Assembly: GCA_964471565.1 (NCBI GenBank) | Contig: CAYYFK010000003.1 | Location: forward strand, 1 to 54,738 | Length of the DNA: 54,738 bases | Source of the DNA: Candidatus Woesearchaeota archaeon | GTDB lineage: Archaea; Nanobdellota; Nanobdellia; SCGC-AAA011-G17; PNOQ01 | Direction of reading: 5' to 3' | Shown: one piece after another, positions 1 to 54,738 of the stretch | How positions within the stretch are numbered: the first letter of the stretch is position 1 | Layout: each line of letters begins with the position of its first letter | The notes under the pieces: model-generated | What the model saw: the letters and a program-made list of their open reading frames with translations, nothing else | What the model was told of the DNA's origin: nothing | The model's database searches: none | Translations under genes and position numbers: made by a program

Positions 1-2
1 TA

Positions 3-464
3 GATTTCTATGGTGTTGGAAATGATGAATGTGGTTTTGATAGCGATTGTTCTGCTGAGATTTATTGTGGTAATGATATTGTTAATGAAAATGAAGAATG
101 TGATGGTTTAAATCTAGGTGGCGAAAGTTGTTCTAGTTTAGGTTATGATTCAGGGGTATTGGCGTGTCTTGATAATTGTAGTTTTGATATTGATGGATGT
201 GTTAATGTTCCTTGCGGCGATGGAGTTGTTAATGAAAATGAAGAATGTGATGGTTTAAATCTGGGTGATGAAAGCTGTCTTAGTCTAGGTTATCAAAAAG
301 GTAATTTGAGTTGCTTTTCTGATTGTAAATTTAATATCTTAGAGTGTAAAAAAGATGTTCTTAATAAACCTAATTTTTATATTGTTGGAGGTATTCTAAT
401 TTTTATCCTTTTTGTGTTGATTATTTTTTCTCGCTTTTTTTATGATAAATTCAAAAAAACATAA
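3..464 (+). CDS. Cys-rich repeat membrane-anchored surface protein, 5'-truncated by the window edge
   Basis: The frame of ORF 159..464 is open back to nt 3 (DFYGVGNDECGF...). Two 49-aa repeats CGxxxVNENEECDGLNLGxESCxSLGY, then a C-terminal TM helix and basic tail. Confidence 0.75.
   Translation, partial: DFYGVGNDECGFDSDCSAEIYCGNDIVNENEECDGLNLGGESCSSLGYDSGVLACLDNCSFDIDGCVNVPCGDGVVNENEECDGLNLGDESCLSLGYQKGNLSCFSDCKFNILECKKDVLNKPNFYIVGGILIFILFVLIIFSRFFYDKFKKT
81..262 (+). repeat. 35-nt identical intragenic direct repeat (81-115 and 228-262), 147-nt period
   Basis: GTTAATGAAAATGAAGAATGTGATGGTTTAAATCT occurs twice in frame. Confidence 0.9.
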
Positions 465-502
465 ATCTTATAAATTACATATTTTCTCTTCTCCTCGTTA
501 TC

Positions 503-697
503 ATGGCAGAAATAATACCGATTAAATCAAGAGTAAGGGTTAATAAAGATAAGGGTACTTTAGAAGATTTAACAAGAATGCTTTCTAGTAATAAGCATTG
601 GTTAGCCCAATATGATCTCTCTTTAGAAGATGTTAACAATCCTTTTGTAAAGGAAAGAGTAAAGAGTATTATTTATTCCGAGTATATTCTTGTTTGA
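503..697 (+). CDS. Small hypothetical protein (64 aa)
   Basis: ATG start with TTATAAA upstream; no recognised motif. Confidence 0.6.
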   Translation: MAEIIPIKSRVRVNKDKGTLEDLTRMLSSNKHWLAQYDLSLEDVNNPFVKERVKSIIYSEYILV

Positions 698-710
698 TTG
701 CAAATTTTTC

Positions 711-748
711 CTTGTCACCTTGCCATGCACGGACAGATTGTTTATAAA
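711..748 (+). promoter_or_regulatory. 21-nt conserved element (711-731), 9-nt spacer and TATA box (741-748) upstream of LAGLIDADG gene 1
   Basis: CTTGTCACCTTGCCATGCACG-N9-TTTATAAA; same arrangement on the minus strand at 42829-42792. Confidence 0.8.
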
Positions 749-769
749 TCTTTTTTGCTTTTTTCTTAT

Positions 770-1687
770 ATGGAATTTAATCTCTATGATATGTGCTCTG
801 ATGATAATGTGGTGCGTATTGCTATGGGTGATGAATTGAGATCTAAATTTAATTATTCTGTAAGTAGATTGAGGTTAAAAAGAAAGTTTATTTCGGATAG
901 TTTTGGTTTTGATTATAGTTCTGTTTGTAGATGGTTGAAAAACCATAAGTTTGTCCCGTTGAAATTGTTCAAGCTGTTGAAAGAAGTATATTTTCTTGAT
1001 TTCTCTAATCATATGAAATATTTTGTTGGTTGCTCAAATTCTAGGAAAATAAAAATACCTAAAAAATTAAATGAAAATTTAGCAAAAGTTATTGGTGCAC
1101 ATGTTGCGGATGGTTGCCTTAAGAAGAGAGTTTCACAAAGTAAGAATGGGAGATATATGAGATATGAATTGGTTTTGAGAGAGCAGTATTATTCCCATGT
1201 TGATTCATTTTGTAGATGGTTTAATGATTGTTTTGATTATGGAATAAGACCGATTGATAGGGGGAATCATTTTGAAGTGTATATTGGTAGTAGAGTTATA
1301 TTTGAATATTTTAATAAAATTTTAAAGATTCCTTATGGCCCGAAATCTGCAACCATAAGAGTTCCAGATTACATTAAGAATTCTAATTATAATATTAAAG
1401 TTGCCTTTTTAATGGGAATTTTTATGTTTGATGGATCTGTTGAGAGAAAAACAGGTTATGTAAGTTTGGTTTCGAGAAGTGAAAAATTAGTAAAAGGATT
1501 GTACAAATTATTGGAAGATATTGGCATCGTCCCAGATTACATTAACAAAAAGCCAGACAAATATAAGAGACATAGGTTGATAATAAGAAAGCAAGCTAAA
1601 TTGAAAGAATGCTTAACTTTATTTGAAAAAGATACTGAGAAATGGGAGAGATTGTATAAATTTTTAAAATTAAAACACAAGCTTTAA
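770..1687 (+). CDS. Free-standing double-motif LAGLIDADG endonuclease-family protein with N-terminal HTH-like region (305 aa)
   Basis: Motifs LAKVIGAHVADG and FLMGIFMFDG with both acidic residues present; ATG 770 lies 21 nt after the TATA box and is preferred over TTG 698. No intein splicing motifs seen. Confidence 0.85.
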   Translation: MEFNLYDMCSDDNVVRIAMGDELRSKFNYSVSRLRLKRKFISDSFGFDYSSVCRWLKNHKFVPLKLFKLLKEVYFLDFSNHMKYFVGCSNSRKIKIPKKLNENLAKVIGAHVADGCLKKRVSQSKNGRYMRYELVLREQYYSHVDSFCRWFNDCFDYGIRPIDRGNHFEVYIGSRVIFEYFNKILKIPYGPKSATIRVPDYIKNSNYNIKVAFLMGIFMFDGSVERKTGYVSLVSRSEKLVKGLYKLLEDIGIVPDYINKKPDKYKRHRLIIRKQAKLKECLTLFEKDTEKWERLYKFLKLKHKL

Positions 1688-1736
1688 AAAGAAGTTCTAA
1701 ACCAAATTTGAGTATAGTAAATTAGAATTAAAGAAA

Positions 1737-3933
1737 ATGGCTGAAAAATCGACAGAAATTATAGGGAAAATTATGACGCAGCCTGAGAAGATCAGAAATA
1801 TTGCCATCGCCGCACATTACGATTTCAGTTAAGGCTGTTCGTGTGCAGATCGACCATGGTAAGACCACATTTTCTGATAATCTCTTAGCTGGTGCTGGAA
1901 TGCTTTCTGAAGAGCTTGCTGGTGAACAAAGAGCTTTAGACTTTCATGATGATGAATCTGAGAGAGGAATTACTATAGACTCTGCTTCCGTTTCTATGCT
2001 TCACACTGTTGATGATACTGATCACTTAATTAATTTAATTGACACTCCAGGACATGTTGATTTTGGAGGAGATGTTACAAGAGCTATGAGGGCGGTTGAT
2101 GGTGCAGTTGTTTTATGTTGTGCTGTCGAAGGCATTATGCCACAAACTGAGACTGTTTTAAAACAAGCTTTGAGAGAAAGAGTTAAGCCGGTTTTATTTA
2201 TTAATAAAGTTGATAGGTTAATCAAAGAAGTTAAGTTAACTCCTGAAGCTATGCAGCAAAAGTTTGTTGATATCATTACCCATATTAATAAATATATTGA
2301 GCAAATTGCTCCTGAAGAATTTAAGGAAAAATGGAAAGTTAATATTCAGGATGGATCTGTTGCTTTTGGTTCAGCGTTCCATAACTGGGGGATTTCTTTG
2401 CCTTATATGCAAAAGAAAAATATTTCTTTCAAAGATATAATTGATGCTTATGAAAATGAAACTTACAAAGAATTAGCTAAAAAAGCGCCAATTCATGAAG
2501 TTGTTCTAGATATGACTATCAAACATCATCCAAATCCTTTAATTGCACAAAAATATAGAATTCCTAAAATTTGGCATGGGGATATTGAAAGTGTAGAAGG
2601 TAAGGCACTATCTAATTGTGATCCTAAGGGTGGAGTTGGTTTGATTGTTACTAAAATTGTTGTAGATAAACACGCTGGAGAGGTTGCAACTGGTCGTTTG
2701 TTTTCTGGAACTGTTAGACAAGGCGATGAAGTTTATCTTAATATGGCTAAGAAAAAAGTTAGATTACAACAAGTTTCTGTTTACAAAGGTTCACAAAGAA
2801 CTATGATGGAAGAAATCCCGTGCGGAAATATTGTTGGTTTGGTTGGTTTGAGAGATACTTTTGCGGGAGAAACTGTTTCTACAGAGCCCATGACCCCTTT
2901 TGAAGAAATTAAACATATTTTTGAGCCTGTTATTACTAAATCTATTGAAGCTTTGAAGGCTGCTGACTTGTCCAGATTAATTGAAGTTTTAAGACAAGTT
3001 GGAAAAGAAGACCCAAGTATTAAGGTTGAAATTAATGAAGAAACTGGAGAGAATTTAATCTCTGGAATGGGCGAATTACATTTAGAAATTATTGAGAATA
3101 GAATTAAAAATGAAAAAGGTTTGGAAGTTAAGACTTCTCCACCGATTGTTGTTTATAGGGAAACAGTTACTAAACAAGGTACTGAAGAAGAGGGTAAAAG
3201 TCCTAACAAACACAATAAATTCTATATAGTTGTAGAACCTTTGGAAGATAATATTTACGAGGCAATAAAATCTGGAGAATTATCTGAAGGAAGAGTAAAG
3301 AAAAAAGATAGAGTTGTTATAGATAAGTTAGTTGAATTAGGTTTAAATTCAAAAGATTCTCAAAGATATAGGTATTTTTACAAAGGAAATGCTCTTGTTG
3401 ATGATACAAGGGGAATTGTTCATATAGGAGAAGTTATTGAAATGATTATGGATGGTTTTCAACAAGTTATCAATGCAGGTCCATTGGCTAGAGAGCCTTG
3501 TGCTAAGATGAGGGTAAGAATTATGGATATGAAGCTTCATGAAGATGCAATTCATAGAGGTCCTGCTCAAGTTTACCCGGCAATTAGAGAATCTATTAAA
3601 GGCAGTATGGCAACTGCAGGTTCAAGTATCCTGGAACCTATTCAAGTTATGCAATTTGATAGTCCTTCTGAGTTTTTGGGAAATTTAAGTGGTATGATTC
3701 AGAACAAAAGAGGACAATTAATTAATGTTGATCAACAAGGCGAACATATTTCTGTTAAAGCTAAATTGCCTGTGGCTGAAATGTTTGGAATTGCTTCTGA
3801 ATTGAGATCGGTTACTTCTGGTCGTGGTAGTCAGTATTTAGTTGACCAAATGTTTGAAACTTTACCTACTAATTTGAAGGATGATGTTATCAAGAAAATT
3901 AGAAGTCGTAAAGGTTTAGGCGAGAATGAGTGA
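1737..3933 (+). CDS. fusA: Archaeal elongation factor EF-2, join(1737..1817,1849..3933), 721 aa after splicing
   Basis: Exon 1 MAEKSTEIIGKIMTQPEKIRNIAIAAH joins exon 2 IDHGKTTFSDN to restore G1; DTPGHVDF, NKVD and the diphthamide loop DAIHRGPAQV are present. Confidence 0.95.
1818..1848 (+). other. 31-nt BHB-type intron in EF-2 mRNA
   Basis: Central helix GCAC(1812-15)/GTGC(1843-46), 3-nt bulges ATT(1816-18) and AGA(1847-49), inner helix ACGA/TCGT. Cutting after the 2nd nt of each bulge gives exactly the junction that restores AAH-IDHGKT. Confidence 0.9.
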
Positions 3934-3992
3934 TTGTTAAGTAGTAACAAATAGAAAGGTTTATAAGTGAAATATTTTTCTTTTTATAGAAA

Positions 3993-4502
3993 ATGACTAT
4001 AGAATTAAAGTTAGGTAAATTTTATACGTATAGTGAACTTGGAGATGGTAGTAGAGTTAGAGAGGGTGGTTCCGGAGGACATTCTTATAAAACTGTTGCA
4101 GATAGAACAAGCAATCCAGAGTTAGCTAAAAGAGTTATGGGTAGAATAAATGAAAGATTATCTGAATTTGGTCAAGGAGACTTTCAATCTTTTTCGGATG
4201 AAAAAAAAGATGAAATATTAGAAAGAGATCTTAGAATTATTGTTGATTCCCCTGCAAAAATTGAGTTAAAATTCAGAAGAAGAGTATCTTGTGAGGGTTA
4301 TGATTTTAATGAGATAATGGGGGAAGCATTATTTATGTTTTATTGGAGTAAAAATTACAATGAGAACCTTAGGCTTTCAATACAAGATCTAAGTAAAGAA
4401 GATTTACCATCATTTAGCTCAAAAAAGGAATCTGAATTTGGATGGATACCCGGTCCAAATATGTATGGATTGATTTTAAAATATAACTTTGATATTGAGT
4501 AG
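3993..4502 (+). CDS. Hypothetical protein
   Basis: 169-aa ORF with its own TTTATAA box, located between EF-2 and EF-1alpha. Confidence 0.7.
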   Translation: MTIELKLGKFYTYSELGDGSRVREGGSGGHSYKTVADRTSNPELAKRVMGRINERLSEFGQGDFQSFSDEKKDEILERDLRIIVDSPAKIELKFRRRVSCEGYDFNEIMGEALFMFYWSKNYNENLRLSIQDLSKEDLPSFSSKKESEFGWIPGPNMYGLILKYNFDIE

Positions 4503-4564
4503 AAACATTTATAAACAGGTAATTTTTCCATTTAATAATAATATTCATTCATGGAGGAATAAGA

Positions 4565-5848
4565 ATGGCTAAAGAAAAACCACACGTAAACATTGTATTT
4601 GTAGGTCATGTTGATCACGGTAAATCTACTGCTGTAGGTAGATTAATGTTTGATTCAGGAAACATTGATGAACAAGCAATGAGAAAATTAAAAGAAAAGG
4701 CTGAAGAGTTGGGAAAAGGTGGATTTGAATTCGCTTTTGTTATGGACAACTTAAAAGAAGAAAGAGAAAGAGGAGTTACAATCGATTTAAGTCATAAGAA
4801 ATTTAATACTGATAAATATGAATATACTGTTATTGATGCTCCTGGACACAGAGACTTTATTAAAAATATGATTACTGGAGCTAGTCAAGCAGATGTTGGT
4901 GTTTTGGTTGTTGCTGCAACAGATTCTGTAATGGCACAAACAAAAGAACACGTTTTCTTGTGTAAAACTCTTGGTGTTAATCAAATATCTGTTTTAGTTA
5001 ATAAAATGGATGCTGTTGATTATGCTGAAGACAAGTATAACAAAGTTAAAGAAGATGTTTCAAACTTGTTAAAAACTGTTGGATATAATCCGGATGAAGT
5101 TTCATTTATTGCAGGTAGTGCTTTAGAAGGAGATAATATTGCTAAGAAATCTGATAAGATGGCTTGGTACACAGGTCCAACTGTTTTGGAACAGTTAAAT
5201 TTATTTAAAGAACCTGAAAAACCAACTGGTTTGCCTTTGAGATTACCAATCCAAGATGTTTATAACATCGCAGGTATTGGTGTTGTTCCTGTTGGAAGAA
5301 TTGAAACTGGAACAATGAAAGTTGGGGACAAAGTTACTGTTGTTCCTGGTAGAGAAGGTAAAGGAGTTTCAGGTGAGTGTAAGACTATAGAGATGCACCA
5401 TGAACAGGTCCAAGAAGCAATTCCTGGAGATAATGTTGGTTTCTCAGTAAGAGGAATTGGTAAAAAGGATATTGCTAGAGGAGATGTTTTAGGTAGATCT
5501 GATAGTGTACCTACATTGGCTAAGGAATTTACAGCACAAATCGTTGTATTAAACCATCCTTCAGTATTAACTGTAGGATATACGCCTGTTTTCCACATAC
5601 ATACAGCACAAGTAGCATGCCAAATTACTGAATTGGTTAAGAAAATCAATGCTGCTACAGGTGAAGTTATTGAGGAAAATCCAGATATGCTAAAGAATGG
5701 AGATGCTGCAATTGTTAAGATTGTGCCAACTAAACCTTTAGTTATTGAAAAGCAAGGCGAAATACCACAAATGTCAAGATTTGCTATTAGAGATGCAGGT
5801 CAGACAGTTGCTGCAGGTATGTGTATCGACTTAGTTAAGAAGGAGTAA
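4565..5848 (+). CDS. tuf: Elongation factor EF-1alpha
   Basis: [44 protein letters not shown]. Confidence 0.98.
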
Positions 5849-5911
5849 TCCTTTCTTTTTTTTCTTTTTTTTTAAAATACATTTATAAACCACACTTATT
5901 TCTATTTTCTA

Positions 5912-7084
5912 ATGGGATTCAAAGATTTTTTTAAAAAAAAGAAGAAAGTAGTAGAAGAGGTAGAAGAAATTAAAAAAATTCCCTTTAGTGAACTTGAAAA
6001 CTCTCTAAACAAGAAAAAAAGCGAAATTAATGAAAAAGAAAAAGAAATTTTTAGTTTAATTGAAAATAAAACTCCAGAATTTATTGAAGAACTAAACAAA
6101 AAAATAACAATCCTAGAAAACAAAGGAAATGAATTAAAAAATACAGAAGATAAGATGTATTTAATTGTAAAAGAAAATCTTAATTATTATATTCTTAGAT
6201 TAAATAGACTTTTAGAAGATATAAATAACAAAAGTGAAGATAACTTTGATGAGTTTGTTAAAAAAACAAATAAAATATTTTTAGATTTTAATGATAAAAC
6301 TCATGTTATATATCAAAAGGTAACTCTTTTGATTGGAGATGAGATTGCAGACATAAAGTCCTATGTAAATAACTTTTCTAAGTATCAAACTGACTTATTT
6401 GATGAAAATGAAGATATTATAAAATCCTCAAAAGCAATTTCTAGTATTGAATTAGACTTAGCTAAATATAAAGAAACTAAAGATACTCTTTCTAATGTTA
6501 ATGAAAGGATTGAATCTTTAAATGAAGAAATAAAAAAAGTTAAAGATAGTGATAAAAGTGTTTTAAATGAAATTGAAGAAATTAAAAAAAGTGAAGATTA
6601 TATTGAAAATTTAAAGAAACAAGAGGAAATTAAATTAGTTGAAAAAGGAGTAGAAAATGAATTTTTCAAACTTAAAGAAATGATTGATTTCAAATCCCTA
6701 GGCAATACTTTCCATACTAATGAAGAAAAAATGAATGTAGTTAAGTCCCATAAGGAAGATTTTAAAACAAACTTTCAAAAAAGTAACGGAGAGGATATTC
6801 TAAGGTTACTTAATGAAGCTAAATTGGATAGTGCGGCTATAACTGTTAAAATGAAACAAATTGTTGATGAGAAAGAAAAAATTGATAAAAATAAAGAAAC
6901 TATTAAAGAGAATGAAACGGAGGTTCTTTTTTCTAAATTAGATAATACAAAATTACAAATTAATAACTTAAATGATGAAAAAGTTAAAGAGCAAAAAAAA
7001 TACGAAAGGTTTGAAGTAAATAAGGATGATATAATGAAGTCAATAAAGAATGAAGCAATTAAATTAAATCTAGTTATAGGATAA
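5912..7084 (+). CDS. Coiled-coil-rich hypothetical protein
   Basis: 390 aa, K/E-rich with a helical heptad pattern. Confidence 0.75.
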   Translation: MGFKDFFKKKKKVVEEVEEIKKIPFSELENSLNKKKSEINEKEKEIFSLIENKTPEFIEELNKKITILENKGNELKNTEDKMYLIVKENLNYYILRLNRLLEDINNKSEDNFDEFVKKTNKIFLDFNDKTHVIYQKVTLLIGDEIADIKSYVNNFSKYQTDLFDENEDIIKSSKAISSIELDLAKYKETKDTLSNVNERIESLNEEIKKVKDSDKSVLNEIEEIKKSEDYIENLKKQEEIKLVEKGVENEFFKLKEMIDFKSLGNTFHTNEEKMNVVKSHKEDFKTNFQKSNGEDILRLLNEAKLDSAAITVKMKQIVDEKEKIDKNKETIKENETEVLFSKLDNTKLQINNLNDEKVKEQKKYERFEVNKDDIMKSIKNEAIKLNLVIG

Positions 7085-7116
7085 TATTTTATAAAGTCTA
7101 AGATTTCTATTATTTT

Positions 7117-7542
7117 ATGAAGAAATTTGTACCTTATGTTGTTCCGGCTATTAGTGTTTTGCTAATATTTTCTATTTTGCTTATAGATCCTGAACTTACA
7201 GGCTTTGCTGTCTTTGAAAATAAGGAAGTAATGATAGAATTAAACACGTTTAAAGATCTTGTTTTACCTGAAAATGCTGAATTGGAAGTTGTTATAGCGG
7301 AGGAATCTTCTAGGCTTACAATCAAAGAGTTTATTGAAAAAACCGGTGAAGAATATGAATTGGTTGAAGGAAGCATAGATAGTTTGAATTTCGAAGGTAT
7401 GGGATATACTGGAAACAAAACTTATTATCTCCCTATAAGTGAATTTGGATTTGAGGAAGGGCATAATAAGGAAATTGTGATTAATGTTTACTATGAAGAG
7501 CTTTTAATTTCTAGCCAAAATATAAAAATTACTAAGAGATAG
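7117..7542 (+). CDS. Membrane-anchored/secreted hypothetical protein
   Basis: N-terminal hydrophobic helix followed by LTGFAV. Confidence 0.7.
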   Translation: MKKFVPYVVPAISVLLIFSILLIDPELTGFAVFENKEVMIELNTFKDLVLPENAELEVVIAEESSRLTIKEFIEKTGEEYELVEGSIDSLNFEGMGYTGNKTYYLPISEFGFEEGHNKEIVINVYYEELLISSQNIKITKR

Positions 7543-7572
7543 TTTTATAATTCTTATTAGATTCCCCTTTTT

Positions 7573-7950
7573 ATGACTAATTATTTAAAATTTAGTTTAG
7601 CTGGTCTTTTGATACTTAGTGCTGGTATTGGTATTGGGAGAAAAACAGTGCCAGTTGATACCCCTGATTTTCGTATAGAGGAAAAAGGGTTTGTTGCTAC
7701 ATTAGATATAAAAGATGATAGCCTTATAACTAAGTTTGGGTATGAGGATGCAAGGAGTTTGTTTGTTGGGGAATTGCATGAGATTTATGGTGACTTGAAA
7801 AGACCCGAACTGAAAACCATTGGCGATATTTTACGTCTTAGGGCTATTGAGCAGAAAATTGAATTATATGGCTCTTTACACAAAAAACCTAAGAAAGATC
7901 CGGTTCCTAAAGAAAGTAAACCTAAACCTGATTTATCTGATATGATGTGA
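7573..7950 (+). CDS. Hypothetical protein with N-terminal signal/TM segment
   Basis: 125-aa ORF, hydrophobic N-terminus, own TATA box. Confidence 0.65.
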   Translation: MTNYLKFSLAGLLILSAGIGIGRKTVPVDTPDFRIEEKGFVATLDIKDDSLITKFGYEDARSLFVGELHEIYGDLKRPELKTIGDILRLRAIEQKIELYGSLHKKPKKDPVPKESKPKPDLSDMM

Positions 7951-7998
7951 GTTTCTAAATAAAAAGTTTTATAAATAGCTAATTTTGCCTAATATAAA

Positions 7999-8307
7999 AT
8001 GCAGAAAGCAAAGATAAACTTGGCATGTCCAGATATTGATAAGATGAATACTATTTGTGATAGTATAGTCGATATTGCTAAAAAAACCAAAACAAAAGTG
8101 TCTGGTCCGATTCCATTGCCTACTAAAAAGATGAAGCTAACTACTAGAAAAAGCCCTGATGGCGAAGGTAAGGCTTCCTGGGAAAAGTATGAGATGAGAA
8201 TCCATAAAAGACTTATTGAGCTAGGTTTAGATGAGCGAGCATTGAGATTGATTATGAGAGTGCCAATTCCTGAGGGAGTTAATATAGAGATTGAGATTCA
8301 AGAGTAA
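7999..8307 (+). CDS. rpsJ: 30S ribosomal protein uS10
   Basis: GPIPLPTKK, RKSPDGEG, WEKYEMRIHKRLI. Confidence 0.97.
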   Translation: MQKAKINLACPDIDKMNTICDSIVDIAKKTKTKVSGPIPLPTKKMKLTTRKSPDGEGKASWEKYEMRIHKRLIELGLDERALRLIMRVPIPEGVNIEIEIQE

Positions 8308-8341
8308 GATTTATAAGTTAAACTAATTCTTTTCTTTTAGT

Positions 8342-8481
8342 GCCGGGATCGCATAATCTGGTATTGCACAGAACCTTAAAATGTAATAAATTTAAGGTGT
8401 GTAAGCCTGGAATTTAATTTCAGAAACATGCCAGTTAGCCTGACCCTTCGGGGTGTCTGGGTTCAAATCCCAGTCCCGGCG
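8342..8481 (+). tRNA. tRNA-Ser(GGA) with two introns: 8372-8404 (position 29/30, 33 nt) and 8413-8436 (37/38, 24 nt)
   Basis: Acceptor GCCGGGA/TCCCGGC, G73, long variable arm, TTCAAAT T-loop. Removing both BHB introns gives anticodon arm CAGGC-CTGGAAA-GCCTG; the body is near-identical to tRNA-Ser(GCT) at 34884. Confidence 0.9.
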
Positions 8482-8486
8482 TTTTC

Positions 8487-8768
8487 TTATAACATATTAT
8501 TCTCTACCAGAGATTTAGTGAATTTGAACTCCTGTGTACTATAACTTTCTACTAACATTAGAAGTAGTGCAGATTTCGCAATTTCTCTTGGATTTAAAGG
8601 AGTCATTACCTCTAAAGATTCAAATTTTTTTGTTAAATTTTCATATCTTTCTTTAATTTCTGAAACTGGATAATTGGCCAAAGCATTTCCAATTTCAAAT
8701 ATTTGTTCTGGAGTATTCGCTTCTGCTAGTCTTGTGTATAACTCATTTGTGTACATATTTTCTTTCAT
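8487..8768 (-). CDS. Hypothetical protein
   Basis: Likely start MKENM at 8768, overlapping the upstream stop (ATGA). Confidence 0.6.
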   Translation of the reverse strand: MKENMYTNELYTRLAEANTPEQIFEIGNALANYPVSEIKERYENLTKKFESLEVMTPLNPREIAKSALLLMLVESYSTQEFKFTKSLVENNML

Positions 8769-8944
8769 TTTCTTCCGTATCTCCTTTTGAGGCATTCATG
8801 ATATCTTCTTAATTTTGCTACATAAGTCAAGTCATATATATTGCCCTTTGGTTTTATACATGGTCCTAGTCTTCCCAATCTGCTAGTTAAATCATATGCA
8901 CTTCCAGGATAATTTAATTTTTTTTCTAAAGATTTTTTTGTCAT
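8765..8944 (-). CDS. Small basic protein (59 aa, not in ORF track), paralog of 8944..9195
   Basis: MTKKSLEKKL...AKLRRYHECLKRRYGRK; translationally coupled on both sides. Confidence 0.6.
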   Translation of the reverse strand: MTKKSLEKKLNYPGSAYDLTSRLGRLGPCIKPKGNIYDLTYVAKLRRYHECLKRRYGRK

Positions 8945-9195
8945 TATTTATGCCTCCACGTTCCATATCTTCTTTTTTTATACTGTCCACACTTTCTAAG
9001 CTTAGCTTCTTGTACCGAATAGGAATTTAATATATCTGCACGTACTTTTGAAACTGGCCACGCTTTTTTAGTTAAATTATATCTTAGTGGTATCTCTAAA
9101 CATATTTTTAATGTATCGTTATGCATAGCTCTAAACGCCAACATTAGGCCAATATCGCTTGCACTTAATCTCCTTTCTAAAGATTTTTTTGACAC
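8944..9195 (-). CDS. Small basic protein (83 aa)
   Basis: MSKKSLERRL...AKLRKCGQYKKRRYG; termini shared with the downstream 59-aa ORF. Confidence 0.6.
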   Translation of the reverse strand: MSKKSLERRLSASDIGLMLAFRAMHNDTLKICLEIPLRYNLTKKAWPVSKVRADILNSYSVQEAKLRKCGQYKKRRYGTWRHK

Positions 9196-9265
9196 AGTTC
9201 CTATGGTGCCTTTGTTTTTTTAAAGATTTAGTTAGTTTTATAAGTAGATTAAAAAATATAGAATT

Positions 9266-9335
9266 AAGACGTTTGGCCAACACCCTCTGATTTATGCTTT
9301 GAGCTAAAGATGAAAAAGGGACACTACAACGTCTT
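9266..9335. ncRNA. Candidate structured non-coding RNA
   Basis: Nested stems AAGACGTT/AACGTCTT, CCCT/AGGG and CTTT/AAAG in a GC-elevated intergenic stretch about 20 nt after TTTATAAG. Confidence 0.35.
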
Positions 9336-9365
9336 TCAAAACTTTTTAGAAATACTTATATAGTA

Positions 9366-9385
9366 GTTATATAGTACTATATAAC
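9366..9385. promoter_or_regulatory. Perfect 20-bp palindrome, likely toxin-antitoxin operator
   Basis: GTTATATAGTACTATATAAC directly before the antitoxin ATG; extra half-site at 9356-9364. Confidence 0.7.
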
Positions 9386-9619
9386 ATGAATACAACTATA
9401 CAAATAAAGGATACTACATTAGAAAGGTTGAAAGACTTAAAAACTTCTTCTAGAGTAAGTTATGATGAATTAATCAATAATATGATTGATGAAACTGGAG
9501 CTGAAATTCTTACTGAAAAAGAAATTGAAGAGATTAAAGAAGGTTTAGAAGATGTAAGGGCAGGTAGAGTCTATTCAATTGAAGAAGTTGCTAAGGATTT
9601 TGGGATAGATCTAAAATAA
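9386..9619 (+). CDS. Putative antitoxin (RHH-like N-terminus)
   Basis: TTIQIKDTTLERLKDLK...SYDELIN and GLEDVRAGRVYSIEEV; directly upstream of RelE. Confidence 0.8.
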   Translation: MNTTIQIKDTTLERLKDLKTSSRVSYDELINNMIDETGAEILTEKEIEEIKEGLEDVRAGRVYSIEEVAKDFGIDLK

Positions 9620-9620
9620 A

Positions 9621-9875
9621 ATGTATGCTATTAGTATTTCTAGAAGGGCCTTGAGAGATTTAAAAAAATTAGATTCTAATACAAAAAGAGAAATATTGAG
9701 AAAAATTTATAGCATAAGACATAAACCATTTAGTCACATAAAAAGACTTCAAGGTAAAAAATTATGGAGACTAAGAATGGGAGATTATAGGGCTGTTATT
9801 GATGTTATTGTAAAAGGAAATAAAATTATTGTATTGAGAATTGGACATAGAAAACACGTTTATAATAAAATCTAA
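9621..9875 (+). CDS. RelE/ParE-family toxin
   Basis: KRLQG..LWRLRMGDYRAV, IGHRKHVY. Confidence 0.9.
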   Translation: MYAISISRRALRDLKKLDSNTKREILRKIYSIRHKPFSHIKRLQGKKLWRLRMGDYRAVIDVIVKGNKIIVLRIGHRKHVYNKI

Positions 9876-9914
9876 TTAACAAGTTTTTTAAATGAAAATA
9901 AATAAGATAGTTCT

Positions 9915-10094
9915 ATGGTCAAAGTTAGTGTAAGTAAAAAGAAGTGTATTGGGTGCGGAACTTGTGTTGCTTTATGTAATAATTTTGAAATGGATGGAGA
10001 TAAAGCAAAAGTAAAGAATCCTAACCCTAAAACAGTGGGTTGTAATAAAAAAGCAAAAGATAGTTGTCCAGAGGATGCAATAAGTATAAAATGA
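9915..10094 (+). CDS. Single-cluster ferredoxin (59 aa, not in ORF track)
   Basis: CIGCGTCVALC and SCPEDAISI motifs. Confidence 0.9.
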   Translation: MVKVSVSKKKCIGCGTCVALCNNFEMDGDKAKVKNPNPKTVGCNKKAKDSCPEDAISIK

Positions 10095-10966
10095 TTGAAT
10101 GGTATGTTCTTGCATTGATTTCGGCTCTATTTTCAGCTAGTGCTGCAATCTTTGAAAAAAAAATATTATTCAAAGAAAAAGCTTTAGCGTTTTCTACTGC
10201 CTTGGCAATATTTAATTTAGTTTTAGCTATTCCTTTTTTCTTTTTTATAGATATGTCTAGTGTCTCTTCAATTAGTTTGCTTGTTTTATTTTTTAAATCG
10301 ATCCTTGGAGCTTTTGCGTTTCTTTGTGTAATGTTGGGTATTAAAAATTTGGAGATTAGTAATGCTTTGCCTTTGCTTGTTTTGACTCCAGGTTTTGTTG
10401 CTTTTTTTGCATTTATTTTTCTAAAAGAAGTATTATCTGGAATTGAACTAATTGGAATGCTATTGTTGTTGGGAGGAACATATATTTTACAACTTAAGTT
10501 AAATCAAAGATTTTTGGACCCCTTTAGAATTTTTTGGAAATCAAAAGGACATAAGTATATAATTTGGGCGTTGATTTTATTTACAATAACTTCTATTCTT
10601 GATAAGGCCCTTCTTAAGACTTTTAAACTTCCTGTAAATGCGTTTATGGGTTTTCAACATTTATTTTTAGCTATTGTTTTTATTGCGGTAGTTTTATTCA
10701 GTGGAAAAATTAGAGATGTAGCTAATCCCTTAAAGAACTCTTGGAAATGGATACTCCCATTGGCTTTTTTGACAATTACTTATAGGTACACACAGATAGA
10801 AGCTGTAAAGGCTGCTTCTGTTGCTTTGGTTTTGTCATTAAAAAGAGTCTCGGTTTTCTTTGCCGTACTAATTGGGGGAAGTTTGTTTAAAGACCATAGT
10901 CTTTTGAGAAGAGTTTTGGCAACTGCAGTAATGATTCTTGGTGCAGTATTTATTATAACTGGCTAA
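10091..10966 (+). CDS. EamA/DMT-family transporter
   Basis: Two repeated multi-TM halves; likely start MIEWYV at 10091 overlapping the ferredoxin stop. Confidence 0.85.
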   Translation: MIEWYVLALISALFSASAAIFEKKILFKEKALAFSTALAIFNLVLAIPFFFFIDMSSVSSISLLVLFFKSILGAFAFLCVMLGIKNLEISNALPLLVLTPGFVAFFAFIFLKEVLSGIELIGMLLLLGGTYILQLKLNQRFLDPFRIFWKSKGHKYIIWALILFTITSILDKALLKTFKLPVNAFMGFQHLFLAIVFIAVVLFSGKIRDVANPLKNSWKWILPLAFLTITYRYTQIEAVKAASVALVLSLKRVSVFFAVLIGGSLFKDHSLLRRVLATAVMILGAVFIITG

Positions 10967-11799
10967 TATGTAAATTTTATTCCTTTTGCTTTTTCTACTA
11001 TTCCTTTGTTTTCTTTGGGAATATCTTCTTTTTTAGATTTTTCTAGATAGGCAAAAACCTTTTTCTTTTTCTGAGGAATTGTTAGTTTTTTAGTTGTTTT
11101 TGGTCCTCCAATACATCCCCCTATGCAAAATAAAGCATCTAAGAATCTTATTTTTGGATCTGGGTTGTCTAAGAATTCCATAACTTTTTTTATCCCCGAA
11201 ATACTTTTTATTTCATCTTTTCTTATTACTCCTTTAAGATGTGCTGTTTTTGCTAATCCGCCCTCTAATGGATATATTTTTGTATAGTCATTGTAGAATT
11301 TATCAAACAATTTTTTTTCTTTGTTCTTTTTTATTTTATGTTTTTTGAATAATTCTCTTAATTGCTCATAATCAATTACATAATCTACATATTTTGAATT
11401 TTTTGCTTCTAGTTTTTTATAATCACAAGGAGATAAGAAAACTGTTTTGTGTTTTGGATATATCTTTCTACATATTTTTCCAGTTGCAACCATTGGGCTG
11501 TCTATTTTTGCTATGTTTTTTTTATATTTGGGATATTTGAGTTTTATTGTTTCTACTATTCCTGGACAAGGAGAAGCAATTAATAATTTTTTAGAATTTT
11601 TTAATTGTTTGTGATACTCTCTATTAATCATCTTTGCCCCAAAAGTTAATTCTACTGCTTTATCAAAACCTAATTTTTTTAATTGTGTTAAAATTGAAGG
11701 ATAATCAAAATCTGCTATAAAACTTGGAGCTACTAAAGCTACCATCTTTGTTTTTTTCTTTAATTCTTTTTCTATTCTTGGAATGTTGTCTTTATCCAC
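10963..11799 (-). CDS. Minimal [FeFe]-hydrogenase H-cluster-domain protein
   Basis: L1 ASPCPG, L2 SPCDYKKLE, L3 DALFCIGGCIGG; 278 aa with no accessory FeS domain. Confidence 0.75.
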   Translation of the reverse strand: MDKDNIPRIEKELKKKTKMVALVAPSFIADFDYPSILTQLKKLGFDKAVELTFGAKMINREYHKQLKNSKKLLIASPCPGIVETIKLKYPKYKKNIAKIDSPMVATGKICRKIYPKHKTVFLSPCDYKKLEAKNSKYVDYVIDYEQLRELFKKHKIKKNKEKKLFDKFYNDYTKIYPLEGGLAKTAHLKGVIRKDEIKSISGIKKVMEFLDNPDPKIRFLDALFCIGGCIGGPKTTKKLTIPQKKKKVFAYLEKSKKEDIPKENKGIVEKAKGIKFTY

Positions 11800-12574
11800 T
11801 TTTTAAGTTCTCATCTAACGTTCTTCTTTTTTCTTTATAGAATATTCCTATTGGGATTTTTCCTTTATTAGAATTATAATCCCATTTATCTGCTATTGCA
11901 AAAGCTTTCTTTATGTTATTTTTATTGCTTACTTTATACATATATTTGTCTAATTTATTCATTTCTAGGTTGAAGATTAAACAGTTTTGAATTATATCTA
12001 CAAATGAGAATCCTTTGTGTTTTATTGCTTGTTTTATTATACTTGCTGTATGTTTTATGTCATTTGCGTTGCATCTAGCGACGAATGTAGCTCCAGAAGA
12101 CAATGCCAGTCTTATTGGGTTCAATGGCTTGTTTTTGTTCCCAAATGGCTCAGATTTTGCTGTAAATCCTTGCTGTGACGTGGGTGTTACTTGACCTGTT
12201 GTTAATGAAAAAGATTGATTATTATGGACGATTAGAGTCGTATTTGCATTGTATCTTCCTGCACTTATGAAATGAGCTAATCCTTCTGAATAGGTATCTC
12301 CATCTCCTGCGAATCCTATTACATTTAATTTTGGATTTCCTACATTTATTCCCAACATAGTCGGTATAACTCTCCCATGTAGGGTGTAAATTCCACTTAA
12401 GTTAATATAGTCAAATATTTTTGCATGACAACCAATTCCAGTGACCATTGCAAAGTTTTTGTGTTTATATCCTTCTTTAATTAGTGAATTTATAGCTTGT
12501 TTTGTAGATTCTAAAATTAAGTTATTTGGGCATCCTGGGCACCATGTATTTGTATTTTTTGTTTTTAGATTCAT
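11792..12574 (-). CDS. 2-oxoacid:ferredoxin oxidoreductase beta subunit
   Basis: WCPGC, TGIGC, HGR, GDGD..SEG, HNN...LTTGQ TPP-binding motifs. Confidence 0.93.
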   Translation of the reverse strand: MNLKTKNTNTWCPGCPNNLILESTKQAINSLIKEGYKHKNFAMVTGIGCHAKIFDYINLSGIYTLHGRVIPTMLGINVGNPKLNVIGFAGDGDTYSEGLAHFISAGRYNANTTLIVHNNQSFSLTTGQVTPTSQQGFTAKSEPFGNKNKPLNPIRLALSSGATFVARCNANDIKHTASIIKQAIKHKGFSFVDIIQNCLIFNLEMNKLDKYMYKVSNKNNIKKAFAIADKWDYNSNKGKIPIGIFYKEKRRTLDENLKSG

Positions 12575-14079
12575 TTTAATTGTTTTCTTAATTCATCTGA
12601 AAGGAATGGCCTTCCGTCATATTTTAGTATCCTATTATTTATTTTGATTCCAGTTTTTTCTCTAATCAATCTTCCTAATTGACCTGTTAGATTGTTTTCC
12701 ACCAAAATTACTTTCTTTGCTTTTTTGATTTCTTTTCTAATTTGATCAGAAATTGGCATTAAGTATAATACTTGTAGAAATTTGAAATCTTTGCCTTCAA
12801 TTGCGTCTAATATTGCTCCTTTTGTTGATCCGCAACCAATGATTAGATTTTTACTATTCTTTTTTCCATGAATTTTTATCATTTCGAATTTTTTTGCTTC
12901 TTTTTTTATTTTTTGATATTTGATTATTCTAGAATCTGCGTTTTTCTTTAGTAGACTTGCTTCTTCTGTGGTGTTACCAAATTTATCATGTTCATATCCT
13001 GAGGCCTTTACTATTGTTTTTCCTGGAATTTTTCTATTTACTTTTGGTATTATTGCTTTATTTATTTTATCACATATACTAAACTCTGATTCTGCTAAAT
13101 GTTTGTCTGAAAGAATAATAGATAGGGTGTTGAATTTTTCTGATAAGTAGAATGCCTCATTTGTTTTTTCTATTGCTTCTTTTGGATCTCCAGGGGCAAT
13201 AACAACTCTTGGAAACTCTCCGTGTCCTCCCCTTAAGGCAATGTTTATATCTCCTTGGATAGTATATGTTGGAGTTCCAGTTCCTGGGCCAGGTCTTGCT
13301 GCTAAGTAAACCACTAAAGGAATTTCAGACATGCCTTGTAGACTTAAACCTTCTGTCATTAAGTCGAATCCTCCTCCAGATGTGCCAATCATTGTTCTTT
13401 TTCCAGTAAAGCTTGAACCTAGGGCGGCGTTTACAACCGCTATTTCATTTTCTGGTTGGAAAACTATAAAATTATTCTTTTTTTGATTTGCTGCTAAAAT
13501 GTGCATAACTCCTGTTGCGGGAGTCATTGGATAAGCTATGTATCTGTCTATCTTTGAATTAATTGCCCCAGTGGCTACTGCTTGAGATCCACTCATTACA
13601 TTAATTTTGTTTTTTAATTTTTTAAGATGAAACAATTCTTTTTCTGAATTGTACCCCTTTTCTGCCGCTTGGAATGTTTCTTTAGAATTAAATTCTTTTT
13701 TTATTTCATCAATTAAATATTTTTTCTCTATTCCTAAGATTTTAATAAATGCTCCTGCCAATGCAATGTTAATATTTCTTCCTAATTTTTCAAATTCTTT
13801 GTAAGTTATTATCAATCCTTTTTTTGTAAGTTCTTTTTTATGAGTTTTTGCAGTGTTATCATCTAAAGCTAGAATACAATTTATTTTGCTTTCATGGCTG
13901 CTAATCTGTTTGTCTGATATGTTTAGTACGTTAAAATTGTGGCCTCCCCTTATCAATGAAGGATAGTCTCTATAGTTAAATATGTAATATCCGTGCTTTG
14001 TTAATATTTGAGAAATTATTTGGGATATCTTATTTATACCTTGACCTGATTTTCCCCCAATAAGAACACTTAACCTCAT
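12571..14079 (-). CDS. 2-oxoacid:ferredoxin oxidoreductase alpha subunit (gamma-alpha fused type)
   Basis: GGKSGQG, YPSLIRGGHN, YPMTPAT, ENEIA, TSGGGF.LM.E. Confidence 0.93.
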   Translation of the reverse strand: MRLSVLIGGKSGQGINKISQIISQILTKHGYYIFNYRDYPSLIRGGHNFNVLNISDKQISSHESKINCILALDDNTAKTHKKELTKKGLIITYKEFEKLGRNINIALAGAFIKILGIEKKYLIDEIKKEFNSKETFQAAEKGYNSEKELFHLKKLKNKINVMSGSQAVATGAINSKIDRYIAYPMTPATGVMHILAANQKKNNFIVFQPENEIAVVNAALGSSFTGKRTMIGTSGGGFDLMTEGLSLQGMSEIPLVVYLAARPGPGTGTPTYTIQGDINIALRGGHGEFPRVVIAPGDPKEAIEKTNEAFYLSEKFNTLSIILSDKHLAESEFSICDKINKAIIPKVNRKIPGKTIVKASGYEHDKFGNTTEEASLLKKNADSRIIKYQKIKKEAKKFEMIKIHGKKNSKNLIIGCGSTKGAILDAIEGKDFKFLQVLYLMPISDQIRKEIKKAKKVILVENNLTGQLGRLIREKTGIKINNRILKYDGRPFLSDELRKQLK

Positions 14080-14156
14080 GTTTTAATTTTGAAAAGTTGA
14101 ATATATAAAATTATCGCATAGTAAAATATATAAATCCTTAATTTAAAATCTAATGT

Positions 14157-14753
14157 ATGTTGCTTGAAGTTGAAACTAAAGTTAAGCTTAATGATTCTGA
14201 AGTCCCTGAACTTAGGGAGAAAATTAAGAAAATAGCTAGGTTTAAAACTAGAGGAAAAAAGGCAGATGATTACTTTGCTATTCAAGATAAAAATTACCCA
14301 AAAAAAGCATTTAGAATAAGAGCAACGAAGGATAAATTTGAAGTGAATTTTAAAAGATCTCTTAAGAAACATTGGACAAAGGAGATTGTTGTTAAGGAAG
14401 AATTTGAATTTAAATTAAAAGGAAAAGATAAAGTTGAATCCCTTCTTACGTTATTTAATGATCTTGGATTTGTTGAGTGGGTAAAAAAAATAAAATGGAA
14501 TGAGACTTATGCGTATAAGAAAGACAAGAGAGTTTCTATTGAGATAAACAGGGTTAAGCATTTGGGTTATTTTATGGAAATAGAATATTTGTGTAAACCT
14601 CGTGAGATAAGAAAAGCAAGAAGGAAAATTTTGAAGGTTTTAAAGATATTAGAAATAAAACCTAATCAAATTGATAATACTGGATATACTAGGATGCTTT
14701 GGTACAAGGGTACAAAAAGCAAAAGAAAATTTTTAGAGAGAAGCATAAAATAA
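14157..14753 (+). CDS. cyaB: CYTH-family protein (class IV adenylate cyclase-like)
   Basis: EVETKV N-terminal motif, RIR, LGYFMEIE, Y near the C-terminus. Confidence 0.8.
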   Translation: MLLEVETKVKLNDSEVPELREKIKKIARFKTRGKKADDYFAIQDKNYPKKAFRIRATKDKFEVNFKRSLKKHWTKEIVVKEEFEFKLKGKDKVESLLTLFNDLGFVEWVKKIKWNETYAYKKDKRVSIEINRVKHLGYFMEIEYLCKPREIRKARRKILKVLKILEIKPNQIDNTGYTRMLWYKGTKSKRKFLERSIK

Positions 14754-16667
14754 ATGGTAAAATATGTTGTAAAAAAAGGTAATAAATATTATCCTAGTGA
14801 TGAAATGAAAAAGATTGCTTGGGTTAATTCTAGTTCGGTCTATAAAGAAGCAAATAAGAATCCAATTAAGTTTTGGGATGATTTAGCAAAGCAAGGGTTA
14901 TATTGGGAAAAGCTTTGGAAAAAAACATATAAGGAAAAATTACCTTATTTTGAATGGTTTAAGGGTGGAAAATTAAATGCTAGTTTTAATTGTTTGGATA
15001 GACATATCAACATCAGAAGTATGAAAGATGCAATTATTTTTGTTCCTGAATTAACCAAAGAAAAAACTCAAAAAATAACGTATATGGAGCTATATAAAAA
15101 AGTAAATAGATTTGCTAATGTTTTGAAAGATTTGGGGGTAAAAAAAGGAGATGTAGTAAGTATATATTTGCCTTTGATTCCGGAACTAATTATATCTATG
15201 TTGGCCTGTGCAAGAATTGGGGCAATACATAGCGTTGTTTTTTCTGCATTTTCAGATGAGGCTTTGAAAACAAGAATAAAAGATGGGAAAAGTAAGGTTT
15301 TGATAACTTCTGATGGATATTATAGAAAAGGAGAGAAAGAAGACTTATTAAAAAAGGCTAAAAGTGGTATAAAAGGAACAAAGATAAAAAAAGTTGTTGT
15401 AGTAAACAGATTAAATAAAAAAGTAAAATATGGTGGAAAATTTGTTTCCTTTGAAAAAGAATTAAAAAAAGTTGATCAATATTGTGAACCAGAAATTATG
15501 GACTCAAATGATACTTTGTTTATTTTGTATACTAGTGGAACCACTGGAAATCCTAAGGGAATAATGCATGATACTGGGGGTTATTTGACTCAAGCATACT
15601 GGAGTACAAAATGGAACTTTAATTTACGTGAGAAAGATGTTATTTGGTGTACTGCAGATATTGGTTGGATTACCGGACATACTTATTCTTGTTATGGTCC
15701 GCTTTCTTTAGGAGGAACTCTAGTTTTATATGAGGGTGCTTTAAATTATCCAAACCCTGGAAGATGGTGGAAAATTGTTGATGATAATAAAGTTACATCA
15801 TTTTATACTGCCCCGACTGCTATTAGAATGTTTATGAGACTTGGGGAAAAATGGGTTGATAAATATAAGCTAGATAGTCTAAAAATACTCGGAACTGTTG
15901 GTGAGCCAATTGATAAAGATGCTTGGAATTGGTATTTTAATAAAATTGGTAAAAAAAGATGTCCAATTATAGATACTTGGTGGCAAACTGAAACTGGAGC
16001 AAATATGGTTAATGCTTTGCCCGGTGTAGGTCCTTTCATCCCTGGTGTTGCTGGAAGAAGTTTTCCTGGAATAAAACATGAAATTGTTAATGAGAAAGGG
16101 AAAAAAAGTAAAAGGGGATTTTTGGTTCAATTAAGTCCTTTTGCACCTGCTATGTTACAGGGCATTTTTAGAAATAAGAAAAGGTATAGGGAAACTTATT
16201 GGAAGAGATTTAAAGGAAAATATGATACAAGTGATGGTGCTTTTTATTATGATAAAGAAAACATCCGTATAACTGGAAGGATTGATGATGTGATTAAGGT
16301 TGCTGGCCACAGGTTGAGTACTGCAGAGATGGAAAATGTGCTTAATGGTGATAAGTTTGTTAATGAAAGTGCGGTAGTTGGTATTCCTGATAAGATTCGT
16401 GGAGAGGTTCCTGTTGCTTTTGTTGTTTTGGAGAAAGGAAAAGCAAGTAAAGAGTTAGAAAAAAGTTTGATTAAGTTAATTAGAAGCAAAATAGGTCCAA
16501 TTGCCGGGTTGAATAAGATTTATTTCGTTGGAGATTTACCTAAGACTCGAAGTGGAAAGATTATGAGAAGAATTTTAAGAAATTTATTGACTAAAGAACC
16601 TCTTGGTGGTGTAAGTACCTTGGTTAATCCTGGATGTGTTAATATCATTAAAGAGCAACTTATTTAA
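14754..16667 (+). CDS. acs: Acetate--CoA ligase (AMP-forming)
   Basis: YTSGTTGNPKG, DTWWQTETG, GRIDDVIKVAGHRL, PKTRSGKIMRR. Confidence 0.95.
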   Translation: MVKYVVKKGNKYYPSDEMKKIAWVNSSSVYKEANKNPIKFWDDLAKQGLYWEKLWKKTYKEKLPYFEWFKGGKLNASFNCLDRHINIRSMKDAIIFVPELTKEKTQKITYMELYKKVNRFANVLKDLGVKKGDVVSIYLPLIPELIISMLACARIGAIHSVVFSAFSDEALKTRIKDGKSKVLITSDGYYRKGEKEDLLKKAKSGIKGTKIKKVVVVNRLNKKVKYGGKFVSFEKELKKVDQYCEPEIMDSNDTLFILYTSGTTGNPKGIMHDTGGYLTQAYWSTKWNFNLREKDVIWCTADIGWITGHTYSCYGPLSLGGTLVLYEGALNYPNPGRWWKIVDDNKVTSFYTAPTAIRMFMRLGEKWVDKYKLDSLKILGTVGEPIDKDAWNWYFNKIGKKRCPIIDTWWQTETGANMVNALPGVGPFIPGVAGRSFPGIKHEIVNEKGKKSKRGFLVQLSPFAPAMLQGIFRNKKRYRETYWKRFKGKYDTSDGAFYYDKENIRITGRIDDVIKVAGHRLSTAEMENVLNGDKFVNESAVVGIPDKIRGEVPVAFVVLEKGKASKELEKSLIKLIRSKIGPIAGLNKIYFVGDLPKTRSGKIMRRILRNLLTKEPLGGVSTLVNPGCVNIIKEQLI

Positions 16668-17290
16668 TATCCGTGCTCTCCACGTAAAGGAACAAATAAA
16701 AATTCTCCTAAATTTTCAGTCCTTAGTTCTCTACTATTAGTTATTTTTAATAATTTTTGTTCATATAAATGTCCAACAGGTAGAACTATAACCCCTTCTC
16801 TTACTAATTGACTTAGTAATACTTGGTTTATTTTAGGGGATGCGGCCGCTACAATTATTTTGTCATAAGGCGCAAATTTTTCATACCCTCTTGAACCATC
16901 AGTTCTTATGATTTTTACATTTTTATCTAATTTTATTTTTCTAAGATTTTTTTTAGCGAAATCAATTAATTCTGGTAAAACTTCTAAACTGGTGACTTTA
17001 CCTTTTGGGCCCACTAATTTAGACAATAATGCAGTTTGGTAGCCTGATCCAGTACCAATTTCTAAGACGTTTTCCCCTCTTTTAACTTCTAAAGCGTTTA
17101 ACATTATCATTATTGTTGTTGGTTGAGAAATGGTCTGACCCATCAAAAGTGGCAATGCCATGTCCACATATGCTTCATCTTTGTGTTTTTTAAGAACAAA
17201 TTTTTCTCTTGGTATATCTTTGAATGCTAAAATGGTTTTTCTGTCAAAATTATAACTCTTATTCCAATATTTAATTAACGTATCTTTCAA
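16664..17290 (-). CDS. pcm: Protein-L-isoaspartate O-methyltransferase
   Basis: GQTISQP, LEIGTGSGY, APYDKI, FVPL. Confidence 0.93.
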   Translation of the reverse strand: MKDTLIKYWNKSYNFDRKTILAFKDIPREKFVLKKHKDEAYVDMALPLLMGQTISQPTTIMIMLNALEVKRGENVLEIGTGSGYQTALLSKLVGPKGKVTSLEVLPELIDFAKKNLRKIKLDKNVKIIRTDGSRGYEKFAPYDKIIVAAASPKINQVLLSQLVREGVIVLPVGHLYEQKLLKITNSRELRTENLGEFLFVPLRGEHGY

Positions 17291-17529
17291 TCTTCTTTTT
17301 CATCCTCCTTTATCTTCTCGCTTTTTAATTTTTCAAAATATTCTTCCGATGAGAATTCTTTTTTTTCTTCATCAGCTGTTTTCTCTATAATCTCAGATAT
17401 TAATGTGTCCTTTAAATATGAATTCCTTCTGAAAAATCCCTTTCTTTCTTCTTTTTTTTGTTTTTTTATTTCTTCGTTCTTTAGATCTTCTACAAATTCT
17501 TCAGAAGAAAAATCTTCCTCTGGTGCCAT
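17287..17529 (-). CDS. Small charged hypothetical protein
   Basis: 80 aa E/K-rich with a repeated FSSEE; overlaps the pcm start. Confidence 0.6.
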   Translation of the reverse strand: MAPEEDFSSEEFVEDLKNEEIKKQKKEERKGFFRRNSYLKDTLISEIIEKTADEEKKEFSSEEYFEKLKSEKIKEDEKED

Positions 17530-17618
17530 TTTAAGCTAGTATCCTATTGATTTGCTGATATTTAACTGTTTGTTTACTCCATCATAAGCTTTTTATATTA
17601 CTAATTATAAGAAATTTC

Positions 17619-18080
17619 ATGGATATAAGAAAAATAATCATCATTTTGGTTATTGGTGCTTTATTTGCATTCTTTGTTGCTGCATTAGCTGAGGCAATTC
17701 ATAAAAGTCCTGATTATGATGATTATTGTGAAGAATTTGATAAACCTTATGAGTTAGATAGGGAAGACGTTAATGAAGCAGAGTGGAATCAATGTAGAGA
17801 AGAATATGATTCTGCTATGGCAGGCCATAATTTGGTGGTTTTTTATGTTTCGATTATATTTGGTTTGTTAGCTATTGTAGTTGGTTTAATGTTGCCGACT
17901 CATAAGGAGGATTTGAATCAATGGGTTGGTTCTGGTTTTATGTTGGGTGGTTTCTTTACATTATTTTATGGTACTGTCAGAGCTTTCGGAGATCTAGATA
18001 GAGTTATTAGACCGATTATTCTTTTAATAGAATTATTAATCGTCATTTTTGTAGCGTATAAAAAAATAGGGAAGAAATAA
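17619..18080 (+). CDS. Membrane protein (about 4 TM)
   Basis: Hydrophobic segments with a Cys-pair loop. Confidence 0.75.
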   Translation: MDIRKIIIILVIGALFAFFVAALAEAIHKSPDYDDYCEEFDKPYELDREDVNEAEWNQCREEYDSAMAGHNLVVFYVSIIFGLLAIVVGLMLPTHKEDLNQWVGSGFMLGGFFTLFYGTVRAFGDLDRVIRPIILLIELLIVIFVAYKKIGKK

Positions 18081-18479
18081 ATGGCATTGTTAAAAACTAA
18101 GCAAGTTAGAGTGAGATGTAGAAATTGTCAAGGTGAGGCTTACGCTGATGATTTTAAACTAGATAATATTAAGGGTGTTATGGTTTGCCCGAATTGTGAG
18201 AAAAATCCTTCTATTCAAAAAGTTAAGGAAACTGTTGAAGAGAATGGAGTTGATAAAAAACCTGCTGGATGGGATGAAGTTGATGATTATCTTAAGGTTA
18301 GTTACAAAGAAAAAGAAAAACCTAAAGTTGAATTTGAGAAAGTTGAAGGCTCTAAGTACCATTTGAGATATGTATGTAAGAGTTGTGAGTATAAATTTAA
18401 ATATAATACTATTAAGCATTGGCCAAGAGTTTGTCCTGCTTGTTCTAAAGATATAGAAGCTGTTGAACCTAGCTTTTAG
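18081..18479 (+). CDS. Double zinc-ribbon protein
   Basis: CRNC...CPNC and CKSC...CPAC. Confidence 0.75.
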   Translation: MALLKTKQVRVRCRNCQGEAYADDFKLDNIKGVMVCPNCEKNPSIQKVKETVEENGVDKKPAGWDEVDDYLKVSYKEKEKPKVEFEKVEGSKYHLRYVCKSCEYKFKYNTIKHWPRVCPACSKDIEAVEPSF

Positions 18480-19210
18480 ATGTAATCTTTCTTTTCTATT
18501 TGTTTCTCTTTAAAATTTTCTTCAAAAAACTTCATCATTGTTTGATTATCTGCTTTTTTATATGCTTCTAATGCATCTTTTAATATTCCTCTTCTTAAGA
18601 ATTCATCACCAATAATGTTTATTTTTGTTTTATTATTTGCCGCTTCGTAAGCTTTCAAAGCAAGATGTAAAAGGTTTTGTTCTTTACACAAATCTCCTGT
18701 TTTTATTAGCTTTTCCGTGTTTACTATGGCAGAATATACTTCAATAGCGAATTCATAATTTTTTCTTTCCAAGCAATATTCTCCAACTTTATTTAATTTT
18801 TCAGGGTCTTTTAGTGCAATCATGGCTTTTATTGCTTCAGTTAAATGTCCTTCATGTAAACATTTGTCGGCTGCCTTCTCTAGTCTTCCATAATCTTCTG
18901 CTAGAACATATGCCTCTATTGCATGTTTGTATAATCCTAATCTAAAATTTTGGTCTCCTACATCTACCAATTTTTGTTTATTTTTTATGTATTTGAAAAT
19001 TTTTAAGGCATCTTGAATTTTTCCCCTTTTTAGAAATTCATCCCCTGCAGCGGTTAGGAGTTTTACTTTTGTTTCTTCATCAAACATACTTAAATCTAAG
19101 TTTTCAAGTCCTCTTTTCAATAGTAATGGTATTATTTGCCTGAATTGATTATCATCAACCTTTTCATGTTCATCCATAATTCTTGGGATATCTCTTTTAA
19201 AATCTTCCAT
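18476..19210 (-). CDS. Alpha-solenoid (TPR/clathrin-like) repeat protein
   Basis: About 26-aa repeats L..xG..xL..G....A...Y. Confidence 0.7.
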   Translation of the reverse strand: MEDFKRDIPRIMDEHEKVDDNQFRQIIPLLLKRGLENLDLSMFDEETKVKLLTAAGDEFLKRGKIQDALKIFKYIKNKQKLVDVGDQNFRLGLYKHAIEAYVLAEDYGRLEKAADKCLHEGHLTEAIKAMIALKDPEKLNKVGEYCLERKNYEFAIEVYSAIVNTEKLIKTGDLCKEQNLLHLALKAYEAANNKTKINIIGDEFLRRGILKDALEAYKKADNQTMMKFFEENFKEKQIEKKDYI

Positions 19211-19278
19211 GGTTTTACAATTTTATATGAATATATAAAGTTTTATATACTAAATAATCATTCTTCTTTTGATAAAAT

Positions 19279-19656
19279 ATGGGTGTTGAACAAATAAATC
19301 TGGATGAAATTCTTGTGAGAACTAGACCTTTTGGTGGAGAGTTACATGAAGGAATATGGGAAAAACTGGATCCAGTTAAAGGAGCAGTTGTTGTAGAGAG
19401 AAATTTTGGGGAAGAAGGTACTTATTATTGTGTTGTTATGGGAGATATGTATGTTGTTAGAGACCATAAAGCAGGTAAAAAAATTTCTAATGTTTATGTT
19501 TTACCAGAGAATGAGCAATTTAGAGATGCTGCTTTATTTGCTTTCGGAAATTCAGAGTCAAATGGTGGTCCAAAACCCAAAGACTTGGTGATTCCAATTA
19601 TAAATACGATGGAAGCCCCTTATGAAGATTTTAGAAAAATAAATAAATTATTTTAA
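19279..19656 (+). CDS. Hypothetical protein
   Basis: 125-aa ORF with upstream TTTTATAT box. Confidence 0.65.
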   Translation: MGVEQINLDEILVRTRPFGGELHEGIWEKLDPVKGAVVVERNFGEEGTYYCVVMGDMYVVRDHKAGKKISNVYVLPENEQFRDAALFAFGNSESNGGPKPKDLVIPIINTMEAPYEDFRKINKLF

Positions 19657-19868
19657 GCTACCCTATCTTCCTCTTTAAACTCTTGTGGTTGTTGCTCTTG
19701 TGCTTTTTTTGCTTCTGCTTCTAAATCAACACCTAGTTTTTTTAGTTCATCTATATGCATTTTTATGAATTGATCAACTACTCCAACCATTTTAGCTAAT
19801 TCTTGCCTTTCTTTGCTTAATGTGGCTAGTGCCCCCTTATGATATCCAATTATTTCTTCATTTGCCAT
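19653..19868 (-). CDS. Small coiled-coil hypothetical protein
   Basis: 71 aa, ATG start just after the RHH stop. Confidence 0.7.
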   Translation of the reverse strand: MANEEIIGYHKGALATLSKERQELAKMVGVVDQFIKMHIDELKKLGVDLEAEAKKAQEQQPQEFKEEDRVA

Positions 19869-19870
19869 TT

Positions 19871-20011
19871 TTATTGTCTAAATTTGGAAATTTGTTTTAT
19901 TATAGCTTGATTTATGAAATCTTGCTCATCTTCAAACATCTTTGTGTCTTCAACGATTTTTCTTATGTTTTCTATGAGTTGTTTTGGTAGTTCTATGCTT
20001 TCTATTTCCAA
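19871..20011 (-). CDS. Ribbon-helix-helix-like protein (46 aa, not in ORF track)
   Basis: GGAGG SD then TTG; SIELPKQLIENIRKIVEDTKMFEDEQDFINQAI resembles CopG/Arc. Confidence 0.65.
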   Translation of the reverse strand: MEIESIELPKQLIENIRKIVEDTKMFEDEQDFINQAIIKQISKFRQ

Positions 20012-21275
20012 TTTTTTTCCTCCGTGGTTTTGTCTTTTTTCTTTTATTTATAAAGATTATTATTGTTATTATAAAAACTAATAATATTGCTAAATATAAG
20101 ATTAAGTTAAAGTCTATTATCTCTTTTGGGTGTTCCTCATGTGGTTTTTCTAGAATATTTACTAGTTCACTAGAAGAAATAGTTTCATCTTTGTAGGTTA
20201 GATAACATGATATTACATATGTTCCTGATTTGGTTTCTTGTGGGAATTTTAGATTCCTGTTTATTGAAGTTTGTAAATCAACAGCTAAAGTTTCCTCAAA
20301 AAAATCTAATTTATTTTTTTCAAAGTCCTCTAAAGAGCATTGCAAAAATACATCAACTGGATTTAATGTTCCAAAATTATATAGCACTATATTGAATTCT
20401 ACTTTGTCTTCTATATGGATGTTTTCTGAGTTTTCGTTTAATGTAACTTTTATGTCAAATAATGGTTCTTCTACACAAGCACTGTTTAGGCAATCATTTT
20501 CACATACTTGTACAACTTCCCACTTTTCATTTAGGCAAATTACTAAAATATCTTCCTGGCATGTTATTTCATTGTTATTACACTCATTTGGTGCATCTCC
20601 ATTGCCAGAAGAAGGACCACCATTCTCTGGCTCATCAAGTGGTACTTCTGTGTTTTCTGTCGTAAATGACCATATTTGACTTTCTGTTATATTGTAGGAG
20701 TCATTAACTATTATTTTCCAATAATATACTGTTGAATATTCTAATTGAAATGTATATTCTGTCCCATTTTGATTTTCTGAAACTAAATTCTGTACTTCTT
20801 GATTCGTGTCTAAGTAAATATCGTAAAATAGTTCTTGTTCATCTATATCATATGCTTCCCATGATAAATTTTCTGTAACTGGAATATCTGCCGATGTATT
20901 TTCTGGATAGAGATTTATTGGTTGTTCTGGAGGGGTATTACACACTTCTGGCATAGGAACACATCTCTTTATACATTCTGGAGGAACATCTCCTAAACTA
21001 TACTGTGGCTCCCTTGGGGGACTTAATGGAATTATATCATCTCCTTGTCCCGCATGAGTTGGCTTTTCATCAGAAAAAATATCTCCTATACACTCTCTTC
21101 CTTGTTTCATTTCTCCTATTTGACATCCTGCTTCTAGTCCACAGCTTCCGTTTTCCCAAGGAGTACAATCTCCACATCCTTGAGAAAGCTTTGGTTTTGG
21201 AATTAAGAATGTTATTGATGCTATAATTAAAACTATTAGAATCGATATTATCACCTCTGTTTTTGTTACTTTCAT
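19950..21275 (-). CDS. Membrane-anchored surface protein with Cys-rich and Ig/Fn3-like segments
   Basis: N- and C-terminal TM helices, CTPW..G.C, LSWEAYD, YYWKI, basic tail. Confidence 0.75.
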   Translation of the reverse strand: MKVTKTEVIISILIVLIIASITFLIPKPKLSQGCGDCTPWENGSCGLEAGCQIGEMKQGRECIGDIFSDEKPTHAGQGDDIIPLSPPREPQYSLGDVPPECIKRCVPMPEVCNTPPEQPINLYPENTSADIPVTENLSWEAYDIDEQELFYDIYLDTNQEVQNLVSENQNGTEYTFQLEYSTVYYWKIIVNDSYNITESQIWSFTTENTEVPLDEPENGGPSSGNGDAPNECNNNEITCQEDILVICLNEKWEVVQVCENDCLNSACVEEPLFDIKVTLNENSENIHIEDKVEFNIVLYNFGTLNPVDVFLQCSLEDFEKNKLDFFEETLAVDLQTSINRNLKFPQETKSGTYVISCYLTYKDETISSSELVNILEKPHEEHPKEIIDFNLILYLAILLVFIITIIIFINKRKKTKPRRKKIGNRKHRTTKTTHRKHKKNR

Positions 21276-21533
21276 TTAGTAGAATGGCCAAGCTGAATGA
21301 CCATATTGAATAATTAAATCGAAATTCAAATCTTTTAATTCAGTTGGAGTATCACAAGCTCCCCAACATGAGCCCAACCAAATAATTATTTTTGCTTTTG
21401 TATTTTTTTCTAAGAATTTAGTTATCTTTGTGGCTTCTGGTCTTAATCCGTCTGGTAATTGTAGGCATACTAGCTTTGCCTTTTCTTTGTTTATTTTTTT
21501 CGCTAAGTTTTCTAACTCTAAGTTGTATTTCAT
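21276..21533 (-). CDS. Diphthamide biosynthesis Dph2, N-terminal domain only (85 aa)
   Basis: LQLPDGL, GSCWGACD, QYGHS then stop. Confidence 0.8.
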   Translation of the reverse strand: MKYNLELENLAKKINKEKAKLVCLQLPDGLRPEATKITKFLEKNTKAKIIIWLGSCWGACDTPTELKDLNFDLIIQYGHSAWPFY

Positions 21534-21583
21534 TAGTTTTTTATAATTAAAAAGTTTTATTAAGTTTTTCTATATACTAAATC

Positions 21584-23449
21584 TTGGAAAAAGAGATGAA
21601 ATCATTAAAAGAGAGACATTATTTAACTAGGCATCCTGAAAGAATAAGAAGTTCTGATGTTATCGAAGGCATTTTTGAAGACATTTCTTATTATCCAAGT
21701 CCGGATCCTTCATTAATTGCCGCTAAGGGATATGTTGATGGTATAGAGTGTATTGTTCTTGGTCAAGAAAAAAGAAGAGAGGGAAAAGAAAGTATTGCCA
21801 CTGGGATGATTACTTCGGCAGGGCATGAATATATTTTAGAAATTTTGGATGAAGCAGAAAAACATAATTCTCCAGTTGTTTCTTTTATCGATACATATGG
21901 TGGGGATGCTACTATGCAGTCTGAATTAGGCGGACAGTCTTTTAGAATATCAGATTGTATTAGAAGATATTGTGAGATTGAGACTCCAACTGTTTCTTAT
22001 ATTATTGGTGAAGGTGGAAGTGGTGGAGCATTGGCTATGCAAATCGCAGATGAGAGCTATATGTTAGAAAATTCCATGTATTCTGTCATTGCACCAGAGA
22101 GTTGTGCAAGGATTATCTTTGGCAAAAGGATCAAGGCTGGAGAGAAATTGGAAGACCTGGTTGATGAGGCCTTAGATATTCTAAGACCGGGGGTTGAACA
22201 CTTACAAGAAATAGGAATGGTGGATGGTTCTTTAACTGAACCTGATGAGGGCGCCCATACTAATTATGATGAAACAATAGGAACAATAAAGAATTCTTTA
22301 GTTGAAACTTTGAATAAATGGATAGATGTAGATAAAAAATCTGATGAAAAAAGAATAACAAATGGTACAGTAAAAAAATTAGTCAAAGATAGAAAAAATA
22401 AAGTTCTAAATTATGGTAAATTTGATGGATCTTTAACTACATTTGTTAAAAGAAAATTGAAAAGAATAAAGAGAATTGGAAAATCTAAAAGCGTTGAAGA
22501 AGTTCCAGAAATTAATGATCCTTTGATTGCTCCTCTTAGAAAAGAAGAACTTGATAAAAAAAATATTGTTGGTCGTCCTGTTGTTTGCAAGGATGATTGG
22601 GGAATCGATGGGAGATATAGGGTAGCGGGAGGCTGTGGCTATATTGGGTGGGATGATTATGAAGAAAATTTTTATGCTTGTCCTCACTGTGGAAAAGGAG
22701 ATTATTTAACTGTTGAAGAGCAAATTACAAAAATCTGTGATGAGGATAGCTTTCATGAAATTGATGAGAACTTAACACTTGAAAGATTAATTGGAAAAGA
22801 AACTTATCTAGATATTTCTATTGTTGATGTAAATTATTCTGGTCTATTAAAAAAATCTGCGGAAGTTGGAACCTCTAATGAATCTTTGGTTACTGGAAAA
22901 GCAGAGATTGAAGGCAGGGAGGTAGTTTTGGCTATAAGTGATATTAGATTTATGGGGGGTAGTTTTGGAGCGGTTTATGGAGAGAAATTTAAAAGGGCAG
23001 TCGATTTATCAGTAAAAGAAAAAATTCCTTTAATTTCTGTTTGTTCCTCTGGGGGAGCTAGAATGTACGAAGGGCCCATGTCCCTAGCACAAATGGCTAA
23101 AATGAATATGGCCCTGTTAGATTTGAAAAAAAGTAATGCAAAATTTATTTCTGTTATAGCTGAGCCTACTACTGGGGGCGCCTCTGCAAGTTATGCTACT
23201 CAAGGAGATATTATGATTGGGGAAAGAGGTAGCTTAATGGCTTTTGCTGGACCAAAGGTAGTTATTGGTTCTGGAATTAGTGTAGATAAGAAAGTAGTAT
23301 GTACAAATAAATTACATGAGACTGATAAAATAGATGATTTGGTCGATCGTAGAAAATTGAAAGCTTTGCTTTCTTACTATGTAGAGAGTTTTTATAATGA
23401 TGTGCATCCTGAAAAAAGAGTACATACTGGAAGGATAACTTTCAAATGA
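21584..23449 (+). CDS. Acyl-CoA carboxylase carboxyltransferase, AccA-AccD fusion
   Basis: AccA motifs GQEK, FIDT.GG, GEGGSGGALA, YSVIAPE; AccD motifs CPHC Zn finger, FMGGS.G, SGGARM, PTTGG. Confidence 0.85.
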   Translation: MEKEMKSLKERHYLTRHPERIRSSDVIEGIFEDISYYPSPDPSLIAAKGYVDGIECIVLGQEKRREGKESIATGMITSAGHEYILEILDEAEKHNSPVVSFIDTYGGDATMQSELGGQSFRISDCIRRYCEIETPTVSYIIGEGGSGGALAMQIADESYMLENSMYSVIAPESCARIIFGKRIKAGEKLEDLVDEALDILRPGVEHLQEIGMVDGSLTEPDEGAHTNYDETIGTIKNSLVETLNKWIDVDKKSDEKRITNGTVKKLVKDRKNKVLNYGKFDGSLTTFVKRKLKRIKRIGKSKSVEEVPEINDPLIAPLRKEELDKKNIVGRPVVCKDDWGIDGRYRVAGGCGYIGWDDYEENFYACPHCGKGDYLTVEEQITKICDEDSFHEIDENLTLERLIGKETYLDISIVDVNYSGLLKKSAEVGTSNESLVTGKAEIEGREVVLAISDIRFMGGSFGAVYGEKFKRAVDLSVKEKIPLISVCSSGGARMYEGPMSLAQMAKMNMALLDLKKSNAKFISVIAEPTTGGASASYATQGDIMIGERGSLMAFAGPKVVIGSGISVDKKVVCTNKLHETDKIDDLVDRRKLKALLSYYVESFYNDVHPEKRVHTGRITFK

Positions 23450-23870
23450 TACTTGTTCATCCCGAAAAAATAGATAAAGTTACTGTTGGGTGTATTTTAA
23501 TATTTGAAGGAAAATTTATTTTATTTCATAGAAAATTAGATGATTTTTGGAACAGTATTACAGGGATTGTGGAAGGTGATGAAACTTCTGAGCAGGCTAT
23601 AAAAAGAGAATTAAAAGAAGAAATTGGATTATCTATCAAACCAGAATTTTTTACTACAACTTATCACGATTATGATGGAGAGGTTGTTGAATATAATTTA
23701 TTTTGGTATGAATTTGATGATGATCCTTCTGACCATCTAAAATTAGATTCTGAGCATGTAGATTTGATTTTTTTAATCTTGAAGCTGCGTTGAAATTGAA
23801 TCTATTTGAGGATGAAGATTATTGTTTAAAACTATTTTACGAGGCTTTTTTGAAAGATGAAAGGCTTTAA
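23446..23870 (+). pseudogene. NUDIX hydrolase whose C-terminus continues in the -1 frame after a T7 run (frame-0 stop 23793; shifted stop 23870)
   Basis: Nudix box GIVEGDETSEQAIKRELKEEIGL; shifted frame FFNLEAALKLNLFEDEDYCLKLF resembles a typical NUDIX C-terminal helix. Confidence 0.6.
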
Positions 23871-24159
23871 TGAAAAAGTATATTCTTTGTGTAAGAGAAT
23901 TCCTAAGGGGAAAATAAGTACATATAAAATTCTTGCTGAAGCTCTAAATTGTAAGGCTTATCGTGCTGTTGGAAATGCGATGAATAAAAATCCTTATGCT
24001 CCAGTTGTTCCTTGTCATAGAGTTGTAAAAAGTTCTGGCGAAATTGGTGGTTTTGCATCTGGTTCTAAAGAAAAAATTAAGATGTTAGAAAAAGAAGGTA
24101 TTAAGATTATTGATGGAAGGATAATTGATTTTGAAAAGAAATTATTTAGAGTTTTTTAA
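23857..24159 (+). CDS. MGMT-family methylated-DNA--protein-cysteine methyltransferase (C-terminal domain only)
   Basis: RAVGNAM..NP, PCHRVV. Confidence 0.9.
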   Translation: MKGFNEKVYSLCKRIPKGKISTYKILAEALNCKAYRAVGNAMNKNPYAPVVPCHRVVKSSGEIGGFASGSKEKIKMLEKEGIKIIDGRIIDFEKKLFRVF

Positions 24160-24570
24160 TAATGTTTCATAAACATAAGAATTATAATCTGGATATTTTT
24201 CTTTAAGTTTTTTTGAATCATATCCCAAATTAAAAATATCATTTAATGCCATTGCTACTGCGGGCGATCTATTTTTACCTGCAGAGCAATGTACTAATAA
24301 ATGCTCTGTTTTTTCTCTATGTGTATCAAAATCTGAAATTATCTTTTTTGCTAAATTATCATTTAATAATGTTACTCTTGGCGGTATTCCTCCAGGGCAT
24401 CCCGGCCATACATCGTCAAAGTAATATTCAAATATGTTTACCCAATTTTCACTTTCTTTAAGAGGCATTATATTTAGGAAATCAAACTCTGAACCAATTC
24501 GAATCGCGTATGTTTTTAATTCTGGTACATATTTTTGTGCTTTACCTAAAGACATTATTGAAAGATCCAT
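24142..24570 (-). CDS. Protein tyrosine/dual-specificity phosphatase-like protein
   Basis: HCSAGKNRS (CX5R) motif. Confidence 0.8.
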   Translation of the reverse strand: MDLSIMSLGKAQKYVPELKTYAIRIGSEFDFLNIMPLKESENWVNIFEYYFDDVWPGCPGGIPPRVTLLNDNLAKKIISDFDTHREKTEHLLVHCSAGKNRSPAVAMALNDIFNLGYDSKKLKEKYPDYNSYVYETLLKNSK

Positions 24571-24592
24571 ATTATCTGGATTTTAATATTAT

Positions 24593-24715
24593 TTATAAAT
24601 CTTCCTCAATAATTAAAGTTCCGATATATCCACAGTCATTACATTGATACTGCCCAGTATGTCCTGCTGCGTGAAAAACTATATTTGTAGAATTACATTT
24701 TGGACATTTTTTCAT
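24593..24715 (-). CDS. Micro zinc-ribbon protein (40 aa, not in ORF track)
   Basis: MKKCPKCNS...YQCNDCGYIG; ATGA overlap with the pheT stop. Confidence 0.7.
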   Translation of the reverse strand: MKKCPKCNSTNIVFHAAGHTGQYQCNDCGYIGTLIIEEDL

Positions 24716-26319
24716 TTTAATTCGAATAAATCTGTCAAATTTAATTCTAAGGCGGCTATTGGAGTTTCTAATGTAAAGTTATCTATAACTTGTGGATTTA
24801 TCTCTCCAATGTAAGCTATTTCTTTGCCTTTACAAGAAACTCTTCCAACTCTTCCAGAAATGAATGAATCATGCTCAGTTTCTTTTATTTCATATTTCAA
24901 ATCTAATGAATTGAAGATTACATCTAGAATTTGTTTTATATCTGTAAATGTAACTTTTGAATCTGCCAATGAAACTGCTAATCTAGTTTTTTCATCTGGC
25001 GTAAATACTGTTCCAGCTTCAAATACTTTTTGAGGATAATCATAATGTTTGTTGTTTTTTAATACTTCTAGTAAGGAAGGAATCATCCAAGTTCTTAATA
25101 CATTATAATCTTCATTCAGTGCGTTTTCAATCTCAACTAATTTTAAGTTTTTTAAATTCATTAGTTCTACTTGACTTTTTTTATTTGTTAAATTATACGT
25201 GTTTGTTTCTATTAAACCTAGGTTTGCTAGAATGCCACAGATTTTATTTCTAAATATCTCAAACTCTGATTCTTTTGCTATTGTAGAAACATTCGGGATT
25301 TCTGGAATAAAATTTTCATAACCATATGCAATTGCGATATCTTCTACCAGATCTATTTCTGAAAGAATATCTGTTCTATATGCAGGAATTATGGCATTTC
25401 CATTAGAATAATTTATGCCCATTTTTGATAACAATTCTTTTATTTTTGCTTCTGTTAGACTTAAACCTAATATCTTCTCTACATAACTTTTATTTAATTT
25501 TAATTTTTTAGATTTTAAATTTGGATAAGAAATATTATCTACCTTTACTTCGTATATTTTCCCACCCCTATCCGCTAGTGAAGTTGTTATTATATTCAAT
25601 GCTTGTTCGCATGCCTTTAGGTCTGTCCCAGTTACATCTATGAATAAGTCTTTTGTTTTTTCATCTACTTTTGTTTCTTCTGAGTTTATTATTGGAACTA
25701 AAGCAAGAACCTGATTTGTTGCATCTAACCATATTGGATATTCTTTAAATTTTTCTAGGGTTAAAGCATAATCTCTTCCCTTGGGATGTTTTTCTAAAAT
25801 TTCTTTTAAAGTTAGTTCTTTTTTGAATTCTAGTGGTGTGAACTTGAATGATTTTGGTTTTGTAGTGTATGTTAATGGAAATTTTATTTTGTTTAAATCG
25901 TAAACTCCTATTGAAACTTTTTTCCTATTTCTCCCATGTGAGGCATGAAGTTTTTCTTGAACTTGCATGAGTGATTTTATTGTAGCATCATTTAGATTAA
26001 TATTTTTTACAACTGCATTTATTGCGTAAGGTCTTACATTTTTTACTTTAGAATCTTTTTTTGCTTTGTAGGTTGATTTGCTTACTTTATATTCTTTCAA
26101 TCCTTTTTTTATTCCTATAAATGAAGATAATGCTCTTGCGAATCCTTCTGTTGAAAGCATGTCTGGACGATTTGGAAATATCTCAACTTCGATTTCTTTA
26201 TCTGTTACTCTTTCTAGATCTGTCCCTAGCATCGAGATTCTATCTTTTAATTTCTCGTCTGGAATAGTTCTTCCCAGAAGCTTGAATAAATCCTTTTTGT
26301 CTATTGTTATTGTTGGCAT
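24712..26319 (-). CDS. pheT: Phenylalanine--tRNA ligase beta subunit (archaeal type)
   Basis: NRPDMLS, RPY, RTDILSEIDLVEDIAIAYGY. Confidence 0.95.
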   Translation of the reverse strand: MPTITIDKKDLFKLLGRTIPDEKLKDRISMLGTDLERVTDKEIEVEIFPNRPDMLSTEGFARALSSFIGIKKGLKEYKVSKSTYKAKKDSKVKNVRPYAINAVVKNINLNDATIKSLMQVQEKLHASHGRNRKKVSIGVYDLNKIKFPLTYTTKPKSFKFTPLEFKKELTLKEILEKHPKGRDYALTLEKFKEYPIWLDATNQVLALVPIINSEETKVDEKTKDLFIDVTGTDLKACEQALNIITTSLADRGGKIYEVKVDNISYPNLKSKKLKLNKSYVEKILGLSLTEAKIKELLSKMGINYSNGNAIIPAYRTDILSEIDLVEDIAIAYGYENFIPEIPNVSTIAKESEFEIFRNKICGILANLGLIETNTYNLTNKKSQVELMNLKNLKLVEIENALNEDYNVLRTWMIPSLLEVLKNNKHYDYPQKVFEAGTVFTPDEKTRLAVSLADSKVTFTDIKQILDVIFNSLDLKYEIKETEHDSFISGRVGRVSCKGKEIAYIGEINPQVIDNFTLETPIAALELNLTDLFELK

Positions 26320-26323
26320 TTTA

Positions 26324-26713
26324 TTATTCGTCCCAGATTATTATTGTCCCCCCTCCACTTAATCTTTCTTTGCAAGTTTCCCTTGCATCCTGAATAAAAT
26401 CTTTCCATTTATCTTTTTGAAATACCAAATAATATGGGGCACCGTTATACTCAATTTCTTCGCATTCAGAAATTTCTACTTCTTCTTCTTTTTGTAATCT
26501 AAGGGATATATCTGCTACTTTGCAGTATGGTTTAAGATATTCTTTATCTACACAGGTGTCTTTTATTTCATTTAGATCCTCCTCAGATTGTAGATCTATT
26601 AATTTTTCTTTAAATTCCTTGCCTTCTTTTACATCGGCGTATACTATAGAGCCAATAACTACAAAAATTATCAATATAAGTAAATTAATTGCTAATTTTT
26701 TACTTATGCCCAT
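26324..26713 (-). CDS. Membrane-anchored hypothetical protein
   Basis: N-terminal TM and four Cys; lies between pheS and pheT. Confidence 0.65.
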   Translation of the reverse strand: MGISKKLAINLLILIIFVVIGSIVYADVKEGKEFKEKLIDLQSEEDLNEIKDTCVDKEYLKPYCKVADISLRLQKEEEVEISECEEIEYNGAPYYLVFQKDKWKDFIQDARETCKERLSGGGTIIIWDE

Positions 26714-28197
26714 TCTTTTATCTCCTTTAGTTGTTTTAAATCGTTTTTGTATAAATCTCTGATATCTTTTATTTGGTAATAATTCATTAGTATTCTGTCA
26801 AAACCTGGTCCCCATGCAAGAATTGGTATATCTTTTCCCAATAGTGGTTTTACCATTTCTGGTCTGAATATGCCTGCTCCGCCTAACTCTACCCAAGTAT
26901 TCTTTTCTGGGATATATACATCTATTTCTATGCTTGGTTCAGTATATGGAAAATAAGCTGGTCTAAATCTTACTTTTTCGTAGCCCATCTTATTAAAAAA
27001 TTGTTTTAAATAACCCAGTAAATGCCTAAAGTTTGCGTTTGGGTCTATTACTATTCCGTCTGTTTGATTGAATTCAAATAAGTGTGACCAGTCTAAAGCT
27101 TCGTTTCTATAATTTCTTCCAAGAACAAAATATTTTTTGGGCAAATCTTTTTCTTTTAATCCTGATATTGCTTGAGCACTAAGAACGGTTGTATGTGTTC
27201 TCAAAACTGGTCTTTTTGCTTCACTTTCTTGCCATGAGTAATCCCAAGACTTTTCATGTTGCCTTTTTATTTTGTTAACTAGGTTCTTATTTGGTAATTT
27301 TGAAGTTCCTTTTAAGAAAAATGTATCTTGCATTTCTCTAACTGGATGATCTTGAGCTGTAAACAATGCATCGAAATTCCAAAAAGAACTATTAACTATT
27401 GTTCCGTCCATCTCTTCAAAACCCATATCTAACCATATTTGTTTTGCATGTTGTTTTGCTTGATTGACAAAATGTCTTTTTCCTGCATAAATTTTCGGAA
27501 CATTAATCTTAATATCATATCTTCTAAATTTTTTCCCTTTCCATGATTTATTTTTTAACATATTTGGAGTTAGTGTCTCGATTAAATTCGAAGAAAGTTT
27601 CTTATTTGTTAATTGGTTGCCTAACTCTGTTAATTTTATTTTTCTTTCAATTGTTATATCTTCTTTTACTATTTGTTTTCTTTTTTGTAAATTTTTGAAA
27701 ATCTTTTTTTCGTCTTCAGAAAGTTTTTTTTGTGGCTTAAATAATATTTCTATTAATTTTTGTTCAGGAGTTTCTGAGTTCAGAATTTTTTCTCCACTTT
27801 TAGTTATAGATATATTCATCCCTTCTTTTATTATAATGGCAGAGTTTTTTTTCAACCAGCCTATTGAAATATTTGCTTCTTCGTTTGATAATCCCGATAG
27901 TTTTTTTATTTCGTTTAAATTTAATTCTTTATTTTTTATTGTTTTTAGAAATTGTAATTCTGGAAGTTTTTTTTGAGAATAATTTGTTCCGTTCTTATCT
28001 AATGCATATATTTCTTCTGCTTTCTTTGTTGTTTTTAATACTTTTTTATTTTCTAACCATTGTAGTGCCCTCATTGCTTCTATTTCTGATAACCCTGAAT
28101 TTTTTTGTAATTCCTTAAGTGTTTTAGAATTCTTTAAGTGTGAAATTGCTTTCCTTTCTAATGGATGTAGGGTTTCTATCAAATAGTCTATGTTCAT
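26704..28197 (-). CDS. pheS: Phenylalanine--tRNA ligase alpha subunit (archaeal type)
   Basis: WNFDALF..QDHPVR, LRTHTT, RNEALD..HL.EF.Q, YFPYTEPS. Confidence 0.96.
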   Translation of the reverse strand: MNIDYLIETLHPLERKAISHLKNSKTLKELQKNSGLSEIEAMRALQWLENKKVLKTTKKAEEIYALDKNGTNYSQKKLPELQFLKTIKNKELNLNEIKKLSGLSNEEANISIGWLKKNSAIIIKEGMNISITKSGEKILNSETPEQKLIEILFKPQKKLSEDEKKIFKNLQKRKQIVKEDITIERKIKLTELGNQLTNKKLSSNLIETLTPNMLKNKSWKGKKFRRYDIKINVPKIYAGKRHFVNQAKQHAKQIWLDMGFEEMDGTIVNSSFWNFDALFTAQDHPVREMQDTFFLKGTSKLPNKNLVNKIKRQHEKSWDYSWQESEAKRPVLRTHTTVLSAQAISGLKEKDLPKKYFVLGRNYRNEALDWSHLFEFNQTDGIVIDPNANFRHLLGYLKQFFNKMGYEKVRFRPAYFPYTEPSIEIDVYIPEKNTWVELGGAGIFRPEMVKPLLGKDIPILAWGPGFDRILMNYYQIKDIRDLYKNDLKQLKEIKEWA

Positions 28198-28235
28198 AAG
28201 TGAATAAAAGAATAAGTTATTTAAAAAGATTGCTT

Positions 28236-29114
28236 TTATCTGAATTTAGGTTTTAAATTTAAAACCTTTAGAGTTAATGGTTCTCCGTTGTTTCCCTCTA
28301 ATTCTATTATTTCCCACTTATCTTTAGAGTAGCATGTTCCCTTGGAAGTTCCTGTTTTTTCTACTCTTTCTTTGAGTTCTTCAATCTCTTTCATTAATCT
28401 TTCTTTCATTATATGCCTCCCTTCACTTTCTGCTTCATCCACATCATCTAATGCTTCCCACAATTTATCAATATATACTTCTAGCCACCCATTGTATAGT
28501 CTTTGTCTATACAGATTTTCTATTCCATTTTCTAGATCCAGTTTTCTTTGAAATTGTTTCCAACTTTCTGTGTTTTTTGTTAATCCCCAATGATCTTCCG
28601 GGGGTATTGTCCAGCTTCTAAAATCTGAACCAAATTCTATTTCTTCTTGTTCTTCTTCGACTGGACCTTCTACTGTGTCTTTTCCAACAATTGAATGAGA
28701 GTGATTTGCTTTGGTTTCATAATCTATTATCAAATCTGCTAAAGAATGTTTGAAGCTATCTATCTTTGGGAGGTTTAATTTTTCTGAAGCATCAATGTCT
28801 TCCATTAGACTCAAAAGTGCATGTAAGGCGATTGTGCTTTTTCTTTCTGAAGGACCTTTCAAACCTTTTCCTTTTGTGTCATAAGTTAAATTTATCTCGT
28901 TTTTTCCTATTTTGTGAATAGCGTTTGTTTCTATTCTGTATTCTCCTTTATTTTTTAAACAATTTATAAAATACAAAAGATCTCCTATTTGGCTTGAAGG
29001 GAAAACATCTTCGTTAAATTCTAAAAAAATTCTATAAACACTCTCGCTAGGAGTTTTTAGTAATCCATAAGAAATACCATATTGGGATATTCCGAATACC
29101 CTCTCTAGAGACAT
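28236..29114 (-). CDS. Hypothetical protein
   Basis: 292-aa ORF, no recognised motif. Confidence 0.7.
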   Translation of the reverse strand: MSLERVFGISQYGISYGLLKTPSESVYRIFLEFNEDVFPSSQIGDLLYFINCLKNKGEYRIETNAIHKIGKNEINLTYDTKGKGLKGPSERKSTIALHALLSLMEDIDASEKLNLPKIDSFKHSLADLIIDYETKANHSHSIVGKDTVEGPVEEEQEEIEFGSDFRSWTIPPEDHWGLTKNTESWKQFQRKLDLENGIENLYRQRLYNGWLEVYIDKLWEALDDVDEAESEGRHIMKERLMKEIEELKERVEKTGTSKGTCYSKDKWEIIELEGNNGEPLTLKVLNLKPKFR

Positions 29115-29162
29115 AAGTTTATTAGTTATTTATAATTTATAAATATTTAGAGAAAAATAGTA

Positions 29163-29360
29163 TTATTGCTCTATTAAATCTTCAAAAAGAAGTAATCCTA
29201 AACAGTTTTCTTTAACTTTTTTTTCTGGAATTGGTGTATCTAAATTATATCTCCCTTCAATAGCAAGTTTAGTATAATATGCATTACTACCTACATTATC
29301 TGGATGAGAAAACTTTTTATCATACTCTTCTTGGAACCTCTTTAGTGTTTCTTCATTCAT
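29163..29360 (-). CDS. Small hypothetical protein
   Basis: 65 aa, directly downstream of the lipoprotein-like ORF. Confidence 0.5.
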   Translation of the reverse strand: MNEETLKRFQEEYDKKFSHPDNVGSNAYYTKLAIEGRYNLDTPIPEKKVKENCLGLLLFEDLIEQ

Positions 29361-29361
29361 T

Positions 29362-29727
29362 TTAAAAATGTGATTGATTATATTGATCTATTTCTTTATA
29401 AGTTACTTTTCCTAGCTTACTTGCTGATGCACCTTCTCTTTCAGCGTAAAAAGTTATATTACGATATTTTGACCAAGAAAGAGTATAAGTCAAAATATCG
29501 TTTTCATGAAAGTGTGGGGGCAATCCAATACTCTCCAAAAAATCTCCAGCTTCTTTTAAACTTAGAATGTGGTCTTCTCCAGAGGCTTTTGATAATGCCA
29601 AATTTACTTTTTCTTCTATTTCATTAGCTGAAGGCAGTTCTTCTTTATCTGTTTCGATAACTTTGCTGCAAGCTGCACTTAAAGCTATCAAACCTGCTAA
29701 ACCAAGAGTTAGTAATTTTCCTTTCAT
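29362..29727 (-). CDS. Putative lipoprotein
   Basis: Signal peptide with lipobox-like LSAAC. Confidence 0.65.
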   Translation of the reverse strand: MKGKLLTLGLAGLIALSAACSKVIETDKEELPSANEIEEKVNLALSKASGEDHILSLKEAGDFLESIGLPPHFHENDILTYTLSWSKYRNITFYAEREGASASKLGKVTYKEIDQYNQSHF

Positions 29728-29731
29728 TTTT

Positions 29732-30514
29732 TTAGTTTAAGGACATATTAACCATACTGTTCATAGCATTTACAAAGTATGGGCTCGTTACCCAAATTGC
29801 CATGTCTGCTTTGTCTTCTATTGAACCGTCAGTTAACATAAACATAAGCTCTTTGTTATCAACCAAAATGAATCTTGAGTTGATTTCTGGAACTAGTTTA
29901 GTTTGTATAATATTTTTCGCATCTTTGTCATTTATTTTTTCAGGAGTTACTAACTTTATTTTTACTCCTTTTTCTTTTAGTTTCTTGAATAAAAACTTAA
30001 AATTTTCGAATTTTCTTTCGAAACCTTCTTTAGTTGTTGAAATAACCACTGATTTTTCAGCAGATCTCAACATTATTTCAATTTGATTGTAAATATTTTT
30101 TCTTCCTTTAATTGAAGATGTTATTGTTGTTGGATCAACATTGTCAATCCCATTTGTGAACAACTTGTTTAAATCGCTAAATATGTCTGTTCCTTGTAAT
30201 TCTGAAATCATACTTATTTGTTGATTTGCTTTTTCCTGAACATCTTTTTTAACTCTATTTATGATGTCTTTTGGTTCTACTGCTAAATATTTAATTGGCT
30301 TATCTAATTTCATAATGATAAACCCTTTCTTTTCTAATGATTCTAGAATATCATATGCTCTTGATCTTGGTACATTACCAATATCAGACAACTCTCCTGC
30401 TGAAGCTGATCCTTTGCTTAACAAAGCAGTCCAGATTTTTACCTCATACTCGTTTAAGTCGAATGCTGATCTTAATTTTTTTAGGAATTGTTGATTTAGT
30501 ATCATATTTTCCAT
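29732..30514 (-). CDS. TrmB-family transcriptional regulator
   Basis: LNEYEVKIWTALL, VPRSRAYDILESLEKKG, RFILVD. Confidence 0.9.
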   Translation of the reverse strand: MENMILNQQFLKKLRSAFDLNEYEVKIWTALLSKGSASAGELSDIGNVPRSRAYDILESLEKKGFIIMKLDKPIKYLAVEPKDIINRVKKDVQEKANQQISMISELQGTDIFSDLNKLFTNGIDNVDPTTITSSIKGRKNIYNQIEIMLRSAEKSVVISTTKEGFERKFENFKFLFKKLKEKGVKIKLVTPEKINDKDAKNIIQTKLVPEINSRFILVDNKELMFMLTDGSIEDKADMAIWVTSPYFVNAMNSMVNMSLN

Positions 30515-30599
30515 CTCCTTGTCGGAATACTAGTAAATTTGGTTGCTTTATAAAGCTTTCTGTTAGTGTAATTATGTAGTAGTAAAAGGTTAGACTTTA

Positions 30600-30776
30600 T
30601 TAAAATTCGATAAGAGGCGTGTAAGTTTTCTTTTTACATAGGTAGTCTCTTGAGTCAAATTTGCAATATTTACATGAAACAGAGGGTTTTAAGCAGAATC
30701 CAGATTCTTCAAAGAGTGTATTGTTAAATGGTAATTTTTCGCATGTTTTTATTAAGAATTCTTCTAACTTTTTCAT
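30600..30776 (-). CDS. Small Cys-rich protein (58 aa, not in ORF track)
   Basis: MKKLEEFLIKTC...C...CKYC...C; ATGA overlap with the upstream stop. Confidence 0.55.
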   Translation of the reverse strand: MKKLEEFLIKTCEKLPFNNTLFEESGFCLKPSVSCKYCKFDSRDYLCKKKTYTPLIEF

Positions 30777-31060
30777 AATTCTGCAGGTTTTCTTCTTTTT
30801 TTACTTATTTTTTTATCTTCTTCTTCTATGCTTTTTAGAACTGCTCTAAGATATTTTGCTTTTTCTTCATCATCAAGTCCTTCTTTTTTTAGATCTGGGA
30901 GTTTTTCTTCTTCTTTGTCGGCATAAACCTCTAATAAATAATTTAGCAGCCTCCTTTGAGATTTTTCTTTTACTAACGCTATAGATACTCCTATTGCGAA
31001 ACCTATAGAAATTCCTGCTAAAAATGTAAGAACATGATTGATTGTTATTAACTCTATCAT
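30773..31060 (-). CDS. Single-TM hypothetical protein
   Basis: N-terminal TM, charged tail. Confidence 0.6.
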   Translation of the reverse strand: MIELITINHVLTFLAGISIGFAIGVSIALVKEKSQRRLLNYLLEVYADKEEEKLPDLKKEGLDDEEKAKYLRAVLKSIEEEDKKISKKRRKPAEL

Positions 31061-31094
31061 ATAATGGGGAATTCATCAGTTTTTTTAAAGATTA

Positions 31095-31832
31095 TTATTC
31101 TAGAAAGGTGAGTAAATACATTACAAAAATTCCTAGAATTAACCCAAATAGTTGCAATATGCTTCTTGAAAGCTTTGTTTCTTTGTGTAATTCTGGAATT
31201 AAGTCTGATGAAGCTATATATAAGAATCCTCCTGCCGTAATTGGGATTATAAATGTTGAGAAGTTTTCTATTAATGGTCCAACTAAGATTACAAGAATTG
31301 CTCCTATGAAGGCTGTTAAAGAAATTATAAAATTATAAAACAGTGCTTTTGCTTTTGTGTATCCAGAATGCAATAAAATTCCAAAATCTCCAATTTCTTG
31401 TGGTATTTCGTGAAATAAAACTGCTATTGTTGTCGCTATTCCTAGTGGGATACTGACTAAATACGAACCTGCTATTAAAACACCATCTAAAAAATTGTGG
31501 AACCCATCTCCAATTAGATTCATTGTAGCTAAAGGTTTATTGTGAGTTTTACAATCTTGATCGTGGCAATGGTGCCATTTTAATAACTTTTCTAGGATGA
31601 AAAATAATAAGATTCCGATTAATATCCCGAAAGTTACATTTAGGGAAAATCCTGATTTTGTTGCTTCTGGCAATAAATGTATAAAAACATCTCCCAATAA
31701 AGTTCCTACTGCAAAACTTACTAGGAAAAGTAATGATTTTTTTAGAAGTTTTTTTGAGCAGCTTAGTGTAGTTATTCCAATTAGGGATATTATCGAGATG
31801 ATTAGTATGCTTAGGAAAATGTGGGTTATCAT
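31095..31832 (-). CDS. ZIP-family metal transporter
   Basis: HNFLDG, HEIPQEIGDF, His/Cys loop. Confidence 0.93.
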   Translation of the reverse strand: MITHIFLSILIISIISLIGITTLSCSKKLLKKSLLFLVSFAVGTLLGDVFIHLLPEATKSGFSLNVTFGILIGILLFFILEKLLKWHHCHDQDCKTHNKPLATMNLIGDGFHNFLDGVLIAGSYLVSIPLGIATTIAVLFHEIPQEIGDFGILLHSGYTKAKALFYNFIISLTAFIGAILVILVGPLIENFSTFIIPITAGGFLYIASSDLIPELHKETKLSRSILQLFGLILGIFVMYLLTFLE

Positions 31833-31928
31833 ATCTAATTCTTTTTTTGTTTTGTATTTAAATGTTTTTGATTTTGTTTTAAATAGTTTTATCAGAAGTT
31901 ATTTAAATAACATTAATTTTCAATAAGT

Positions 31929-32717
31929 ATGAAACATAACTTAACTGTAACTATAATAATTGCTGTTCTATTTTTCTTGGCTCATTTTATTGGTTTATTT
32001 ATTACTCAACAATATTTAGAAGTTGAGTTGCCTTATGGTATTGAAAGACCAGAATTAGAGAGTTCAACGAGTTATATTCCTTTAATAATTGCTATATTGA
32101 TAGCAACCGGAATTGCTTTATTATTAATGAAGTTTGGTGCTATGAAAATTTGGAAAATTTGGTTTATTTTTGCAACTATTTATTTATTGGGCATTGCATT
32201 CTCTGCCTTTTTAATTCAAATGTGGGCTTTAATCTTGGCAGTTATATTTGGTTTGTTAAAGTTTTATAGACCTTCGGTTATAACTCATAATTTTACTGAA
32301 TTATTTGTTTATAGTGGTATTGCTGCGATTTTTGCTCCTATAATGAGTCTCTTTGCAGTTTCAATATTATTAATTTTAATTTCTGTTTATGATGCTATTG
32401 CTGTTTGGAAAACTAAACATATGGTTAAAATGGCTAAATTTCAAGCTAAATCAAAAATGTTTGCAGGTTTAGTTGTTCCTTATGATAAAGGTAAAAAAAC
32501 AGCTGTTTTAGGTGGTGGAGATATAGGATTTACTTTATTGTTTTCTGGTGTTGTTTTAGCTCAATTTGGTTTTTACAAAGCATTGTTGGTTTCTTTTATT
32601 ACAATGATTAGTTTATTTTTGTTGTTAACTTATAGTAAGAAGAATAAGTTCTATCCAGCAATGCCTTATTTAAGTGCTGGATGTTTCTTAGGATTGTTAC
32701 TTAGTTTTTTATTTTAA
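31929..32717 (+). CDS. Presenilin-like (A22) intramembrane aspartyl protease
   Basis: YD motif (VYDAIAVW), GGGD, PAMP. Confidence 0.85.
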   Translation: MKHNLTVTIIIAVLFFLAHFIGLFITQQYLEVELPYGIERPELESSTSYIPLIIAILIATGIALLLMKFGAMKIWKIWFIFATIYLLGIAFSAFLIQMWALILAVIFGLLKFYRPSVITHNFTELFVYSGIAAIFAPIMSLFAVSILLILISVYDAIAVWKTKHMVKMAKFQAKSKMFAGLVVPYDKGKKTAVLGGGDIGFTLLFSGVVLAQFGFYKALLVSFITMISLFLLLTYSKKNKFYPAMPYLSAGCFLGLLLSFLF

Positions 32718-32808
32718 ACTTTTTTGATCTACAAACACAGGCAAATTTTGGGATTTTTCCATTTAAATTATATCTTGCACCGCAGTTTTCGCATATTGCT
32801 TCAGCCAT
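32701..32808 (-). CDS. Micro zinc-binding protein (35 aa, not in ORF track)
   Basis: MAEAICENCG...FACVCRSKKF; start overlaps the upstream stop. Confidence 0.5.
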   Translation of the reverse strand: MAEAICENCGARYNLNGKIPKFACVCRSKKFKIKN

Positions 32809-33145
32809 CTTGTTTTTCTCCTTGAGCATTATTTATTAATTCAGCTATTTTTTCTAGATTTTTTCTAGTTGTTGGGTTAATTCTTATTCCCCTTCTTGGA
32901 ATTGGTTGTGGTTTGTCAATGAATTTTAATTTTATTTTATCCCCCATTCCGTGATCCCCTTGAAATGGTTTTAAAATTATTTCATCATATCCAACATGCA
33001 CTAATTTTCCAGCAAAATCATCTCCCCTAAGATCTCTCCCCTCTACATAACTTCCTATGTTTTCTTGATGATATTCTAAACTCTCTTCAATTGGGTCTTT
33101 TTCTATTTGTTCATTTTCTCTTCCAAAACCTATTAAATTTTTCAT
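32801..33145 (-). CDS. Hypothetical protein
   Basis: 114-aa ORF in a coupled operon. Confidence 0.6.
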   Translation of the reverse strand: MKNLIGFGRENEQIEKDPIEESLEYHQENIGSYVEGRDLRGDDFAGKLVHVGYDEIILKPFQGDHGMGDKIKLKFIDKPQPIPRRGIRINPTTRKNLEKIAELINNAQGEKQDG

Positions 33146-33147
33146 TT

Positions 33148-33621
33148 TTAGTATAACACTCCTATTAGTACATATTCTACTTGATCATATCTCATTTTTC
33201 CAGGATCAATTACAGATGAATTGTCTCCTTTTGTATATGCGAACCAACCTTCTTCATCATATCCAATTTGAATAACTCTATGAACAACTAAATTATTTGT
33301 CCATTCTGGTTGGTAAGTTATGATATCTCCTATTTGTATATCATTTTCTGAGCTTGGAATTATTTCTATTCCGTTAGCTTCCTTATCTAAAACTGGGTCC
33401 ATTGAACCCGTGTCTGCGTATTTTGCAAATGTTGCTCCTTCTATATCTATGACAATTTTATCTTCGTAAATATGAATTTGGTCTTCTTTTATTCTATCCT
33501 TTGGGGATATTAATTCATTTGAATTAAAAATGTTAGAAGGATTGCTAAAATCTATGCTATATGCTAAATTTGCAGCTAGTAAAATCAGAATTATCACCTG
33601 TAATATGATTATTTTTTTCAT
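33148..33621 (-). CDS. Signal peptidase I (S26)-like protein
   Basis: TGSMDP, VVHRV, TKGDN. Confidence 0.85.
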   Translation of the reverse strand: MKKIIILQVIILILLAANLAYSIDFSNPSNIFNSNELISPKDRIKEDQIHIYEDKIVIDIEGATFAKYADTGSMDPVLDKEANGIEIIPSSENDIQIGDIITYQPEWTNNLVVHRVIQIGYDEEGWFAYTKGDNSSVIDPGKMRYDQVEYVLIGVLY

Positions 33622-33740
33622 TTTAAAGTAGAAATATTGGTCTTATTATACTTATAAACCTTTCTATTTGTTATTTCTCTAAAGTAGTTACATAATAGTA
33701 AGATTTATATAGTGGAGAATATAGTTGATTTTAAAGAAAA

Positions 33741-33974
33741 ATGGTATATCGACAAAAAGCTAGGGAAATGACTTCAGAAGGATTAGTTATTTTTTTAAGG
33801 AATGAATCAAAATATGAAGAAGATAGTGTTGAATATTCTAAAATTCAAGATATAAAAAGAGAATTTGGTATTCTTGCCAAAGGAGCAGTACAATTCGGAG
33901 GAGAAGCCTTCCATGATTTTAAGGAATATTTTGATGATTTAGAAGATTTATTAGAAACTGTTGGAGATTCTTAA
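33741..33974 (+). CDS. Small hypothetical protein
   Basis: 77 aa, first gene of a 3-gene run. Confidence 0.6.
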   Translation: MVYRQKAREMTSEGLVIFLRNESKYEEDSVEYSKIQDIKREFGILAKGAVQFGGEAFHDFKEYFDDLEDLLETVGDS

Positions 33975-33980
33975 TTAAAA

Positions 33981-34490
33981 ATGATTCCAAAATTTAATTT
34001 AACTAATTATCCTATTGGTCAAATCGATAAGGGATTAGACGGAGTTGTAGTCAGAATTTCTGAAGATCTTGTTGCAAAAATTCCCTTTACTGAAAATGAA
34101 AATGAAGCAAAGACATTTGCAATAGATGAATGTGAAATTGCAGATGCCCTATATGAACATGGTGTTTCAGTTCCAAAGCCAGAAGGAGTTTATATTTTGG
34201 ATGAAAGGATTAGAAATGTTTTGAATCTAAAAAGTAATGGGCTTGAGAATATTGCACCGGCCCTTTATGGATTTGTTATGCAATACATCCCAGGAGTGAA
34301 ACTAAATGATGAATCTATTTTGCCTTATGATAATTTATTTGAGGAACTTAATGCAAAATCTAATTTAAATTTAGAAAAATCTATGGAAGTTGCTATACCT
34401 GAAGATCATGGGCCATACAATGTTTTGGTGGATGAATCAGAATCAGAAGTATTTCTTATTGACTTCGCAGGATGGAGATTGATAGATTAA
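33981..34490 (+). CDS. Minimal protein-kinase-like (RIO/APH-type) protein
   Basis: KGLDGVV, VAKI, VPKP, VMQYIPG, DHGPYNVL, IDFAG. Confidence 0.75.
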   Translation: MIPKFNLTNYPIGQIDKGLDGVVVRISEDLVAKIPFTENENEAKTFAIDECEIADALYEHGVSVPKPEGVYILDERIRNVLNLKSNGLENIAPALYGFVMQYIPGVKLNDESILPYDNLFEELNAKSNLNLEKSMEVAIPEDHGPYNVLVDESESEVFLIDFAGWRLID

Positions 34491-34491
34491 A

Positions 34492-34836
34492 ATGAAAGAT
34501 TTACCAGAAAAATTATACCATGGAACTTGTAAGGCTTTTGTAGCTTATGCCTTACAAAATGAGGGAAAACTTGGTCCTTGTTCTGACTCAGTTAGCTTTA
34601 CCCCTAAGTTGGATCATGCAAGAATGTTTTCTGAAAGTTGGAAAACCCCTGCAGGTTTAAAAAAATTGGAAGATTGTTTTGGAGAGGTTTTAGATTTAAA
34701 ATTTTCTGAACCTGTTGTCTTAGAATTTGATTCTTCAACTCTTGGAAAACTACATTATAGAAAAGATTGTGAAATAGATGAATTTTATGTAGAATGTGGC
34801 CCAATTGATATTAGTCTTGGTAAGGAAGTTAGTTAA
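34492..34836 (+). CDS. Putative ADP-ribosyltransferase-fold protein
   Basis: LYHGT near the N-terminus, VSFT...A..F, late EFYV. Confidence 0.45.
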   Translation: MKDLPEKLYHGTCKAFVAYALQNEGKLGPCSDSVSFTPKLDHARMFSESWKTPAGLKKLEDCFGEVLDLKFSEPVVLEFDSSTLGKLHYRKDCEIDEFYVECGPIDISLGKEVS

Positions 34837-34883
34837 ACAAATCCGAAATTCTTAAAAAAGACTACTTACTTGAGTTTGTTTAT

Positions 34884-34966
34884 GCCGAGATCGCATAATC
34901 TGGTATTGCACAGGATTGCTAATCCTGGACCCTCGGGTCGTCTGGGTTCAAATCCCAGTCTCGGCG
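34884..34966 (+). tRNA. tRNA-Ser(GCT), intronless
   Basis: GCCGAGA/TCTCGGC, anticodon arm CAGGA-TTGCTAA-TCCTG, long variable arm, G73. Confidence 0.95.
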
Positions 34967-35008
34967 TATTTTCATTAATTTTTTATATTTCAACTAACTA
35001 CTAATATT

Positions 35009-35314
35009 ATGGTAGATATCATAGATTTTGCTTTACACATTAAGTATCCTGGAATATTTGGAAAACTGGAATATAAAAAAGAACCAAGCACTACAAGTTT
35101 ACTTAAGGCAGAATTTGAGCTGAAAAGAAGCTTAGGTGAAGAACTTCCACTTAATTTTGATCTTATGCAAGAATATATGGAAAAATATTGTGGAAAAAAT
35201 GAAGCAATTTCTGAATTAAAAAATAGGGTCGAAGAAATGGCAAATAGACATTGGTCAAATTTATTATCTAAAGTTGAACTTCATCCCGATGAATTCTTTC
35301 CTAGCCACCTTTAG
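35009..35314 (+). CDS. Hypothetical protein
   Basis: 101-aa ORF. Confidence 0.6.
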   Translation: MVDIIDFALHIKYPGIFGKLEYKKEPSTTSLLKAEFELKRSLGEELPLNFDLMQEYMEKYCGKNEAISELKNRVEEMANRHWSNLLSKVELHPDEFFPSHL

Positions 35315-35349
35315 TAAGTTTTTTATACTAAAGGTAAATCTAGAGTATT

Positions 35350-35871
35350 ATGTATTTAGAAGGGTTGATAACATTTTTGGGTTTAATTATTGGTTTATTT
35401 ATTGGTAAATACACTAAAGGCGAGATTAAATCTGGAAAGAAATATTTTTCTGTTGCTTATAGAATTGTTCTTTTCTTTTTATTTTTGATTAGTTTATATT
35501 TTGCTTGGTATGCCAATATTTTTCATTTCTTACTTGCTTTTGTAGCTGGAATGGTATTTAGCATTGGATTAAAGAATATATATTTCTATTTAGGTTTGTT
35601 ATTTGTTCTAAGTTTTTGGGGCAGTGAAACCTTCTTTTTTATTGTTGCTACAATAATCTTTATCTTTGGTTTGCTTCATGGTGGTTTGATAATTGAAAAG
35701 TTTTCTAGAATTAAAAATATAAGAAACAAAATTGTGGCTTCTTTAATATCATTTGCTATTCCTTTTATCTTGATTTATTTTAAGAATTTTGCCTTGGGTA
35801 CTAGTTATATCTTGTTTGCGTTTATTTCTGGAGCTATTTTCTTGAAATTTATCAAAAAGTTAGATTTATAA
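35350..35871 (+). CDS. Multi-pass membrane protein
   Basis: About 6 hydrophobic segments. Confidence 0.75.
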   Translation: MYLEGLITFLGLIIGLFIGKYTKGEIKSGKKYFSVAYRIVLFFLFLISLYFAWYANIFHFLLAFVAGMVFSIGLKNIYFYLGLLFVLSFWGSETFFFIVATIIFIFGLLHGGLIIEKFSRIKNIRNKIVASLISFAIPFILIYFKNFALGTSYILFAFISGAIFLKFIKKLDL

Positions 35872-35894
35872 ATGGTTAATTTTTTCTTATTTTT

Positions 35895-36629
35895 ATGGGT
35901 TTACATCTAATTGGACTAGGAATGCATGATGAAAAGGACATCACATTAAAGGGATTAGAAACTATAAAAAAATGTGATTCTGTTTATTTGGAAATTTATA
36001 CTTCTTTGTTAGATTCTTCTTTAGAAAAGCTTGAAGAATTATATGAAAAAAAGGTAAATATTGCTACAAGAGAGATGGTTGAGAAAGATGATAACGAAAT
36101 ATTAGAAAAAGCAAAGAATGAAGAAGTGGCCTTTTTGGTAAAGGGAGACATTTTTGGAGCTACTACCCATATGGATTTGGTTTTGAGAGCTCAAAAATTA
36201 GGAATTAAAATCTATTATATTTTCAATGCATCTGTTATGACTGTTGTTGGTGCGATTGGTCTTGAATTGTACAAATATGGAAAAACTACAAGCATTCCTT
36301 TTGGTAATGAGCATGTTTCTGCTCCAATAAAAATTTTTGATCAGAATTATAAGAATGATATGCACACTTTGTTTTTATTAGATTTAGATCCAATTAATAA
36401 TAAGTTTTTGAATATTAATGAAGCTTCTGAATATTTGATTAAACATGGTGTTGACGAGAATTTGATTGCTATTGGATGTAGTCATTTAGGGAGTAGGGGC
36501 GCAGAAGTAAAAACTAGAACATTGAAAGGTATGACGAATGAGACATTTAGTAGCTACCCTCAAAGTTTGATTATTCCTGCTAAAGATTTACATTTTATTG
36601 AAGAGGAAGCAATCAATAGGTTTAAGTAA
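35895..36629 (+). CDS. dph5: Diphthine synthase
   Basis: LIGLG, VYLEIYTS, GD.FGATTH, LELYKYGKTTSIP, HTLFLLD. Confidence 0.93.
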   Translation: MGLHLIGLGMHDEKDITLKGLETIKKCDSVYLEIYTSLLDSSLEKLEELYEKKVNIATREMVEKDDNEILEKAKNEEVAFLVKGDIFGATTHMDLVLRAQKLGIKIYYIFNASVMTVVGAIGLELYKYGKTTSIPFGNEHVSAPIKIFDQNYKNDMHTLFLLDLDPINNKFLNINEASEYLIKHGVDENLIAIGCSHLGSRGAEVKTRTLKGMTNETFSSYPQSLIIPAKDLHFIEEEAINRFK

Positions 36630-36649
36630 GTTTAATTATATTTCTTTGT

Positions 36650-36865
36650 ATGAGAGTTAAAATTATTGTAAAAGCAAATTCTAATGAAAATAAGGTTCTT
36701 GGTTTTGACGGAAACTTTGATGCCTATAGAATAAAAATAAAGGCTAAGCCAAAAGATGGTGAAGCAAATAAAGAAATTGAGAAATTTTTGAGAAAAACAT
36801 TTAAAAAAAAGGTTAAAATTGTCTCTGGTTTTAAGAGTTCTAGAAAAGTTATTGAGCTGGCTTAA
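36650..36865 (+). CDS. DUF167/UPF0235 family protein
   Basis: IKAKPKDGEANKEI, IVSGFKSSRKV. Confidence 0.85.
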   Translation: MRVKIIVKANSNENKVLGFDGNFDAYRIKIKAKPKDGEANKEIEKFLRKTFKKKVKIVSGFKSSRKVIELA

Positions 36866-37322
36866 AATTCATAATATTTTCAAATTTTTGTTCTAAAATC
36901 TCTCCTGAAATTGCATTGATTTTTAGATTAAAGACATTTAATGCTGTTGTTATATATGTCAAATTCCAAAATGGCACTTCTTTTTGTTGTAAAATAATTA
37001 TTTTTTTGCTTATTTCTTCTTTTTTATTTTCTTTTTCTAAAACTTTTAACATTATTTCTTGTGACTCTTCTAAATCTATTTTTATTTTTTCTATCTCTAA
37101 TTCTTTCAAATCTTTTTGTTTTTCATAAATCTCTGATTCTTCTGTATTTATTATTTCATTATTTAAAGAAAAGGTTATTAACTTATCCTTATAAAAAAAA
37201 TTAAATTGCCATCCTTTTTCATCTAAAAACGCACTTGAGATAAAAGTATCTGGATTGTTATTTTTGAATTCTTTAAATTCTTCTGAGTTTATTATTTTAG
37301 AATATTCTTTTGTTATGTTCAT
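36849..37322 (-). CDS. Hypothetical protein (PepSY-like C-terminus)
   Basis: FWNLTY...LKINAISGEIL. Confidence 0.65.
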   Translation of the reverse strand: MNITKEYSKIINSEEFKEFKNNNPDTFISSAFLDEKGWQFNFFYKDKLITFSLNNEIINTEESEIYEKQKDLKELEIEKIKIDLEESQEIMLKVLEKENKKEEISKKIIILQQKEVPFWNLTYITTALNVFNLKINAISGEILEQKFENIMNFKPAQ

Positions 37323-39022
37323 TTTTTGGATTCTATTTCTTTTAGTAGATCCTTAATAAATTTATCTATAGAAATATTGAAAGAGACTTTTCCCTCTCTT
37401 GTTCTAATTGCTAGTTTTTTTGACTTTATTTCTTTATCACCTATTGTAATCATGTAGTTTACTTTTTCTTTTTGAGCATCTCTAACTTTCTTTGATATTG
37501 ATTCACTCCTAAAATCAGTTTCAACCCTTATGCCATTTTCTTCTAATTTCTCTTTAAGACTCTCTGCAAATTTATTTGATCTATCTGTAACTGTAATTAC
37601 CTTTGCTTGAACTGGAGAAAGCCATAGTGGAAATTTTCCTGCGTAGTGTTCTATTAATATACCTAAAAATCTTTCTAAAGAACCGAGAATTGCTCTGTGT
37701 ATCATAACAGGCCGATGTTTATGACTATCCTTTCCTGTATATCCAAGATCAAATTTTTCTGGCATTGAAAAATCTACTTGTATAGTTCCACATTGCCATT
37801 TTCTTCCTAGTGAGTCTTTTATATGAAAATCAATTTTTGGACCATAAAAAGCCCCATCACCAGGATTTAATTTGTAATCTATCTTTAATTTTTTCATAGC
37901 CTTTTCTAAGGATGCTTCTGCACTATCCCACATCTTTTTTGTACCAATAGATTTTTCTGGTTTTGTAGATAATTCTAATTCATAGTCTAGTCCGAATGTT
38001 TTGTAGATTTCTTTAGATAGTTCTATCACACCAATTATCTCTTCCTGTAATTGTTTTTCAGTGCAATAAATATGTGCATCATCTTGTGTAAATGCTCTTA
38101 CTCTAAATAATCCATTTATTACTCCCGATAATTCGTTCCTATGTACTAATCCAAGCTCTCCAACTCTCAATGGGAATTCTTTATAGGAATGTAATCTTGA
38201 TTTGTATACTAAAATTCCCCCTGGGCAATTCATTGGTTTAACAGCATAATCTTTTTTGTCTATTTTTGTAAAGTACATATTCTCCTTATAATTATCCCAA
38301 TGACCAGATTTTAACCAAAGTGCCTTGTTTAGAATAATTGGAGTTTTGATTTCTTTATACTTCCAATCTTTATGTATGTCTTTCCAAAATGTTATTAATT
38401 CATCATAAATTATTTGACCTTTTGGATGGAAAAATGGAAATCCTGGAGCCTCTTCATGGAATGAAAATAAATCAAGCTGTTCTCCCAATTTTTTATGATC
38501 TCTTTTTTTTGCTTCTTCTAACATGAATAAATATTTTTTTAACTCTTTTTTTTCATAAAATGCTGTACCATAAATTCTCTGCAACATTTTCTTTTTTGAA
38601 TCTCCTTTCCAATATGCGCCTGCAGTTGATAGTATTTTGAAAGCCTTTATTTCCCCTGTTGACTTTACATGTGGTCCTGCACATAAATCTATAAAATCTC
38701 CCTGTTGGTAGAATGCTGGCTTTGTTTTTAGTTCTTCTAATAATTCTAATTTGTATGGTTGGCCCTTTAGAATTTTTTTTGCTTCTGCTTTTGTTTTTAA
38801 AGATTTTTTTATTGGCAGATCTCTTTTTATTATTTCTAAGGCTCGTTTTTCTATTTTCTCTAAGTCTTCTGGAGTAAATCCTTTGTTTCTGTCAAAATCA
38901 TAATAGAATCCGTTCTCAATTGGTGGACCTATTGCCAATTTTGTTTTTGGAAATAGCTCTAAAACTGCCTGTGCTAGAACATGTGAAGCTGAATGTCTTA
39001 GTGAATCTAGGTCTCTTTTCAT
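37319..39022 (-). CDS. thrS: Threonine--tRNA ligase (bacterial type, no TGS domain)
   Basis: LRHSASH, DLCAGPH, KPMNCPG, RVRAFTQDDAH, GAFYGPKID. Confidence 0.97.
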   Translation of the reverse strand: MKRDLDSLRHSASHVLAQAVLELFPKTKLAIGPPIENGFYYDFDRNKGFTPEDLEKIEKRALEIIKRDLPIKKSLKTKAEAKKILKGQPYKLELLEELKTKPAFYQQGDFIDLCAGPHVKSTGEIKAFKILSTAGAYWKGDSKKKMLQRIYGTAFYEKKELKKYLFMLEEAKKRDHKKLGEQLDLFSFHEEAPGFPFFHPKGQIIYDELITFWKDIHKDWKYKEIKTPIILNKALWLKSGHWDNYKENMYFTKIDKKDYAVKPMNCPGGILVYKSRLHSYKEFPLRVGELGLVHRNELSGVINGLFRVRAFTQDDAHIYCTEKQLQEEIIGVIELSKEIYKTFGLDYELELSTKPEKSIGTKKMWDSAEASLEKAMKKLKIDYKLNPGDGAFYGPKIDFHIKDSLGRKWQCGTIQVDFSMPEKFDLGYTGKDSHKHRPVMIHRAILGSLERFLGILIEHYAGKFPLWLSPVQAKVITVTDRSNKFAESLKEKLEENGIRVETDFRSESISKKVRDAQKEKVNYMITIGDKEIKSKKLAIRTREGKVSFNISIDKFIKDLLKEIESKK

Positions 39023-39104
39023 TATAATTAATTTTTGTTAAATAGTATTTAAATTTATGTATCGTAAAAAGATTTATAAATAAGTATAAAGATATTGAAA
39101 TAGG

Positions 39105-40739
39105 ATGAAAAAAAGAGTATATTTGCTGGCTTTGGTGTTTTTGGCCTGTCTTCCATTTATTAGTGCTGAAGGCAATGAATCTGAAGGCGATTCTACCTAT
39201 AGTATTGAGTTTAATATAGATAAATCTAGAATTCAGTTAGGAGACAATATTTTAATTGATGGAAGTATCTTTAAGGATAATGATCTTTTTGAAGAACAAG
39301 TTAATATGAAGTTTTATTTTACTTCAGAGAGCGATCAAAATGAAATATATTTATCAATTTTTGATGGAACATTTTCATTGTCCCCTTGGTTGAGAGATTT
39401 GCAGAATGGAGATTATGATATCTCTGTTGAATTAATTGATTTGGAGGGGAATTCACTTCATTATTTTGATAATTTGCAAAGTTTATTTATTGATAATACA
39501 CTTGTATTGGATTTAAGTTTGGAAAATGATCAGTTAAATCCTGGAGACAAACTACAAATTCTTGGAAGCATTCTAAGAAATCTTGATAGAAAGGAAATTC
39601 CTTTGGGGCTAGTAACTGTTGAATTGGATGGTGTTGAGTATATCACAGAAGTTAGTAATGGTAATTTAGATTATGAAATTATTCTTAATGATAATATAAG
39701 GTCTAATTTTCATGGTACACTAATTAAAGTAGAGGATAGTTTTGGGAATAGGGGCGAAATTGTTTTAGATTTTTATGTTATTCCTCAAGAGGAATCTTTA
39801 GAGCTAATTTTGGAAAAGAAAAGTTTTTTTCCCGGAGAGGAGATGCGTACCAGGGTAGCACTTTATGATCAATCAAATACCGAGATTATTGAGGATGTTA
39901 ATATCCAGATTTTCAATACAAAGGGGAAAAAGGTTTTTGAAGAAGACTTTTCAACAAGTTCGTATTCTAGATATTTGCTACAAGAATTTGCGCTTCCTGG
40001 AGAATGGAAGATTCAAGTTAAATCAAATAAAATGGAAACTGAGAAATTTGTTGAAGTTTTGATTTCTAAAAATATAGAACTAGAACTACTTGCTCAAAGC
40101 CTGAAAATTAAAAATTCTGGAAATGTAAAATACGAAGACCCTCTTGTTCTATTAGTTTCAAATGGTGAATACGAAAAAACCATTGAATTTAGAACTGGAT
40201 TAAAACCTGGAAGCAATATCAGTATTGATTTATTTAAGTTTCTTGATGATGGAAATTATGATGTTAAATCCTTAAACACTAATGAAACATTTAATTTAGA
40301 AATTTATGATGAAAGGGGATTTGGTTCAAAAACTGGAGATTTCTTTAAGTCTATAACTGGACAAGCTGTTCATGTTTCTGGAAGTAAAAATAGCAATGCT
40401 GCAAGTTATGGATTTGGAATTATTTTCTTATTGTTGATAGTGTTTTCTGCCTTTTTCTTTAATAGAGGCATTTTCGCTAAAAAAGTAAAAAATGTCAAAC
40501 CTGGAAAATTTAAAAGTAAAAATGTTCAATCAAAAATATTGAGAAAATCTGAGGAAGATAAGGAAATTGAAGACTTTAAAACCAGAATATTGAAAGATAT
40601 TGAAAAATCTGGAAATGATAAAGACGAAAAAAAAGAAAATAATAAGCCATTCAATGTTCAACCTTTTTTTCCAATTCAAAAAGAAAAAACTGAAAAGCCA
40701 GAAAGATTTTCTTTTGACAAGCCACTTAGGAAAAAATAA
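39105..40739 (+). CDS. Secreted, membrane-anchored Ig-like/S-layer-like protein
   Basis: Signal peptide, beta-rich acidic domains, ITGQAV before a late TM, basic tail. Confidence 0.75.
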   Translation: MKKRVYLLALVFLACLPFISAEGNESEGDSTYSIEFNIDKSRIQLGDNILIDGSIFKDNDLFEEQVNMKFYFTSESDQNEIYLSIFDGTFSLSPWLRDLQNGDYDISVELIDLEGNSLHYFDNLQSLFIDNTLVLDLSLENDQLNPGDKLQILGSILRNLDRKEIPLGLVTVELDGVEYITEVSNGNLDYEIILNDNIRSNFHGTLIKVEDSFGNRGEIVLDFYVIPQEESLELILEKKSFFPGEEMRTRVALYDQSNTEIIEDVNIQIFNTKGKKVFEEDFSTSSYSRYLLQEFALPGEWKIQVKSNKMETEKFVEVLISKNIELELLAQSLKIKNSGNVKYEDPLVLLVSNGEYEKTIEFRTGLKPGSNISIDLFKFLDDGNYDVKSLNTNETFNLEIYDERGFGSKTGDFFKSITGQAVHVSGSKNSNAASYGFGIIFLLLIVFSAFFFNRGIFAKKVKNVKPGKFKSKNVQSKILRKSEEDKEIEDFKTRILKDIEKSGNDKDEKKENNKPFNVQPFFPIQKEKTEKPERFSFDKPLRKK

Positions 40740-41181
40740 ATATTATATCTTTATCTTCTTCTATTTTTTTAAAATCTTTTAATAATGTTTCTACTTCTTT
40801 TAATTTCTTTGATCTTTTTATAATTGAAATTGCTATTTTATTTTTTGCAACTCTTCTTATCTCTTTTATTGCCTTTTCAATATTTGTGAAGTTTTGTATT
40901 GCTGTTATTGAAATCACAACATCAAATGATTTATCTTCAAAGGGGAGATTTTCTGCTTCCCCGTGTATTACATTTGCTTTTGTTTTTGAAAGCATTCCTT
41001 TACTATTATCAATTCCAGTGTAATCTTTAAATAAGTATGAATAAAATGCTGTTCCGCATCCAACATCTAAAACTTTTTCATTAGTTATCTTTAGTTCGTC
41101 TATTATTTCATTGACTTTTTTTATTTGTTCTTCTTTGTGTAGTTCGTTATAACCTTTTGAGATTTCATCGTAGTAGTTCAT
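40726..41181 (-). CDS. Class I SAM-dependent methyltransferase
   Basis: VLDVGCGT, AENLPFEDKSFDVV. Confidence 0.88.
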   Translation of the reverse strand: MNYYDEISKGYNELHKEEQIKKVNEIIDELKITNEKVLDVGCGTAFYSYLFKDYTGIDNSKGMLSKTKANVIHGEAENLPFEDKSFDVVISITAIQNFTNIEKAIKEIRRVAKNKIAISIIKRSKKLKEVETLLKDFKKIEEDKDIIFIFS

Positions 41182-41269
41182 GATTTTTTTAAATTTAGTA
41201 CATTTAAATAACTATTGCCTTTATATTGAGTCCAAAAATTATTTAAAGAGCATTTTTCCTTTTGAATTA

Positions 41270-41767
41270 ATGATTTTGACTAAAAAAATTATATTAGAAG
41301 AAATACATAAAAAAAGGATAAAAATTACTCCATTTAATAGGAAAAATATTGGTGCTGCATCTATTGATATAACACTAGATAATAAATTTAGAATTTTTGA
41401 AAGTGGGAAAGTTATTCTTGATGAAAAATCCGATTACAAGAAACACACTAAACTAGTTAAAAAGAGTGAATTGGTATTGATGCCGGGTCAATTTATTCTT
41501 GGTATAACAAAAGAAAAAATTAAGTTGCCTGAAGACATCTGTGGATGGATTTATGGAAGGAGTAGATTTGCAAGGTTCGGATTGAGTATTCACTCAACTG
41601 CGTCATTTATGCATCCTGGAATCAACAATAAACAAGTTTTTGAAATTTCGAATTCCTCAAATGTCCCCCTTGTTTTGAAGCCTGGAATAAAAATTGGGCA
41701 GATCATTTTAGAAAGAACTGAAGGAAAGGCAAAATATGCTGGAAAATTTAATAATCAAAAGTTATAA
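41270..41767 (+). CDS. dcd: dCTP deaminase
   Basis: ASIDITL, GRSRFARFGL, HPG, GQIILE; likely start MILTK at 41270. Confidence 0.9.
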   Translation: MILTKKIILEEIHKKRIKITPFNRKNIGAASIDITLDNKFRIFESGKVILDEKSDYKKHTKLVKKSELVLMPGQFILGITKEKIKLPEDICGWIYGRSRFARFGLSIHSTASFMHPGINNKQVFEISNSSNVPLVLKPGIKIGQIILERTEGKAKYAGKFNNQKL

Positions 41768-41793
41768 ATATGAGAATTTTGTTTAACTTTTGT

Positions 41794-41890
41794 GCGAGCG
41801 TAGTTTAGTGGTAGAATTCGACGTTGCCATTGATAAATTTATTTATTAAGCAAAAACGTCGTGACCCGGGTTCGACCCCCGGCGCTCGCA
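41794..41890 (+). tRNA. tRNA-Gly(GCC) with a 26-nt intron at 37/38 (41830-41855)
   Basis: GCGAGCG/CGCTCGC, anticodon arm CGACG-TTGCCA|A-CGTCG, BHB central helix TTGC/GCAA. Confidence 0.93.
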
Positions 41891-42769
41891 TATATTTTTT
41901 ATTAATTTGTTTGTTGGTATTCTTCCATGTTTAGACCATATCTTGAATTTTAGATTATTTTTAAAATTACTAAATCCTATCTTATTATAATATTCTACTG
42001 CTTCTTTTCCAAAGAGATACAAACAATAATTATCATTGTTTTTTCCTATCCTTGGGTTATAACCCAAATGTTCCAGTGCTTTTTTTAGTGAATCTATCAA
42101 ACTTATTTGACTATTAAAAAATATTATTTGTAAATTTGTTTTGTGGTGCCTGTATAACCCCCCATCAGTATCAAAGAGTCCTCTAATGCAGGGAATTAAA
42201 AGAGTACTTTCGTGTAATATCATCTCAGGTATTGATGAATTTTTCTTCTTCCCGAGTTTTAGATTAAATTGTTTTTGTATGTAATTCACTATGTCTCTAG
42301 AATATACCCTACATTGCACACCATTTGACTTTTTGAAATAATATATGCTTGAAGTTTTGTCAAATAAAAACTTAATTAGGTTTGGTATGTATTTGGTTAT
42401 ATATCTTAGGTCTATTTTGCCACAAGTGATTATCAATCCATTTTGATTTATATGTCCATCACCTAAATATATGCCAATTAGTTCAGCAAGCTCTGGAGAA
42501 ATAAACTCTGGAATTTTTATATTTGAATTATTTATCGGTCTTTTCTCAGATATATGTTCATCAAAAGCGGTTGGATTAACATTTATTAAATTACATAATT
42601 CTTGAAATATTGATTCTCGCATACTACAATTCTCTTTGTATAAATGATTTACCATGCTTTTTGAGATATTCAATAATCCTGCTAATTCAATCCATTTTAG
42701 TCCTGTTTTTGTTCTTATTACTTCTAAAAATTCTTTCTGTTTTTCTTTTTTGAAAATTATGTATTCCAT
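41846..42769 (-). CDS. Free-standing double-motif LAGLIDADG endonuclease-family protein with N-terminal HTH (307 aa)
   Basis: LAELIGIYLGDG and IRGLFDTDG; ATG 42769 lies 22 nt after the TATA box; the 3' end runs antisense through tRNA-Gly. Confidence 0.85.
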   Translation of the reverse strand: MEYIIFKKEKQKEFLEVIRTKTGLKWIELAGLLNISKSMVNHLYKENCSMRESIFQELCNLINVNPTAFDEHISEKRPINNSNIKIPEFISPELAELIGIYLGDGHINQNGLIITCGKIDLRYITKYIPNLIKFLFDKTSSIYYFKKSNGVQCRVYSRDIVNYIQKQFNLKLGKKKNSSIPEMILHESTLLIPCIRGLFDTDGGLYRHHKTNLQIIFFNSQISLIDSLKKALEHLGYNPRIGKNNDNYCLYLFGKEAVEYYNKIGFSNFKNNLKFKIWSKHGRIPTNKLIKNICERRGSNPGHDVFA

Positions 42770-42791
42770 TGGTGGTTGATGTAAAAATGTG

Positions 42792-42829
42792 TTTATAAAT
42801 TCTGTTTGCGTGCGTGGCAAGGTGACAAG
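42792..42829 (-). promoter_or_regulatory. 21-nt conserved element (42829-42809), 9-nt spacer and TATA box upstream of LAGLIDADG gene 2
   Basis: Minus strand CTTGTCACCTTGCCACGCACG-N9-TTTATAAA; 20/21 identical to 711-731. Confidence 0.8.
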
Positions 42830-42896
42830 ATGGTTTATTAACTTTGGAGTAGTTATTAATAATAATCTTTATAAAGACCCTCTTGCTTGCGTATTT

Positions 42897-44018
42897 ATGA
42901 AAAATTCCAGTATTTTGGGTTTATTTTTGGTATTATTAATTTTGGTTATGCCTAATATTGGAGCTTTTGGATTTAATAGTGTTTCAAAACCTAATGGACC
43001 AGATTTAATGGTTAGATCTGTGTTTTTTGATGGACTTGTCCAACATGAAGAGACAACTGCATATATTGTGATTGGAAATAGAGGAAATGAAGTTATTCCT
43101 GTTGTTGAGTTTTTATATGATTTTGATTATGAACCTGAAGAAGGAGATGAGGTTTATGAAAGGTTGAGATTTAGTTTAATGCCTGGAGAACTAAAGAAAA
43201 TAAGTTTGACTCATATTTATTTGGATAGTGGTCATCAAACATTTTATTTTATGCTAGACCCCAATGATTTAGTTGAGGAGATTAATGAAGAGAATAATGA
43301 TTATCTTATGACAAATTACATAGAGCCTAGTACGTTGCCAGATTTAGAGATTGATGAGGTGGAGTGGGACACGGAAGGCGCTTTTGATGGAGTTTTGAAT
43401 ATGGATATTGAAAATTTGGGCTATTTCGATATTGATGGCTTTGATTATTTTATTGACTGGGGCGATGGTTCTGGAGAATTAAATCATTATAATGGAATTT
43501 TAGAAGAAGGTGAAACTATTGTTATTGCTCGAGACCATGCTTATCCTGATTATGGAACCTACAATGGATATGTTGAGTTAGATCCTTATAATGAAATTGA
43601 AGAACTTAATGAAGATAATAATTATGAAACATTTAGAGCAAGATTTTACCCTCCTCATTTTGAAGTTTTGGAGACAAGATTTTATTTGGATGGAGAATTG
43701 CTAATACTTGACGAAGGCACCATAATAATTGACCATACTTCTTCTGAGTTGGAAGTGATTATTGAATTTGTAAATCTTCTTGATGAAGAGATTGAGGAGT
43801 TTGAGTCTGATGCCTATATCCGTATTGGAGATTGGGATGATGGAGATTGGGAGAATATAAATAATATCCTGCCTGGATAGATTTTTGTAGTAACACATAG
43901 TTTTTCTATTCCATGGCTTCCTGAATCTGATGGGTGGCTTGAGTTTGAATTTGAGAGTGAAACTGACGATTATGGACGTTATTCTGAAGAATTAGAATTT
44001 GATATTGTTCTTGTCTAA
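42897..44018 (+). CDS. Secreted CARDB/PKD-like repeat protein with an in-frame TAG at 43878-43880
   Basis: Signal peptide, PDL repeats, EE.NE.NN, IDWGDGS; the frame stays open 45 codons past the TAG. Confidence 0.7.
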
Positions 44019-44055
44019 TTATGACTCGCGCATTCTTTTATTTTCAAAGAAATAG

Positions 44056-44628
44056 TTAAAGCATTAATAAACTAATAATAATCCCAGCTATAAGGGGAAT
44101 TAACAAGTTATCATCAATTATATTTTTAAATTTAAAATCTATTAATTCTACATACATGGCAACCATGGATGCTACTAATGCCATATAGAATGGAACAAAA
44201 AAACTGGCAGCTATTGTTGCAGTTATTATTCCAGATATGGTTCCTTCCCAGGTTTTTTTCTTACTAAACCTTGTCTTAATTTTTCCCATTTTACCTATTA
44301 AAGCTGCAAATCCGTCTCCTACAGATAAAACTAAAATTGAAGCATATGCTATATTCTCACTAAATAGGTATAAGGCAATTAACATTCCAGCAAGTGCTGT
44401 TATTGCTCCCCAACCAGGCATAAACATCTTCTTACGGTCCATTTTCTTAAGACCCCAACTAACTAGTGGAATTTTATATTTTTTAGATAAAGGAGAAAGT
44501 ATTAAACCAATAATTAATAATATTAATAATTCAAATCTGGTAATTATTCCTATCTTTAATAAAACAATTGCTGCTATTCCAGAAAAGATATGAAATGTTT
44601 TTCTTCTTAGCTCTAGTAGAGTAAGCAT
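44056..44628 (-). CDS. Dolichol/phytol kinase-like (SEC59/DGK1/VTE5) membrane protein
   Basis: RRKTFH, GDGFAALIG, KTWEG, DDNLLIPL. Confidence 0.85.
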   Translation of the reverse strand: MLTLLELRRKTFHIFSGIAAIVLLKIGIITRFELLILLIIGLILSPLSKKYKIPLVSWGLKKMDRKKMFMPGWGAITALAGMLIALYLFSENIAYASILVLSVGDGFAALIGKMGKIKTRFSKKKTWEGTISGIITATIAASFFVPFYMALVASMVAMYVELIDFKFKNIIDDNLLIPLIAGIIISLLML

Positions 44629-44699
44629 ATTATATTCTGAAATTTATATTATTTAAAATTTTTGGAAAGATATTTAAAGTCTCAATTATATTTTTTATT

Positions 44700-45170
44700 A
44701 TGAATAAAAGAGGAATTAGTCCGTTTATTGCTACAGTTTTACTTATTGGAATAGTCATTATAACTGGAGTTTTTCTACTTGCATTTTATAGTTCTTTTTC
44801 AAGTAATCAAACTGACGAGATAGAGGATCAAACGTATATTACTAGGCTTTGTGTTGAGAAAACTGATTTGAATCTTGGAAAGTCTTGCCGTGTCTCTTAT
44901 CTTACTTCTACTATTAGATTAGATGTTGAAAATGAGGGAGCATATCCAATCTCTTCTGTTAACTTCACATTTTATTTTGGAACTGATGTTGTTGGAACTT
45001 ATGTGTTAACTGATAGTATAAGCGAGTATGGACATATAGTTACCGAGGATATAACGGATTTACAATCCGTACCTGAAAAAATAGGGCATACAAAGTATCT
45101 AGTTGTAAATGGCGAAACTGTAATGTGTGATCCTGCCTTTATAGGACTTGAAATCACCCAGTTATGTTAA
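44700..45170 (+). CDS. Archaeal type IV pilin-like protein
   Basis: Class III signal peptide MNKRG/ISPFIATVLLI. Confidence 0.85.
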   Translation: MNKRGISPFIATVLLIGIVIITGVFLLAFYSSFSSNQTDEIEDQTYITRLCVEKTDLNLGKSCRVSYLTSTIRLDVENEGAYPISSVNFTFYFGTDVVGTYVLTDSISEYGHIVTEDITDLQSVPEKIGHTKYLVVNGETVMCDPAFIGLEITQLC

Positions 45171-45220
45171 GATTCATAAACTAGGAAACACTTTTAAATT
45201 TTGAATTTTGTTTTTTATCT

Positions 45221-46141
45221 ATGAAAAAAATCCCCGAGTTTAAAAATGAGTTTATAGAGAGATATTCTGAATTAACTGATTTTAAAAAATTTAAAGAATT
45301 TTCTTTGAAAGATAAGAGGAAGAGTGTTAGAGTTAATAATTTGAAGATTTCTGTGGATGAATTTAAGAAAAAATATAAGGATTTGAAATTGAAGCAAATT
45401 CCTTGGATTAAAGATGGTTTTTTTGTTAATTCATCTAGAACTGATTTGGGAAATTTTCTTGGACATAGTATGGGGCATTTTTATGTTCAAGAGGCTAGCT
45501 CTATGTTACCAGCTTTAATCTTAGATCCTAAGGAAAATGATTTTGTTTTAGACATGGCTGCTGCCCCTGGAAGTAAAACTACTCAGATTGCTGCTTTAAT
45601 GAAAAATAAAGGATTAATTGTTGCTAATGATAATAACTATAATAGATTGAAGGCTTTGACTATGAATCTACAAAGATCGGGCGTTACTAATACAATTATT
45701 AGTTTAATGGAGGGCAGATTTTTTTCTAAGTTTTCTTTTGATAAAATTTTATTAGATGCGCCTTGCTCTGGTACTGGAACCTTGAGAAAGAGTCCAAATA
45801 CAATTAAAGAGTGGAATGCAAATATGATCAAAAGAACTAGCGGCATTCAAAGACAACTAATTAAAACTGCATTTAATAATTTAAGGGAGGGAGGGACTTT
45901 AGTTTATTCTACTTGTACTTTAGAACCTGAAGAAGATGAGGGAGTTGTTTCTTGGTTGTTAGATGAATTTGAAAATGCTAAGTTGGAGAAAATTAATCTT
46001 TCTGGGTTGAAAAGTTCTCCCGCAGTTTTAGAATTTGAAGGGAAGGAATTTAATTCTGAAGTTAAAAAATGCTTAAGAATTTGGCCTCAAGATAATGACA
46101 CTGATGGTTTCTTTGTTGCTAAGATAAAAAAAGCTTTATAA
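45221..46141 (+). CDS. RsmB/NOP2-family RNA m5C methyltransferase
   Basis: YVQEASSM, DMAAAPGSKT, LLDAPCSG, YSTCT, DGFFVA. Confidence 0.93.
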   Translation: MKKIPEFKNEFIERYSELTDFKKFKEFSLKDKRKSVRVNNLKISVDEFKKKYKDLKLKQIPWIKDGFFVNSSRTDLGNFLGHSMGHFYVQEASSMLPALILDPKENDFVLDMAAAPGSKTTQIAALMKNKGLIVANDNNYNRLKALTMNLQRSGVTNTIISLMEGRFFSKFSFDKILLDAPCSGTGTLRKSPNTIKEWNANMIKRTSGIQRQLIKTAFNNLREGGTLVYSTCTLEPEEDEGVVSWLLDEFENAKLEKINLSGLKSSPAVLEFEGKEFNSEVKKCLRIWPQDNDTDGFFVAKIKKAL

Positions 46142-46163
46142 ACTCTCCTTATTTCGCATTTTT

Positions 46164-46457
46164 ATGGTACATAAAGGAAAATCTAAACGGAAAAAGGTCA
46201 AAAGCGGAAGACATACGGATAGAGATTTGGTTCTTATTTCTGCTGAAGGCACTGATATCTCTGAAAATGGAGACTTGGACTCTAAAATAATCCGAGCCGT
46301 TGCAATTGTTGGAAAAGTTGGAAATAATGAGCTTAGTAAGTTGGTACCGTATCTTGGCCCAGAATATGATGGATCTCCATTAGAAGGAAGAATGAGAAGG
46401 TTAGTAAGGGAAGAAGAACTCCGTTACGAGAGAAAATTCTATCGTTTAAATATGTAG
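46164..46457 (+). CDS. Hypothetical protein
   Basis: 97 aa with a basic N-terminus. Confidence 0.55.
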   Translation: MVHKGKSKRKKVKSGRHTDRDLVLISAEGTDISENGDLDSKIIRAVAIVGKVGNNELSKLVPYLGPEYDGSPLEGRMRRLVREEELRYERKFYRLNM

Positions 46458-46763
46458 CTGGCCATCTTGAGTGTATTTTAATTTGTTTTTCATTGCAATC
46501 TCTGCTTTTTGTAATTCTGAACCCAAATAAGCTGCATGCTCTTTCAAAGAAACTAATTTTTCCCTTATTATTGTGTTATATAATTCTTCTGCGTTTTTTC
46601 CAACGAAAACTGTTGCTTTTTTCAAATCTTTTTTTGGATGATTTGAATTGTCATTTTTTACATGGGCAACTTCAATTTGAGTTTTATTAATTCTAATTAG
46701 AAAATATCCTTTTGGATCTTGTTTCCATTCTTTTTTTGAATTATATTTAGCTTTTATTTTCAT
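46446..46763 (-). CDS. DUF4346-like protein
   Basis: DPKGYFLI, HAAYLG.EL.KAE. Confidence 0.8.
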   Translation of the reverse strand: MKIKAKYNSKKEWKQDPKGYFLIRINKTQIEVAHVKNDNSNHPKKDLKKATVFVGKNAEELYNTIIREKLVSLKEHAAYLGSELQKAEIAMKNKLKYTQDGQLHI

Positions 46764-47520
46764 TTTGCATTTTTATTGCATCCCTATATGTGTCCGGGGC
46801 TTCACAAATTATTGTACAGTTTATTTTTTGTTTCTTTAATTCACTTATAATTGTTTTGAATTCTTCTATTTCTATGGGGATATGATTTTTCTCTCCTTTT
46901 TCTGAATAGGCAATCCCAGAATAATGGCAATGTATATGTTTGTGCCCTTTAAGTTTATTTATTACTTCTTTAAAATCTATATTTCCATTGTTTCTTGCTT
47001 TTAGATGCGCAAAATCTATACAAAAAGCAGTTCCAGATTCTTTTGCTAATTTTAGAGTTTCGTCTAAAGAACCAAATACGCTTACTTTTCCTGTTGTTTC
47101 TGGAGCTAATTTTACATTCCATTTTTTATCTTCAATATATTCTTGTAATAGAATCATTTCTTTCTTTATGTTTTCATAAGTCTCTTCCCTTGTTGATTTC
47201 CCAACAAATCCAGGATGAAACACTATATATTTTGCTCCAAGATAGTGTCCGATTTCACATGCATCCAATATTCTTTTTTTACTCATTGCTACTTTCTTTT
47301 TCTCTGTAGAATTTAAGTTGATAAAATATGATCCGTGTATACTCAAATCTATATCTAACTCTTTAGCTAATTTTCCTATTTCTATTGCATCTTCTTTTTT
47401 CAAATAAGTAGAATATGTGAAAGCAACTTCTGCAGCTTTTAAATTATTTTCATGAAAATATTCTAAGTTTTCTTTGGCTTCACTTTTTCCACCAATACCA
47501 GAAGGACCTATTTTTATCAT
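46747..47520 (-). CDS. nfo: Endonuclease IV-like TIM-barrel AP endonuclease
   Basis: H..YFINL, VFHPG, ETTGK...G, DFAH, H.HY.G, HIP. Confidence 0.88.
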   Translation of the reverse strand: MIKIGPSGIGGKSEAKENLEYFHENNLKAAEVAFTYSTYLKKEDAIEIGKLAKELDIDLSIHGSYFINLNSTEKKKVAMSKKRILDACEIGHYLGAKYIVFHPGFVGKSTREETYENIKKEMILLQEYIEDKKWNVKLAPETTGKVSVFGSLDETLKLAKESGTAFCIDFAHLKARNNGNIDFKEVINKLKGHKHIHCHYSGIAYSEKGEKNHIPIEIEEFKTIISELKKQKINCTIICEAPDTYRDAIKMQNENKS

Positions 47521-47597
47521 TGTTGAAAAGCTAATTTCTCAAGTATATAAAATTTATTATGGGAAGTTTTATAAAATATCTTTATCTAAAGGAATGT

Positions 47598-48695
47598 ATG
47601 AAAAAATTAAACCTTGTATTTGTACTGTGCGTTGTTATTTTGCTTCTTACAGGGATTAATTTACTAAATTATTCTGATGAAAATGGATTTATTTTTACTG
47701 GTATGGCTACAGATCCTCCAGGTAATTGTCCAGATCCATGTTTAACAGAAGTTGATGGTTCTCCTTTTGAAGTTCCGGCTGGAGAATGTGGACCTTATTT
47801 GCCACAGTACTGTCCATCTGTAGTTGGAGATCCAAGTGAATGTGGTGTTTTCATAGATGATTGTTCTACGTGTGGTTGTAATGAAGGATTAGATTGTGAT
47901 TTTGGTGGTAGTTGTTATCTACCTGAAGAACCCCCACAAGGAAGTCATACTGAATGTGTTGAACTTCCCGGTGAAGAATTTGATTGTGTAAAATTTCCTG
48001 GAGAAGGAAGTAATGAATGTAGTGTAGATAGTGATTGTTATACTTCTAGCCATATGGTTTGTGTTGGTGGAGATTCTTGTGAAAGTGCTCCTGGCCCAGG
48101 AAGAGATCAATGTGATTTGATTGGTTGTTTTCCAGAGTATTTGAGTAGATGTGATGAATTCACTTGGGGCAATGAATGTCAAATTTCTAATGAGCCTGTT
48201 TATTGCCTTGATGGAGAATTTTTAAATGATTGTCAAATTTGTGGATGTCCTGGAGATTTAATGTGCCAAGAAAGTGGAGAATGTGCTATTCCATTAAGTG
48301 GTGGAGGCGAGGGAGATTTCGAAGAGTTGCTCTATTTATCTAGTGTCTCTCTAGAATTAGAAAAGAATGAATATGTAAAAAGCTTGGTAGAAAATAATCT
48401 AAGGAAAACTTTCGAATTCAAAAAACCTGAAACCCCCATATTAAGATTTGTAAGGCCAACCATTACTAAGATGTCTCTAAATCTGCCAGATAAACCTGCA
48501 ATAGAAAAGGTGGAAACCACTGGAGAAATCCAAAAGAGTCCAGAATTGGGAAAACTAGTTCTTATTCGTGGCTTGAGATTATCTAGAAATGGTATACAAT
48601 TCAGCCCAGGAGAAGTAAAGGAAGAATTTAATATGCTTTTGGGTTTAAAAAACAATCAACCATATATAAAACTTCATTTTCCAGATTTACCATAA
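47598..48695 (+). CDS. Secreted Cys-rich protein
   Basis: Signal/TM, FTGMAT, numerous Cys-rich modules; likely start MKKLNL. Confidence 0.75.
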   Translation: MKKLNLVFVLCVVILLLTGINLLNYSDENGFIFTGMATDPPGNCPDPCLTEVDGSPFEVPAGECGPYLPQYCPSVVGDPSECGVFIDDCSTCGCNEGLDCDFGGSCYLPEEPPQGSHTECVELPGEEFDCVKFPGEGSNECSVDSDCYTSSHMVCVGGDSCESAPGPGRDQCDLIGCFPEYLSRCDEFTWGNECQISNEPVYCLDGEFLNDCQICGCPGDLMCQESGECAIPLSGGGEGDFEELLYLSSVSLELEKNEYVKSLVENNLRKTFEFKKPETPILRFVRPTITKMSLNLPDKPAIEKVETTGEIQKSPELGKLVLIRGLRLSRNGIQFSPGEVKEEFNMLLGLKNNQPYIKLHFPDLP

Positions 48696-48696
48696 A

Positions 48697-49881
48697 ATGT
48701 TAGATATTATTAAAGAAAATAAAAAAGAAAGAAAAGAGTTAGCTAGAAATGTAAAAGAATTTTTAAAAAAAATAAAAAATAAAGATATAAAATTTTTTGT
48801 TGGTGGAAGTTATGCAAAAAACACTTTTTTAGACAGCAACTTAGATGTTGATATATTTGCTAAATTTGATTATAACCAATATAGGTTCAAAGACATTTCT
48901 AAGGAGCTAAAAAAGTTTTTGAAAACTAAATTTAAAAAAGTTGAAATTGTGCATGGATCTAGAGATTACTATCATATTCAAGAAAATGGAATTAGTTTTG
49001 AAATTGTTCCTGTTTTAGATATAAAGAGAAATAATCAAGCGCAGAACATAATGGATTACTCTCCCTTACATGTTAAGTTTGTAAAAAGGAAAACCAATAA
49101 AAAACTACAAAAAGAAATTAAATTATTGAAAATATTTTTAAGAGCTAATGGACTTTATGGTGCGGAATCATATATTCGTGGATTCTCTGGATATGTTTCA
49201 GAGCTTTTGATAGTTTATTATAAAAGTTTTGAAAAATTAGTAAAGAATGCTAAGTTATGGGGGAATGAGGAAATTGTTCATTTTGGAAGAAATAAAGAAA
49301 GGGCCCTTAGTAATTTAAGTAAATCAAAAAAAGTTTCTCCTTTAATAATTATAGATCCTGTTCAGGCAGATAGAAATGCTGCTGCCGCTTTATCTAAGAA
49401 AAACTATGAAAAATTTGTTTCACTATGTAAAGCTTATAACGGCAATAAGAGTTTTTTTGTTGAAAAGAAAGTACTATTAGATAAATTAAAAGGATATACC
49501 ATATTTGAAATAACTCCATTAAAAGGAAAAAAGGATATTATTGGAGCTAAATTATTAAGTTTGTTGGAGAGAATTAAGAAGGAGTTTGAGAGTTATGATT
49601 TCAAAATTGATGATTATGGCTGGAAATTTGAAGATAAGGTTTATTTCTTGTTTAAAGCAGGAAAGTTAACTAAAAAAAAGGTTCACCTTGGTCCAAAACT
49701 AAAGGATAAGAAGAATGTTGCTGCCTTTAAGAAAAAATGGAAAGAAGTTAAATCTTCCAAGGGCAAAGTTTATACCGTTCTTAATAGAAAATATCTTAGT
49801 CTGGATGAATATGGAAAATATCTGATTAAGAAAGATTGGATCAAAGAGAAAGTTAAGAGTGTTAAATTGTTTAAGAATTAA
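48697..49881 (+). CDS. cca: CCA-adding enzyme (archaeal class I)
   Basis: GGSYAKNT...DVDIF, GLYGAE..IRGFSGY..EL, DPVQ..RNAAAA. Confidence 0.9.
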   Translation: MLDIIKENKKERKELARNVKEFLKKIKNKDIKFFVGGSYAKNTFLDSNLDVDIFAKFDYNQYRFKDISKELKKFLKTKFKKVEIVHGSRDYYHIQENGISFEIVPVLDIKRNNQAQNIMDYSPLHVKFVKRKTNKKLQKEIKLLKIFLRANGLYGAESYIRGFSGYVSELLIVYYKSFEKLVKNAKLWGNEEIVHFGRNKERALSNLSKSKKVSPLIIIDPVQADRNAAAALSKKNYEKFVSLCKAYNGNKSFFVEKKVLLDKLKGYTIFEITPLKGKKDIIGAKLLSLLERIKKEFESYDFKIDDYGWKFEDKVYFLFKAGKLTKKKVHLGPKLKDKKNVAAFKKKWKEVKSSKGKVYTVLNRKYLSLDEYGKYLIKKDWIKEKVKSVKLFKN

Positions 49882-49931
49882 TTTTTTTAATAAAACGATA
49901 GATTTTTATACTTATTTTGCCTCCCCGATTT

Positions 49932-50099
49932 ATGGCAGATGGAATCATTAATGAAACTGATCTTGATGTTAAGCTAGAATATATAATTTCTAAAATGTTA
50001 CCTTTGGTAGATTTAAATATTCCTCAGGAAAAGATGGATGAATTTATTCAACAAAGACCATATGAGCTTAGTTCGAGTCCTGACCATATAGATTATTAG
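49932..50099 (+). CDS. Putative RiPP precursor peptide (55 aa)
   Basis: Short acidic peptide with its own TATA box and C-terminal RPYELSSSPDHIDY, directly upstream of rSAM/SPASM. Confidence 0.5.
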   Translation: MADGIINETDLDVKLEYIISKMLPLVDLNIPQEKMDEFIQQRPYELSSSPDHIDY

Positions 50100-50140
50100 T
50101 CTTTATCGTTTTCTAAAAAAGGTGGTTAAATAATAGTAGA

Positions 50141-51250
50141 ATGGAATTGGATGTAACCCTTGTGGCACAGGCGACGGAAAATTGTAATCTTGGTTGTGAT
50201 TATTGTTATTTGGCTAAAAAAAGACAAAAAAGAGATATGAATTTAGATGTTGCAGAGGTCTTGATTAAATCATTTTTAGAACATAATAATCAATTTGCCC
50301 ATTTTACTTGGGCCGGAGGTGAACCTCTTTTAAGAAGCAACAATTTTTGGAGAGAAATTATAAATATTGGCAAGAGTTATAATAAGAAGGATTTAGAATT
50401 ATCCCATTCTATTCAAACAAATGGTCTTTTATTGACAAAAACAAGGCACAAAGAACTAACCGATATGGGATTCAAAATTGGAAGTAGTTTTGATGGTTGT
50501 TTGGAACTTCAAGATTTAAATAGAAAATCAAAGAAAGGGAAGGATGTTGGAATTTCAGTTTTAGAGAATATAACTTCATTAGAAGGGGATGCTGGTCTGA
50601 TTTCTGTTCTGACAAAGAACATGGTAGGTAATGAAGAAAACGTTTATAAAAATTTAAGGAACCTTTCACAAAAAGCTAGAGTAAACTTTTTTGTTCCCTC
50701 TGGAAAAGGCCTAGAGAACTCAGATGAGCTTTTGCCAAGTAAAGAAGAAGCTTATTTATCTATGAAAAAATTTTATGAATTATGGAAGGACGATGAATCA
50801 GATTTTATTTTGAATCCATTTAGTAGTATGATTAGGGGATTATTTTTAGGATGGGTAAAAACATGTGACTTTTCGTCATATGCTTGTTATAGGATACTTG
50901 GTGCAAACCCTGTGGGGGAATTATTTTTATGTTCTAGATCTGCAAATATGCTCGATACAATGATTGGAGACATAAAAAAGACAGATTTGCAAGATACTAT
51001 TGGTTCTGAAAAGCACCAGGTAATATTAGACAGATTTTCTAAGCTAGAAGAAGGCGAATGTGAGGGGTGTGACTATTTGCCTTATTGCTCCGGAGGGTGT
51101 CCAATTGAGGCATTATCTTACTCTGGAAACTTTATGAGTAAAACATATTATTGTGAAACGAGAAAGGGGTTATTTGATATAATCCTGGAAGACTTAAATA
51201 CGGAAAATGGTAGAAATAGATTGCAAGAAAAAGTCGGAATGTTGGAATAA
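50141..51250 (+). CDS. Radical SAM/SPASM-domain protein
   Basis: CNLGCDYC, GGEPLL, QTNG, SFDG; SPASM C..GELFLC..CEGCDYLPYCSGGC..YC. Confidence 0.92.
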   Translation: MELDVTLVAQATENCNLGCDYCYLAKKRQKRDMNLDVAEVLIKSFLEHNNQFAHFTWAGGEPLLRSNNFWREIINIGKSYNKKDLELSHSIQTNGLLLTKTRHKELTDMGFKIGSSFDGCLELQDLNRKSKKGKDVGISVLENITSLEGDAGLISVLTKNMVGNEENVYKNLRNLSQKARVNFFVPSGKGLENSDELLPSKEEAYLSMKKFYELWKDDESDFILNPFSSMIRGLFLGWVKTCDFSSYACYRILGANPVGELFLCSRSANMLDTMIGDIKKTDLQDTIGSEKHQVILDRFSKLEEGECEGCDYLPYCSGGCPIEALSYSGNFMSKTYYCETRKGLFDIILEDLNTENGRNRLQEKVGMLE

Positions 51251-52082
51251 TGTAGATATTGTTCCATTTGATAAATACTCAAAAAATGATAAGTTTTTGA
51301 TATTGGAAAAGGGAAAACCTACTTTTTTTCTAAAGAGGTATAATAAAAATGAATTTAATATCAAATCAATTGCTGAGAGGGAAAGAAATGTTTTGGCTTT
51401 TTTTAATCAAAGTGAACTTCTTAGAACTCCTAGGTTGATTAGGGCAGATGAGGATTATATTATTACTAGATATGAAAGGGACCTCAGTGATGTTAATGTT
51501 TTGGACGCTTTTGATGAAATTGTAGATTTTCATATATCCTCCATGAATTATGATAGTTTTCCTAGTTTTTTTAGAGATCAAGTTTACGCAAATGACCGAA
51601 GAGTAAGGGGCCCAATAAGAGTTAATAAATATAGGGATTTGGTTGAAGTACTTTGGAACCCTGAAGAAATACTTGATTTTATGGCAGATGTTCCTCCCGA
51701 AAGATATAATGCTCTCCCTATAATTTTAACACACGGGGATTTACACAGAGGGAATATTCATAAAAACGAAAGTGGTGAAATTATATTTAATGACTTTGAG
51801 AGATCTTATTTTGATTACCCGACGTGGGATATTGCAAAATCTCTATTGGATTTATCTTATTCAGAGGTTGATTCTTTTATTGATAGATATATTGATGCGG
51901 TTAAAGATTCAATTCCCCATATCTCTGGAGAGAAACTAAGGGAATTAATTATTGGAGATTGCTTATACCGTATATTAACGGATTCTATTTCGGACAGGCA
52001 AACTGATAACTTTAAGGAAGTTGCCGCTAGACATTTGGTAAGGGATCGGGCTTTTTTAGAGAGGTTTGTTTTTCTGAATTAA
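51207..52082 (+). CDS. APH/choline-kinase-like phosphotransferase
   Basis: HGDLHRGNI, FNDFE, WDIAK. Confidence 0.85.
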   Translation: MVEIDCKKKSECWNNVDIVPFDKYSKNDKFLILEKGKPTFFLKRYNKNEFNIKSIAERERNVLAFFNQSELLRTPRLIRADEDYIITRYERDLSDVNVLDAFDEIVDFHISSMNYDSFPSFFRDQVYANDRRVRGPIRVNKYRDLVEVLWNPEEILDFMADVPPERYNALPIILTHGDLHRGNIHKNESGEIIFNDFERSYFDYPTWDIAKSLLDLSYSEVDSFIDRYIDAVKDSIPHISGEKLRELIIGDCLYRILTDSISDRQTDNFKEVAARHLVRDRAFLERFVFLN

Positions 52083-53528
52083 TTTTGCTTTCTTAATATT
52101 TAATTTAGCTGTATTTTTTGATTCTTCTTTTATTTCTGATTCTAAAACCTTTATTTTTTTCTTAAATAGTGGGCAATCCAGAACTAATGATTCAAATTCT
52201 CCGCCTTCTCCGGCAATATTTAGCCCGTTTTTTCTGTTTAGTTTTACCAATTTATCTATATCTTCATTTGTTATTATTTTGTTTAACCATGATTTATCTA
52301 AACCATCTGCTGCTATTGAAGAAAATATTATTTTGAAATTATTTTTTATTATTTCCCTCATAACTTCTTCTTGGTCTTTGTGCCATAATGGGGAAAATAC
52401 TTTTAATTTTAATTCCTTTGCAATCTTTTCTATTCTGTCTCTTTGATATTCTGAGAATAAAGCCCCAGTTATAATTCCTTGAATTTTGTATTTTTGTTTA
52501 GCTTTAATTAGTGCTTTTTCTAAATCTTTTAATTCGTGCTCTTTTTTTCCTGTTGTTTCTTGTAAAATTATTGGAATCTGCATCGCTTTTGCTTGTAATT
52601 CTGCTAAATGGATATTTGGAGTGTGATACATATATGAATCTGGATTTTTTGATTTAATTGTTATTAAGCAAGATATATTATATCCTTTCATTAAGTAGGT
52701 AGAATAACAAGAATCTTTTCCTGAAGAAAATAAAATTCCTAATTTCATAAATTGATTGAGATATTCTGATTTAAATTTTTTTTCTTTTTTTGCAAGCTTT
52801 TCTATTGCTTTATCTGATTTTGATCCGTATTGCGCTGCTTTTTTTGGCCTTAAAGAATATTTTTTTGGAATCCCTTCTTTTATTGCTAAATCCCTTAAAA
52901 TAAATTTATTTATGTTATTTTTTATTTTATATTTTTTTGGTATTTTTATTGAGTACTTCACTAACTCTTTTTTTAGGTATGGTGTTCTTATCTCTAAATT
53001 ATGATATTTTGTTATTAGTATATCCCTTATTAGATCTATTTTGTAGACATTTCTTAATCCGTCTTTTAACTCTTTATTTAGGTTCTTAGATTTTTTATGT
53101 CTTGAATATCCTCCAAAGATTTCATCTGAACCTAGACCGGATAAGACTATTTGTGTTTTATCCTTTTTTGCTAACTCTGATGCGGCATATATTGCCAGCG
53201 CCACAGAAACTTGGATAGGATTTGTGTTTTTTAGCATTGTGATTATTTTTTTTAGATATTTTGGAATCTCTTTTTGATTGATTATTTTATGTTTAAGTTT
53301 TAGATTTAGTTTTTTTGCAATTTCTTTTGAATTCTTTAGGTCTTCTGCATCCTTATCAAATGCGATTGTGTAACATGTAAAGTTGTAGTTTAGTTTTTTT
53401 AAATAATTGGCTAGAACTAGCGAATCTATTCCTCCTGAGAAAAATAGTCCAATTTTCTTATTTTTGGGGATACTTTCAATTGCATCTATTAATAACTTTT
53501 CTACCTGTTTTTGTTGTATTTTGTACAT
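52056..53528 (-). CDS. Asparagine-synthase-like domain fused to diphthine--ammonia ligase (Dph6)
   Basis: Two PP-loops: FSGGIDS (with SGLGSDEIFGGY) and FSSGKDS (with DSYMYH, GEGGEFES). Confidence 0.85.
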   Translation of the reverse strand: MYKIQQKQVEKLLIDAIESIPKNKKIGLFFSGGIDSLVLANYLKKLNYNFTCYTIAFDKDAEDLKNSKEIAKKLNLKLKHKIINQKEIPKYLKKIITMLKNTNPIQVSVALAIYAASELAKKDKTQIVLSGLGSDEIFGGYSRHKKSKNLNKELKDGLRNVYKIDLIRDILITKYHNLEIRTPYLKKELVKYSIKIPKKYKIKNNINKFILRDLAIKEGIPKKYSLRPKKAAQYGSKSDKAIEKLAKKEKKFKSEYLNQFMKLGILFSSGKDSCYSTYLMKGYNISCLITIKSKNPDSYMYHTPNIHLAELQAKAMQIPIILQETTGKKEHELKDLEKALIKAKQKYKIQGIITGALFSEYQRDRIEKIAKELKLKVFSPLWHKDQEEVMREIIKNNFKIIFSSIAADGLDKSWLNKIITNEDIDKLVKLNRKNGLNIAGEGGEFESLVLDCPLFKKKIKVLESEIKEESKNTAKLNIKKAKLIQKNKPL

Positions 53529-53567
53529 TGTATTCCCCCTAGTTTTTCAAAGAGATTGATATTTATA

Positions 53568-54631
53568 TATTTTAACCACTACATTTATATTCTATACTCC
53601 ATAATATTGTAAATATTTAACCACTACATAAATTTATATTGATTTAAATATTCTTCGGAACAAAATTTGGAAATTGCTTTTAATTTTCCTCTCTGACTGT
53701 TTTCTAAAGCAGATAAATATTTTCCTCTTTTTTCTACACGTATTGCCAATGGCCCTAGTCCTTTGTTCATTAGTAACCAATTCAATAATAATCTGCCTAC
53801 TCTTCCGTTCCCATCAACAAAAGGATGGATTATTTCAAATTGTGAATGGGACTGGGCCGCTACCTCAAAGTCATCTACTTTTTTATAAGCCTTAGTTATC
53901 CAGTTTAATAACTCTTTCATTCTTTCCTCTACAAATAGGTGGGAGGTTGTCAATGTTTCTCCTATGTAATTCTGTACTTTCTTATATTCGCCTAATGTTT
54001 CTTCATCTTCTATATCTCTGTTTACTAATTTATGTAACTCTAATAAATCTACTTTTTTTGGTAGTTTTTTATAGCTTTTTTCTACATATTGCCAAGCTTT
54101 TAATAGGTTTGTTGCCATATACAATTCCTTTTTTTTATGGCTTTCTGGAGTTATATCTTTGAAAAGATAATTAAATGTGTCTTTTGAAGTCAACGTAGAT
54201 CCTTCTATTGCGTTAGAGTTTGAAATAAATATACTTAGAAATTTTTCTCTTTCTTTTTCCTTGGATATATTATCCAAACTATCTAAATATTTTTTGTGTT
54301 TATCTGATATTTCCCTTATTTTTTTGTGATCTTGGTAAGATAGTTTATCTTTGAATTCCTTTAATATCTGATCTTTTTTTTCATAAGAGAATCTCATAGA
54401 TTCAAACTCTTCTTTTGGAATTGGTCTTTTCTTTCCTATATACTTTATTGTCTTTTGGATTACTTTTTGCTTTTTTCTTATAGAAGTTACTAAGTAAAGA
54501 TATTCGTTCCCATTTATCTTTTTTGTTACTATGTTTACCATAATTATTTTAACCACTACATATTTATAAACTTTTCTATCTATAACTCTTATTTTAATTT
54601 ATATTTTATTTATTTTAACCACTACATTTAT
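53568..54631. repeat. Four direct copies of TTTAACCACTACAT (53571, 53616, 54548, 54614); the outer pair is identical over 21 bp
   Basis: TATTTTAACCACTACATTTAT at 53568-53588 and 54611-54631 bracket the Fic gene. Confidence 0.9.
53624..54541 (-). CDS. Fic-domain protein
   Basis: HPFVDGNGRVGR catalytic motif and SNAIEG inhibitory-type motif; ATG 54541 follows the TATA box at 54563-54570. Confidence 0.92.
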   Translation of the reverse strand: MVNIVTKKINGNEYLYLVTSIRKKQKVIQKTIKYIGKKRPIPKEEFESMRFSYEKKDQILKEFKDKLSYQDHKKIREISDKHKKYLDSLDNISKEKEREKFLSIFISNSNAIEGSTLTSKDTFNYLFKDITPESHKKKELYMATNLLKAWQYVEKSYKKLPKKVDLLELHKLVNRDIEDEETLGEYKKVQNYIGETLTTSHLFVEERMKELLNWITKAYKKVDDFEVAAQSHSQFEIIHPFVDGNGRVGRLLLNWLLMNKGLGPLAIRVEKRGKYLSALENSQRGKLKAISKFCSEEYLNQYKFM

Positions 54632-54738
54632 TGTTCTTTAAGTTCCCACTAATTCTGTAATCACTAATCTATAAAGAAAAGTTGGGTCTGTCCAGAAAGG
54701 TTGCGTGAGCAACCAAGATAATTAAATTAATTCTCTTA

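What the first reader, a model, noticed from the sequence alone, without database searches (positions are those of the whole stretch)
711..748. Same 21-nt element at fixed distance from the TATA box of two distant, divergent LAGLIDADG genes
Seen in sequence: + strand 711-748 CTTGTCACCTTGCCATGCACG-GACAGATTG-TTTATAAA then ATGGAAT after 21 nt; - strand 42829-42792 CTTGTCACCTTGCCACGCACG-CAAACAGAA-TTTATAAA then ATGGAAT after 22 nt. 20/21 identity, GC-rich in an AT-rich genome, identical 9-nt spacer, and I found no other copy in the window. The two proteins (305 and 307 aa) are only weakly similar by eye, so the DNA element is far more conserved than the genes. Inference: a selected cis-element of an HTH-LAGLIDADG element family, such as an operator or activator site upstream of the BRE, or the conserved left end of a small mobile unit.
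Basis: partly seen in the sequence, partly recalled or inferred. Interest (0 to 1): 0.85.

Follow-up and report, generated by a model that had tools for sequence, protein, structure and literature searches.

The report
Shared promoter element of a Woesearchaeota DNA-metabolism regulon
The 21-base element is real. It is a fixed-position promoter signal that a group of uncultivated Woesearchaeota place in front of many homing-endonuclease-like genes and also DNA repair and replication genes, so it marks a shared regulatory circuit rather than a feature private to one endonuclease family.

Summary
CTTGTCACCTTGCCA[T/C]GCACG occurs exactly twice in the window (711-731 +, 42829-42809 -). Each copy lies 9 nt before TTTATAAA and 29-30 nt before a leaderless ATG of two LAGLIDADG genes that are 24% identical.

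The element is non-coding. It consists of two CTTGYCA direct repeats 8 bp apart plus nnCACG, and the second repeat ends 17 nt before TATAA.

Collection scans and unbiased rescans of about 0.5 Mb of related DNA found about 40 distinct copies. Every copy has the same orientation and phase, immediately upstream of a BRE-like stretch and TATA box. They occur only in Woesearchaeota/Nanoarchaeia-type DNA.

The genes downstream are mostly LAGLIDADG ORFs of several subfamilies. Others are Hef, an Lhr-type helicase, RFC small subunit, a C5 DNA methylase, a PIN protein, Zn-ribbon nuclease-like proteins, and a small protein followed by a metallophosphoesterase. Hef orthologues fetched by protein similarity keep the core down to 63% identity.

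Best reading: the binding site of an unidentified regulator, probably an activator placed like the GvpE UAS, that controls a DNA-transaction regulon into which endonuclease genes are wired.

The family-specific and mobile-end readings are not supported.

Side finding: the adjacent aEF-2 gene carries a 31-nt bulge-helix-bulge mini-intron.

The parts
711..731 (+). Upstream promoter element, copy A: direct repeats CTTGTCA (711-717) and CTTGCCA (719-725), then TG-CACG (726-731)
732..740 (+). 9-nt purine-rich spacer in the position of a BRE (TFB recognition element)
   Evidence: column counts of 31 sites, (A at +24 and +26 in 25/31 and 29/31 sites)
741..748 (+). TATA box TTTATAAA, first base 29 nt before the ATG. 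This is the window-wide leaderless promoter geometry.
770..1687 (+). Gene A: 305-aa protein with an N-terminal helical (HTH-like) domain and a two-domain LAGLIDADG (I-DmoI-like) core. The acidic residue of both LAGLIDADG motifs is invariant among orthologues. It lies directly upstream of aEF-2 in all relatives.
42809..42829 (-). Upstream promoter element, copy B: CTTGTCA (42829-42823), CTTGCCA (42821-42815), CG-CACG (42814-42809)
42800..42808 (-). 9-nt BRE-position spacer CAAACAGAA
42792..42799 (-). TATA box TTTATAAA, first base 30 nt before the ATG
41846..42769 (-). Gene B: 307-aa HTH plus two-domain LAGLIDADG protein. The last ~15 codons run antisense into the tRNA-Gly gene, and the last 10 residues are disordered in the model.
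41793..41891 (+). tRNA-Gly(GCC) gene with an anticodon-loop intron (ARAGORN calls it Asn/att because of the intron). It is convergent with gene B and overlaps its 3' end. The same linkage is seen in the B orthologues L008 and L010.
1737..3933 (+). aEF-2 gene immediately downstream of gene A, interrupted at 1818-1848 by a 31-nt bulge-helix-bulge-type mini-intron inside the P-loop codons (AAH|IDHGKT). This is context, not part of the promoter element.

Best explanation
The 21-nt sequence is a fixed-position upstream promoter element, the binding site of a sequence-specific trans-acting factor that is still unidentified. It sits immediately upstream of the BRE/TATA core promoter. Consensus: CTTGYCA-n-CTTGYCA-YR-CACG. 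The conserved core is the proximal repeat plus nnCAC, and the proximal repeat ends 17 bp before TATAA. With TSS about equal to the ATG, the element spans about -59 to -39. It is shared by a clade-specific regulon of a subgroup of Woesearchaeota. The regulon contains host DNA-transaction genes (Hef, Lhr-type helicase, RFC small subunit, C5 DNA methylase, and a small protein followed by a metallophosphoesterase gene) and a large number of homing-endonuclease-like genes (LAGLIDADG of several subfamilies, and Zn-ribbon nuclease-like proteins). The two window copies are nearly identical because both are near-consensus sites for the same factor, not because of duplication or a shared mobile end. Inferred mechanism (not shown): the factor binds the CTTGYCA repeat(s) on the same helical face as TBP/TFB, about 22 bp centre to centre, and helps or gates TFB/TBP recruitment. 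This is activator-like and resembles the GvpE UAS, which is 20 nt long, has two 8-nt portions, abuts the BRE and depends strictly on distance. One repeat suffices at Hef and RFC. Two repeats are typical of the endonuclease and small-protein promoters and may raise occupancy. The endonuclease genes have plugged into this circuit and so would be co-expressed with the DNA replication and repair machinery. Shown: sequence, phase, orientation, taxonomic restriction, gene set, phylogenetic footprints. Inferred: protein binding, the sign of regulation, the physiological signal.
For: (1) Two copies only in the window, 0 expected; nothing else in the two loci is conserved. (2) Orthologous promoters keep it. 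Gene A orthologues at about 50% aa identity have CTTGTCAGCTTGTCACACACGG (L004) or GCTTGCCAACCACGG/CACAG (L001, L007). Gene B orthologues at 55-57% have CTTGACATCTTGTCACGG (L008) or CTTGTCATGCTTGCCAAACGCG (L010). (3) A genome-collection scan with a pattern expected to hit about once by chance gave 17 hits in Woesearchaeota/Nanoarchaeia MAGs, 3-4 per MAG in three of them. The other 13 were one orthologous Bradyrhizobium locus (10 species) and three other bacterial contigs. A metagenome scan gave 26 hits, all on contigs of 28-38% G+C. (4) Rescans without any TATA requirement: the core CTTG[TCA]CAnnC[AG]C[GA] occurs at 39 distinct places in 474 kb of related archaeal DNA. All are in the same orientation, with TATAA 17 nt downstream (19 nt in L001 and L007, and none elsewhere). 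Of 42 CTTGNCA-N17-TATAW sites, 41 carry nnCAC. (5) Unconstrained positions are also conserved: CG at +15/16 in 25/31 sites, A at +37 in 31/31, and purine-rich BRE-position columns. (6) Downstream genes by Pfam: DEAD+ERCC4 (Hef), DEAD/Helicase_C (Lhr-type), DNA_methylase, PIN, LAGLIDADG_2/_3, Metallophos; RFC by sequence. (7) Test independent of the motif: Hef orthologues fetched by protein similarity keep CTTGCCA-nn-CAC exactly 17 nt before TATAA at 84%, 67% and 63% identity in a conserved gene neighbourhood, and lose it at 57%. The variant GCTTGCCAACCACRG is shared by gene A promoters (L001, L007) and a Hef promoter (L093). (8) TATA 29-30 nt before the ATG is the dominant promoter geometry of the window: 10 of 26 T[T/A]TATAA occurrences within 80 nt upstream of ORFs. 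(9) Architectural precedent: the GvpE UAS (PMC2241852).
Against: No binding protein is identified and no expression data were available, so 'bound by a regulator' and 'activator' are inferences from position only. The gene set was partly collected with a pattern that required a TATA box, although relieve this bias. Only 54.7 kb of the window's own genome is available, so the regulon in this organism is extrapolated from relatives. 8-bp-spaced direct repeats put two protomers on different helical faces, which is unusual for dimeric regulators. The functional theme (DNA transactions) rests on about 10 non-endonuclease promoters.
Confidence: 0.7

Rival explanations
1. Promoter-class element read by a specialised general transcription factor (a TFB or TBP paralogue). 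It would act like an extended BRE or a sigma-type '-35' that defines a promoter class, rather than as the site of a separate activator or repressor.
For: The distance to the TATA box is strictly fixed: 17 bp in nearly all of about 40 sites. It directly abuts the BRE-position bases. It has a single orientation. The geometry TTGYCA-N17-TATAA is formally that of a sigma-70 -35/-10 pair. Haloarchaeal TFB/TBP paralogues directing promoter classes are a precedent (PMC2396416, listed; abstract only).
Against: No TFB/TBP paralogue was looked for or linked to the motif. The element reaches 30 bp upstream of the TATA box, further than known TFB-DNA contacts. The optional second repeat looks like an additional binding unit.
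Confidence: 0.13
2. Autoregulatory operator recognised by the HTH-LAGLIDADG proteins themselves. This would resemble I-TevI autorepression at an operator that mimics its homing site, or WhiA, a LAGLIDADG-derived regulator. One conserved member, for example gene A, might act as the regulator of all sites.
For: The element is about 21 bp, the size of a LAGLIDADG target. About half of the motif-bearing promoters drive LAGLIDADG genes. Gene A is a syntenic, vertically inherited gene whose promoter always carries the element. Gene A has an extra N-terminal helical domain, and long relatives add a C-terminal winged-helix-like extension, an architecture reminiscent of WhiA. The I-TevI precedent is in PMC2988022. 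The A family has at least 22 clusters at E<=1e-30, so it is not too rare to be a clade-wide factor.
Against: The same element precedes Hef, Lhr, RFC, a methylase and a PIN gene. The LAGLIDADG proteins behind it are very diverse: 24% identity between A and B, the LAGLIDADG_2 and _3 subfamilies, with and without HTH. They cannot all read one 21-mer. The site is built of direct repeats, not the pseudo-palindrome expected for LAGLIDADG half-sites. It lies upstream of BRE/TATA rather than over them. It has no significant similarity to the candidate homing sites, the EF-2 exon junction and the tRNA-Gly anticodon arm (best 13/22; 97 of 2000 shuffles do as well). Both LAGLIDADG acidic residues are invariant, unlike WhiA as I recall it.
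Confidence: 0.09
3. Conserved end, or portable promoter cassette, of a small mobile endonuclease unit. The element would be copied together with the gene during homing or transposition.
For: Gene B relatives sit in different gene neighbourhoods. Many motif-bearing genes are selfish-looking nucleases. A shared promoter-plus-leader module (…ACTACTTTTAACACCTCC…) precedes two different nuclease families.
Against: There is no second (terminal) copy near either gene at up to 3 mismatches. Similarity stops at the TATA box and ATG. Gene A and Hef are syntenic, vertically inherited genes that keep the element. Host genes such as RFC and Lhr carry it.
Confidence: 0.04
4. A bacterial-type sigma-70 promoter (-35 TTGCCA, 17-bp spacer, -10 TATAAA) carried by horizontally acquired endonuclease genes.
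For: The geometry matches. The loose pattern retrieved genuine phage and bacterial sigma-70 promoters. Distant homologues of gene B occur in CPR bacteria (P0038).
Against: The organism is archaeal: aEF-2, aEF-1alpha, intron-bearing tRNAs, and Woesearchaeota homologues. The TATA-to-ATG distance is the archaeal leaderless geometry used across the window. Conservation extends beyond a -35 hexamer, to nnCACG and the BRE-position purines. Archaea-specific Hef carries it.
Confidence: 0.02

Closest known systems
GvpE-responsive UAS of haloarchaeal gas-vesicle promoters (PMC2241852)
   Same: An element of about 20 nt made of two conserved ~8-nt portions. It lies directly upstream of the BRE and has a strict distance requirement to BRE/TATA. 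It can sit between divergent promoters, as copy B does.
   Different: Unrelated sequence. The GvpE UAS controls one gene cluster and its activator is known. Here about 40 promoters of many gene families share the element, the factor is unknown, and activation is untested.
Archaeal DNA-damage regulon of Sulfolobales controlled by Orc1-2 through a short promoter motif (PMC6061795, abstract seen)
   Same: A lineage-specific promoter motif that ties together DNA-transaction genes in an archaeon.
   Different: Different phylum and motif. No Orc1/Cdc6 link was tested here. Whether the Woesearchaeota regulon responds to damage, replication or something else is unknown.
I-TevI autorepression at an operator resembling its homing site (PMC2988022)
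   Same: A conserved DNA site in the promoter region of a homing-endonuclease gene.
   Different: The I-TevI operator overlaps the promoter, mimics the homing site (15/20) and is private to the gene. Here the site lies upstream of BRE/TATA, shows no significant similarity to the candidate homing sites, and is shared with non-endonuclease genes.
I-DmoI and other monomeric two-domain LAGLIDADG homing endonucleases (for proteins A and B, not for the element)
   Same: The fold of the C-terminal ~200 aa of A matches I-DmoI (Foldseek TM 0.72-0.75 normalised to target, E about 1e-9). There are two LAGLIDADG motifs with conserved Asp.
   Different: A and B are free-standing, not intron- or intein-encoded. 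They carry an extra N-terminal HTH-like domain. Gene A is syntenic rather than visibly mobile.
Mobile or selfish genes wired into a host stress regulon (e.g. SOS/LexA-controlled integrases and colicins in bacteria; from my own knowledge, not checked here)
   Same: Selfish nuclease genes share a host regulator's binding site with DNA-repair genes.
   Different: Archaeal promoter architecture, and an unknown regulator and signal.

Membership tests
Archaeal upstream activating sequence adjacent to BRE (GvpE-UAS type) | Located immediately upstream of BRE/TATA of an archaeal promoter | tested here: met
   The element ends 9 nt before the TATA box. TATA is 29-30 nt before a leaderless ATG, which is the window-wide geometry.
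Archaeal upstream activating sequence adjacent to BRE (GvpE-UAS type) | Fixed distance and orientation relative to BRE/TATA | tested here: met
   All 39 core occurrences in 474 kb lie in one orientation, with 17 nt (19 in two cases) between the repeat and TATAA.
Archaeal upstream activating sequence adjacent to BRE (GvpE-UAS type) | Bipartite or repeated recognition portions | tested here: met
   Two CTTGYCA repeats with an 8-bp (rarely 9-bp) period. The proximal one is obligatory and the distal one optional.
Archaeal upstream activating sequence adjacent to BRE (GvpE-UAS type) | Bound by a dedicated activator that stimulates transcription | not testable with these tools
Regulon operator (shared TF site) | Present at several unlinked promoters per genome and conserved at orthologous promoters across species | tested here: met
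   3-4 strict sites per MAG in three MAGs. Gene A, gene B and Hef orthologues keep the core.
Homing-endonuclease autorepressor operator (I-TevI type) | The operator resembles the enzyme's homing site | tested here: inconclusive
   The homing sites are unknown. Against the two candidate sites (EF-2 exon junction, intron-less tRNA-Gly anticodon arm) the best match is 13/22, reached by 97 of 2000 shuffles.
Homing-endonuclease autorepressor operator (I-TevI type) | The operator overlaps the core promoter and is private to the endonuclease gene | tested here: not met
   It lies upstream of BRE/TATA and also precedes Hef, Lhr, RFC, methylase and PIN genes.
Terminal repeat or end of a mobile element | A second copy (direct or inverted) at the other end, with insertion boundaries at the element | tested here: not met
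   Only one copy per gene at up to 3 mismatches. Similarity ends at the ATG. Syntenic host genes carry it.
Bacterial sigma-70 promoter | -35/-10 hexamers with a 17-bp spacer | tested here: met
   TTGCCA-N17-TATAAA. The loose pattern retrieves real sigma-70 promoters in phages and bacteria.
Bacterial sigma-70 promoter | Host uses a sigma-70 RNA polymerase | tested here: not met
   Archaeal gene content (aEF-2, aEF-1alpha, tRNA introns, Hef) and Woesearchaeota relatives.
LAGLIDADG homing endonuclease, two-domain monomer (proteins A and B) | Two LAGLIDADG helices with conserved acidic residues and an I-DmoI-like fold | tested here: met
   PF14528 hits. D114 and D221 (A) and D104 and D202 (B) are invariant. 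Model pLDDT is 89 and matches I-DmoI with TM 0.72-0.75.
LAGLIDADG homing endonuclease, two-domain monomer (proteins A and B) | Site-specific cleavage, and mobility seen as presence/absence polymorphism | tested here: inconclusive
   Cleavage is not testable. Gene A is always upstream of aEF-2. Gene B flanks vary, but the linkage to tRNA-Gly(GCC) is kept. No empty sites were examined.
WhiA-type LAGLIDADG-derived regulator | Degenerate (inactive) LAGLIDADG core plus a C-terminal HTH | tested here: not met
   The acidic residues are invariant, and the extra domain of A and B is N-terminal. The Pfam WhiA model scores below its cutoff (14 bits vs 23.2). Only long A-relatives have a C-terminal extension.

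The most novel reading that the evidence does not exclude
Genes A and B are free-standing homing endonucleases, each parked within about 200 bp of an ORF-less bulge-helix-bulge intron: A next to the aEF-2 P-loop mini-intron, B next to the tRNA-Gly(GCC) intron. They would mobilise or maintain these introns by 'collaborative/trans homing'. Their expression would be timed by a Woesearchaeota replication/repair regulon through the shared upstream element. That would give a first mechanism for the spread of BHB introns, including into an essential protein-coding gene, in DPANN archaea.
Probability: 0.15. Interest if true: 0.85.

Novelty: new member of a known kind. Interest (0 to 1): 0.55.

Why it matters
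Almost nothing is known about transcription regulation in DPANN archaea, which are uncultivated. A strongly conserved ~21-bp element in fixed phase with BRE/TATA defines a computable regulon and gives a concrete bait for identifying its regulator. The regulon links Hef, Lhr, RFC and a DNA methylase with a swarm of homing-endonuclease-like genes. It also suggests that selfish nucleases in these reduced genomes are expressed together with the host replication and repair machinery. That idea can be tested in existing metatranscriptomes. The neighbouring aEF-2 mini-intron, if spliced, would extend archaeal mRNA splicing beyond the crenarchaeal cbf5 case.

Tried and rejected
1. **Loose viral scan.** The pattern CTTGWCA-N1-2-CTTGYCA-N17-TATAA on viral contigs returned only bacterial-phage sigma-70 promoters, such as the one upstream of cyanophage gp55. 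These are irrelevant, but they exposed the sigma-70-like geometry and led me to add CRCG to the pattern.
2. **Bacterial hits in the genome scan.** Ten come from one orthologous Bradyrhizobium locus and three from other bacteria. They are GC-rich or sigma-70 contexts with no LAGLIDADG gene, so I discarded them.
3. **Operator as homing-site mimic.** The motif shows no significant similarity to the EF-2 exon junction or the tRNA-Gly anticodon arm. The shared TTGCCA with the tRNA-Gly anticodon loop is forced by the anticodon and I treat it as coincidence. A remembered partial match to the I-DmoI target (CCTTGCC) was not tested and is not used.
4. **Gene A too rare to be the regulator.** The word-indexed search found only 8 relatives. 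The exhaustive search found 22 clusters at E<=1e-30, so I dropped this argument.
5. **Anti-SD hairpin in the long leader.** The leader ACTACTTTTAACACCTCC…GGAAAGGTGGT folds no better than shuffles (z = -1.6 and +0.4), so no structure is claimed.
6. **Coding explanation.** Both ORFs are open through the element, but in different frames. This reading is rejected.
7. **Literature.** Searches for LAGLIDADG plus Woesearchaeota, or for BHB introns in DPANN protein-coding genes, found nothing on this element.
Full report
**1. The observation**

Reading the window confirms every stated detail.
- On the + strand: CTTGTCACCTTGCCATGCACG at 711-731, a 9-nt spacer, TTTATAAA at 741-748 and ATG at 770.
- On the - strand: CTTGTCACCTTGCCACGCACG at 42829-42809, a 9-nt spacer, TTTATAAA at 42799-42792 and ATG at 42769.

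With up to three mismatches these are the only two copies in 54.7 kb, and none appeared in 100 dinucleotide-preserving shuffles. The downstream ORFs encode proteins of 305 and 307 aa. They are 24% identical and both match PF14528 LAGLIDADG_3.

A pairwise alignment of the two loci shows that only the element, the TATA box and ATGGAAT are shared. The long ORFs are open across the element, but the element falls in different frames relative to the two ATGs. It is therefore a non-coding signal and not the remnant of a duplication.

**2. Promoter context**

In this window the heptamer T[T/A]TATAA peaks sharply at 29-30 nt before the ATG of ORFs of at least 100 aa. That accounts for 10 of the 26 occurrences found within 80 nt upstream of such ORFs. 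This is the leaderless archaeal arrangement. Both LAGLIDADG genes fit it, at 29 and 30 nt. With the TSS roughly at the ATG, the element spans about -59 to -39, directly upstream of the purine-rich bases in the BRE position.

The window is ordinary archaeal chromosome. It encodes aEF-2, aEF-1alpha, aminoacyl-tRNA synthetases, POR and a CCA-adding enzyme, and it carries intron-bearing tRNAs. The closest protein relatives are labelled Woesearchaeota or Nanoarchaeota.

**3. Orthologous promoters**

Gene A has orthologues at about 50% identity, and every one lies directly upstream of aEF-2. Their upstream regions keep the element at the same place:
- L004: CTTGTCAGCTTGTCACACACGG.
- L001 and L007: GCTTGCCAACCACGG and GCTTGCCAACCACAG, with only the proximal repeat.

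Gene B orthologues at 55-57% identity also keep it. L008 has CTTGACATCTTGTCACGG and L010 has CTTGTCATGCTTGCCAAACGCG. More distant B homologues (L011-L014, 38-40%) lack it and instead have Shine-Dalgarno-led starts.

In the motif-bearing A and B promoters other than L001 and L007, the proximal repeat ends exactly 17 nt before TATAA. In L001 and L007 the distance is 19 nt.

**4. Collection scans**

A loose pattern run on viral contigs returned only bacterial-phage sigma-70 promoters. That showed that TTGYCA-N17-TATAA is formally a -35/-10 geometry, so I tightened the pattern.

The pattern CTTGNCA-N1-2-CTTGNCA-NN-CRCG-N11-TATAA is expected to hit about once by chance. On one genome per prokaryotic species it gave 30 hits:
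- 17 were in Woesearchaeota/Nanoarchaeia MAGs, with 3-4 per MAG in three MAGs.
- 10 were one orthologous Bradyrhizobium locus in different species.
- 3 were other bacterial contigs.

The CACG version run on metagenome contigs gave 26 hits, all on contigs of 28-38% G+C.

Across 31 distinct 8-bp-period sites, positions that the pattern did not constrain are also conserved. CG at +15/16 appears in 25 of 31 sites, A at +37 in 31 of 31, and the BRE-position columns are purine-rich.

**5. Controls for the bias of the pattern**

This gave 39 distinct occurrences against about 0.7 expected from base composition. Every one lies in the same orientation 17 nt (19 nt in L001 and L007) upstream of TATAA, and none lies inside genes or in reverse orientation.

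In the converse test on 514 kb, 41 of 42 CTTGNCA-N17-TATAW sites carry nnCAC. The one exception is the gene B orthologue L008.

The element is therefore an obligate, phase-locked part of a promoter class.

**6. What the promoters drive**

The downstream genes were classified by Pfam and by sequence.

| Class | Distinct promoters | Notes |
|---|---|---|
| LAGLIDADG ORFs | about 19 | LAGLIDADG_3 and _2, with or without N-terminal HTH, one with a C-terminal wHTH |
| Small 41-51-aa protein (…W[E/D]EF…DSEAQFW…) | 9 | followed about 130 nt downstream by a 198-aa metallophosphoesterase gene |
| Zn-ribbon nuclease-like proteins (348-363 aa) | 4 | have a long conserved leader |
| Hef (DEAD + ERCC4) | 4 | |
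| Lhr-type DEAD helicase | 2 | |
| C5 DNA methylase | 1 | |
| PIN protein | 1 | |
| RFC small subunit | 1 | single-repeat version of the element |
| 99-aa protein of unknown function | 1 | |

Among LAGLIDADG-like ORFs in the fetched loci, 15 of 19 carry the regex core, plus L008 with its variant. This sample is enriched by design.

**7. A motif-independent test**

I fetched Hef orthologues by protein similarity only and inspected their upstream regions.

| Locus | Identity to query Hef | Upstream sequence | Distance to TATAA |
|---|---|---|---|
| L092 | 84% | CTTGCCATGCACGG | 17 nt |
| L093 | 67% | GCTTGCCAACCACAG | 17 nt |
| L094 | 63% | GCTTGCCAAACACT | 17 nt |
| L095 | 57% | no element | - |

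The three motif-bearing loci share a conserved gene neighbourhood.

This is a phylogenetic footprint at a vertically inherited host gene. It shows that one repeat is enough. The flavour GCTTGCCAACCACRG is shared by the gene A promoters of L001 and L007 and the Hef promoter of L093. That is what a shared trans factor would produce.

**8. Interpretation**

The data fit a binding site for one sequence-specific factor that acts at a fixed helical phase on BRE/TATA. It would control a clade-specific regulon of DNA-transaction genes, and many endonuclease-like genes have joined that regulon.

The closest architectural precedent is the GvpE UAS of haloarchaea. That UAS is 20 nt long, consists of two conserved 8-nt portions just upstream of the BRE, and loses activation on any change of distance (PMC2241852). 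A position upstream of the BRE favours activation or recruitment over occlusion. This is an inference, and neither the factor nor the signal is known.

The near-identity of the two window copies follows from both being near-consensus sites.

**9. Rivals**

- **Specialised TFB/TBP paralogue.** A general factor reading the element as a promoter-class signal is a mechanistic variant that I cannot exclude.
- **Autoregulation by the LAGLIDADG proteins** (I-TevI-like, PMC2988022; or WhiA-like). Several results argue against it:
  - Non-endonuclease genes carry the element.
  - The endonucleases behind it are very diverse.
  - The site is built of direct repeats.
  - It lies upstream of the core promoter.
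  - It shows no similarity to the candidate homing sites.
  - The catalytic Asp residues are retained.

  A single conserved member such as gene A acting as regulator remains possible. Its family has at least 22 clusters at E<=1e-30.
- **Mobile-element end.** There is no second copy, and syntenic host genes carry the element.
- **Bacterial promoter.** This reading conflicts with the archaeal context and the leaderless geometry.

**10. The proteins**

The model of A has pLDDT 89. Its C-terminal ~200 residues match I-DmoI and intein endonuclease domains (TM 0.72-0.75 normalised to I-DmoI, E about 1e-9 to 1e-10). They are preceded by a helical domain of about 95 residues. The model of B has pLDDT 88.6, and its last 10 residues are disordered. 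Those residues are encoded antisense to the tRNA gene.

**11. Side findings**

- **aEF-2 mini-intron.** The aEF-2 gene right after gene A is split at 1818-1848 by a 31-nt insert inside the P-loop codons, AAH|IDHGKT. Relatives carry a 32-nt insert at the same site (L003) or a 30-nt insert two codons later (L007). L004 has none. The predicted folds show a 4-bp helix flanked by two 3-nt bulges. Cuts after the second bulge nucleotide restore the reading frame exactly, and the inner helix co-varies (ACGA:UCGU vs AUGA:UCAU). This is the bulge-helix-bulge signature of archaeal splicing-endonuclease introns. Among mRNAs, the example I found in the literature searched here is crenarchaeal cbf5 (PMC2738675).
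- **Gene B and tRNA-Gly.** In all three genomes examined, gene B overlaps the 3' end of a convergent tRNA-Gly(GCC). The tRNA carries an intron in two of the three.
- **A possible link.** Both window endonuclease genes therefore sit within about 200 bp of an ORF-less BHB intron site. This invites a collaborative-homing hypothesis (concept in PMC2988022). I rate it as possible but unproven. L004 has gene A without the EF-2 intron, and L010 has gene B without the tRNA intron.

**12. Verdict**

The proposed restriction to an HTH-LAGLIDADG family and the mobile-end alternative are not. It is a new, clade-specific member of a known kind of archaeal promoter element. Its interest is moderate, because it defines a regulon in an uncultivated DPANN lineage and ties selfish nucleases to replication and repair genes.

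Noticed in passing
window 1737-3933, insert at 1818-1848; L003 ~1545-1576; L007 ~4019-4048: The aEF-2 gene is interrupted inside the P-loop codons (AAH|IDHGKT) by a 31-nt insert with a stop codon and a frameshift. Relatives have 32-nt (same site) or 30-nt (two codons later) inserts, and L004 has none. RNA folds give a 4-bp helix flanked by two 3-nt bulges, with cuts that restore the frame exactly and a co-varying inner helix. This is a candidate BHB mini-intron in a protein-coding gene.
   Followed up: partly
window 41793-41891 (+) vs gene B 41846-42769 (-); L008 3886-3977; L010 3873-3947: Gene B and its orthologues always converge on a tRNA-Gly(GCC) gene and overlap its 3' end by about 45 nt, although the other flanking genes differ. 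The tRNA has an anticodon-loop intron in the window and in L008 but not in L010. ARAGORN mislabels the intron-bearing copies (Asn/att, Ala/tgc).
   Followed up: partly
window 8342-8481 (+): A 140-nt Rfam tRNA hit (35.8 bits) that ARAGORN does not call. It is presumably a tRNA with a long or non-canonical intron.
   Followed up: no
L038, L047, L056, L078, L086 (downstream of the motif): A conserved leader of about 70-90 nt (…ACTACTTTTAACACCTCC…GGAAAGGTGGT…) and a shared N-terminal peptide (MRW[S/K]xK[D/E]IE[Y/L]…) precede two different nuclease families: the Zn-ribbon 348-363-aa proteins and a 248-aa LAGLIDADG_2 protein. The predicted leader structure is no better than shuffles.
   Followed up: partly
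L039, L043, L050, L053, L062, L072, L082-L084: A conserved 41-51-aa protein (…KYVEWEEF..DSEAQFW…GVIA) with a Shine-Dalgarno site is the most frequent non-endonuclease gene behind the motif. It has no Pfam match and is always followed by a 198-aa calcineurin-like metallophosphoesterase gene.
   Followed up: partly
L074 ~10278-10660: The RFC small-subunit gene behind a single-repeat motif has an in-frame TAG where RFC proteins, as I recall them, have a conserved Tyr (…RRTMET*SNTCR…), near the contig end. This could be a sequencing error, a polymorphism or recoding.
   Followed up: no
L011 2219-3000; L013 2449-3000; L014 1799-2350: Distant gene B homologues without the motif sit behind 550-780-nt gene-free stretches. 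The last ~130 nt of these stretches, just upstream of the genes, are conserved between loci (…CACAAAAC(T)(G/C)C(C/T)AAAT…GATTTTTGGTCTT…ACACAAAAATC…). This may be an unannotated RNA or a degraded gene.
   Followed up: no
L036, L037, L041, L044, L046, L048, L049, L057, L059, L063, L064: One orthologous Bradyrhizobium locus matches the scan pattern (CTTGTCATCTTGCCAATCGCGCG…TTTATAAG). It precedes a conserved 23-codon ORF (MHMMSFVSQTVRPRS…). It looks like a bacterial promoter plus leader peptide and is unrelated to the archaeal element.
   Followed up: no
L016, L018, L020, L022, L023, L025, L030, L031, L034 (viral contigs): Phage contigs carry tandem CTTGTCAC repeats as the -35 region of a sigma-70-type promoter. 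The downstream ORF (MAKRKRSEHYVNNKEF…) looks to me like a gp55-like late sigma factor, which was not checked against any database. The contigs were retrieved only because of the shared TTGYCA-N17-TATAA geometry.
   Followed up: no
P0005-P0007 (relatives of gene A); L051 3639-4796: Long relatives of gene A (about 340-400 aa) carry a C-terminal extension of about 90 aa. A 384-aa motif-bearing LAGLIDADG protein has a C-terminal winged-helix domain by Pfam (HTH_24/HTH_5). This is a LAGLIDADG plus C-terminal HTH architecture reminiscent of WhiA, but with the acidic LAGLIDADG residues kept.
   Followed up: no
window 1-464 (+): The window starts inside a gene that encodes tandem Cys-rich modules (…NENEECDGLNLGGESCSSLGY…, repeated at about 80-140 and 225-300) and ends in a hydrophobic C-terminal segment. 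It is probably a surface protein.
   Followed up: no

What the first reader, a model, noticed from the sequence alone, without database searches (positions are those of the whole stretch)
770..1848. Both free-standing LAGLIDADG genes abut micro-intron-containing genes: possible collaborative homing
Seen in sequence: endonuclease 1 ends 49 nt before the EF-2 start, about 130 nt from the intron; endonuclease 2 (41846-42769) ends inside the tRNA-Gly intron. Both retain the acidic residue of each LAGLIDADG motif. Established: free-standing homing endonucleases in phages can cut intron-less alleles and spread together with a neighbouring endonuclease-less intron. Inference: 26-31-nt BHB introns, too small to encode mobility, could be spread or maintained by an adjacent endonuclease while protecting the target site. 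EF-2 also lacks a clear TTTATA box of its own and may be co-transcribed from the endonuclease promoter.
Basis: inference. Interest (0 to 1): 0.78.

Follow-up and report, generated by a model that had tools for sequence, protein, structure and literature searches.

The report
Endonuclease gene paired with EF-2 micro-intron
In this tiny archaeon a free-standing DNA-cutting (LAGLIDADG) gene sits just upstream of the essential EF-2 gene, and across relatives that gene almost always co-occurs with a 30-nt intron in EF-2's most conserved codons, which points to an archaeal form of "collaborative homing" in which the intron shields the endonuclease's presumed target.

Summary
ORF 770-1687 is a two-motif LAGLIDADG nuclease. 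It ends 49 nt before EF-2, whose P-loop codons are split by a 31-nt bulge-helix-bulge intron (1818-1848). ORF 41846-42769(-) is a 24%-identical paralogue whose stop codon lies inside the 26-nt intron of tRNA-Gly(GCC).

All 16 distinct lineages of this endonuclease family sit directly upstream of EF-2. Fourteen of them carry micro-introns in the P-loop, against 6 of 68 endonuclease-less species (Fisher p=1e-9, not phylogeny-corrected). The introns occupy at least four positions inside about 15 bp. The two intron-less carriers share an unusual Ser-AGT codon next to it.

The closest relative (EF-2 96% identical) lacks both gene and intron. One intron-only genome keeps a remnant of the endonuclease gene. 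Both catalytic Asp residues are invariant, and dN/dS is 0.12-0.33.

The same codons host LAGLIDADG inteins in other relatives.

The tRNA-Gly half is weaker. Linkage to tRNA-Gly(GCC) is conserved (7 of 8 lineages), but the intron is present in only 3 of 5 close ones. The co-transcription claim is not supported: a conserved TTTAAAAA box precedes EF-2. Cleavage and splicing remain untested.

The parts
503..697 (+). Small conserved ORF (64 aa). It marks the left flank of the endonuclease-gene insertion.
   Evidence: It is 79% identical to the ORF that directly precedes EF-2 in L010, the closest relative, which lacks the endonuclease gene.
711..731 (+). Tandem CTTGYCA-C-CTTGCCA motif just upstream of the ORF1 TATA box. 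Candidate operator.
   Evidence: It occurs exactly twice in the window, once before each LAGLIDADG gene (0 expected by chance). In 0.9 Mb of related loci it is otherwise found only upstream of family-1 and family-2 genes, plus one stray hit.
741..748 (+). TATA box (TTTATAAA) of ORF1, 22 nt before the ATG.
   Evidence: Read from the sequence. Conserved in L004.
770..1687 (+). Free-standing single-chain LAGLIDADG endonuclease gene (family 1): N-terminal HTH-like domain of about 90 aa plus two LAGLIDADG domains.
   Evidence: Pfam LAGLIDADG_3, E=4e-8. PDB sequence hits to intein homing endonucleases. AlphaFold model pLDDT 90.5, with Foldseek top hits PI-PkoII, TliVMA and I-DmoI. D114, D221 and K192 invariant. 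dN/dS 0.12-0.33.
1683..1690 (+). TATA-like box (TTTAAAAA) for EF-2. It overlaps the ORF1 stop codon and lies about 47 nt before the EF-2 ATG.
   Evidence: Conserved as TTTAAAAAGA in L001, L004 and L007. Its function is inferred.
1737..1817 (+). EF-2 exon 1 (27 codons, ending ...IAIAAH).
   Evidence: Translation and tblastn against relatives.
1818..1848 (+). 31-nt bulge-helix-bulge micro-intron in the EF-2 P-loop codons.
   Evidence: Its removal restores AH|IDHGKTT. The fold shows a 4-bp GCAC:GUGC helix between bulges, an ACGA:UCGU inner helix and a weak outer helix. Homologous position in L001/L097. Absent in L010-L013.
1849..3933 (+). EF-2 exon 2.
   Evidence: It is 96% identical in amino acids to L010 EF-2.
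1809..1863 (+). Inferred endonuclease target: about 24 bp of P-loop coding DNA (codons 25-32), split here by the intron.
   Evidence: Inference. All interruptions in relatives (introns at 0, +2, +6 and +14/15 nt after the His codon) and the Ser-AGT substitution at codon 25 of intron-less carriers fall in this span.
41794..41890 (+). tRNA-Gly(GCC) with a canonical 26-nt BHB intron at 41830-41855.
   Evidence: Rfam 52.5 bits. ARAGORN with introns allowed gives Gly(gcc) i(37,26). TTGC:GCAA central helix read from the sequence.
41846..42769 (-). Second free-standing LAGLIDADG endonuclease gene (family 2). It converges on tRNA-Gly and overlaps it by 45 nt, and its stop codon lies inside the tRNA intron.
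   Evidence: It is 24% identical to ORF1. Homologues overlap tRNA-Gly(GCC) in the same way in L090, L091, L116 and L118.
42792..42829 (-). ORF2 promoter region: TATA box (42792-42799) and the same tandem CTTGTCACCTTGCCA motif (42809-42829).

Best explanation
ORF1 is a free-standing LAGLIDADG homing endonuclease kept next to its own target, the P-loop coding DNA of EF-2 about 130 bp downstream.

Proposed mechanism:
1. The enzyme recognises about 22 bp around CAT-ATY-GAY-CAY-GGN-AAR in uninterrupted EF-2 alleles and cuts there.
2. The break is repaired from an endonuclease-bearing allele. That copies the interruption at the break and, when the conversion tract reaches 130 bp upstream, the endonuclease gene as well.
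3. The carrier allele is immune because its recognition site is physically split by a 30-35-nt BHB micro-intron.
4. The tRNA-splicing endonuclease removes the intron from the mRNA, so EF-2 stays functional.
5. In two lineages a Ser-AGT substitution appears to provide the immunity instead.
6. The intron has no mobility function of its own. It hitchhikes on the breaks and can outlive the endonuclease gene.

ORF2 is a paralogue locked in the same way to tRNA-Gly(GCC).

Shown here: gene identity, fold and conserved active-site residues; strict linkage to EF-2; the BHB structure and the frame restoration; the statistical association; presence/absence between relatives; a decayed endonuclease remnant.

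Inferred, not shown: DNA cleavage, the identity of the target, RNA splicing, gene conversion.
For: 1. Every family-1 member found lies directly upstream of EF-2: 16 distinct lineages from protein, genome and metagenome searches.
2. Fourteen of the 16 carry one or two micro-introns in the P-loop, against 6 of 68 endonuclease-less species. Odds ratio 72, Fisher p=1.2e-9. In the unbiased species sample alone p=0.03.
3. The introns sit at 0, +2, +6 and +14/15 nt after the His codon. Close sisters L001 and L007 (EF-2 95%, endonuclease 77% identical) differ in position. This is expected if selection is for disrupting a site rather than for one inherited insertion.
4. Both intron-less carriers (L004 type and L107 type; L107 EF-2 is about 65% identical to the window's, L004 EF-2 92%) have ATT-AGT (Ile-Ser) two codons before the His. 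None of 19 endonuclease-less alleles in the same A-I-x-A-H context has Ser there.
5. L010 (EF-2 96% aa) keeps the same flanking small ORF but lacks both the endonuclease gene and the intron.
6. L043 has an intron and no endonuclease gene, yet retains about 35 codons of a family-1 C-terminus directly upstream of EF-2.
7. D114, D221 and K192 are invariant across 15 lineages and in family 2. dN/dS is 0.12-0.33.
8. The model (pLDDT 90.5) best matches PI-PkoII, the TliVMA intein endonuclease and I-DmoI.
9. The same codons host LAGLIDADG inteins (GK|C...N|TT) in 8 of 77 species, so this DNA is a proven kind of homing site.
10. The introns fold as hBHBh' with inner-helix sequences that differ yet still pair.
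11. Collaborative and trans homing by a free-standing endonuclease next to an ORF-less intron is established in phages (PMC2790892).
Against: - No cleavage, splicing or conversion data exist.
- Six or seven species have the intron without the endonuclease gene, and two lineages have the gene without an intron.
- Endonuclease identity tracks EF-2 identity (Spearman 0.59) and the gene is under sustained purifying selection. This fits vertical inheritance of a useful gene as well as it fits a mobile one.
- No co-conversion tract is visible between the window and L010. The first 90 nt of EF-2 are equally divergent in control pairs.
- The association test is not corrected for phylogeny.
- L018 and L109 carry a +6 intron together with an intein, so interruptions can stack for reasons not yet understood.
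- For ORF2, 2 of 5 close homologues overlap an intron-less tRNA-Gly, and canonical tRNA introns are common anyway.
Confidence: 0.6

Rival explanations
1. Domesticated LAGLIDADG protein. The HTH-LAGLIDADG protein is a host DNA-binding factor (regulator or other), inherited vertically upstream of EF-2. The intron association reflects shared ancestry in a clade where the P-loop happens to be an intron hotspot.
For: - dN/dS is 0.12-0.33 at saturated dS.
- Endonuclease and EF-2 identities correlate (rho 0.59).
- The position is fixed in all 16 lineages.
- It has an extra HTH domain, and in long forms a C-terminal winged-helix-like domain.
- A shared promoter motif suggests regulated expression.
- Introns also occur without the gene.
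Against: - The catalytic Asp pair and the Lys are invariant, unlike WhiA.
- The WhiA Pfam domain scores below its cutoff (14 bits against 23).
- The gene is patchy among close relatives: absent from L010, L012 and L013 and from 68 of 71 sampled species. That is hard to reconcile with a needed regulator of an essential gene.
- The introns are at different positions in sister lineages, so shared ancestry does not explain the association.
- ORF2 is convergent with its neighbour, a poor layout for a regulator.
Confidence: 0.15
2. The endonuclease is active, but the micro-introns answer to a different enemy. They are immunity or footprints against the EF-2 intein's own homing endonuclease (or arise for other reasons). 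The free-standing gene targets another nearby sequence.
For: - Inteins with LAGLIDADG domains insert at GK|T in 8 species.
- Introns at +14/15 coincide with the intein site (L039, L043, L055, L102).
- Most intron-bearing species in the unbiased sample lack the free-standing gene.
Against: - The 0 and +2 introns and the Ser-AGT codon lie 13-21 nt left of the intein site, outside a 22-bp footprint centred there.
- The 0 position occurs only in endonuclease carriers. The +2 position occurs in four carriers and in one endonuclease-less genome (L055).
- The 14/16 against 6/68 enrichment would remain unexplained.
- L018 and L109 have a +6 intron together with an intein.
Confidence: 0.12
3. Maturase-like helper. 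The LAGLIDADG protein binds the pre-mRNA and helps the tRNA-splicing endonuclease process a relaxed BHB in an mRNA, as some LAGLIDADG proteins assist group I intron splicing.
For: - It explains co-occurrence of gene and intron.
- The window's BHB has a weak outer helix.
- The bifunctional endonuclease and splicing factor I-AniI (1p8k) appears among the structural matches.
Against: - Introns of the same design are present, and presumably spliced, in 6-7 genomes without the gene.
- Many +6 introns are perfect hBHBh' motifs that need no help (L025, L019, L018).
- Two carriers have no intron.
- The tRNA-Gly intron is canonical.
- An invariant catalytic Asp pair is not needed for maturase function.
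Confidence: 0.06

Closest known systems
Collaborative / trans homing in phages: free-standing F-CphI with the ORF-less psbA group I intron in cyanophage S-PM2, and T4 MobE with the defunct nrdB intron (PMC2790892, PMC6083498)
   Same: A free-standing endonuclease gene lies next to a conserved gene that carries an intron with no endonuclease of its own. The intron interrupts or sits near the presumed target. The two co-occur and can be co-converted because they lie within recombination distance (here 130 bp).
   Different: - The host is a cellular DPANN archaeon, not a phage.
- The endonuclease is LAGLIDADG, not HNH or Endo VII-like.
- The intron is a 30-nt protein-spliced BHB intron, not a self-splicing group I ribozyme.
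- The intron position varies over about 15 bp between lineages, and some alleles carry two introns.
- Cleavage has not been shown here.
Archaeal rRNA BHB introns that encode LAGLIDADG homing endonucleases (I-DmoI, I-PorI, I-ApeI, I-Tsp061I)
   Same: Same enzyme fold: I-DmoI TM 0.72-0.75, and I-Tsp061I is among the hits. Same intron type (BHB, host-spliced). The target lies in a highly conserved sequence.
   Different: In those systems the ORF sits inside a 0.6-kb intron in rRNA. Here the ORF is outside the gene with its own promoter, the intron is too small to encode anything, and the host gene codes for a protein.
Intein-encoded LAGLIDADG endonucleases (PI-PkoII, PI-PfuI, TliVMA/PhoVMA inteins)
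   Same: These are the best sequence and structure matches. Inteins with such domains occupy the same EF-2 P-loop in related genomes.
   Different: ORF1 has no Hint splicing blocks. It is a separate gene with its own start codon, stop codon and TATA box, plus an N-terminal HTH-like domain.
cbf5 pre-mRNA BHB intron of Crenarchaeota (PMC2738675)
   Same: [quoted passage not shown]
   Different: Different gene and phylum. No endonuclease gene is reported as associated with cbf5. The EF-2 introns are shorter and occupy several positions.
WhiA (bacterial LAGLIDADG-derived regulator)
   Same: Combines LAGLIDADG and HTH domains. A weak Pfam hit (E=0.05).
   Different: WhiA lacks the catalytic acidic residues and has a C-terminal HTH. 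Here both Asp are invariant and the HTH-like domain is N-terminal.

Membership tests
LAGLIDADG homing endonuclease (single-chain, two-motif) | Two LAGLIDADG helices, each ending in a catalytic Asp/Glu | tested here: met
   LAKVIGAHVADG and VAFLMGIFMFDG in ORF1; LIGIYLGDG and IRGLFDTDG in ORF2. The Asp residues are invariant in 15 family-1 lineages and in family 2.
LAGLIDADG homing endonuclease (single-chain, two-motif) | Pseudo-dimeric alpha-beta-beta-alpha-beta-beta-alpha fold | tested here: met
   AlphaFold model pLDDT 90.5, pTM 0.90. Foldseek matches PI-PkoII E=2.5e-11 and I-DmoI with TM (target) 0.72-0.75. Pfam LAGLIDADG_3 scores above its cutoff.
LAGLIDADG homing endonuclease (single-chain, two-motif) | Site-specific double-strand cleavage of a target of about 20 bp, leaving 4-nt 3' overhangs | not testable with these tools
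   Needs purified protein and DNA substrates.
LAGLIDADG homing endonuclease (single-chain, two-motif) | Presence/absence polymorphism at a fixed site among related genomes | tested here: met
   Present in the window and the L004 type but absent in L010, L012 and L013 of the same clade. Present in only 3 of 71 sampled species, always at the same site.
Collaborative homing (free-standing endonuclease plus ORF-less intron) | Endonuclease gene free-standing and within recombination distance of an intron that has no ORF | tested here: met
   The stop codon is 130 nt from a 31-nt intron. The gene has its own TATA box and ATG.
Collaborative homing (free-standing endonuclease plus ORF-less intron) | Endonuclease gene and intron co-occur across genomes more often than chance | tested here: met
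   14/16 against 6/68, Fisher p=1.2e-9. Species sample only: 2/3 against 6/68, p=0.03. Not corrected for phylogeny.
Collaborative homing (free-standing endonuclease plus ORF-less intron) | Endonuclease cuts the intron-less allele at or near the intron insertion site; the intron-plus allele is resistant | not testable with these tools
   Only indirect support: interruptions and the Ser-AGT variant cluster within about 22 bp.
Collaborative homing (free-standing endonuclease plus ORF-less intron) | Co-conversion of flanking exon sequence | tested here: inconclusive
   The window and L010 are 77% identical over the first 90 nt of EF-2, but control pairs show the same dip (0.74-0.78).
Archaeal bulge-helix-bulge intron | Two 3-nt bulges separated by a 4-bp helix, with the splice sites in the bulges | tested here: met
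   Window: GCAC-AU|U ... GUGC-AG|A with an ACGA:UCGU inner helix and a weak outer helix (relaxed form). L025, L019 and L018 are perfect hBHBh'. The tRNA-Gly intron has TTGC-CA|T ... GCAA-AA|A.
Archaeal bulge-helix-bulge intron | Removal restores a conserved product | tested here: met
   It restores AHIDHGKTT in all 19 EF-2 introns examined and a standard tRNA-Gly anticodon arm.
Archaeal bulge-helix-bulge intron | Excision by the tRNA-splicing endonuclease and ligation in vivo | not testable with these tools
   Needs RNA data or an in vitro assay.
WhiA-like regulator | Degenerate LAGLIDADG domain without catalytic acidic residues, plus a C-terminal HTH | tested here: not met
   Catalytic Asp residues invariant. 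The HTH-like domain is N-terminal. Pfam LAGLIDADG_WhiA scores 14.1 bits against a cutoff of 23.2.
Intein-encoded endonuclease | Endonuclease domain embedded between Hint splicing blocks, in frame with a host protein | tested here: not met
   It is a separate ORF with its own ATG, stop and TATA box. There is no Hint match. True EF-2 inteins in relatives look different.

The most novel reading that the evidence does not exclude
The EF-2 P-loop of Woesearchaeota may be the site of a three-way arms race.

- Short BHB micro-introns would form a related, horizontally spreading family. They share a design: an in-frame stop at intron codon 3 and an inner UAAG...CUU hairpin.
- They would act as immunity inserts against LAGLIDADG endonucleases, both the free-standing upstream one and the intein-borne one.
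- Alleles with two introns (L055, L102) would be doubly immune.
- The +2 and +6 positions would mark the 4-nt staggered cut.

If true, this would be the first mechanism explaining how and why host-spliced introns enter archaeal protein-coding genes, and the first collaborative homing system in a cellular archaeon.
Probability: 0.35. Interest if true: 0.9.

Novelty: new variant of a known kind. Interest (0 to 1): 0.8.

Why it matters
- Host-spliced (BHB) introns in archaeal protein-coding genes were, in the literature I could search, known essentially from one gene, cbf5. How they arise has been open.
- Here an essential, universally conserved gene carries them at several positions inside 15 bp. 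The strongest predictor of their presence is a neighbouring endonuclease gene with an intact active site.
- That gives a concrete, testable reason for intron gain: protection of a homing-endonuclease target, and hitchhiking on its breaks.
- It would extend collaborative homing from phage group I introns to cellular archaea and to protein-spliced introns.
- It also shows that gene callers truncate EF-2 in these genomes (693-710 aa called instead of about 721). This affects a standard phylogenetic marker.
- The endonucleases would be new meganuclease specificities aimed at a GTPase P-loop sequence.

Tried and rejected
- **Insertions in EF-2 loci.** Long 'matches' in the EF-2 locus table looked like insertions. 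They were second tblastn hits to EF-1alpha downstream.
- **Co-conversion tract.** I looked for one between the window and L010. There is no signal beyond the general variability of the N-terminus.
- **Origin from the EF-2 intein.** I tested whether family 1 derives specifically from the EF-2 intein endonuclease. HMM scores to the inteins (21-40 bits) are no better than to family 2 (40 bits), so there is no special relationship.
- **Horizontal transfer.** The window and L004 are 52% identical in the endonuclease but 92% in EF-2. The flanking small ORF, however, is only 29% identical between them, so fast divergence explains this equally well.
- **Covariance model of the introns.** The MAFFT alignment of the 30-nt introns gave no RNAalifold consensus. 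I used per-sequence folds instead.
- **Viral carriage.** Only distant LAGLIDADG genes (32% identity or less) turned up in viral contigs.
- **Promoter motif as a copy of the homing site** (as in I-TevI autorepression). The only shared element is a TTGCCA hexamer, which is not significant.
- **Programmed frameshift or translational bypass in place of an intron.** Rejected because 19 independent insertions all fold as BHB, with the junctions in the bulges.


Full report
**1. What is in the window**

The window is AT-rich DNA of a DPANN archaeon. The nearest public genomes are Candidatus Woesearchaeota MAGs.

ORF1 (770-1687, +) encodes 305 aa. It has an N-terminal HTH-like region of about 90 aa and two LAGLIDADG domains.
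- Pfam LAGLIDADG_3 matches at E=4e-8.
- The best solved-structure sequence matches are archaeal intein homing endonucleases.
- An AlphaFold model (pLDDT 90.5, pTM 0.90) matches PI-PkoII, the TliVMA intein endonuclease, PI-PfuI and the BHB-intron-encoded I-DmoI, the last with target-normalised TM 0.72-0.75.

ORF1 has its own TATA box (TTTATAAA, 741-748) 22 nt before the ATG.

EF-2 starts 49 nt after the ORF1 stop codon, at 1737. After 27 codons (…IRNIAIAAH) the frame runs into a stop. The rest of EF-2 (IDHGKTTFSDN…) continues in the +1 frame from 1849.

Removing 1818-1848 (31 nt) restores the universal P-loop AHIDHGKTT. The RNA folds with a 3-nt bulge (AU|U), a 4-bp helix GCAC:GUGC, an inner helix ACGA:UCGU and a second bulge holding the 3' junction. 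The outer exon-exon helix is weak, so this is a relaxed BHB.

ORF2 (42769-41846, -) is a paralogue, 24% identical to ORF1. It converges on tRNA-Gly(GCC) (41794-41890, +). That tRNA has a canonical 26-nt BHB intron at 41830-41855, with TTGC-CA|T…GCAA-AA|A. The last ~16 codons of ORF2 are antisense to the 3' half of the tRNA, and its stop codon (41846-41848) lies in the intron.

**2. Linkage of family 1 to EF-2**

A protein search found only seven relatives of ORF1 (41-56% identical). Every contig carrying one has the gene directly upstream of EF-2.

A metagenome scan with a family profile added more. All hits of 35% identity or better lie upstream of EF-2, except one whose contig ends first.

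After collapsing duplicates there are 16 distinct lineages, and all 16 are at this position.

**3. The co-occurrence test**

I scanned one genome per species for EF-2 itself, without regard to the endonuclease. This gave 80 Woesearchaeota/Nanoarchaeota loci. I classified the P-loop in each and searched all ORFs with a family-1 HMM.

| Group | Total | Micro-intron(s) | No micro-intron |
|---|---|---|---|
| Species with at least 1 kb upstream and no endonuclease gene | 68 | 6 (one also has an intein) | 55 uninterrupted, 7 intein only |
| Endonuclease-bearing lineages | 16 | 14 (L109 also has a mini-intein) | 2 |

Fisher's exact test gives an odds ratio of 72 and p=1.2e-9. Within the unbiased species sample alone the counts are 2/3 against 6/68, p=0.03. 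These p-values are not corrected for phylogeny.

The EF-2 tree helps on that point. It shows introns, inteins and endonuclease genes scattered across the tree, and nearly every intron-bearing lineage has an uninterrupted close sister.

**4. Positions of the interruptions**

Counting nucleotides after the His codon:

| Position | Loci |
|---|---|
| 0 | window, L001 |
| +2 | L008, L110, L104, L102, L055 |
| +6 | L007, L009, L019, L025, L034, L038, L047, L098, L099, L100, L018, L109 |
| +14/15 | L039, L043, and the second introns of L055 and L102 |

Sources.

L001 and L007 are close sisters (EF-2 95%, endonuclease 77% identical), yet they carry unrelated introns at 0 and +6.

Nineteen introns were folded. 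Most show the hBHBh' pattern, and L025, L019 and L018 are textbook cases. The inner-helix sequences differ between introns but always pair.

The two endonuclease-bearing lineages without an intron are the L004 type and the L107 type. L107 EF-2 is about 65% identical to the window's and L004 EF-2 is 92% identical, so the two are only distantly related. Both have ATT-AGT (Ile-Ser) two codons before the His.

Among 19 endonuclease-less alleles in the same A-I-x-A-H context, x is Ala 13 times and Cys 6 times, never Ser. AGY-Ser does occur at that codon in the different C-T-S-A-H context, so this is suggestive only.

Together, the Ser codon (-6) and the rightmost introns (+15) span about 22 bp, the size of a LAGLIDADG site. 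The +2 and +6 positions are 4 nt apart, like the staggered cuts of these enzymes. Both points are inference.

**5. Gain and loss**

L010 is the closest relative (EF-2 96% aa, 90% nt). It has the same small upstream ORF (79% identical), followed directly by a TATA box and an uninterrupted EF-2. Both the roughly 1-kb endonuclease cassette and the intron are missing. L012 and L013 lack both as well.

L043 has a +15 intron and no endonuclease gene. It nevertheless retains about 35 codons (…NKLERWKILKSEKKGLNKVWVINNKLPIIRRE*) that are about 75% identical to the C-terminus of the long-form family-1 protein of L099. These lie immediately upstream of EF-2 and are cut off by a stop. At least one 'intron-only' allele is therefore a former carrier.

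**6. Is the protein an active nuclease?**

D114, D221 and K192, together with the flanking Gly residues, are invariant in 15 family-1 lineages and in family 2. Pairwise dN/dS is 0.12-0.33, with dS saturated.

This argues against a WhiA-like degenerate domain, and the WhiA Pfam model scores below its cutoff.

It cuts the other way too. Long-term purifying selection, and a correlation between endonuclease and EF-2 divergence (rho 0.59), are what a domesticated gene would also show. I found no co-conversion tract.

**7. The wider context**

In eight species the same P-loop carries an intein, inserted at GK|C…N|TT and usually with a LAGLIDADG domain. L018 and L109 have both a +6 intron and an intein.

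This stretch of DNA is thus a documented kind of homing site. The +14/15 introns may relate to the intein endonuclease rather than to family 1.

**8. Family 2 and tRNA-Gly**

| Loci (protein, identity to ORF2) | Arrangement with tRNA-Gly(GCC) | Intron |
|---|---|---|
| L091/92 (P0010, 55%) | convergent overlap of the 3' half | 20 nt |
| L118/119 (P0013, 53%) | convergent overlap of the 3' half | 24 nt |
| L090 (P0011, 57%) | convergent overlap of the 3' half | none |
| L116/117 (P0012, 53%) | convergent overlap of the 3' half | none |
| L120 (P0017, 40%) | tRNA 79 nt upstream, same strand | none |
| L095/96 (P0021, 38%) | apparent tRNA-Gly(GCC) upstream (read by eye from the sequence; not called by Rfam or ARAGORN) | non-canonical |
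| L093 (P0016, 40%) | no tRNA detected | - |

Sources.

Linkage to this one tRNA gene is clearly non-random, holding in 7 of 8 lineages. The intron association is not established. I could not sample tRNA-Gly loci independently of the endonuclease.

**9. Promoters**

In endonuclease-bearing loci EF-2 is preceded by a conserved TTTAAAAAGA that overlaps the endonuclease stop codon, about 47 nt before the ATG (1683-1690). The claim that EF-2 lacks its own box is therefore not supported, although read-through cannot be excluded.

Both LAGLIDADG genes share a tandem CTTGYCA-N-CTTGYCA element just upstream of their TATA boxes (711-731 and 42809-42829). It occurs nowhere else in the window. In 0.9 Mb of related loci it is almost exclusive to family-1 and family-2 promoters.

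**10. Comparison with known systems and novelty**

The arrangement works like phage collaborative or trans homing (PMC2790892; PMC6083498). The enzyme resembles archaeal intron- and intein-encoded LAGLIDADG nucleases.

It differs in four ways. The host is a cellular archaeon, the gene codes for a protein, the intron is host-spliced and about 30 nt long, and the intron position varies.

Full-text searches found no report of BHB introns in EF-2 or of such a pairing. Reviews and papers up to 2025 cite only cbf5 for protein-gene BHB introns.

I rate it a new variant of a known kind, with about 0.6 confidence in the mechanism. Biochemical cleavage and RNA evidence are the decisive missing pieces.

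Noticed in passing
L018, L023, L035, L041, L052, L074, L080, L089 (around 1900-3500 in each); L109 1100-1690: EF-2 inteins inserted at HGK|C...HN|TT of the P-loop in related species. Most are about 485 aa with a LAGLIDADG domain. L109, and probably L035 and L041, are mini-inteins. L018 and L109 carry a +6 micro-intron as well.
   Followed up: partly
window 711-731 (+) and 42809-42829 (-); L004 4941-4955, L090 2941-2956, L091 2941-2955, L118 1231-1245: A tandem CTTGYCA(N1-2)CTTGYCA element about 12 nt upstream of the TATA box of both LAGLIDADG genes and of their homologues. It is otherwise absent from the window and nearly absent from 0.9 Mb of related loci. It may be an autoregulatory operator or a site for a shared regulator.
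   Followed up: partly
L055 3425-3510; L102 1860-1960: Two separate micro-introns only 12 nt apart in the same EF-2 P-loop: one after CAY-AT and one inside the Lys codon.
   Followed up: partly
EF-2 introns in L007, L009, L019, L025, L038, L099, L100, L008, L110, L104: The micro-introns share a design beyond the BHB itself: an in-frame stop (mostly TAA) at about the third intron codon, and an inner hairpin that starts UAAG and ends CUU. This hints that they form one related family, and that unspliced mRNA is terminated early.
   Followed up: partly
L043 3260-3367: A remnant of about 35 codons of a long-form family-1 endonuclease C-terminus lies directly upstream of an intron-bearing EF-2 that has no intact endonuclease gene.
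   Followed up: yes
window 8342-8481 (+): A 140-nt tRNA gene (Rfam 35.8 bits) that ARAGORN did not call. It must hold about 65 nt of intron sequence, possibly more than one intron.
   Followed up: no
window 41846-41890; L090 3873-3921; L091 3886-3939; L116 2368-2421; L118 2175-2225: The last ~16 codons of family-2 endonuclease genes are encoded antisense to the 3' half of tRNA-Gly(GCC). This overlap is conserved across genomes. In intron-bearing alleles the stop codon falls in the intron.
   Followed up: partly
L095 2563-2800 and 3990-4300: A cluster of tRNA genes with long or non-canonical introns around a family-2 homologue, including an apparent tRNA-Gly(GCC) with an insertion in the D-arm region that Rfam did not call. 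An archaeal SRP RNA lies nearby (5098-5392).
   Followed up: no
L077 378-2765: A ribosomal protein S12 gene carrying an intein with a LAGLIDADG domain.
   Followed up: no
P0005, P0006; L025, L047, L098-L104, L109 (last ~90 codons of the endonuclease gene): Long-form family-1 proteins (about 395 aa) have an extra C-terminal winged-helix-like domain and end within 10 nt of the EF-2 start, with the EF-2 Shine-Dalgarno sequence (AGGAGG) inside their last codons. The window's short form lacks this domain.
   Followed up: no
L001, L003, L007, L008 gene calls; window 1801-3933: Automatic gene calls truncate EF-2 at the intron: 685-710 aa are called instead of about 721, and the 27-30-codon first exon is called separately or not at all. 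This matters for a widely used phylogenetic marker.
   Followed up: yes

What the first reader, a model, noticed from the sequence alone, without database searches (positions are those of the whole stretch)
1737..1860. Tiny BHB intron splits the P-loop of EF-2: an mRNA that needs tRNA-type splicing
Seen in sequence: ATG 1737 gives ...RNIAIAAH (ends 1817), then 31 nt (TACGATTTCAGTTAAGGCTGTTCGTGTGCAG), then IDHGKTT in another frame. The insert folds as GCAC/GTGC central helix, bulges ATT and AGA, inner helix ACGA/TCGT and CAG/CTG. Established: archaeal EndA cuts after the 2nd nt of each 3-nt bulge; applying that rule gives 1817/1818 and 1848/1849, exactly the junction that restores AAH-IDHGKT. 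The insert is not a multiple of 3 and has an in-frame TAA, so unspliced RNA yields a 31-aa peptide. Archaeal mRNA introns are best known from crenarchaeal cbf5, with predictions in a few DPANN genomes; I do not recall one in EF-2. The outer helix is imperfect, as at the non-canonical tRNA intron in this window. Inference: EF-2 output depends on EndA/RtcB activity, and gene callers mis-annotate this gene.
Basis: partly seen in the sequence, partly recalled or inferred. Interest (0 to 1): 0.95.

Follow-up and report, generated by a model that had tools for sequence, protein, structure and literature searches.

The report
Spliced mini-intron in archaeal EF-2 gene
The essential translation factor EF-2 of this tiny (Woesearchaeota/DPANN) archaeon is cut in two, inside its GTP-binding loop, by a 31-base insert that has the shape of a tRNA-type intron. 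It sits next to a homing-endonuclease gene that probably put it there, so this appears to be a new protein-gene host for this intron type and a possible clue to how such introns spread.

Summary
ATG 1737..1817 encodes MAEKST…RNIAIAAH, a 31-nt insert follows (1818-1848), and 1849..3933 continues IDHGKTT…. Joining 1817 to 1849 gives a complete five-domain, 721-aa aEF-2.

That is the only junction that restores the P-loop. It lies two bases into a 3-nt bulge and two bases into a 3' loop, either side of a 4-bp helix (GCAC/GUGC), which is a relaxed bulge-helix-bulge motif. Chance rate per specified junction is about 8e-4.

The identical insert occurs in seven independent assemblies. Relatives with 95-96% identical EF-2 have an exact empty site.

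Fifteen of 122 distinct related EF-2 genes carry 28-35-nt inserts at four sites within 14 nt of the P-loop codons. These obey the same rule, show exon/intron covariation, and nearly always contain an in-frame stop. EF-1α P-loops are never interrupted (0/87).

New here: a free-standing LAGLIDADG homing-endonuclease gene (770-1687) lies directly upstream. Its family sits upstream of EF-2 in every context recovered, and 8 of 9 sequence-checked lineages have a P-loop intron (about 10% without it, p≈8e-7). Nearest relatives lack both.

Best reading: an EndA/RtcB-spliced mRNA intron, probably the immunity half of a homing element. Splicing itself is untested.

The parts
690..1736 (+). About 1.05-kb cassette filling the spacer upstream of EF-2. 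Relatives with 95-96% identical EF-2 have about 41 nt here instead.
   Evidence: blastn of the window against L001/L081/L082/L088: homology stops at 689 and resumes at 1737.
770..1687 (+). Free-standing double-motif LAGLIDADG homing-endonuclease gene (305 aa from ATG 770; the ORF is open from 698).
   Evidence: Pfam LAGLIDADG_3, E 5e-8. Best solved-structure sequence matches are intein endonuclease domains (7qsu E 2e-9, PI-PkoII). AlphaFold model pLDDT 88.7, with Foldseek matches to the TliVMA intein, PI-PkoII and I-DmoI at E 1e-9 to 1e-11. Both LAGLIDADG motifs and both catalytic Asp are invariant in 10 homologues at 37-77% identity. Public gene calls.
1737..1817 (+). EF-2 exon 1: 27 codons, MAEKSTEIIGKIMTQPEKIRNIAIAAH, the first half of the P-loop.
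   Evidence: It aligns codon for codon with the uninterrupted N-termini of L001-L004 and others.
1807..1809 (+). 5' strand of the weak outer helix (UCG), pairing with 1851-1853.
   Evidence: MFE fold.
1812..1815 (+). Exon strand of the 4-bp central helix (GCAC).
   Evidence: It covaries with the intron strand across relatives (reading).
1816..1818 (+). 5' bulge AU|U. Predicted EndA cut between 1817 and 1818.
1818..1848 (+). 31-nt BHB-type intron.
1819..1842 (+). Intron hairpin: inner helix ACGA 1819-22 / UCGU 1839-42 and apical stem 1826-29 / 1834-37.
   Evidence: In the homologous L176-179 intron the pairs become AUGA/UCAU and UAG/CUA, which are compensatory changes (read from the sequence).
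1830..1832 (+). In-frame TAA, which ends translation of unspliced RNA after 31 aa.
   Evidence: 20 of 21 related introns carry an in-frame stop.
1843..1846 (+). Intron strand of the central helix (GUGC).
1847..1850 (+). 3' loop AG|AU. Predicted EndA cut between 1848 and 1849.
1849..3933 (+). EF-2 exon 2 (IDHGKTT… to the stop). It includes the diphthamide-site motif HEDAIHRG.
   Evidence: Pfam on the spliced protein: GTP_EFTU 17-229, D2, EFG_III, EFG_IV, EFG_C.

Best explanation
Core claim (about 0.88). The single aEF-2 gene seen in this window is interrupted 81 nt after its start codon, between His and Ile of the P-loop AHIDHGKT, by a 31-nt archaeal bulge-helix-bulge (BHB) intron of the relaxed 'HBh' type.

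In the pre-mRNA, exon bases GCAC (1812-15) pair with intron bases GUGC (1843-46). This places the two splice sites in a 3-nt bulge (AU|U) and in an opposing loop (AG|AU), 4 bp apart. The tRNA-splicing endonuclease EndA is inferred to cut both sites, and RtcB to join CAU to AUC, giving mRNA for a normal 721-aa EF-2. Two of the three tRNA genes in the window carry extra internal sequence (one shown to be a canonical intron), so the organism needs both enzymes anyway. Unspliced RNA terminates at TAA after 31 residues.

What is shown: the sequence, the structure register, the restoration of the frame, the comparative pattern and the presence in natural populations. What is inferred: the enzymes, and that splicing actually happens.

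Origin (about 0.6). The intron is one half of a two-part selfish element. The other half is the free-standing LAGLIDADG homing endonuclease encoded 131 nt upstream of the intron (770-1687). That endonuclease is inferred to cut intron-less EF-2 P-loop DNA. The intron interrupts that target and so immunises its carrier. Double-strand-break repair then copies endonuclease gene, exon 1 and intron together. This is 'collaborative homing', as described for phage group I introns.
For: 1. The junction is unique and lies in BHB register: central helix 4 bp, inner helix 4 bp. Chance rate is about 8e-4.

2. The same rule on the window's own tRNA-Gly gives a valid tRNA.

3. The spliced product has the full EF-2 domain set, and the GTPase domain spans the junction.

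4. The closest relatives have an exact empty site, …GCACAT|ATTGATCATGG….

5. The insert is identical in seven independently assembled samples at 99.97-100% identity.

6. Of 122 distinct related EF-2 genes, 15 carry 28-35-nt inserts, at 27, 29, 33 or 40 nt after the IRN anchor. Four loci (L046/L127/L129/L136, two or three distinct sequences) carry two introns separated by an 11-nt micro-exon.

7. With junctions fixed only by reading frame, 87.5% of central-helix cells and 95% of inner-helix cells pair. Partner shuffles give about 50% and slid registers 29-39%. None of 2000 shuffles reaches the observed values.

8. Exon and intron covary: GCAC/GUGC, GCAC/GUGU, CCAC/GUGG, GCAU/AUGC, CCAU/AUGG, and AUCG/CGAU versus AUUG/CAAG (my reading).

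9. L176-179 carry a homologous 32-nt intron at the identical site. It shares the ends TAYGAT…GTGCAK, has its stop at the 5th codon as in the window, and has compensatory stem changes.

10. 20 of 21 introns hold an in-frame stop, including all four whose length is a multiple of 3.

11. The EF-1α P-loop is intact in 87 of 87 loci.

For the endonuclease link:
- It has the LAGLIDADG fold, and the active-site residues are conserved.
- Every recovered context of its 8-10-member family is directly upstream of EF-2.
- 8 of 9 lineages with the endonuclease have a P-loop intron, against 12 of 118 without it (Fisher p = 8e-7).
- Two independent pairs show both-or-neither at 95-97% EF-2 identity: window versus L001/81/82/88, and L177 versus L089.
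- Synonymous differences pile up around the intron in L177/L089: 12 in 20 codons against a background of 0.19 per codon.
Against: - There is no transcript, peptide or enzymatic evidence. No spliced or intron-less N-terminus more than 85% identical was found in the protein collection, and metatranscriptomes could not be searched.
- The outer helix is essentially absent in strict register (0 bp), and the 3' site is a 2x4 loop. A strict-specificity EndA would therefore not cut it. The EndA type of this organism is unknown, and neither EndA nor RtcB is in the window.
- Fold energy is not better than shuffles (z -0.99). Only 5 of 20 related introns show a textbook BHB as their MFE, and two intron lineages (L029/121, L034/130) have poor central helices.
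- For the endonuclease link: L002 has the gene but no intron, and 12 intron lineages lack it. The cleavage site is unknown. The excess of synonymous differences is not significant for window/L001 (7/19 against 0.23). Related loci are not phylogenetically independent.
Confidence: 0.85

Rival explanations
1. The intron is real and spliced, but the neighbouring LAGLIDADG gene has nothing to do with it. It could be an unrelated mobile gene that likes this spacer, a domesticated DNA-binding regulator of the EF-2 operon, or a maturase-like helper.
For: L002 has the gene and an intact P-loop, and 12 intron-bearing lineages have no such gene within 2.5-3 kb. The protein has an extra N-terminal domain of about 100 aa with helix-turn-helix-like helices. 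LAGLIDADG proteins are known to be domesticated, for example as maturases (bI3 is among the Foldseek hits).
Against: The association is 8 of 9 against about 10%. Two close pairs show both or neither. Both catalytic Asp are conserved across 37-77% identity. The distribution is patchy, as for a mobile element. Three intron sites and the intein site all lie within a stretch of 15-20 bp, the size of one LAGLIDADG target. BHB splicing needs no maturase.
Confidence: 0.3
2. The gene is read without RNA splicing, by programmed ribosomal bypassing or frameshifting over the 31 nt, as in phage T4 gene 60.
For: A stop codon and a hairpin lie shortly after the break, which superficially resembles a bypass signal.
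Against: There are no matching take-off and landing codons. In the window CAU precedes the gap and CAG ends it. In the D|H class GAU is followed by gaps ending UUA, UUU, UUG or GUG. Gap lengths of 28-35 nt at four sites all fit one structural rule, in which exon bases pair with the 3' end of the gap in cleavage register, with covariation. That rule is a property of EndA substrates, not of hopping.
Confidence: 0.03
3. The gene is a broken EF-2 (a pseudogene, or a split into a 31-aa peptide plus a 696-aa protein), with function supplied elsewhere.
For: Only 54.7 kb of the genome is visible, so a second copy cannot be excluded. Gene callers treat the gene as truncated.
Against: Both exons are intact and conserved: 94.9% amino-acid identity to L001 over 721 residues, and exon 1 is collinear with relatives. 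The allele is identical in seven samples. Diphthamide genes are present in the window and the diphthamide His is retained (my reading). No genome assembly contributed two EF-2 loci among the best 80. A P-loop split between AH and IDHGKT cannot bind nucleotide. The same kind of 'damage', with the same RNA structure, recurs in 15 lineages.
Confidence: 0.03
4. The insert is an assembly or sequencing artefact.
For: None beyond a general prior for metagenome assemblies.
Against: Nine contigs from seven samples and different pipelines (ENA and JGI) carry the identical 134-nt region.
Confidence: 0.005

Closest known systems
cbf5 pre-mRNA introns of Crenarchaeota (Desulfurococcales and Sulfolobales; Watanabe 2002, Yokobori 2009, PMC2738675)
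   Same: A short BHB-type intron (16-44 bp there, 31 nt here) inside a protein-coding gene. It disrupts a catalytic motif, is too short to encode a protein, has a patchy distribution, is removed by the tRNA-splicing endonuclease, and is routinely mis-annotated.
   Different: The host gene differs (EF-2 P-loop) and so does the lineage (DPANN/Woesearchaeota, low-GC, from non-thermal metagenomes). Here there are four insertion sites within 14 nt, and up to two introns in one gene separated by an 11-nt micro-exon. A free-standing endonuclease gene is linked to the intron. The cbf5 authors only speculated that a lost endonuclease ORF might once have existed. Splicing is experimentally confirmed for cbf5 but not here.
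Archaeal rRNA BHB introns that encode LAGLIDADG endonucleases (I-DmoI, I-PorI, I-Tsp061I)
   Same: A BHB intron plus a LAGLIDADG homing endonuclease. The window's protein models onto I-DmoI with a target-normalised TM of about 0.73.
   Different: There the endonuclease ORF lies inside the intron. Here the intron is 31 nt and the ORF lies outside it, upstream of the host gene's start codon.
Collaborative homing of ORF-less group I introns with free-standing endonucleases in phages (cyanophage psbA/F-CphI; T4 mobE/I-TevIII; PMC6083498, PMC2790892, PMC3984707)
   Same: An endonuclease gene lies next to, not in, the interrupted gene. An ORF-less intron sits in a highly conserved coding site. Both elements are present or both absent among close relatives.
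   Different: The intron type differs: it is protein-spliced BHB rather than self-splicing group I. The domain of life and the endonuclease family also differ. The cleavage site and immunity are not demonstrated here.
P-loop inteins with LAGLIDADG endonuclease domains
   Same: They target the same DNA. 13 of 122 related EF-2 genes carry an intein at GK|T, 2 nt from one intron site. The free-standing endonuclease is most similar to intein endonuclease domains.
   Different: Inteins are removed at the protein level and must be in frame. These inserts are out of frame or carry stops, and must therefore be removed from the RNA.
RtcB-dependent non-spliceosomal mRNA splicing (HAC1/XBP1; 'SOS splicing' of transposons, PMC12779559)
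   Same: An insertion in an mRNA is removed by a structure-recognising endonuclease plus RtcB-type ligation (abstract only).
   Different: Those are eukaryotic systems with other nucleases (Ire1 or unknown) and other recognition structures.

Membership tests
Archaeal BHB (EndA-type) intron | Two splice sites in 3-nt bulges on opposite strands, separated by a 4-bp helix, with the cut after the 2nd bulge base. | tested here: met
   GCAC/GUGC 4 bp, 5' bulge AU|U, and the 3' site two bases after the helix. The register agrees with the only frame-restoring junction.
Archaeal BHB (EndA-type) intron | Flanking helices h and h' on both sides (canonical hBHBh'). | tested here: not met
   The inner helix h' is 4 bp. 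The outer helix h is 0 bp in strict register; only a displaced 3-bp helix across a 2x4 loop exists. The motif is therefore the relaxed HBh' form, as in the I29 relatives (h = 1 bp). Such forms need a broad-specificity EndA (PMC5829648).
Archaeal BHB (EndA-type) intron | Removal restores a functional product. | tested here: met
   The spliced ORF is a 721-aa EF-2 with all Pfam domains. It is 94.9% identical to the uninterrupted L001 protein.
Archaeal BHB (EndA-type) intron | The structure is conserved by covariation in homologues. | tested here: met
   statistics. There are double-sided changes in the central helix (5 pair types in the I27/I29 class) and in h' between the window and L176.
Archaeal BHB (EndA-type) intron | The host has EndA and RtcB, and these cut and join the RNA in vivo or in vitro. 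| not testable with these tools
   Neither gene is in the window (my reading). There is indirect support: tRNA-Gly has a canonical 26-nt intron and a Ser-like tRNA has about 57 extra nt. No RNA data are available.
LAGLIDADG homing endonuclease (ORF 770-1687) | Two LAGLIDADG motifs with catalytic acidic residues on the αββαββα fold. | tested here: met
   Pfam PF14528 scores above its cut-off. The motifs …ADG… and …FDG… are invariant. The model has pLDDT 88.7 and matches I-DmoI and intein endonucleases.
LAGLIDADG homing endonuclease (ORF 770-1687) | Site-specific cleavage of an allele that lacks the element. | not testable with these tools
The target is inferred from linkage only.
Collaborative homing (free-standing endonuclease plus ORF-less intron) | The endonuclease gene is adjacent to the intron-bearing gene, and the two co-occur. 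| tested here: met
   131 nt separate the endonuclease stop codon from the intron. 8 of 9 against 12 of 118 lineages, p = 8e-7. Two close pairs show both or neither.
Collaborative homing (free-standing endonuclease plus ORF-less intron) | The intron insertion site coincides with the endonuclease target, and the intron confers immunity. | not testable with these tools
   Unknown. All intron and intein sites fall within about 15 bp, which is compatible with one 18-22-bp target.
Collaborative homing (free-standing endonuclease plus ORF-less intron) | Co-conversion of flanking exon markers. | tested here: inconclusive
   L177/L089: 12 synonymous differences in codons 21-40 against about 3.8 expected. 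Window/L001: 7 against about 4.3.

The most novel reading that the evidence does not exclude
Archaeal BHB mini-introns in protein-coding and tRNA genes spread as two-part homing elements. A free-standing LAGLIDADG endonuclease gene parks beside a conserved host gene and cuts its most conserved DNA stretch. A 20-35-nt insert that EndA can excise from the RNA acts as the immunity determinant and hitch-hikes by co-conversion.

The EF-2 P-loop of Woesearchaeota would then be a battleground occupied alternately by inteins, by one or two mini-introns, and by the endonuclease.

The window may hold a second instance. Another LAGLIDADG gene (41846-42820) abuts tRNA-Gly(GCC), which carries a 26-nt intron. 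Homologues of that gene abut tRNA-Gly(GCC) in two other contigs, one with an intron and one without.

This would be the first mobility mechanism for ORF-less BHB introns, and an explanation of how they enter protein genes.
Probability: 0.5. Interest if true: 0.9.

Novelty: new variant of a known kind. Interest (0 to 1): 0.85.

Why it matters
The only archaeal mRNA intron with experimental support is cbf5 in Crenarchaeota (PMC2738675, PMC5829648). The case here would add three things.

- It extends tRNA-type mRNA splicing to DPANN archaea, and to one of the most essential and highly expressed genes of the cell, inside its catalytic P-loop. Translation capacity would then depend on EndA and RtcB. 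Because the BHB is built partly from translated exon bases only 81 nt from the start codon, splicing must also compete with co-transcriptional translation.

- It shows the phenomenon is recurrent: about 12% of related EF-2 genes, four sites, and double introns separated by an 11-nt micro-exon. Standard gene callers truncate all of these genes. That affects marker-gene phylogenies and completeness estimates that rely on EF-2.

- It supplies a testable mechanism, a linked free-standing homing endonuclease, for a long-standing question: how ORF-less BHB introns are gained and move.

Practically, the endonuclease family would be a set of natural meganucleases aimed at a universally conserved sequence.

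Tried and rejected
- A full-length EF-2 search of the protein collection timed out. I replaced it with locus scans.

- A search with the spliced N-terminus found no near-identical spliced or intron-less form. This is uninformative rather than negative, because the hits returned were all short fragments.

- Look-ups of the 710-aa and 329-aa ORFs with my own start codons found nothing. The called forms were recovered through EF-1α and through the GTG 1843 start.

- A window-wide scan for other ORFs joined by BHB-like motifs was non-specific. There were 2520 motifs on one strand, and most ORF-joining hits sit at gene boundaries. No second split gene was established. I used the scan only to obtain the chance rate.

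- I tried to resolve the 140-nt tRNA at 8342-8481 by single deletions plus ARAGORN. The result was ambiguous and I dropped it.

- MFE folding of each related intron reproduced a textbook BHB in only 5 of 20. Short helices are at the mercy of alternative registers, so I relied on fixed-register pair counts with controls instead.

- The long 'matches' in the locus tables (2.5-2.9 kb) looked like further inteins. They are joins to the downstream EF-1α gene, and no other EF-2 insertion site exists.

- I considered and rejected the following, for the reasons given under the rival explanations: ribosomal bypassing, pseudogene or split protein, a group I/II intron (31 nt is far too short; no Rfam hit), an intein (the insert is out of frame and carries a stop), and assembly error.
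Full report
**What is there**

The window is 30% G+C. Its relatives place it in the Woesearchaeota (DPANN; GTDB Nanoarchaeota).

ATG 1737 opens 27 codons, MAEKSTEIIGKIMTQPEKIRNIAIAAH, ending at 1817. The same frame then reads YDFS and stops at TAA 1830-1832. From 1849 a different frame reads IDHGKTTFSDN… for 694 codons, to 3933.

Deleting 1818-1848 (31 nt) gives a 721-aa protein. Pfam finds GTP_EFTU (residues 17-229, starting at profile position 1 and so spanning the junction), domain 2, EFG_III, EFG_IV and EFG_C. The diphthamide motif HEDAIHRG is present. By my reading, the window also encodes a diphthine synthase (35895-36629) and a diphthamide-synthase-like protein (52056-53528).

**Structure and chance**

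The RNA minimum-free-energy fold of 1800-1865 shows:
- the 4-bp helix GCAC 1812-15 / GUGC 1843-46;
- a 3-nt bulge AUU 1816-18;
- an inner helix ACGA/UCGU and an apical stem;
- on the 3' side a 2x4 internal loop (CC / AGAU), closed by UCG 1807-09 / CGA 1851-53.

This is the relaxed HBh' form of the bulge-helix-bulge motif, not the canonical hBHBh'. Fold energy alone is unremarkable (z = -0.99).

The informative test is register. Exactly one (i,j) pair restores AH-IDHGKT. That pair has all eight central-helix and inner-helix pairs, with both cuts two bases into the unpaired stretches. Motifs of that quality occur at 2520 of about 3.1 million pairs on this strand, or about 8e-4.

The window's tRNA at 41794-41890 is an internal control. 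ARAGORN miscalls it Asn(att). The same geometric rule removes 41830-41855 and leaves a 71-nt tRNA-Gly(GCC) with the intron at the canonical 37/38 position. A second tRNA (8342-8481) carries about 57 extra bases.

So the organism must possess a working EndA and ligase, although neither gene lies in the window.

**Not an artefact, and recent**

The EF-1α protein of the window is encoded on 19 public contigs. Nine contigs from seven samples cover the EF-2 5' end. All carry the identical 134-nt region, at 99.97-100% identity overall. Their gene calls are 696 aa (GTG 1843) or 710 aa (TTG 1801), so they are truncated.

The closest relatives have 89-96% EF-2 amino-acid identity (L001, L081, L082, L088, L002-4, L083/84/145). 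They have an uninterrupted …GCACAT|ATTGATCATGG… with a collinear exon 1. The window allele is therefore a clean 31-nt insertion.

**A family of P-loop mini-introns**

I fetched 160 related loci. They collapse to 122 distinct EF-2 sequences:

| P-loop state | Distinct sequences |
|---|---|
| Intact | 94 |
| Intein at GK\|T | 13 |
| Insert of 28-35 nt | 15 (four loci — two or three distinct sequences — with two inserts) |

Junctions defined only by restoring AH[IV]DHGK[ST]T fall at four positions, counted in nt after the IRN anchor:

| Position | Codon context | Loci |
|---|---|---|
| 27 | H\|I | window |
| 29 | within the Ile codon | L115, L046/127/129/136 |
| 33 | D\|H | L010, L016/102/103, L117, L025/114, L038, L029/121 |
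| 40 | within the Lys codon | L030, L123, L133, L034/130, and the second intron of L046 etc. |

In the double-intron genes an 11-nt micro-exon, AGATCATGGAA, lies between two 31-nt introns.

Over 20 introns, 87.5% of central-helix cells, 95% of inner-helix cells and 65% of outer-helix cells are paired. Shuffled partners give 53%, 48% and 48%. None of 2000 shuffles reaches the observed central-helix or inner-helix values. Sliding the 3' junction by 1 to 3 nt in either direction drops the central helix to 29-39%.

Synonymous exon variation is matched by the intron: GCAC/GUGC, GCAC/GUGU, CCAC/GUGG, GCAU/AUGC, CCAU/AUGG, and AUCG/CGAU or CGGU against AUUG/CAAG (my reading).

Two lineages (L029/121 and L034/130) have poor central helices.

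Lengths are 28-35 nt, and 31 nt in 11 of 21. Twenty of the 21 introns contain an in-frame stop. That includes all four whose length is a multiple of three, so none can be read through into an in-frame insertion.

The paralogous EF-1α P-loop is intact in 87 of 87 loci. No other insertion site exists in EF-2.

Intron-bearing lineages are scattered through the EF-2 tree, among intron-less and intein-bearing ones.

**The neighbour**

ORF 698-1687 is called from ATG 770 (305 aa) in public annotations. The evidence that it is a homing endonuclease:
- It is a LAGLIDADG_3 protein.
- Its nearest solved relatives by sequence are intein endonuclease domains.
- The AlphaFold model (pLDDT 88.7, pTM 0.88) matches the TliVMA intein, PI-PkoII and I-DmoI.
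- Both LAGLIDADG motifs and both catalytic Asp are invariant across ten homologues that are only 37-77% identical.

Relative to L001/81/82/88, the window has a 1.05-kb cassette (690-1736) in place of about 41 nt of spacer. So these relatives lack both the endonuclease gene and the intron.

The family is small, with 8 proteins at E<1e-10. Every context recovered has the gene directly upstream of EF-2:

| Locus | P-loop state |
|---|---|
| L002 | no intron |
| L016/102/103 | intron at 33 |
| L038 | intron at 33 |
| L172 | 30-nt intron at 33 |
| L173/174 | 32-nt intron at 29, plus an intein |
| L175 | 34-nt intron at 29 |
| L180 | 33-nt intron at 29 |
| L176-179 | 32-nt intron at 27 |
| One contig without DNA | a 31-aa ORF precedes the next gene |

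The L176-179 intron is at the window's own site and is homologous to it. Compare TATGATCTAGCCTAAAACTATTTCATGTGCAT with TACGATTTCAGTTAAGGCTGTTCGTGTGCAG. Both have a stop at the 5th codon, and the stems differ by compensatory changes (ACGA/UCGU to AUGA/UCAU, and CAG/CUG to UAG/CUA).

L177's EF-2 is only 75% identical to the window's. Its nearest relative, L089 (97%), again lacks both the cassette and the intron.

Overall, 8 of 9 sequence-checked endonuclease lineages carry a P-loop intron, against 12 of 118 lineages without the endonuclease (Fisher p = 8e-7). Within the unbiased scan set alone it is 3 of 4, p = 0.006.

Synonymous differences are concentrated around the intron in L177/L089 (12 in codons 21-40 against a background of 0.19 per codon). 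The excess is weaker in window/L001.

**Interpretation**

The core reading is an mRNA that must be cut by EndA and re-joined by RtcB to encode EF-2. It rests on:
- sequence facts;
- a structural rule validated on the window's own tRNA;
- empty and filled alleles;
- a homologous intron with compensatory changes;
- a family-wide covariation signal.

It lacks any RNA or enzyme evidence. I put it at about 0.88.

DPANN EndAs with an extra loop have been linked to relaxed-motif, highly disrupted tRNA genes (PMC5829648). That makes cleavage of an HBh' motif plausible, but the enzyme of this organism is unseen.

The origin model follows the collaborative homing described for phage group I introns (PMC3984707, PMC2790892, PMC6083498). 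The endonuclease cuts intron-less P-loop DNA. The intron splits the target and so protects its carrier. Repair then copies endonuclease gene, exon 1 and intron together.

This model explains several things at once:
- the tight linkage;
- the both-or-neither pattern among close relatives;
- the clustering of three intron sites and the intein site within one LAGLIDADG-sized target;
- the specificity for EF-2 over EF-1α;
- lineages that keep the intron after losing the endonuclease.

The model is inference, at about 0.6. L002 is an exception, and the target site is unknown.

**Comparison with what is known**

The nearest precedent is the cbf5 intron of Crenarchaeota. It is 16-44 bp, interrupts a catalytic codon and is mis-annotated. 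Its authors speculated that it descends from an endonuclease-bearing intron (PMC2738675).

Reviews and recent structural papers still cite only cbf5 for archaeal pre-mRNA splicing. Eight full-text searches found nothing on EF-2 or DPANN mRNA BHB introns, or on free-standing endonucleases paired with BHB introns. The library is incomplete, so prior description elsewhere cannot be excluded.

I therefore class this as a new variant of a known kind. The host gene, the lineage and the multiplicity are new, and the mobility partnership is probably new too.

Noticed in passing
window 41846-42820 (-) and 41794-41890 (+): A second free-standing LAGLIDADG_3 gene (Pfam E 3e-8) converges on tRNA-Gly(GCC) and overlaps its 3' end by 45 nt. 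That tRNA carries a 26-nt canonical 37/38 BHB intron (41830-41855). Homologues with 55-57% identity sit in the same convergent overlap with tRNA-Gly(GCC) in L181 (no intron) and L182 (intron of about 20 nt). The family is large in DPANN: 107 hits at E<1e-8.
   Followed up: partly
window 41793-41891: ARAGORN calls this tRNA 'Asn (att)' because it ignores the intron. After the intron is removed it is a 71-nt tRNA-Gly(GCC).
   Followed up: yes
window 8342-8481 (+): A 140-nt tRNA found only by Rfam (35.8 bits), just downstream of the ribosomal protein S10 gene. Its arms nearly match the tRNA-Ser(GCT) at 34884-34966, but about 57 extra nt replace the anticodon arm. Single-deletion trials gave no unique solution, so it may have two introns or a non-canonical intron.
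   Followed up: partly
L046, L127, L129, L136 (P-loop region, e.g. L046 2929-3001): These EF-2 genes carry two 31-nt introns, at positions 29 and 40, separated by an 11-nt micro-exon, AGATCATGGAA.
   Followed up: yes
L009, L014, L026, L032, L043, L065, L071, L080, L091, L092, L101, L105, L107, L112, L125, L126, L173: Inteins are inserted at GK|T of the same EF-2 P-loop: mini-inteins of about 390-600 nt and full inteins of about 1.4-1.7 kb with LAGLIDADG domains. Some total insert lengths are not multiples of three (e.g. 1457 nt), which hints at an intein plus intron(s) in one gene. L173 confirms this combination: an upstream endonuclease gene, a 32-nt intron and an intein.
   Followed up: partly
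L052, L059, L066-L069, L072 (P-loop): A divergent EF-2 clade (56-62% identity) has AHIHHGKTA instead of AHIDHGKTT in the P-loop. I did not examine whether these are orthologues from another DPANN group or paralogues.
   Followed up: no
window 35895-36629 (+) and 52056-53528 (-): A diphthine synthase-like gene and a gene resembling a fusion of diphthamide synthase (Dph6) with an Asn-synthase-like domain, identified by eye from the translations. Together with the retained diphthamide His in EF-2, they argue that this EF-2 is the functional one.
   Followed up: no
window 3993-4502 (+): A conserved 169-aa ORF lies between EF-2 and EF-1α. It has no Pfam match and is present in the same position in independent assemblies.
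   Followed up: no
L177 about 1466 (EF-2 start): In L176-179 the EF-2 start codon appears to be TTG, where the intron-less relative L089 has ATG. It lies immediately after the endonuclease cassette.
   Followed up: no

Follow-up and report, generated by a model that had tools for sequence, protein, structure and literature searches.

The window, that is, the whole stretch of DNA that was analysed, covers 54,738 nucleotides of a Candidatus Woesearchaeota contig (CAYYFK010000003.1). Within it we examined three genes on the plus strand, which encode a short peptide, a radical SAM/SPASM enzyme and a kinase and form a cassette of about 2.2 kb. The original prediction had proposed a candidate archaeal RiPP system here, and the genes, their order and both flanks were all found in the sequence where it had placed them:

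48697-49881, + strand: CCA-adding enzyme (flank)
49903..49910, + strand: TATA-box-like element TTTTTATA, read from the sequence, about 25 nt 5' of the peptide ATG
49932..50099, + strand: precursor-like peptide gene, 55 aa, MADGIINETDLDVKLEYIISKMLPLVDLNIPQEKMDEFIQQRPYELSSSPDHIDY (from the ORF list; ATG at 49932, stop codon ends at 50099)
49971..50003, + strand: conserved leader block KLEYIISKMLP of the peptide, with Pro24 invariant in the alignment of 53 sequences
50055..50096, + strand: conserved core RPYELSSSPDHIDY, the C-terminal 14 residues of the peptide (column counts, 53 distinct peptides)
50141..51250, + strand: radical SAM/SPASM gene, 369 aa, anSME/cyclophane-synthase-like, without RRE (Pfam Radical_SAM)
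50183..50206, + strand: CX3CX2C radical SAM cluster motif, C15/C19/C22
50864..51154, + strand: SPASM region with Aux I-type C242, C249, C264 and C320 and Aux II-type C307, C310, C316 and C338 (alignment to the anSMEcpe ligands)
51207..52082, + strand: APH/choline-kinase-fold kinase gene, 291 aa (Pfam APH 5.5e-12)
51732..51800, + strand: kinase catalytic loop HGDLHRGN (176-183) and metal-binding DFE (196-198), with Lys43 and Glu59 upstream
52056-53528, - strand: Asn-synthase-like/Dph6 fusion (flank)

The kinase gene starts inside the radical SAM gene, and the two share exactly 44 nt (51207-51250), as had been claimed; they are probably translationally coupled through this overlap. The TATA-box-like element lies at an equal distance in the upstream region of a related locus (L081), which is 82 % identical to that of the window. 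This position points to an archaeal transcript that is leaderless or has only a short leader. The scan for sigma-70 promoters and terminators, a bacterial model that is not applicable to an archaeon, stayed at chance level. We found no protease, exporter or immunity gene in the window. The PROSITE-style sulfatase signature was absent from all window ORFs of at least 100 aa, in agreement with the statement that no sulfatase is present. A Fic/SoFic-like gene neighbours the cassette.

The peptide had been described as acidic, with a tail containing Ser, His and Tyr. This description holds: 12 of its 55 residues are acidic and 4 basic, and the tail is RPYELSSSPDHIDY. None of the curated families covers it. 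However small the ORF, a profile search of 5.8 billion proteins returned 52 relatives (clusters) with E-values down to 3e-17, and independent gene callers called it as a gene in sister contigs. All 53 distinct peptides are 39-74 aa long and none is embedded in a larger protein. When the peptide gene was compared with that of the 86 % relative L081, pN/pS was 0.18, and the 14 core codons differed by five synonymous and no non-synonymous changes. The peptide gene is thus under purifying selection. Because of the 52 relatives, the low pN/pS and the synonymous-only changes in the core, the small ORF is more than a chance reading frame.

Alignment of the 53 peptides revealed the bipartite layout of a RiPP precursor, with a leader block (family consensus LLExVLxDAKP) and a core, [RK]-P-x-E-L-S-[ST]...[Y/H/W]-x-[D/E], joined by a variable linker. 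Pro43 and Ser47 of the core are invariant, position 42 is R/K and position 46 is L/M. The aromatic position (His52 in the window) is Y, H or W in all 53 peptides, and two residues on, at Asp54, D or E stands in 52 of them. The core holds two or three consecutive Ser/Thr. In 51/53 peptides the residue four places before the aromatic is Ser (Ser48 in the window), as part of a loosely kept S-x-[P/A/G]-x-aromatic pattern that also admits T or S at the third position; the remaining two carry Thr or Asp. The C-terminus past the aromatic-x-[DE] motif is variable. The two peptide types differ by a one-residue indel located between the RPxELS[ST] and aromatic-x-[DE] blocks, so these blocks look like separate modification sites, each with fixed internal spacing. 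Conservation is higher in the core than in the leader, a pattern unusual for antimicrobial RiPPs and closer to that of peptide-derived cofactors. Cys is missing from the window peptide and from 43/53 peptides overall. We rejected a sactipeptide or ranthipeptide maturase, whose Cys thioether donors are missing from the window peptide and most of the others.

The second gene had been labelled an anSME-like radical SAM enzyme with a full SPASM Cys set, and the label was borne out by C15, C19 and C22 together with eight Cys that align with the Aux I and Aux II ligands of anSMEcpe, numbered as in PMC5715301. Among the relatives, three Aux I Cys are invariant and the fourth is kept in at least 90 %; members of the Pacearchaeota-type subclade have lost the Aux II Cys. 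Because the radical SAM motif begins already at residue 15, there is no room for an N-terminal RRE domain, and the claim that none is present stands. The enzyme fell below every NCBIfam family cut-off. Its top match was DynA (NF041298; 161.7 bits vs a cut-off of 450), followed by the anSME models TIGR03942 (148.8 vs 349.45 bits) and NF010321 (113.8 vs 441). The order was the same in 29/29 family members, with DynA best, anSME next and GrrM/OscB, YhhB and AmcB further down, and none of the 29 reached the anSME cut-off. The cyclophane-synthase models (GrrM/OscB, YhhB, AmcB, FxsB, XyeB) all stayed below their cut-offs, the best being GrrM/OscB with 122.4 bits vs 310.

By profile, the best PDB sequence match was anSMEcpe (E 5e-49). 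The AF2 model (pLDDT 93.6) gave Foldseek TM-scores of 0.82 to anSMEcpe and 0.79 to ChlB, the second-best fold. Window Ser265 aligns with Asp277 of anSMEcpe, which Goldman et al. reportedly proposed in 2013 as the catalytic base; across the family this residue is S, P, T or V, none of them acidic. The 28 close homologues all lie at E < 1e-72 and the next only at 1e-25, which delimits a small clade found in Woesearchaeota and Pacearchaeota only. Two of the nearest outgroup homologues exceed the anSME cut-offs, and two of the nearest non-family relatives adjoin peptides with repeated aromatic-x-X, one with five WxK and one rich in aromatic and acidic residues. Judged by sequence, the enzyme is equally close to true anSMEs and to cyclophane synthases.

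The kinase had been called APH-like, and both Pfam and fold agree. The APH match (PF01636) reached 46.4 bits against a gathering threshold of 23.2, with the catalytic motifs present. Lys, Glu, HGDxxxxN and DFE were kept in 17/17 aligned orthologues, and all 39 family members compared have K43, D178, N183, D196 and E198. Its sequence found nothing significant in the PDB (best E 0.34), and fold comparison alone is informative: the AF2 model (pLDDT 94.0) gave Foldseek TM-scores of 0.57-0.66 to choline, hexosamine, amicoumacin and aminoglycoside kinases. Since these nearest solved structures are small-molecule kinases, the enzyme could act on the processed product or on something else. Only 57 relatives were found among 1.84 billion representatives; as far as sequence searches go, the family is tiny and tracks the peptide-rSAM system.

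Peptide, radical SAM enzyme and kinase occurred together in 16/16 loci that have the radical SAM gene and enough flank. The peptide in these loci is 39-74 aa long with a near-invariant core, and in two of them (L006, L099) the radical SAM reading frame is interrupted. Wherever an orthologous locus is long enough to reveal the order, the kinase gene follows directly 3' of the radical SAM gene. The peptide gene lies upstream in Woesearchaeota-type loci and downstream in Pacearchaeota-type ones (rSAM-kinase-[HExxH]-peptide). A single locus, L097, has the radical SAM gene without kinase and peptide, and there the gene is truncated. The linkage holds across genomes whose other flanking genes differ, and all three families, of kinase, peptide and radical SAM enzyme, are similarly small. 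The original prediction was to be given up if homologous pairs of radical SAM enzyme and kinase lacked an adjacent conserved peptide; this was not so in any of the 16 loci, and the prediction survived.

Many relatives carry one more conserved gene in the cassette, encoding an HExxH-motif protein, and in some of them a domain with a CX5RS phosphatase-like motif is fused to its N-terminus. Neither the HExxH protein nor the CX5RS domain had a Pfam, NCBIfam, PADLOC or PDB sequence match. The HExxH motif was absent from all window ORFs of at least 100 aa, and no homologue of the relatives' HExxH protein was found in the window. The earlier statement that no protease is seen thus stood for the window and did not extend to these many relatives. 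An Lrp/AsnC-like regulator lies divergently upstream in three related loci (L001, L083, L084) and is absent from the window.

These data are best read as a new RiPP-like pathway. We consider it likely that the three genes form a compact RiPP-type peptide-maturation cassette, limited to DPANN archaea (Woesearchaeota/Pacearchaeota), which works as follows. The 55-aa product would be the precursor. Its first two thirds, which contain the LLExVLxDAKP-type block, would serve as the recognition leader, and the C-terminal 14 residues would be modified. The radical SAM/SPASM enzyme, without RRE like anSME and ChlB, would bind the peptide directly, cleave SAM and take a side-chain hydrogen. The auxiliary cluster(s) would then finish an oxidative (-2 Da) cross-link at the invariant aromatic, which is His52 here and Tyr or Trp elsewhere. 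The likeliest partner would be the beta-carbon of Asp54, two residues on, giving a triceptide-like three-residue cyclophane over aromatic-x-Asp/Glu. The APH-fold kinase would phosphorylate a core hydroxyl, most likely that of the invariant Ser47 in its fixed R-P-x-E-L-S context. In many relatives the HExxH-motif protein of the cassette, absent from the window version, probably trims or further processes the peptide. In this scheme we infer that the peptide is the substrate, which of its residues are modified, in what order the steps occur and what biological role the product has. The aromatic-to-Asp/Glu cross-link and the phosphorylation of the invariant Ser are likewise predictions. The originally proposed cross-linking at Tyr/His with Ser phosphorylation fits the conservation pattern, with its invariant Ser, invariant aromatic position and D/E at +2. 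Since all intact relatives examined share both the gene set and the peptide tail, a cross-linked, phosphorylated peptide of an undescribed kind is the most likely product.

The radical SAM enzyme could instead perform an anSME-type oxidation. It would remove a hydrogen from the C-beta of a Ser in the core (Ser48 in the window) and form a formylglycine/aldehyde or a five-residue Ser-to-aromatic link, with no aromatic-to-Asp cyclophane and the kinase modifying another Ser. This agrees with anSMEcpe being the best PDB match by sequence and fold, with anSME ranking second among the NCBIfam matches of all 29 members and with the true anSMEs in the nearest outgroup. Moreover, the S-x-[P/A/G/T/S]-x-aromatic pattern of 51/53 peptides recalls the sulfatase S-x-P-x-R, and because of this pattern Ser oxidation or a Ser-aromatic link stays in play. 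However, the 148.8 bits are far under the anSME cut-off, the proposed catalytic base Asp277 is replaced, and the candidate Ser is Thr or Asp in two peptides and, counted from the RPxEL anchor, lies one position apart in the two peptide types. We therefore regard this chemistry as unlikely.

Another reading follows the logic of class V lanthipeptides, in which the Ser phosphate would be a leaving group on the way to dehydroalanine and the radical SAM enzyme would act on or beside the dehydrated residue. APH-like kinases work in this manner in class V lanthipeptides (PMC9486802), and the two or three consecutive Ser/Thr of the core also speak for this reading. However, a HopA1/OspF-type lyase was seen neither in the window nor in any related locus, and lanthionine cannot form in the 43 of 53 peptides that have no Cys. 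The CX5RS domain of some relatives, judged by its motif alone, hints that the phosphate is hydrolysed off and not eliminated. Dehydration is thus quite improbable here.

It is very improbable that the enzyme is an ordinary anSME serving a sulfatase encoded elsewhere, with the small ORF and the kinase as unrelated neighbours. General anSME similarity is all that speaks for such a role, whereas the curated cut-offs were failed, Asp277 is not conserved, the window lacks the sulfatase signature, and peptide and kinase, in families as small as the radical SAM clade, stay linked to the enzyme where other flanking genes differ. A viperin-kinase antiviral defence pair with pVip-like nucleotide modification is hardly credible: weak PADLOC matches (E 2e-15 and 8e-14), including 'viperins associated with kinases', and the adjoining Fic/SoFic-like gene speak for it, but the match is confined to residues 10-180, the generic radical SAM core, of an enzyme with a complete SPASM domain, the fold is closer to anSME than to viperins (TM 0.82 vs ~0.55), the kinase has the APH rather than a nucleotide-kinase fold, and the conserved peptide would be left unexplained.

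What the product of the RiPP-type cassette does can be proposed only tentatively. It may be a peptide-derived, cross-linked and phosphorylated DPANN-specific cofactor or a host-interaction/signalling molecule, and not an antibiotic-type RiPP. We lean on the near-frozen core across Woesearchaeota and Pacearchaeota, the lack of an exporter or immunity gene, the obligatory kinase and the phosphatase-like domain in some clusters, which would suit a molecule that serves housekeeping or is regulated, similar in logic to PQQ or mycofactocin. The genomes of DPANN archaea are very small and encode little biosynthesis. The conservation of a three- or four-gene cassette in such genomes therefore suggests that the molecule matters for their symbiotic lifestyle.

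We searched the literature on RiPPs and radical SAM enzymes in DPANN, Woesearchaeota and Pacearchaeota, and on radical SAM with phosphotransferase and cyclophane, and did not find this system; the combination of a radical SAM enzyme with an APH kinase is likewise without a description there. Judged by that literature, DPANN archaea would here have their first described RiPP-like family with a radical SAM enzyme. With a dedicated APH-fold kinase beside an anSME/cyclophane-synthase-like enzyme, peptide natural products would gain a new combination of chemistries, cross-link plus phosphate. The sub-lineage that lacks the second auxiliary Fe-S cluster and keeps the same substrate motif is a natural experiment on the purpose of this cluster, and the cassette is small enough for direct testing in E. 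coli.

When compared to known systems, the cassette resembles the PQQ (PqqA/PqqE) and mycofactocin (MftA/MftC) pathways in having a small peptide whose core is strongly conserved over distant lineages, a radical SAM/SPASM enzyme that we propose to act on a C-terminal region containing Tyr, and the lack of an exporter. The NCBIfam mycofactocin radical SAM model matches 21/29 members, with a best E of 3e-19. However, there is no PqqD/MftB RRE partner here, the motif differs and the C-terminus past it is variable, and these two pathways were set aside.

The kinase likens the system, by fold and context, to class V lanthipeptides and thioamitides with kinases of the CaoK/LxmK type, since an APH-fold enzyme stands in a RiPP cluster with precursor Ser/Thr as its likely substrate. 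The APH-like CaoK phosphorylates Ser/Thr in a RiPP precursor (PMC9486802). Those systems combine the APH kinase with a HopA1-like lyase and a Cys core; here the kinase fold is the only one of the three elements present, core Cys is essentially absent, and the kinase is partnered by a radical SAM enzyme.

anSMEcpe (PDB 4K36-4K39; TIGR03942) shares with the window enzyme its size, the radical SAM core with full SPASM, two auxiliary clusters and the lack of an RRE, and its substrate is a short peptide motif with Ser/Cys. The window enzyme differs in scoring less than half of the curated cut-off, in its Ser at the Asp277 position, in its dedicated 55-aa peptide and kinase with no sulfatase in the window, and in the loss of Aux II in part of its clade.

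Triceptide synthases (ChlB, PDB 9GM3; GrrM/OscB, YhhB, AmcB, HtkB) and DynA are anSME-like radical SAM/SPASM enzymes without RRE that link an aromatic to the side chain two residues on; triceptides, by definition, contain aromatic-to-C-beta links on aromatic-X2-X3 motifs (PMC11499958). Unlike their precursors, each peptide here has a single, unrepeated motif with an acidic residue at X3, preceded by a conserved RPxELSS block, and the window peptide is unrelated to the dynobactin core. Furthermore, these bacterial systems contrast with an archaeal (DPANN) one that has an obligatory APH-type kinase partner and a cross-link that is a predicted one. The arrangement they share is a radical SAM/SPASM enzyme beside an aromatic-X2-X3 precursor, which in our family takes the form of an aromatic in 53/53 peptides followed at +2 by D/E in 52/53.

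The three genes of the cassette lay exactly where the original prediction had placed them in the window sequence, and the overlap it described was present, with the kinase starting 44 nt inside the radical SAM (rSAM) gene:

About 25 nt upstream of the peptide start codon: promoter-like element TTTTTATA, kept in the closest relative
ATG at 49932, stop at 50099, + strand: peptide gene, 55-codon ORF
50141-51250, + strand: rSAM gene, 369 aa, starting 41 nt after the peptide ORF
51207-52082, + strand: kinase gene, 291 aa, Pfam APH match (E 5.5e-12)

The position of TTTTTATA fits a putative archaeal promoter with a leaderless or short-leader mRNA. The predicted flanks were also found, a CCA-adding enzyme upstream and a convergent fusion of an Asn-synthase-like PP-loop domain with the diphthamide synthase Dph6 downstream (52056-53528, - strand), whose 3' end overlaps that of the kinase by 27 nt. 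In the related locus L084 a stand-alone Dph6 is also near the cassette, which may be coincidence. Beyond the fusion, Pfam detected a Fic-domain protein (53624-54556, - strand), which matched the PADLOC SoFic and PDC-S04 candidate defence models with E-values down to 5e-35. A DDE transposase fragment follows the Fic-domain gene in sister contig L100, and the window may be variable at this end.

The host is an anaerobic archaeon. The window is AT-rich (about 30 % GC) and contains intron-containing tRNAs, a PFOR-like oxidoreductase and a Fe-hydrogenase-like domain, and the closest rSAM homologues carry the label Candidatus Woesearchaeota. Two tRNA matches were unusually long, presumably owing to introns (8342-8481, 140 nt; 41794-41890, 97 nt). 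ARAGORN called the second tRNA-Asn (anticodon ATT), probably parsing it wrongly, and a LAGLIDADG-domain ORF on the opposite strand (41846-42820, - strand) overlaps its 3' end. The window also encodes a 378-aa Cys-rich protein (47559-48695, + strand) with an N-terminal hydrophobic segment and no Pfam match, 74 % conserved in the relative L081, and further Cys-rich ORFs at 159-464 and 19950-21275.

Close homologues of the rSAM numbered 28 (38-86 % identity, E < 1e-72); beyond them the E-values leapt to 1e-25. We compared 25 orthologous genomic and metagenomic loci, and one more reached via a distant kinase homologue. The kinase was directly 3' of the rSAM in every sufficiently long locus, and its start usually overlapped the rSAM gene in the same way. 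In Woesearchaeota-type loci (L001, L005, L081-L088, L092, L098 and L104) the peptide ORF is immediately upstream of the rSAM. In Pacearchaeota-type loci (L004, L006, L090, L093, L095 and L099) it lies just 3' of the kinase, giving rSAM-kinase-[HExxH protein]-peptide. Homologous rSAM-kinase pairs without an adjacent conserved peptide would have spoken against the original prediction; it survived this check, with all three genes present in 16 of 16 distinct loci with enough flank. The rSAM frame is broken in two of these, L006 (5968-7080, in-frame stop) and L099 (4458-5604, frameshift), through either assembly error or decay. Loci without the peptide were contigs ending too early, except L097, which has a C-terminally truncated rSAM and has lost both kinase and peptide. 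Even the most distant kinase member checked, P0160, belongs to a peptide-rSAM-kinase cassette. Since the flanking genes vary from locus to locus, the trio travels as a unit.

Some loci carried additional genes. A duplicated Lrp/AsnC-like HTH regulator, absent from the window, lies divergently and directly upstream of the peptide in L001 (4669-5676, - strand), L084 (4693-5697, - strand) and L083 (4651-5703, - strand). L082 has a second, divergent rSAM (29 % identity) paired with an HExxH protein (1968-3829, - strand), adjoined by a tRNA-Arg and accompanied by neither a kinase nor a recognisable peptide of its own. L104, the most divergent member, has an additional ORF of 62 aa (113-301, + strand), extremely Asp-rich (…DLDGDYDVDPDMDVDIDIDIAF), ahead of the peptide gene.

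The window peptide, MADGIINETDLDVKLEYIISKMLPLVDLNIPQEKMDEFIQQRPYELSSSPDHIDY, has 12 acidic and 4 basic residues, and its gene was predicted by independent gene callers in the window's sister contigs. Compared with the 86 % relative L081, pN/pS was 0.18 for the peptide ORF and 0.14 for the rSAM, and the 14 core codons showed five synonymous and no non-synonymous changes. A profile of 17 peptides retrieved 52 clusters among 5.8 billion proteins (E down to 3e-17), all of 39-74 aa and unnamed. Neither Pfam nor NCBIfam has a model for the peptide, and the family is unannotated.

Two blocks are common to 53 distinct peptides, a leader, with the consensus LLExVLxDAKP and its Pro invariant, and a core at the C-terminus. 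The type A core, to which the window peptide belongs, reads R-P-Y-E-L-S-S-S-P-D-[Y/H/W]-x-[D/E]-aromatic/aliphatic, and the type B core, one residue shorter, R-P-T-E-L-S-S-G-G-Y-[V/I]-D. Pro43 and Ser47 (window numbering) never vary; R or K occupies position 42, and L or M position 46. All 53 peptides have Y, H or W at the aromatic position, and 52 have D or E at +2 from it. The sole indel between the core types falls between the RPxELS[ST] and aromatic-x-[D/E] blocks; therefore the two are constrained like separate sites, each with its internal spacing fixed. What follows the motif varies (nothing, ITD, WAGDVD, SPGT and others). We consider the peptide probably a precursor, the substrate of the rSAM, the kinase or both.

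The rSAM CX3CX2C motif is C15/C19/C22, which leaves no room for an N-terminal RiPP recognition element (RRE), in agreement with the prediction, in which none was evident. The predicted full SPASM Cys set was confirmed, since eight further Cys align with ligands of the auxiliary clusters of the sulfatase-maturating enzyme anSMEcpe (numbering from PMC5715301), C242, C249, C264 and C320 with Aux I and C307, C310, C316 and C338 with Aux II. Within the clade three Aux I Cys are invariant and the fourth is kept in at least 90 %. The Aux II CX2CX5C Cys are lost in the Pacearchaeota-type subclade (alignment A1 columns about 325-345; rSAM residues 307-338), and in an intermediate group they are rearranged, with one fewer and a doubled Cys after YY. 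All these variants are paired with the same peptide core motif.

All 29 clade members matched the NCBIfam DynA model best (best 1e-54), followed by anSME; the GrrM/OscB, YhhB and AmcB cyclophane synthases came lower, after TIGR04083 and DarE models. None of the 29 reached a curated cut-off, the window rSAM scoring 161.7 bits against 450 for DynA, 148.8 against 349 for anSME and 122.4 against 310 for GrrM/OscB. Among PDB sequences the clade profile matched anSMEcpe (5e-49), CteB (8e-20) and ChlB (2e-17). The AlphaFold2 model (pLDDT 93.6) gave TM-scores of 0.82 to anSMEcpe, 0.79 to the triceptide synthase ChlB and 0.76 to CteB. As predicted, a signature search of the window's ORFs of 100 aa or more found no sulfatase. 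Pairwise alignment places Ser265, which directly follows the third Aux I Cys, opposite Asp277 of anSMEcpe, and across the family this position is S, P, T or V. Asp277 is reportedly the catalytic base proposed by Goldman et al. in 2013.

The nearest non-clade homologues were mixed, P0029 and P0032 being above the anSME cut-offs and P0031 below. P0031 adjoins a peptide that ends in RTWDKQWLKNWPKNWNKSWPKRWQQS and has five W-x-K/N motifs (L109, 2568-2771). The best outgroup from the genome collection, L007 (Oscillospiraceae), adjoins a 58-aa peptide rich in Tyr/His/Trp and Asp/Glu (5803-5979). Both loci encode anSME-like rSAMs below the anSME cut-off, their peptides repeat aromatic-x-X motifs, and they probably represent triceptide-type clusters not yet classified. 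The defining feature of triceptides, which such rSAM enzymes make, is an aromatic-to-C-beta link on an aromatic-X2-X3 motif (PMC11499958). With this definition and the mixed outgroup, similarity alone cannot tell anSME-type oxidation apart from cyclophane formation. A cyclophane is favoured by the invariant aromatic-x-[D/E] and by the lack of an Asp277 equivalent. The rSAM would bind the precursor without an RRE and form a single oxidative cross-link at the invariant aromatic residue; its likeliest partner, which we propose tentatively, would be C-beta of the D/E two residues downstream. The main alternatives, Ser oxidation or a Ser-to-aromatic link, appear unlikely. Thioether chemistry (sacti-, ranthi- or lanthipeptide) was excluded since 43 of the 53 peptides lack Cys, and viperins gave a TM-score of only about 0.55.

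The kinase was correctly labelled APH-like, as its AlphaFold2 model (pLDDT 94.0) has an APH/choline-kinase fold, in addition to the Pfam match. It is without a close solved neighbour (TM 0.57-0.66 to LicA, hexosamine kinase, amicoumacin kinase, MTR kinase and APHs), and a sequence search of the PDB gave nothing significant. Lys43, Glu59, HGDxxxxN (176-183) and DFE (196-198) are kept in 17 of 17 orthologues and show little or no variation among 39 family members. The family profile had only 57 matches at E <= 1e-3 among 1.84 billion representative proteins, a size comparable to that of the rSAM clade and the peptide family. A precedent is CaoK, an APH-like kinase that phosphorylates Ser/Thr of a RiPP precursor (PMC9486802). 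Here the kinase would phosphorylate the invariant Ser47 in its fixed RPxELS context, and we give a core Ser as its target an even chance.

Processing enzymes would act last, in the loci that have them. In L082, L083, L086, L090, L093, L099, L004 and L095 the gene 3' of the kinase encodes a protein of about 240-280 aa, in which an HE[IL][MIT]H motif is conserved. Copies inside the cassette include:

L004, 2462-3634: HExxH protein
L095, 7899-9026: HExxH protein
L090, 6814-7530: HExxH protein
L082, 7945-8685: HExxH protein

In L004, L095, L002 and L003 the protein is extended at its N-terminus by a domain of about 125 aa that bears a VLCVCxxGLNRS (CX5RS) motif; judged from the motif, this domain recalls LMW-PTP/Ssu72-type phosphatases. 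Neither the HExxH protein nor this domain matched Pfam, NCBIfam, PADLOC or PDB sequences. In RiPP clusters, HExxH enzymes can act as proteases or in oxidative tailoring (PMC12636437). Neither the window nor its closest relatives have the gene; therefore the window holds a minimal version of the cassette.

Since the core is nearly frozen, no exporter or immunity gene is present and the kinase is occasionally paired with a phosphatase-like domain, a cofactor or signal is at least as plausible a product as an antibiotic. The cassette is real, conserved and compact, unexpected in its host lineage and directly testable; its chemistry and role are what we infer from it. In the literature we found no described counterpart among rSAM RiPPs for the obligatory APH-kinase partner. 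In contrast to class V-type CaoK systems, no HopA1-type lyase accompanies the kinase. The window rSAM falls outside each of the curated anSME, DynA and triceptide synthase families, although it resembles them all, and the cassette would work in the same way as rSAM-RiPP pathways.
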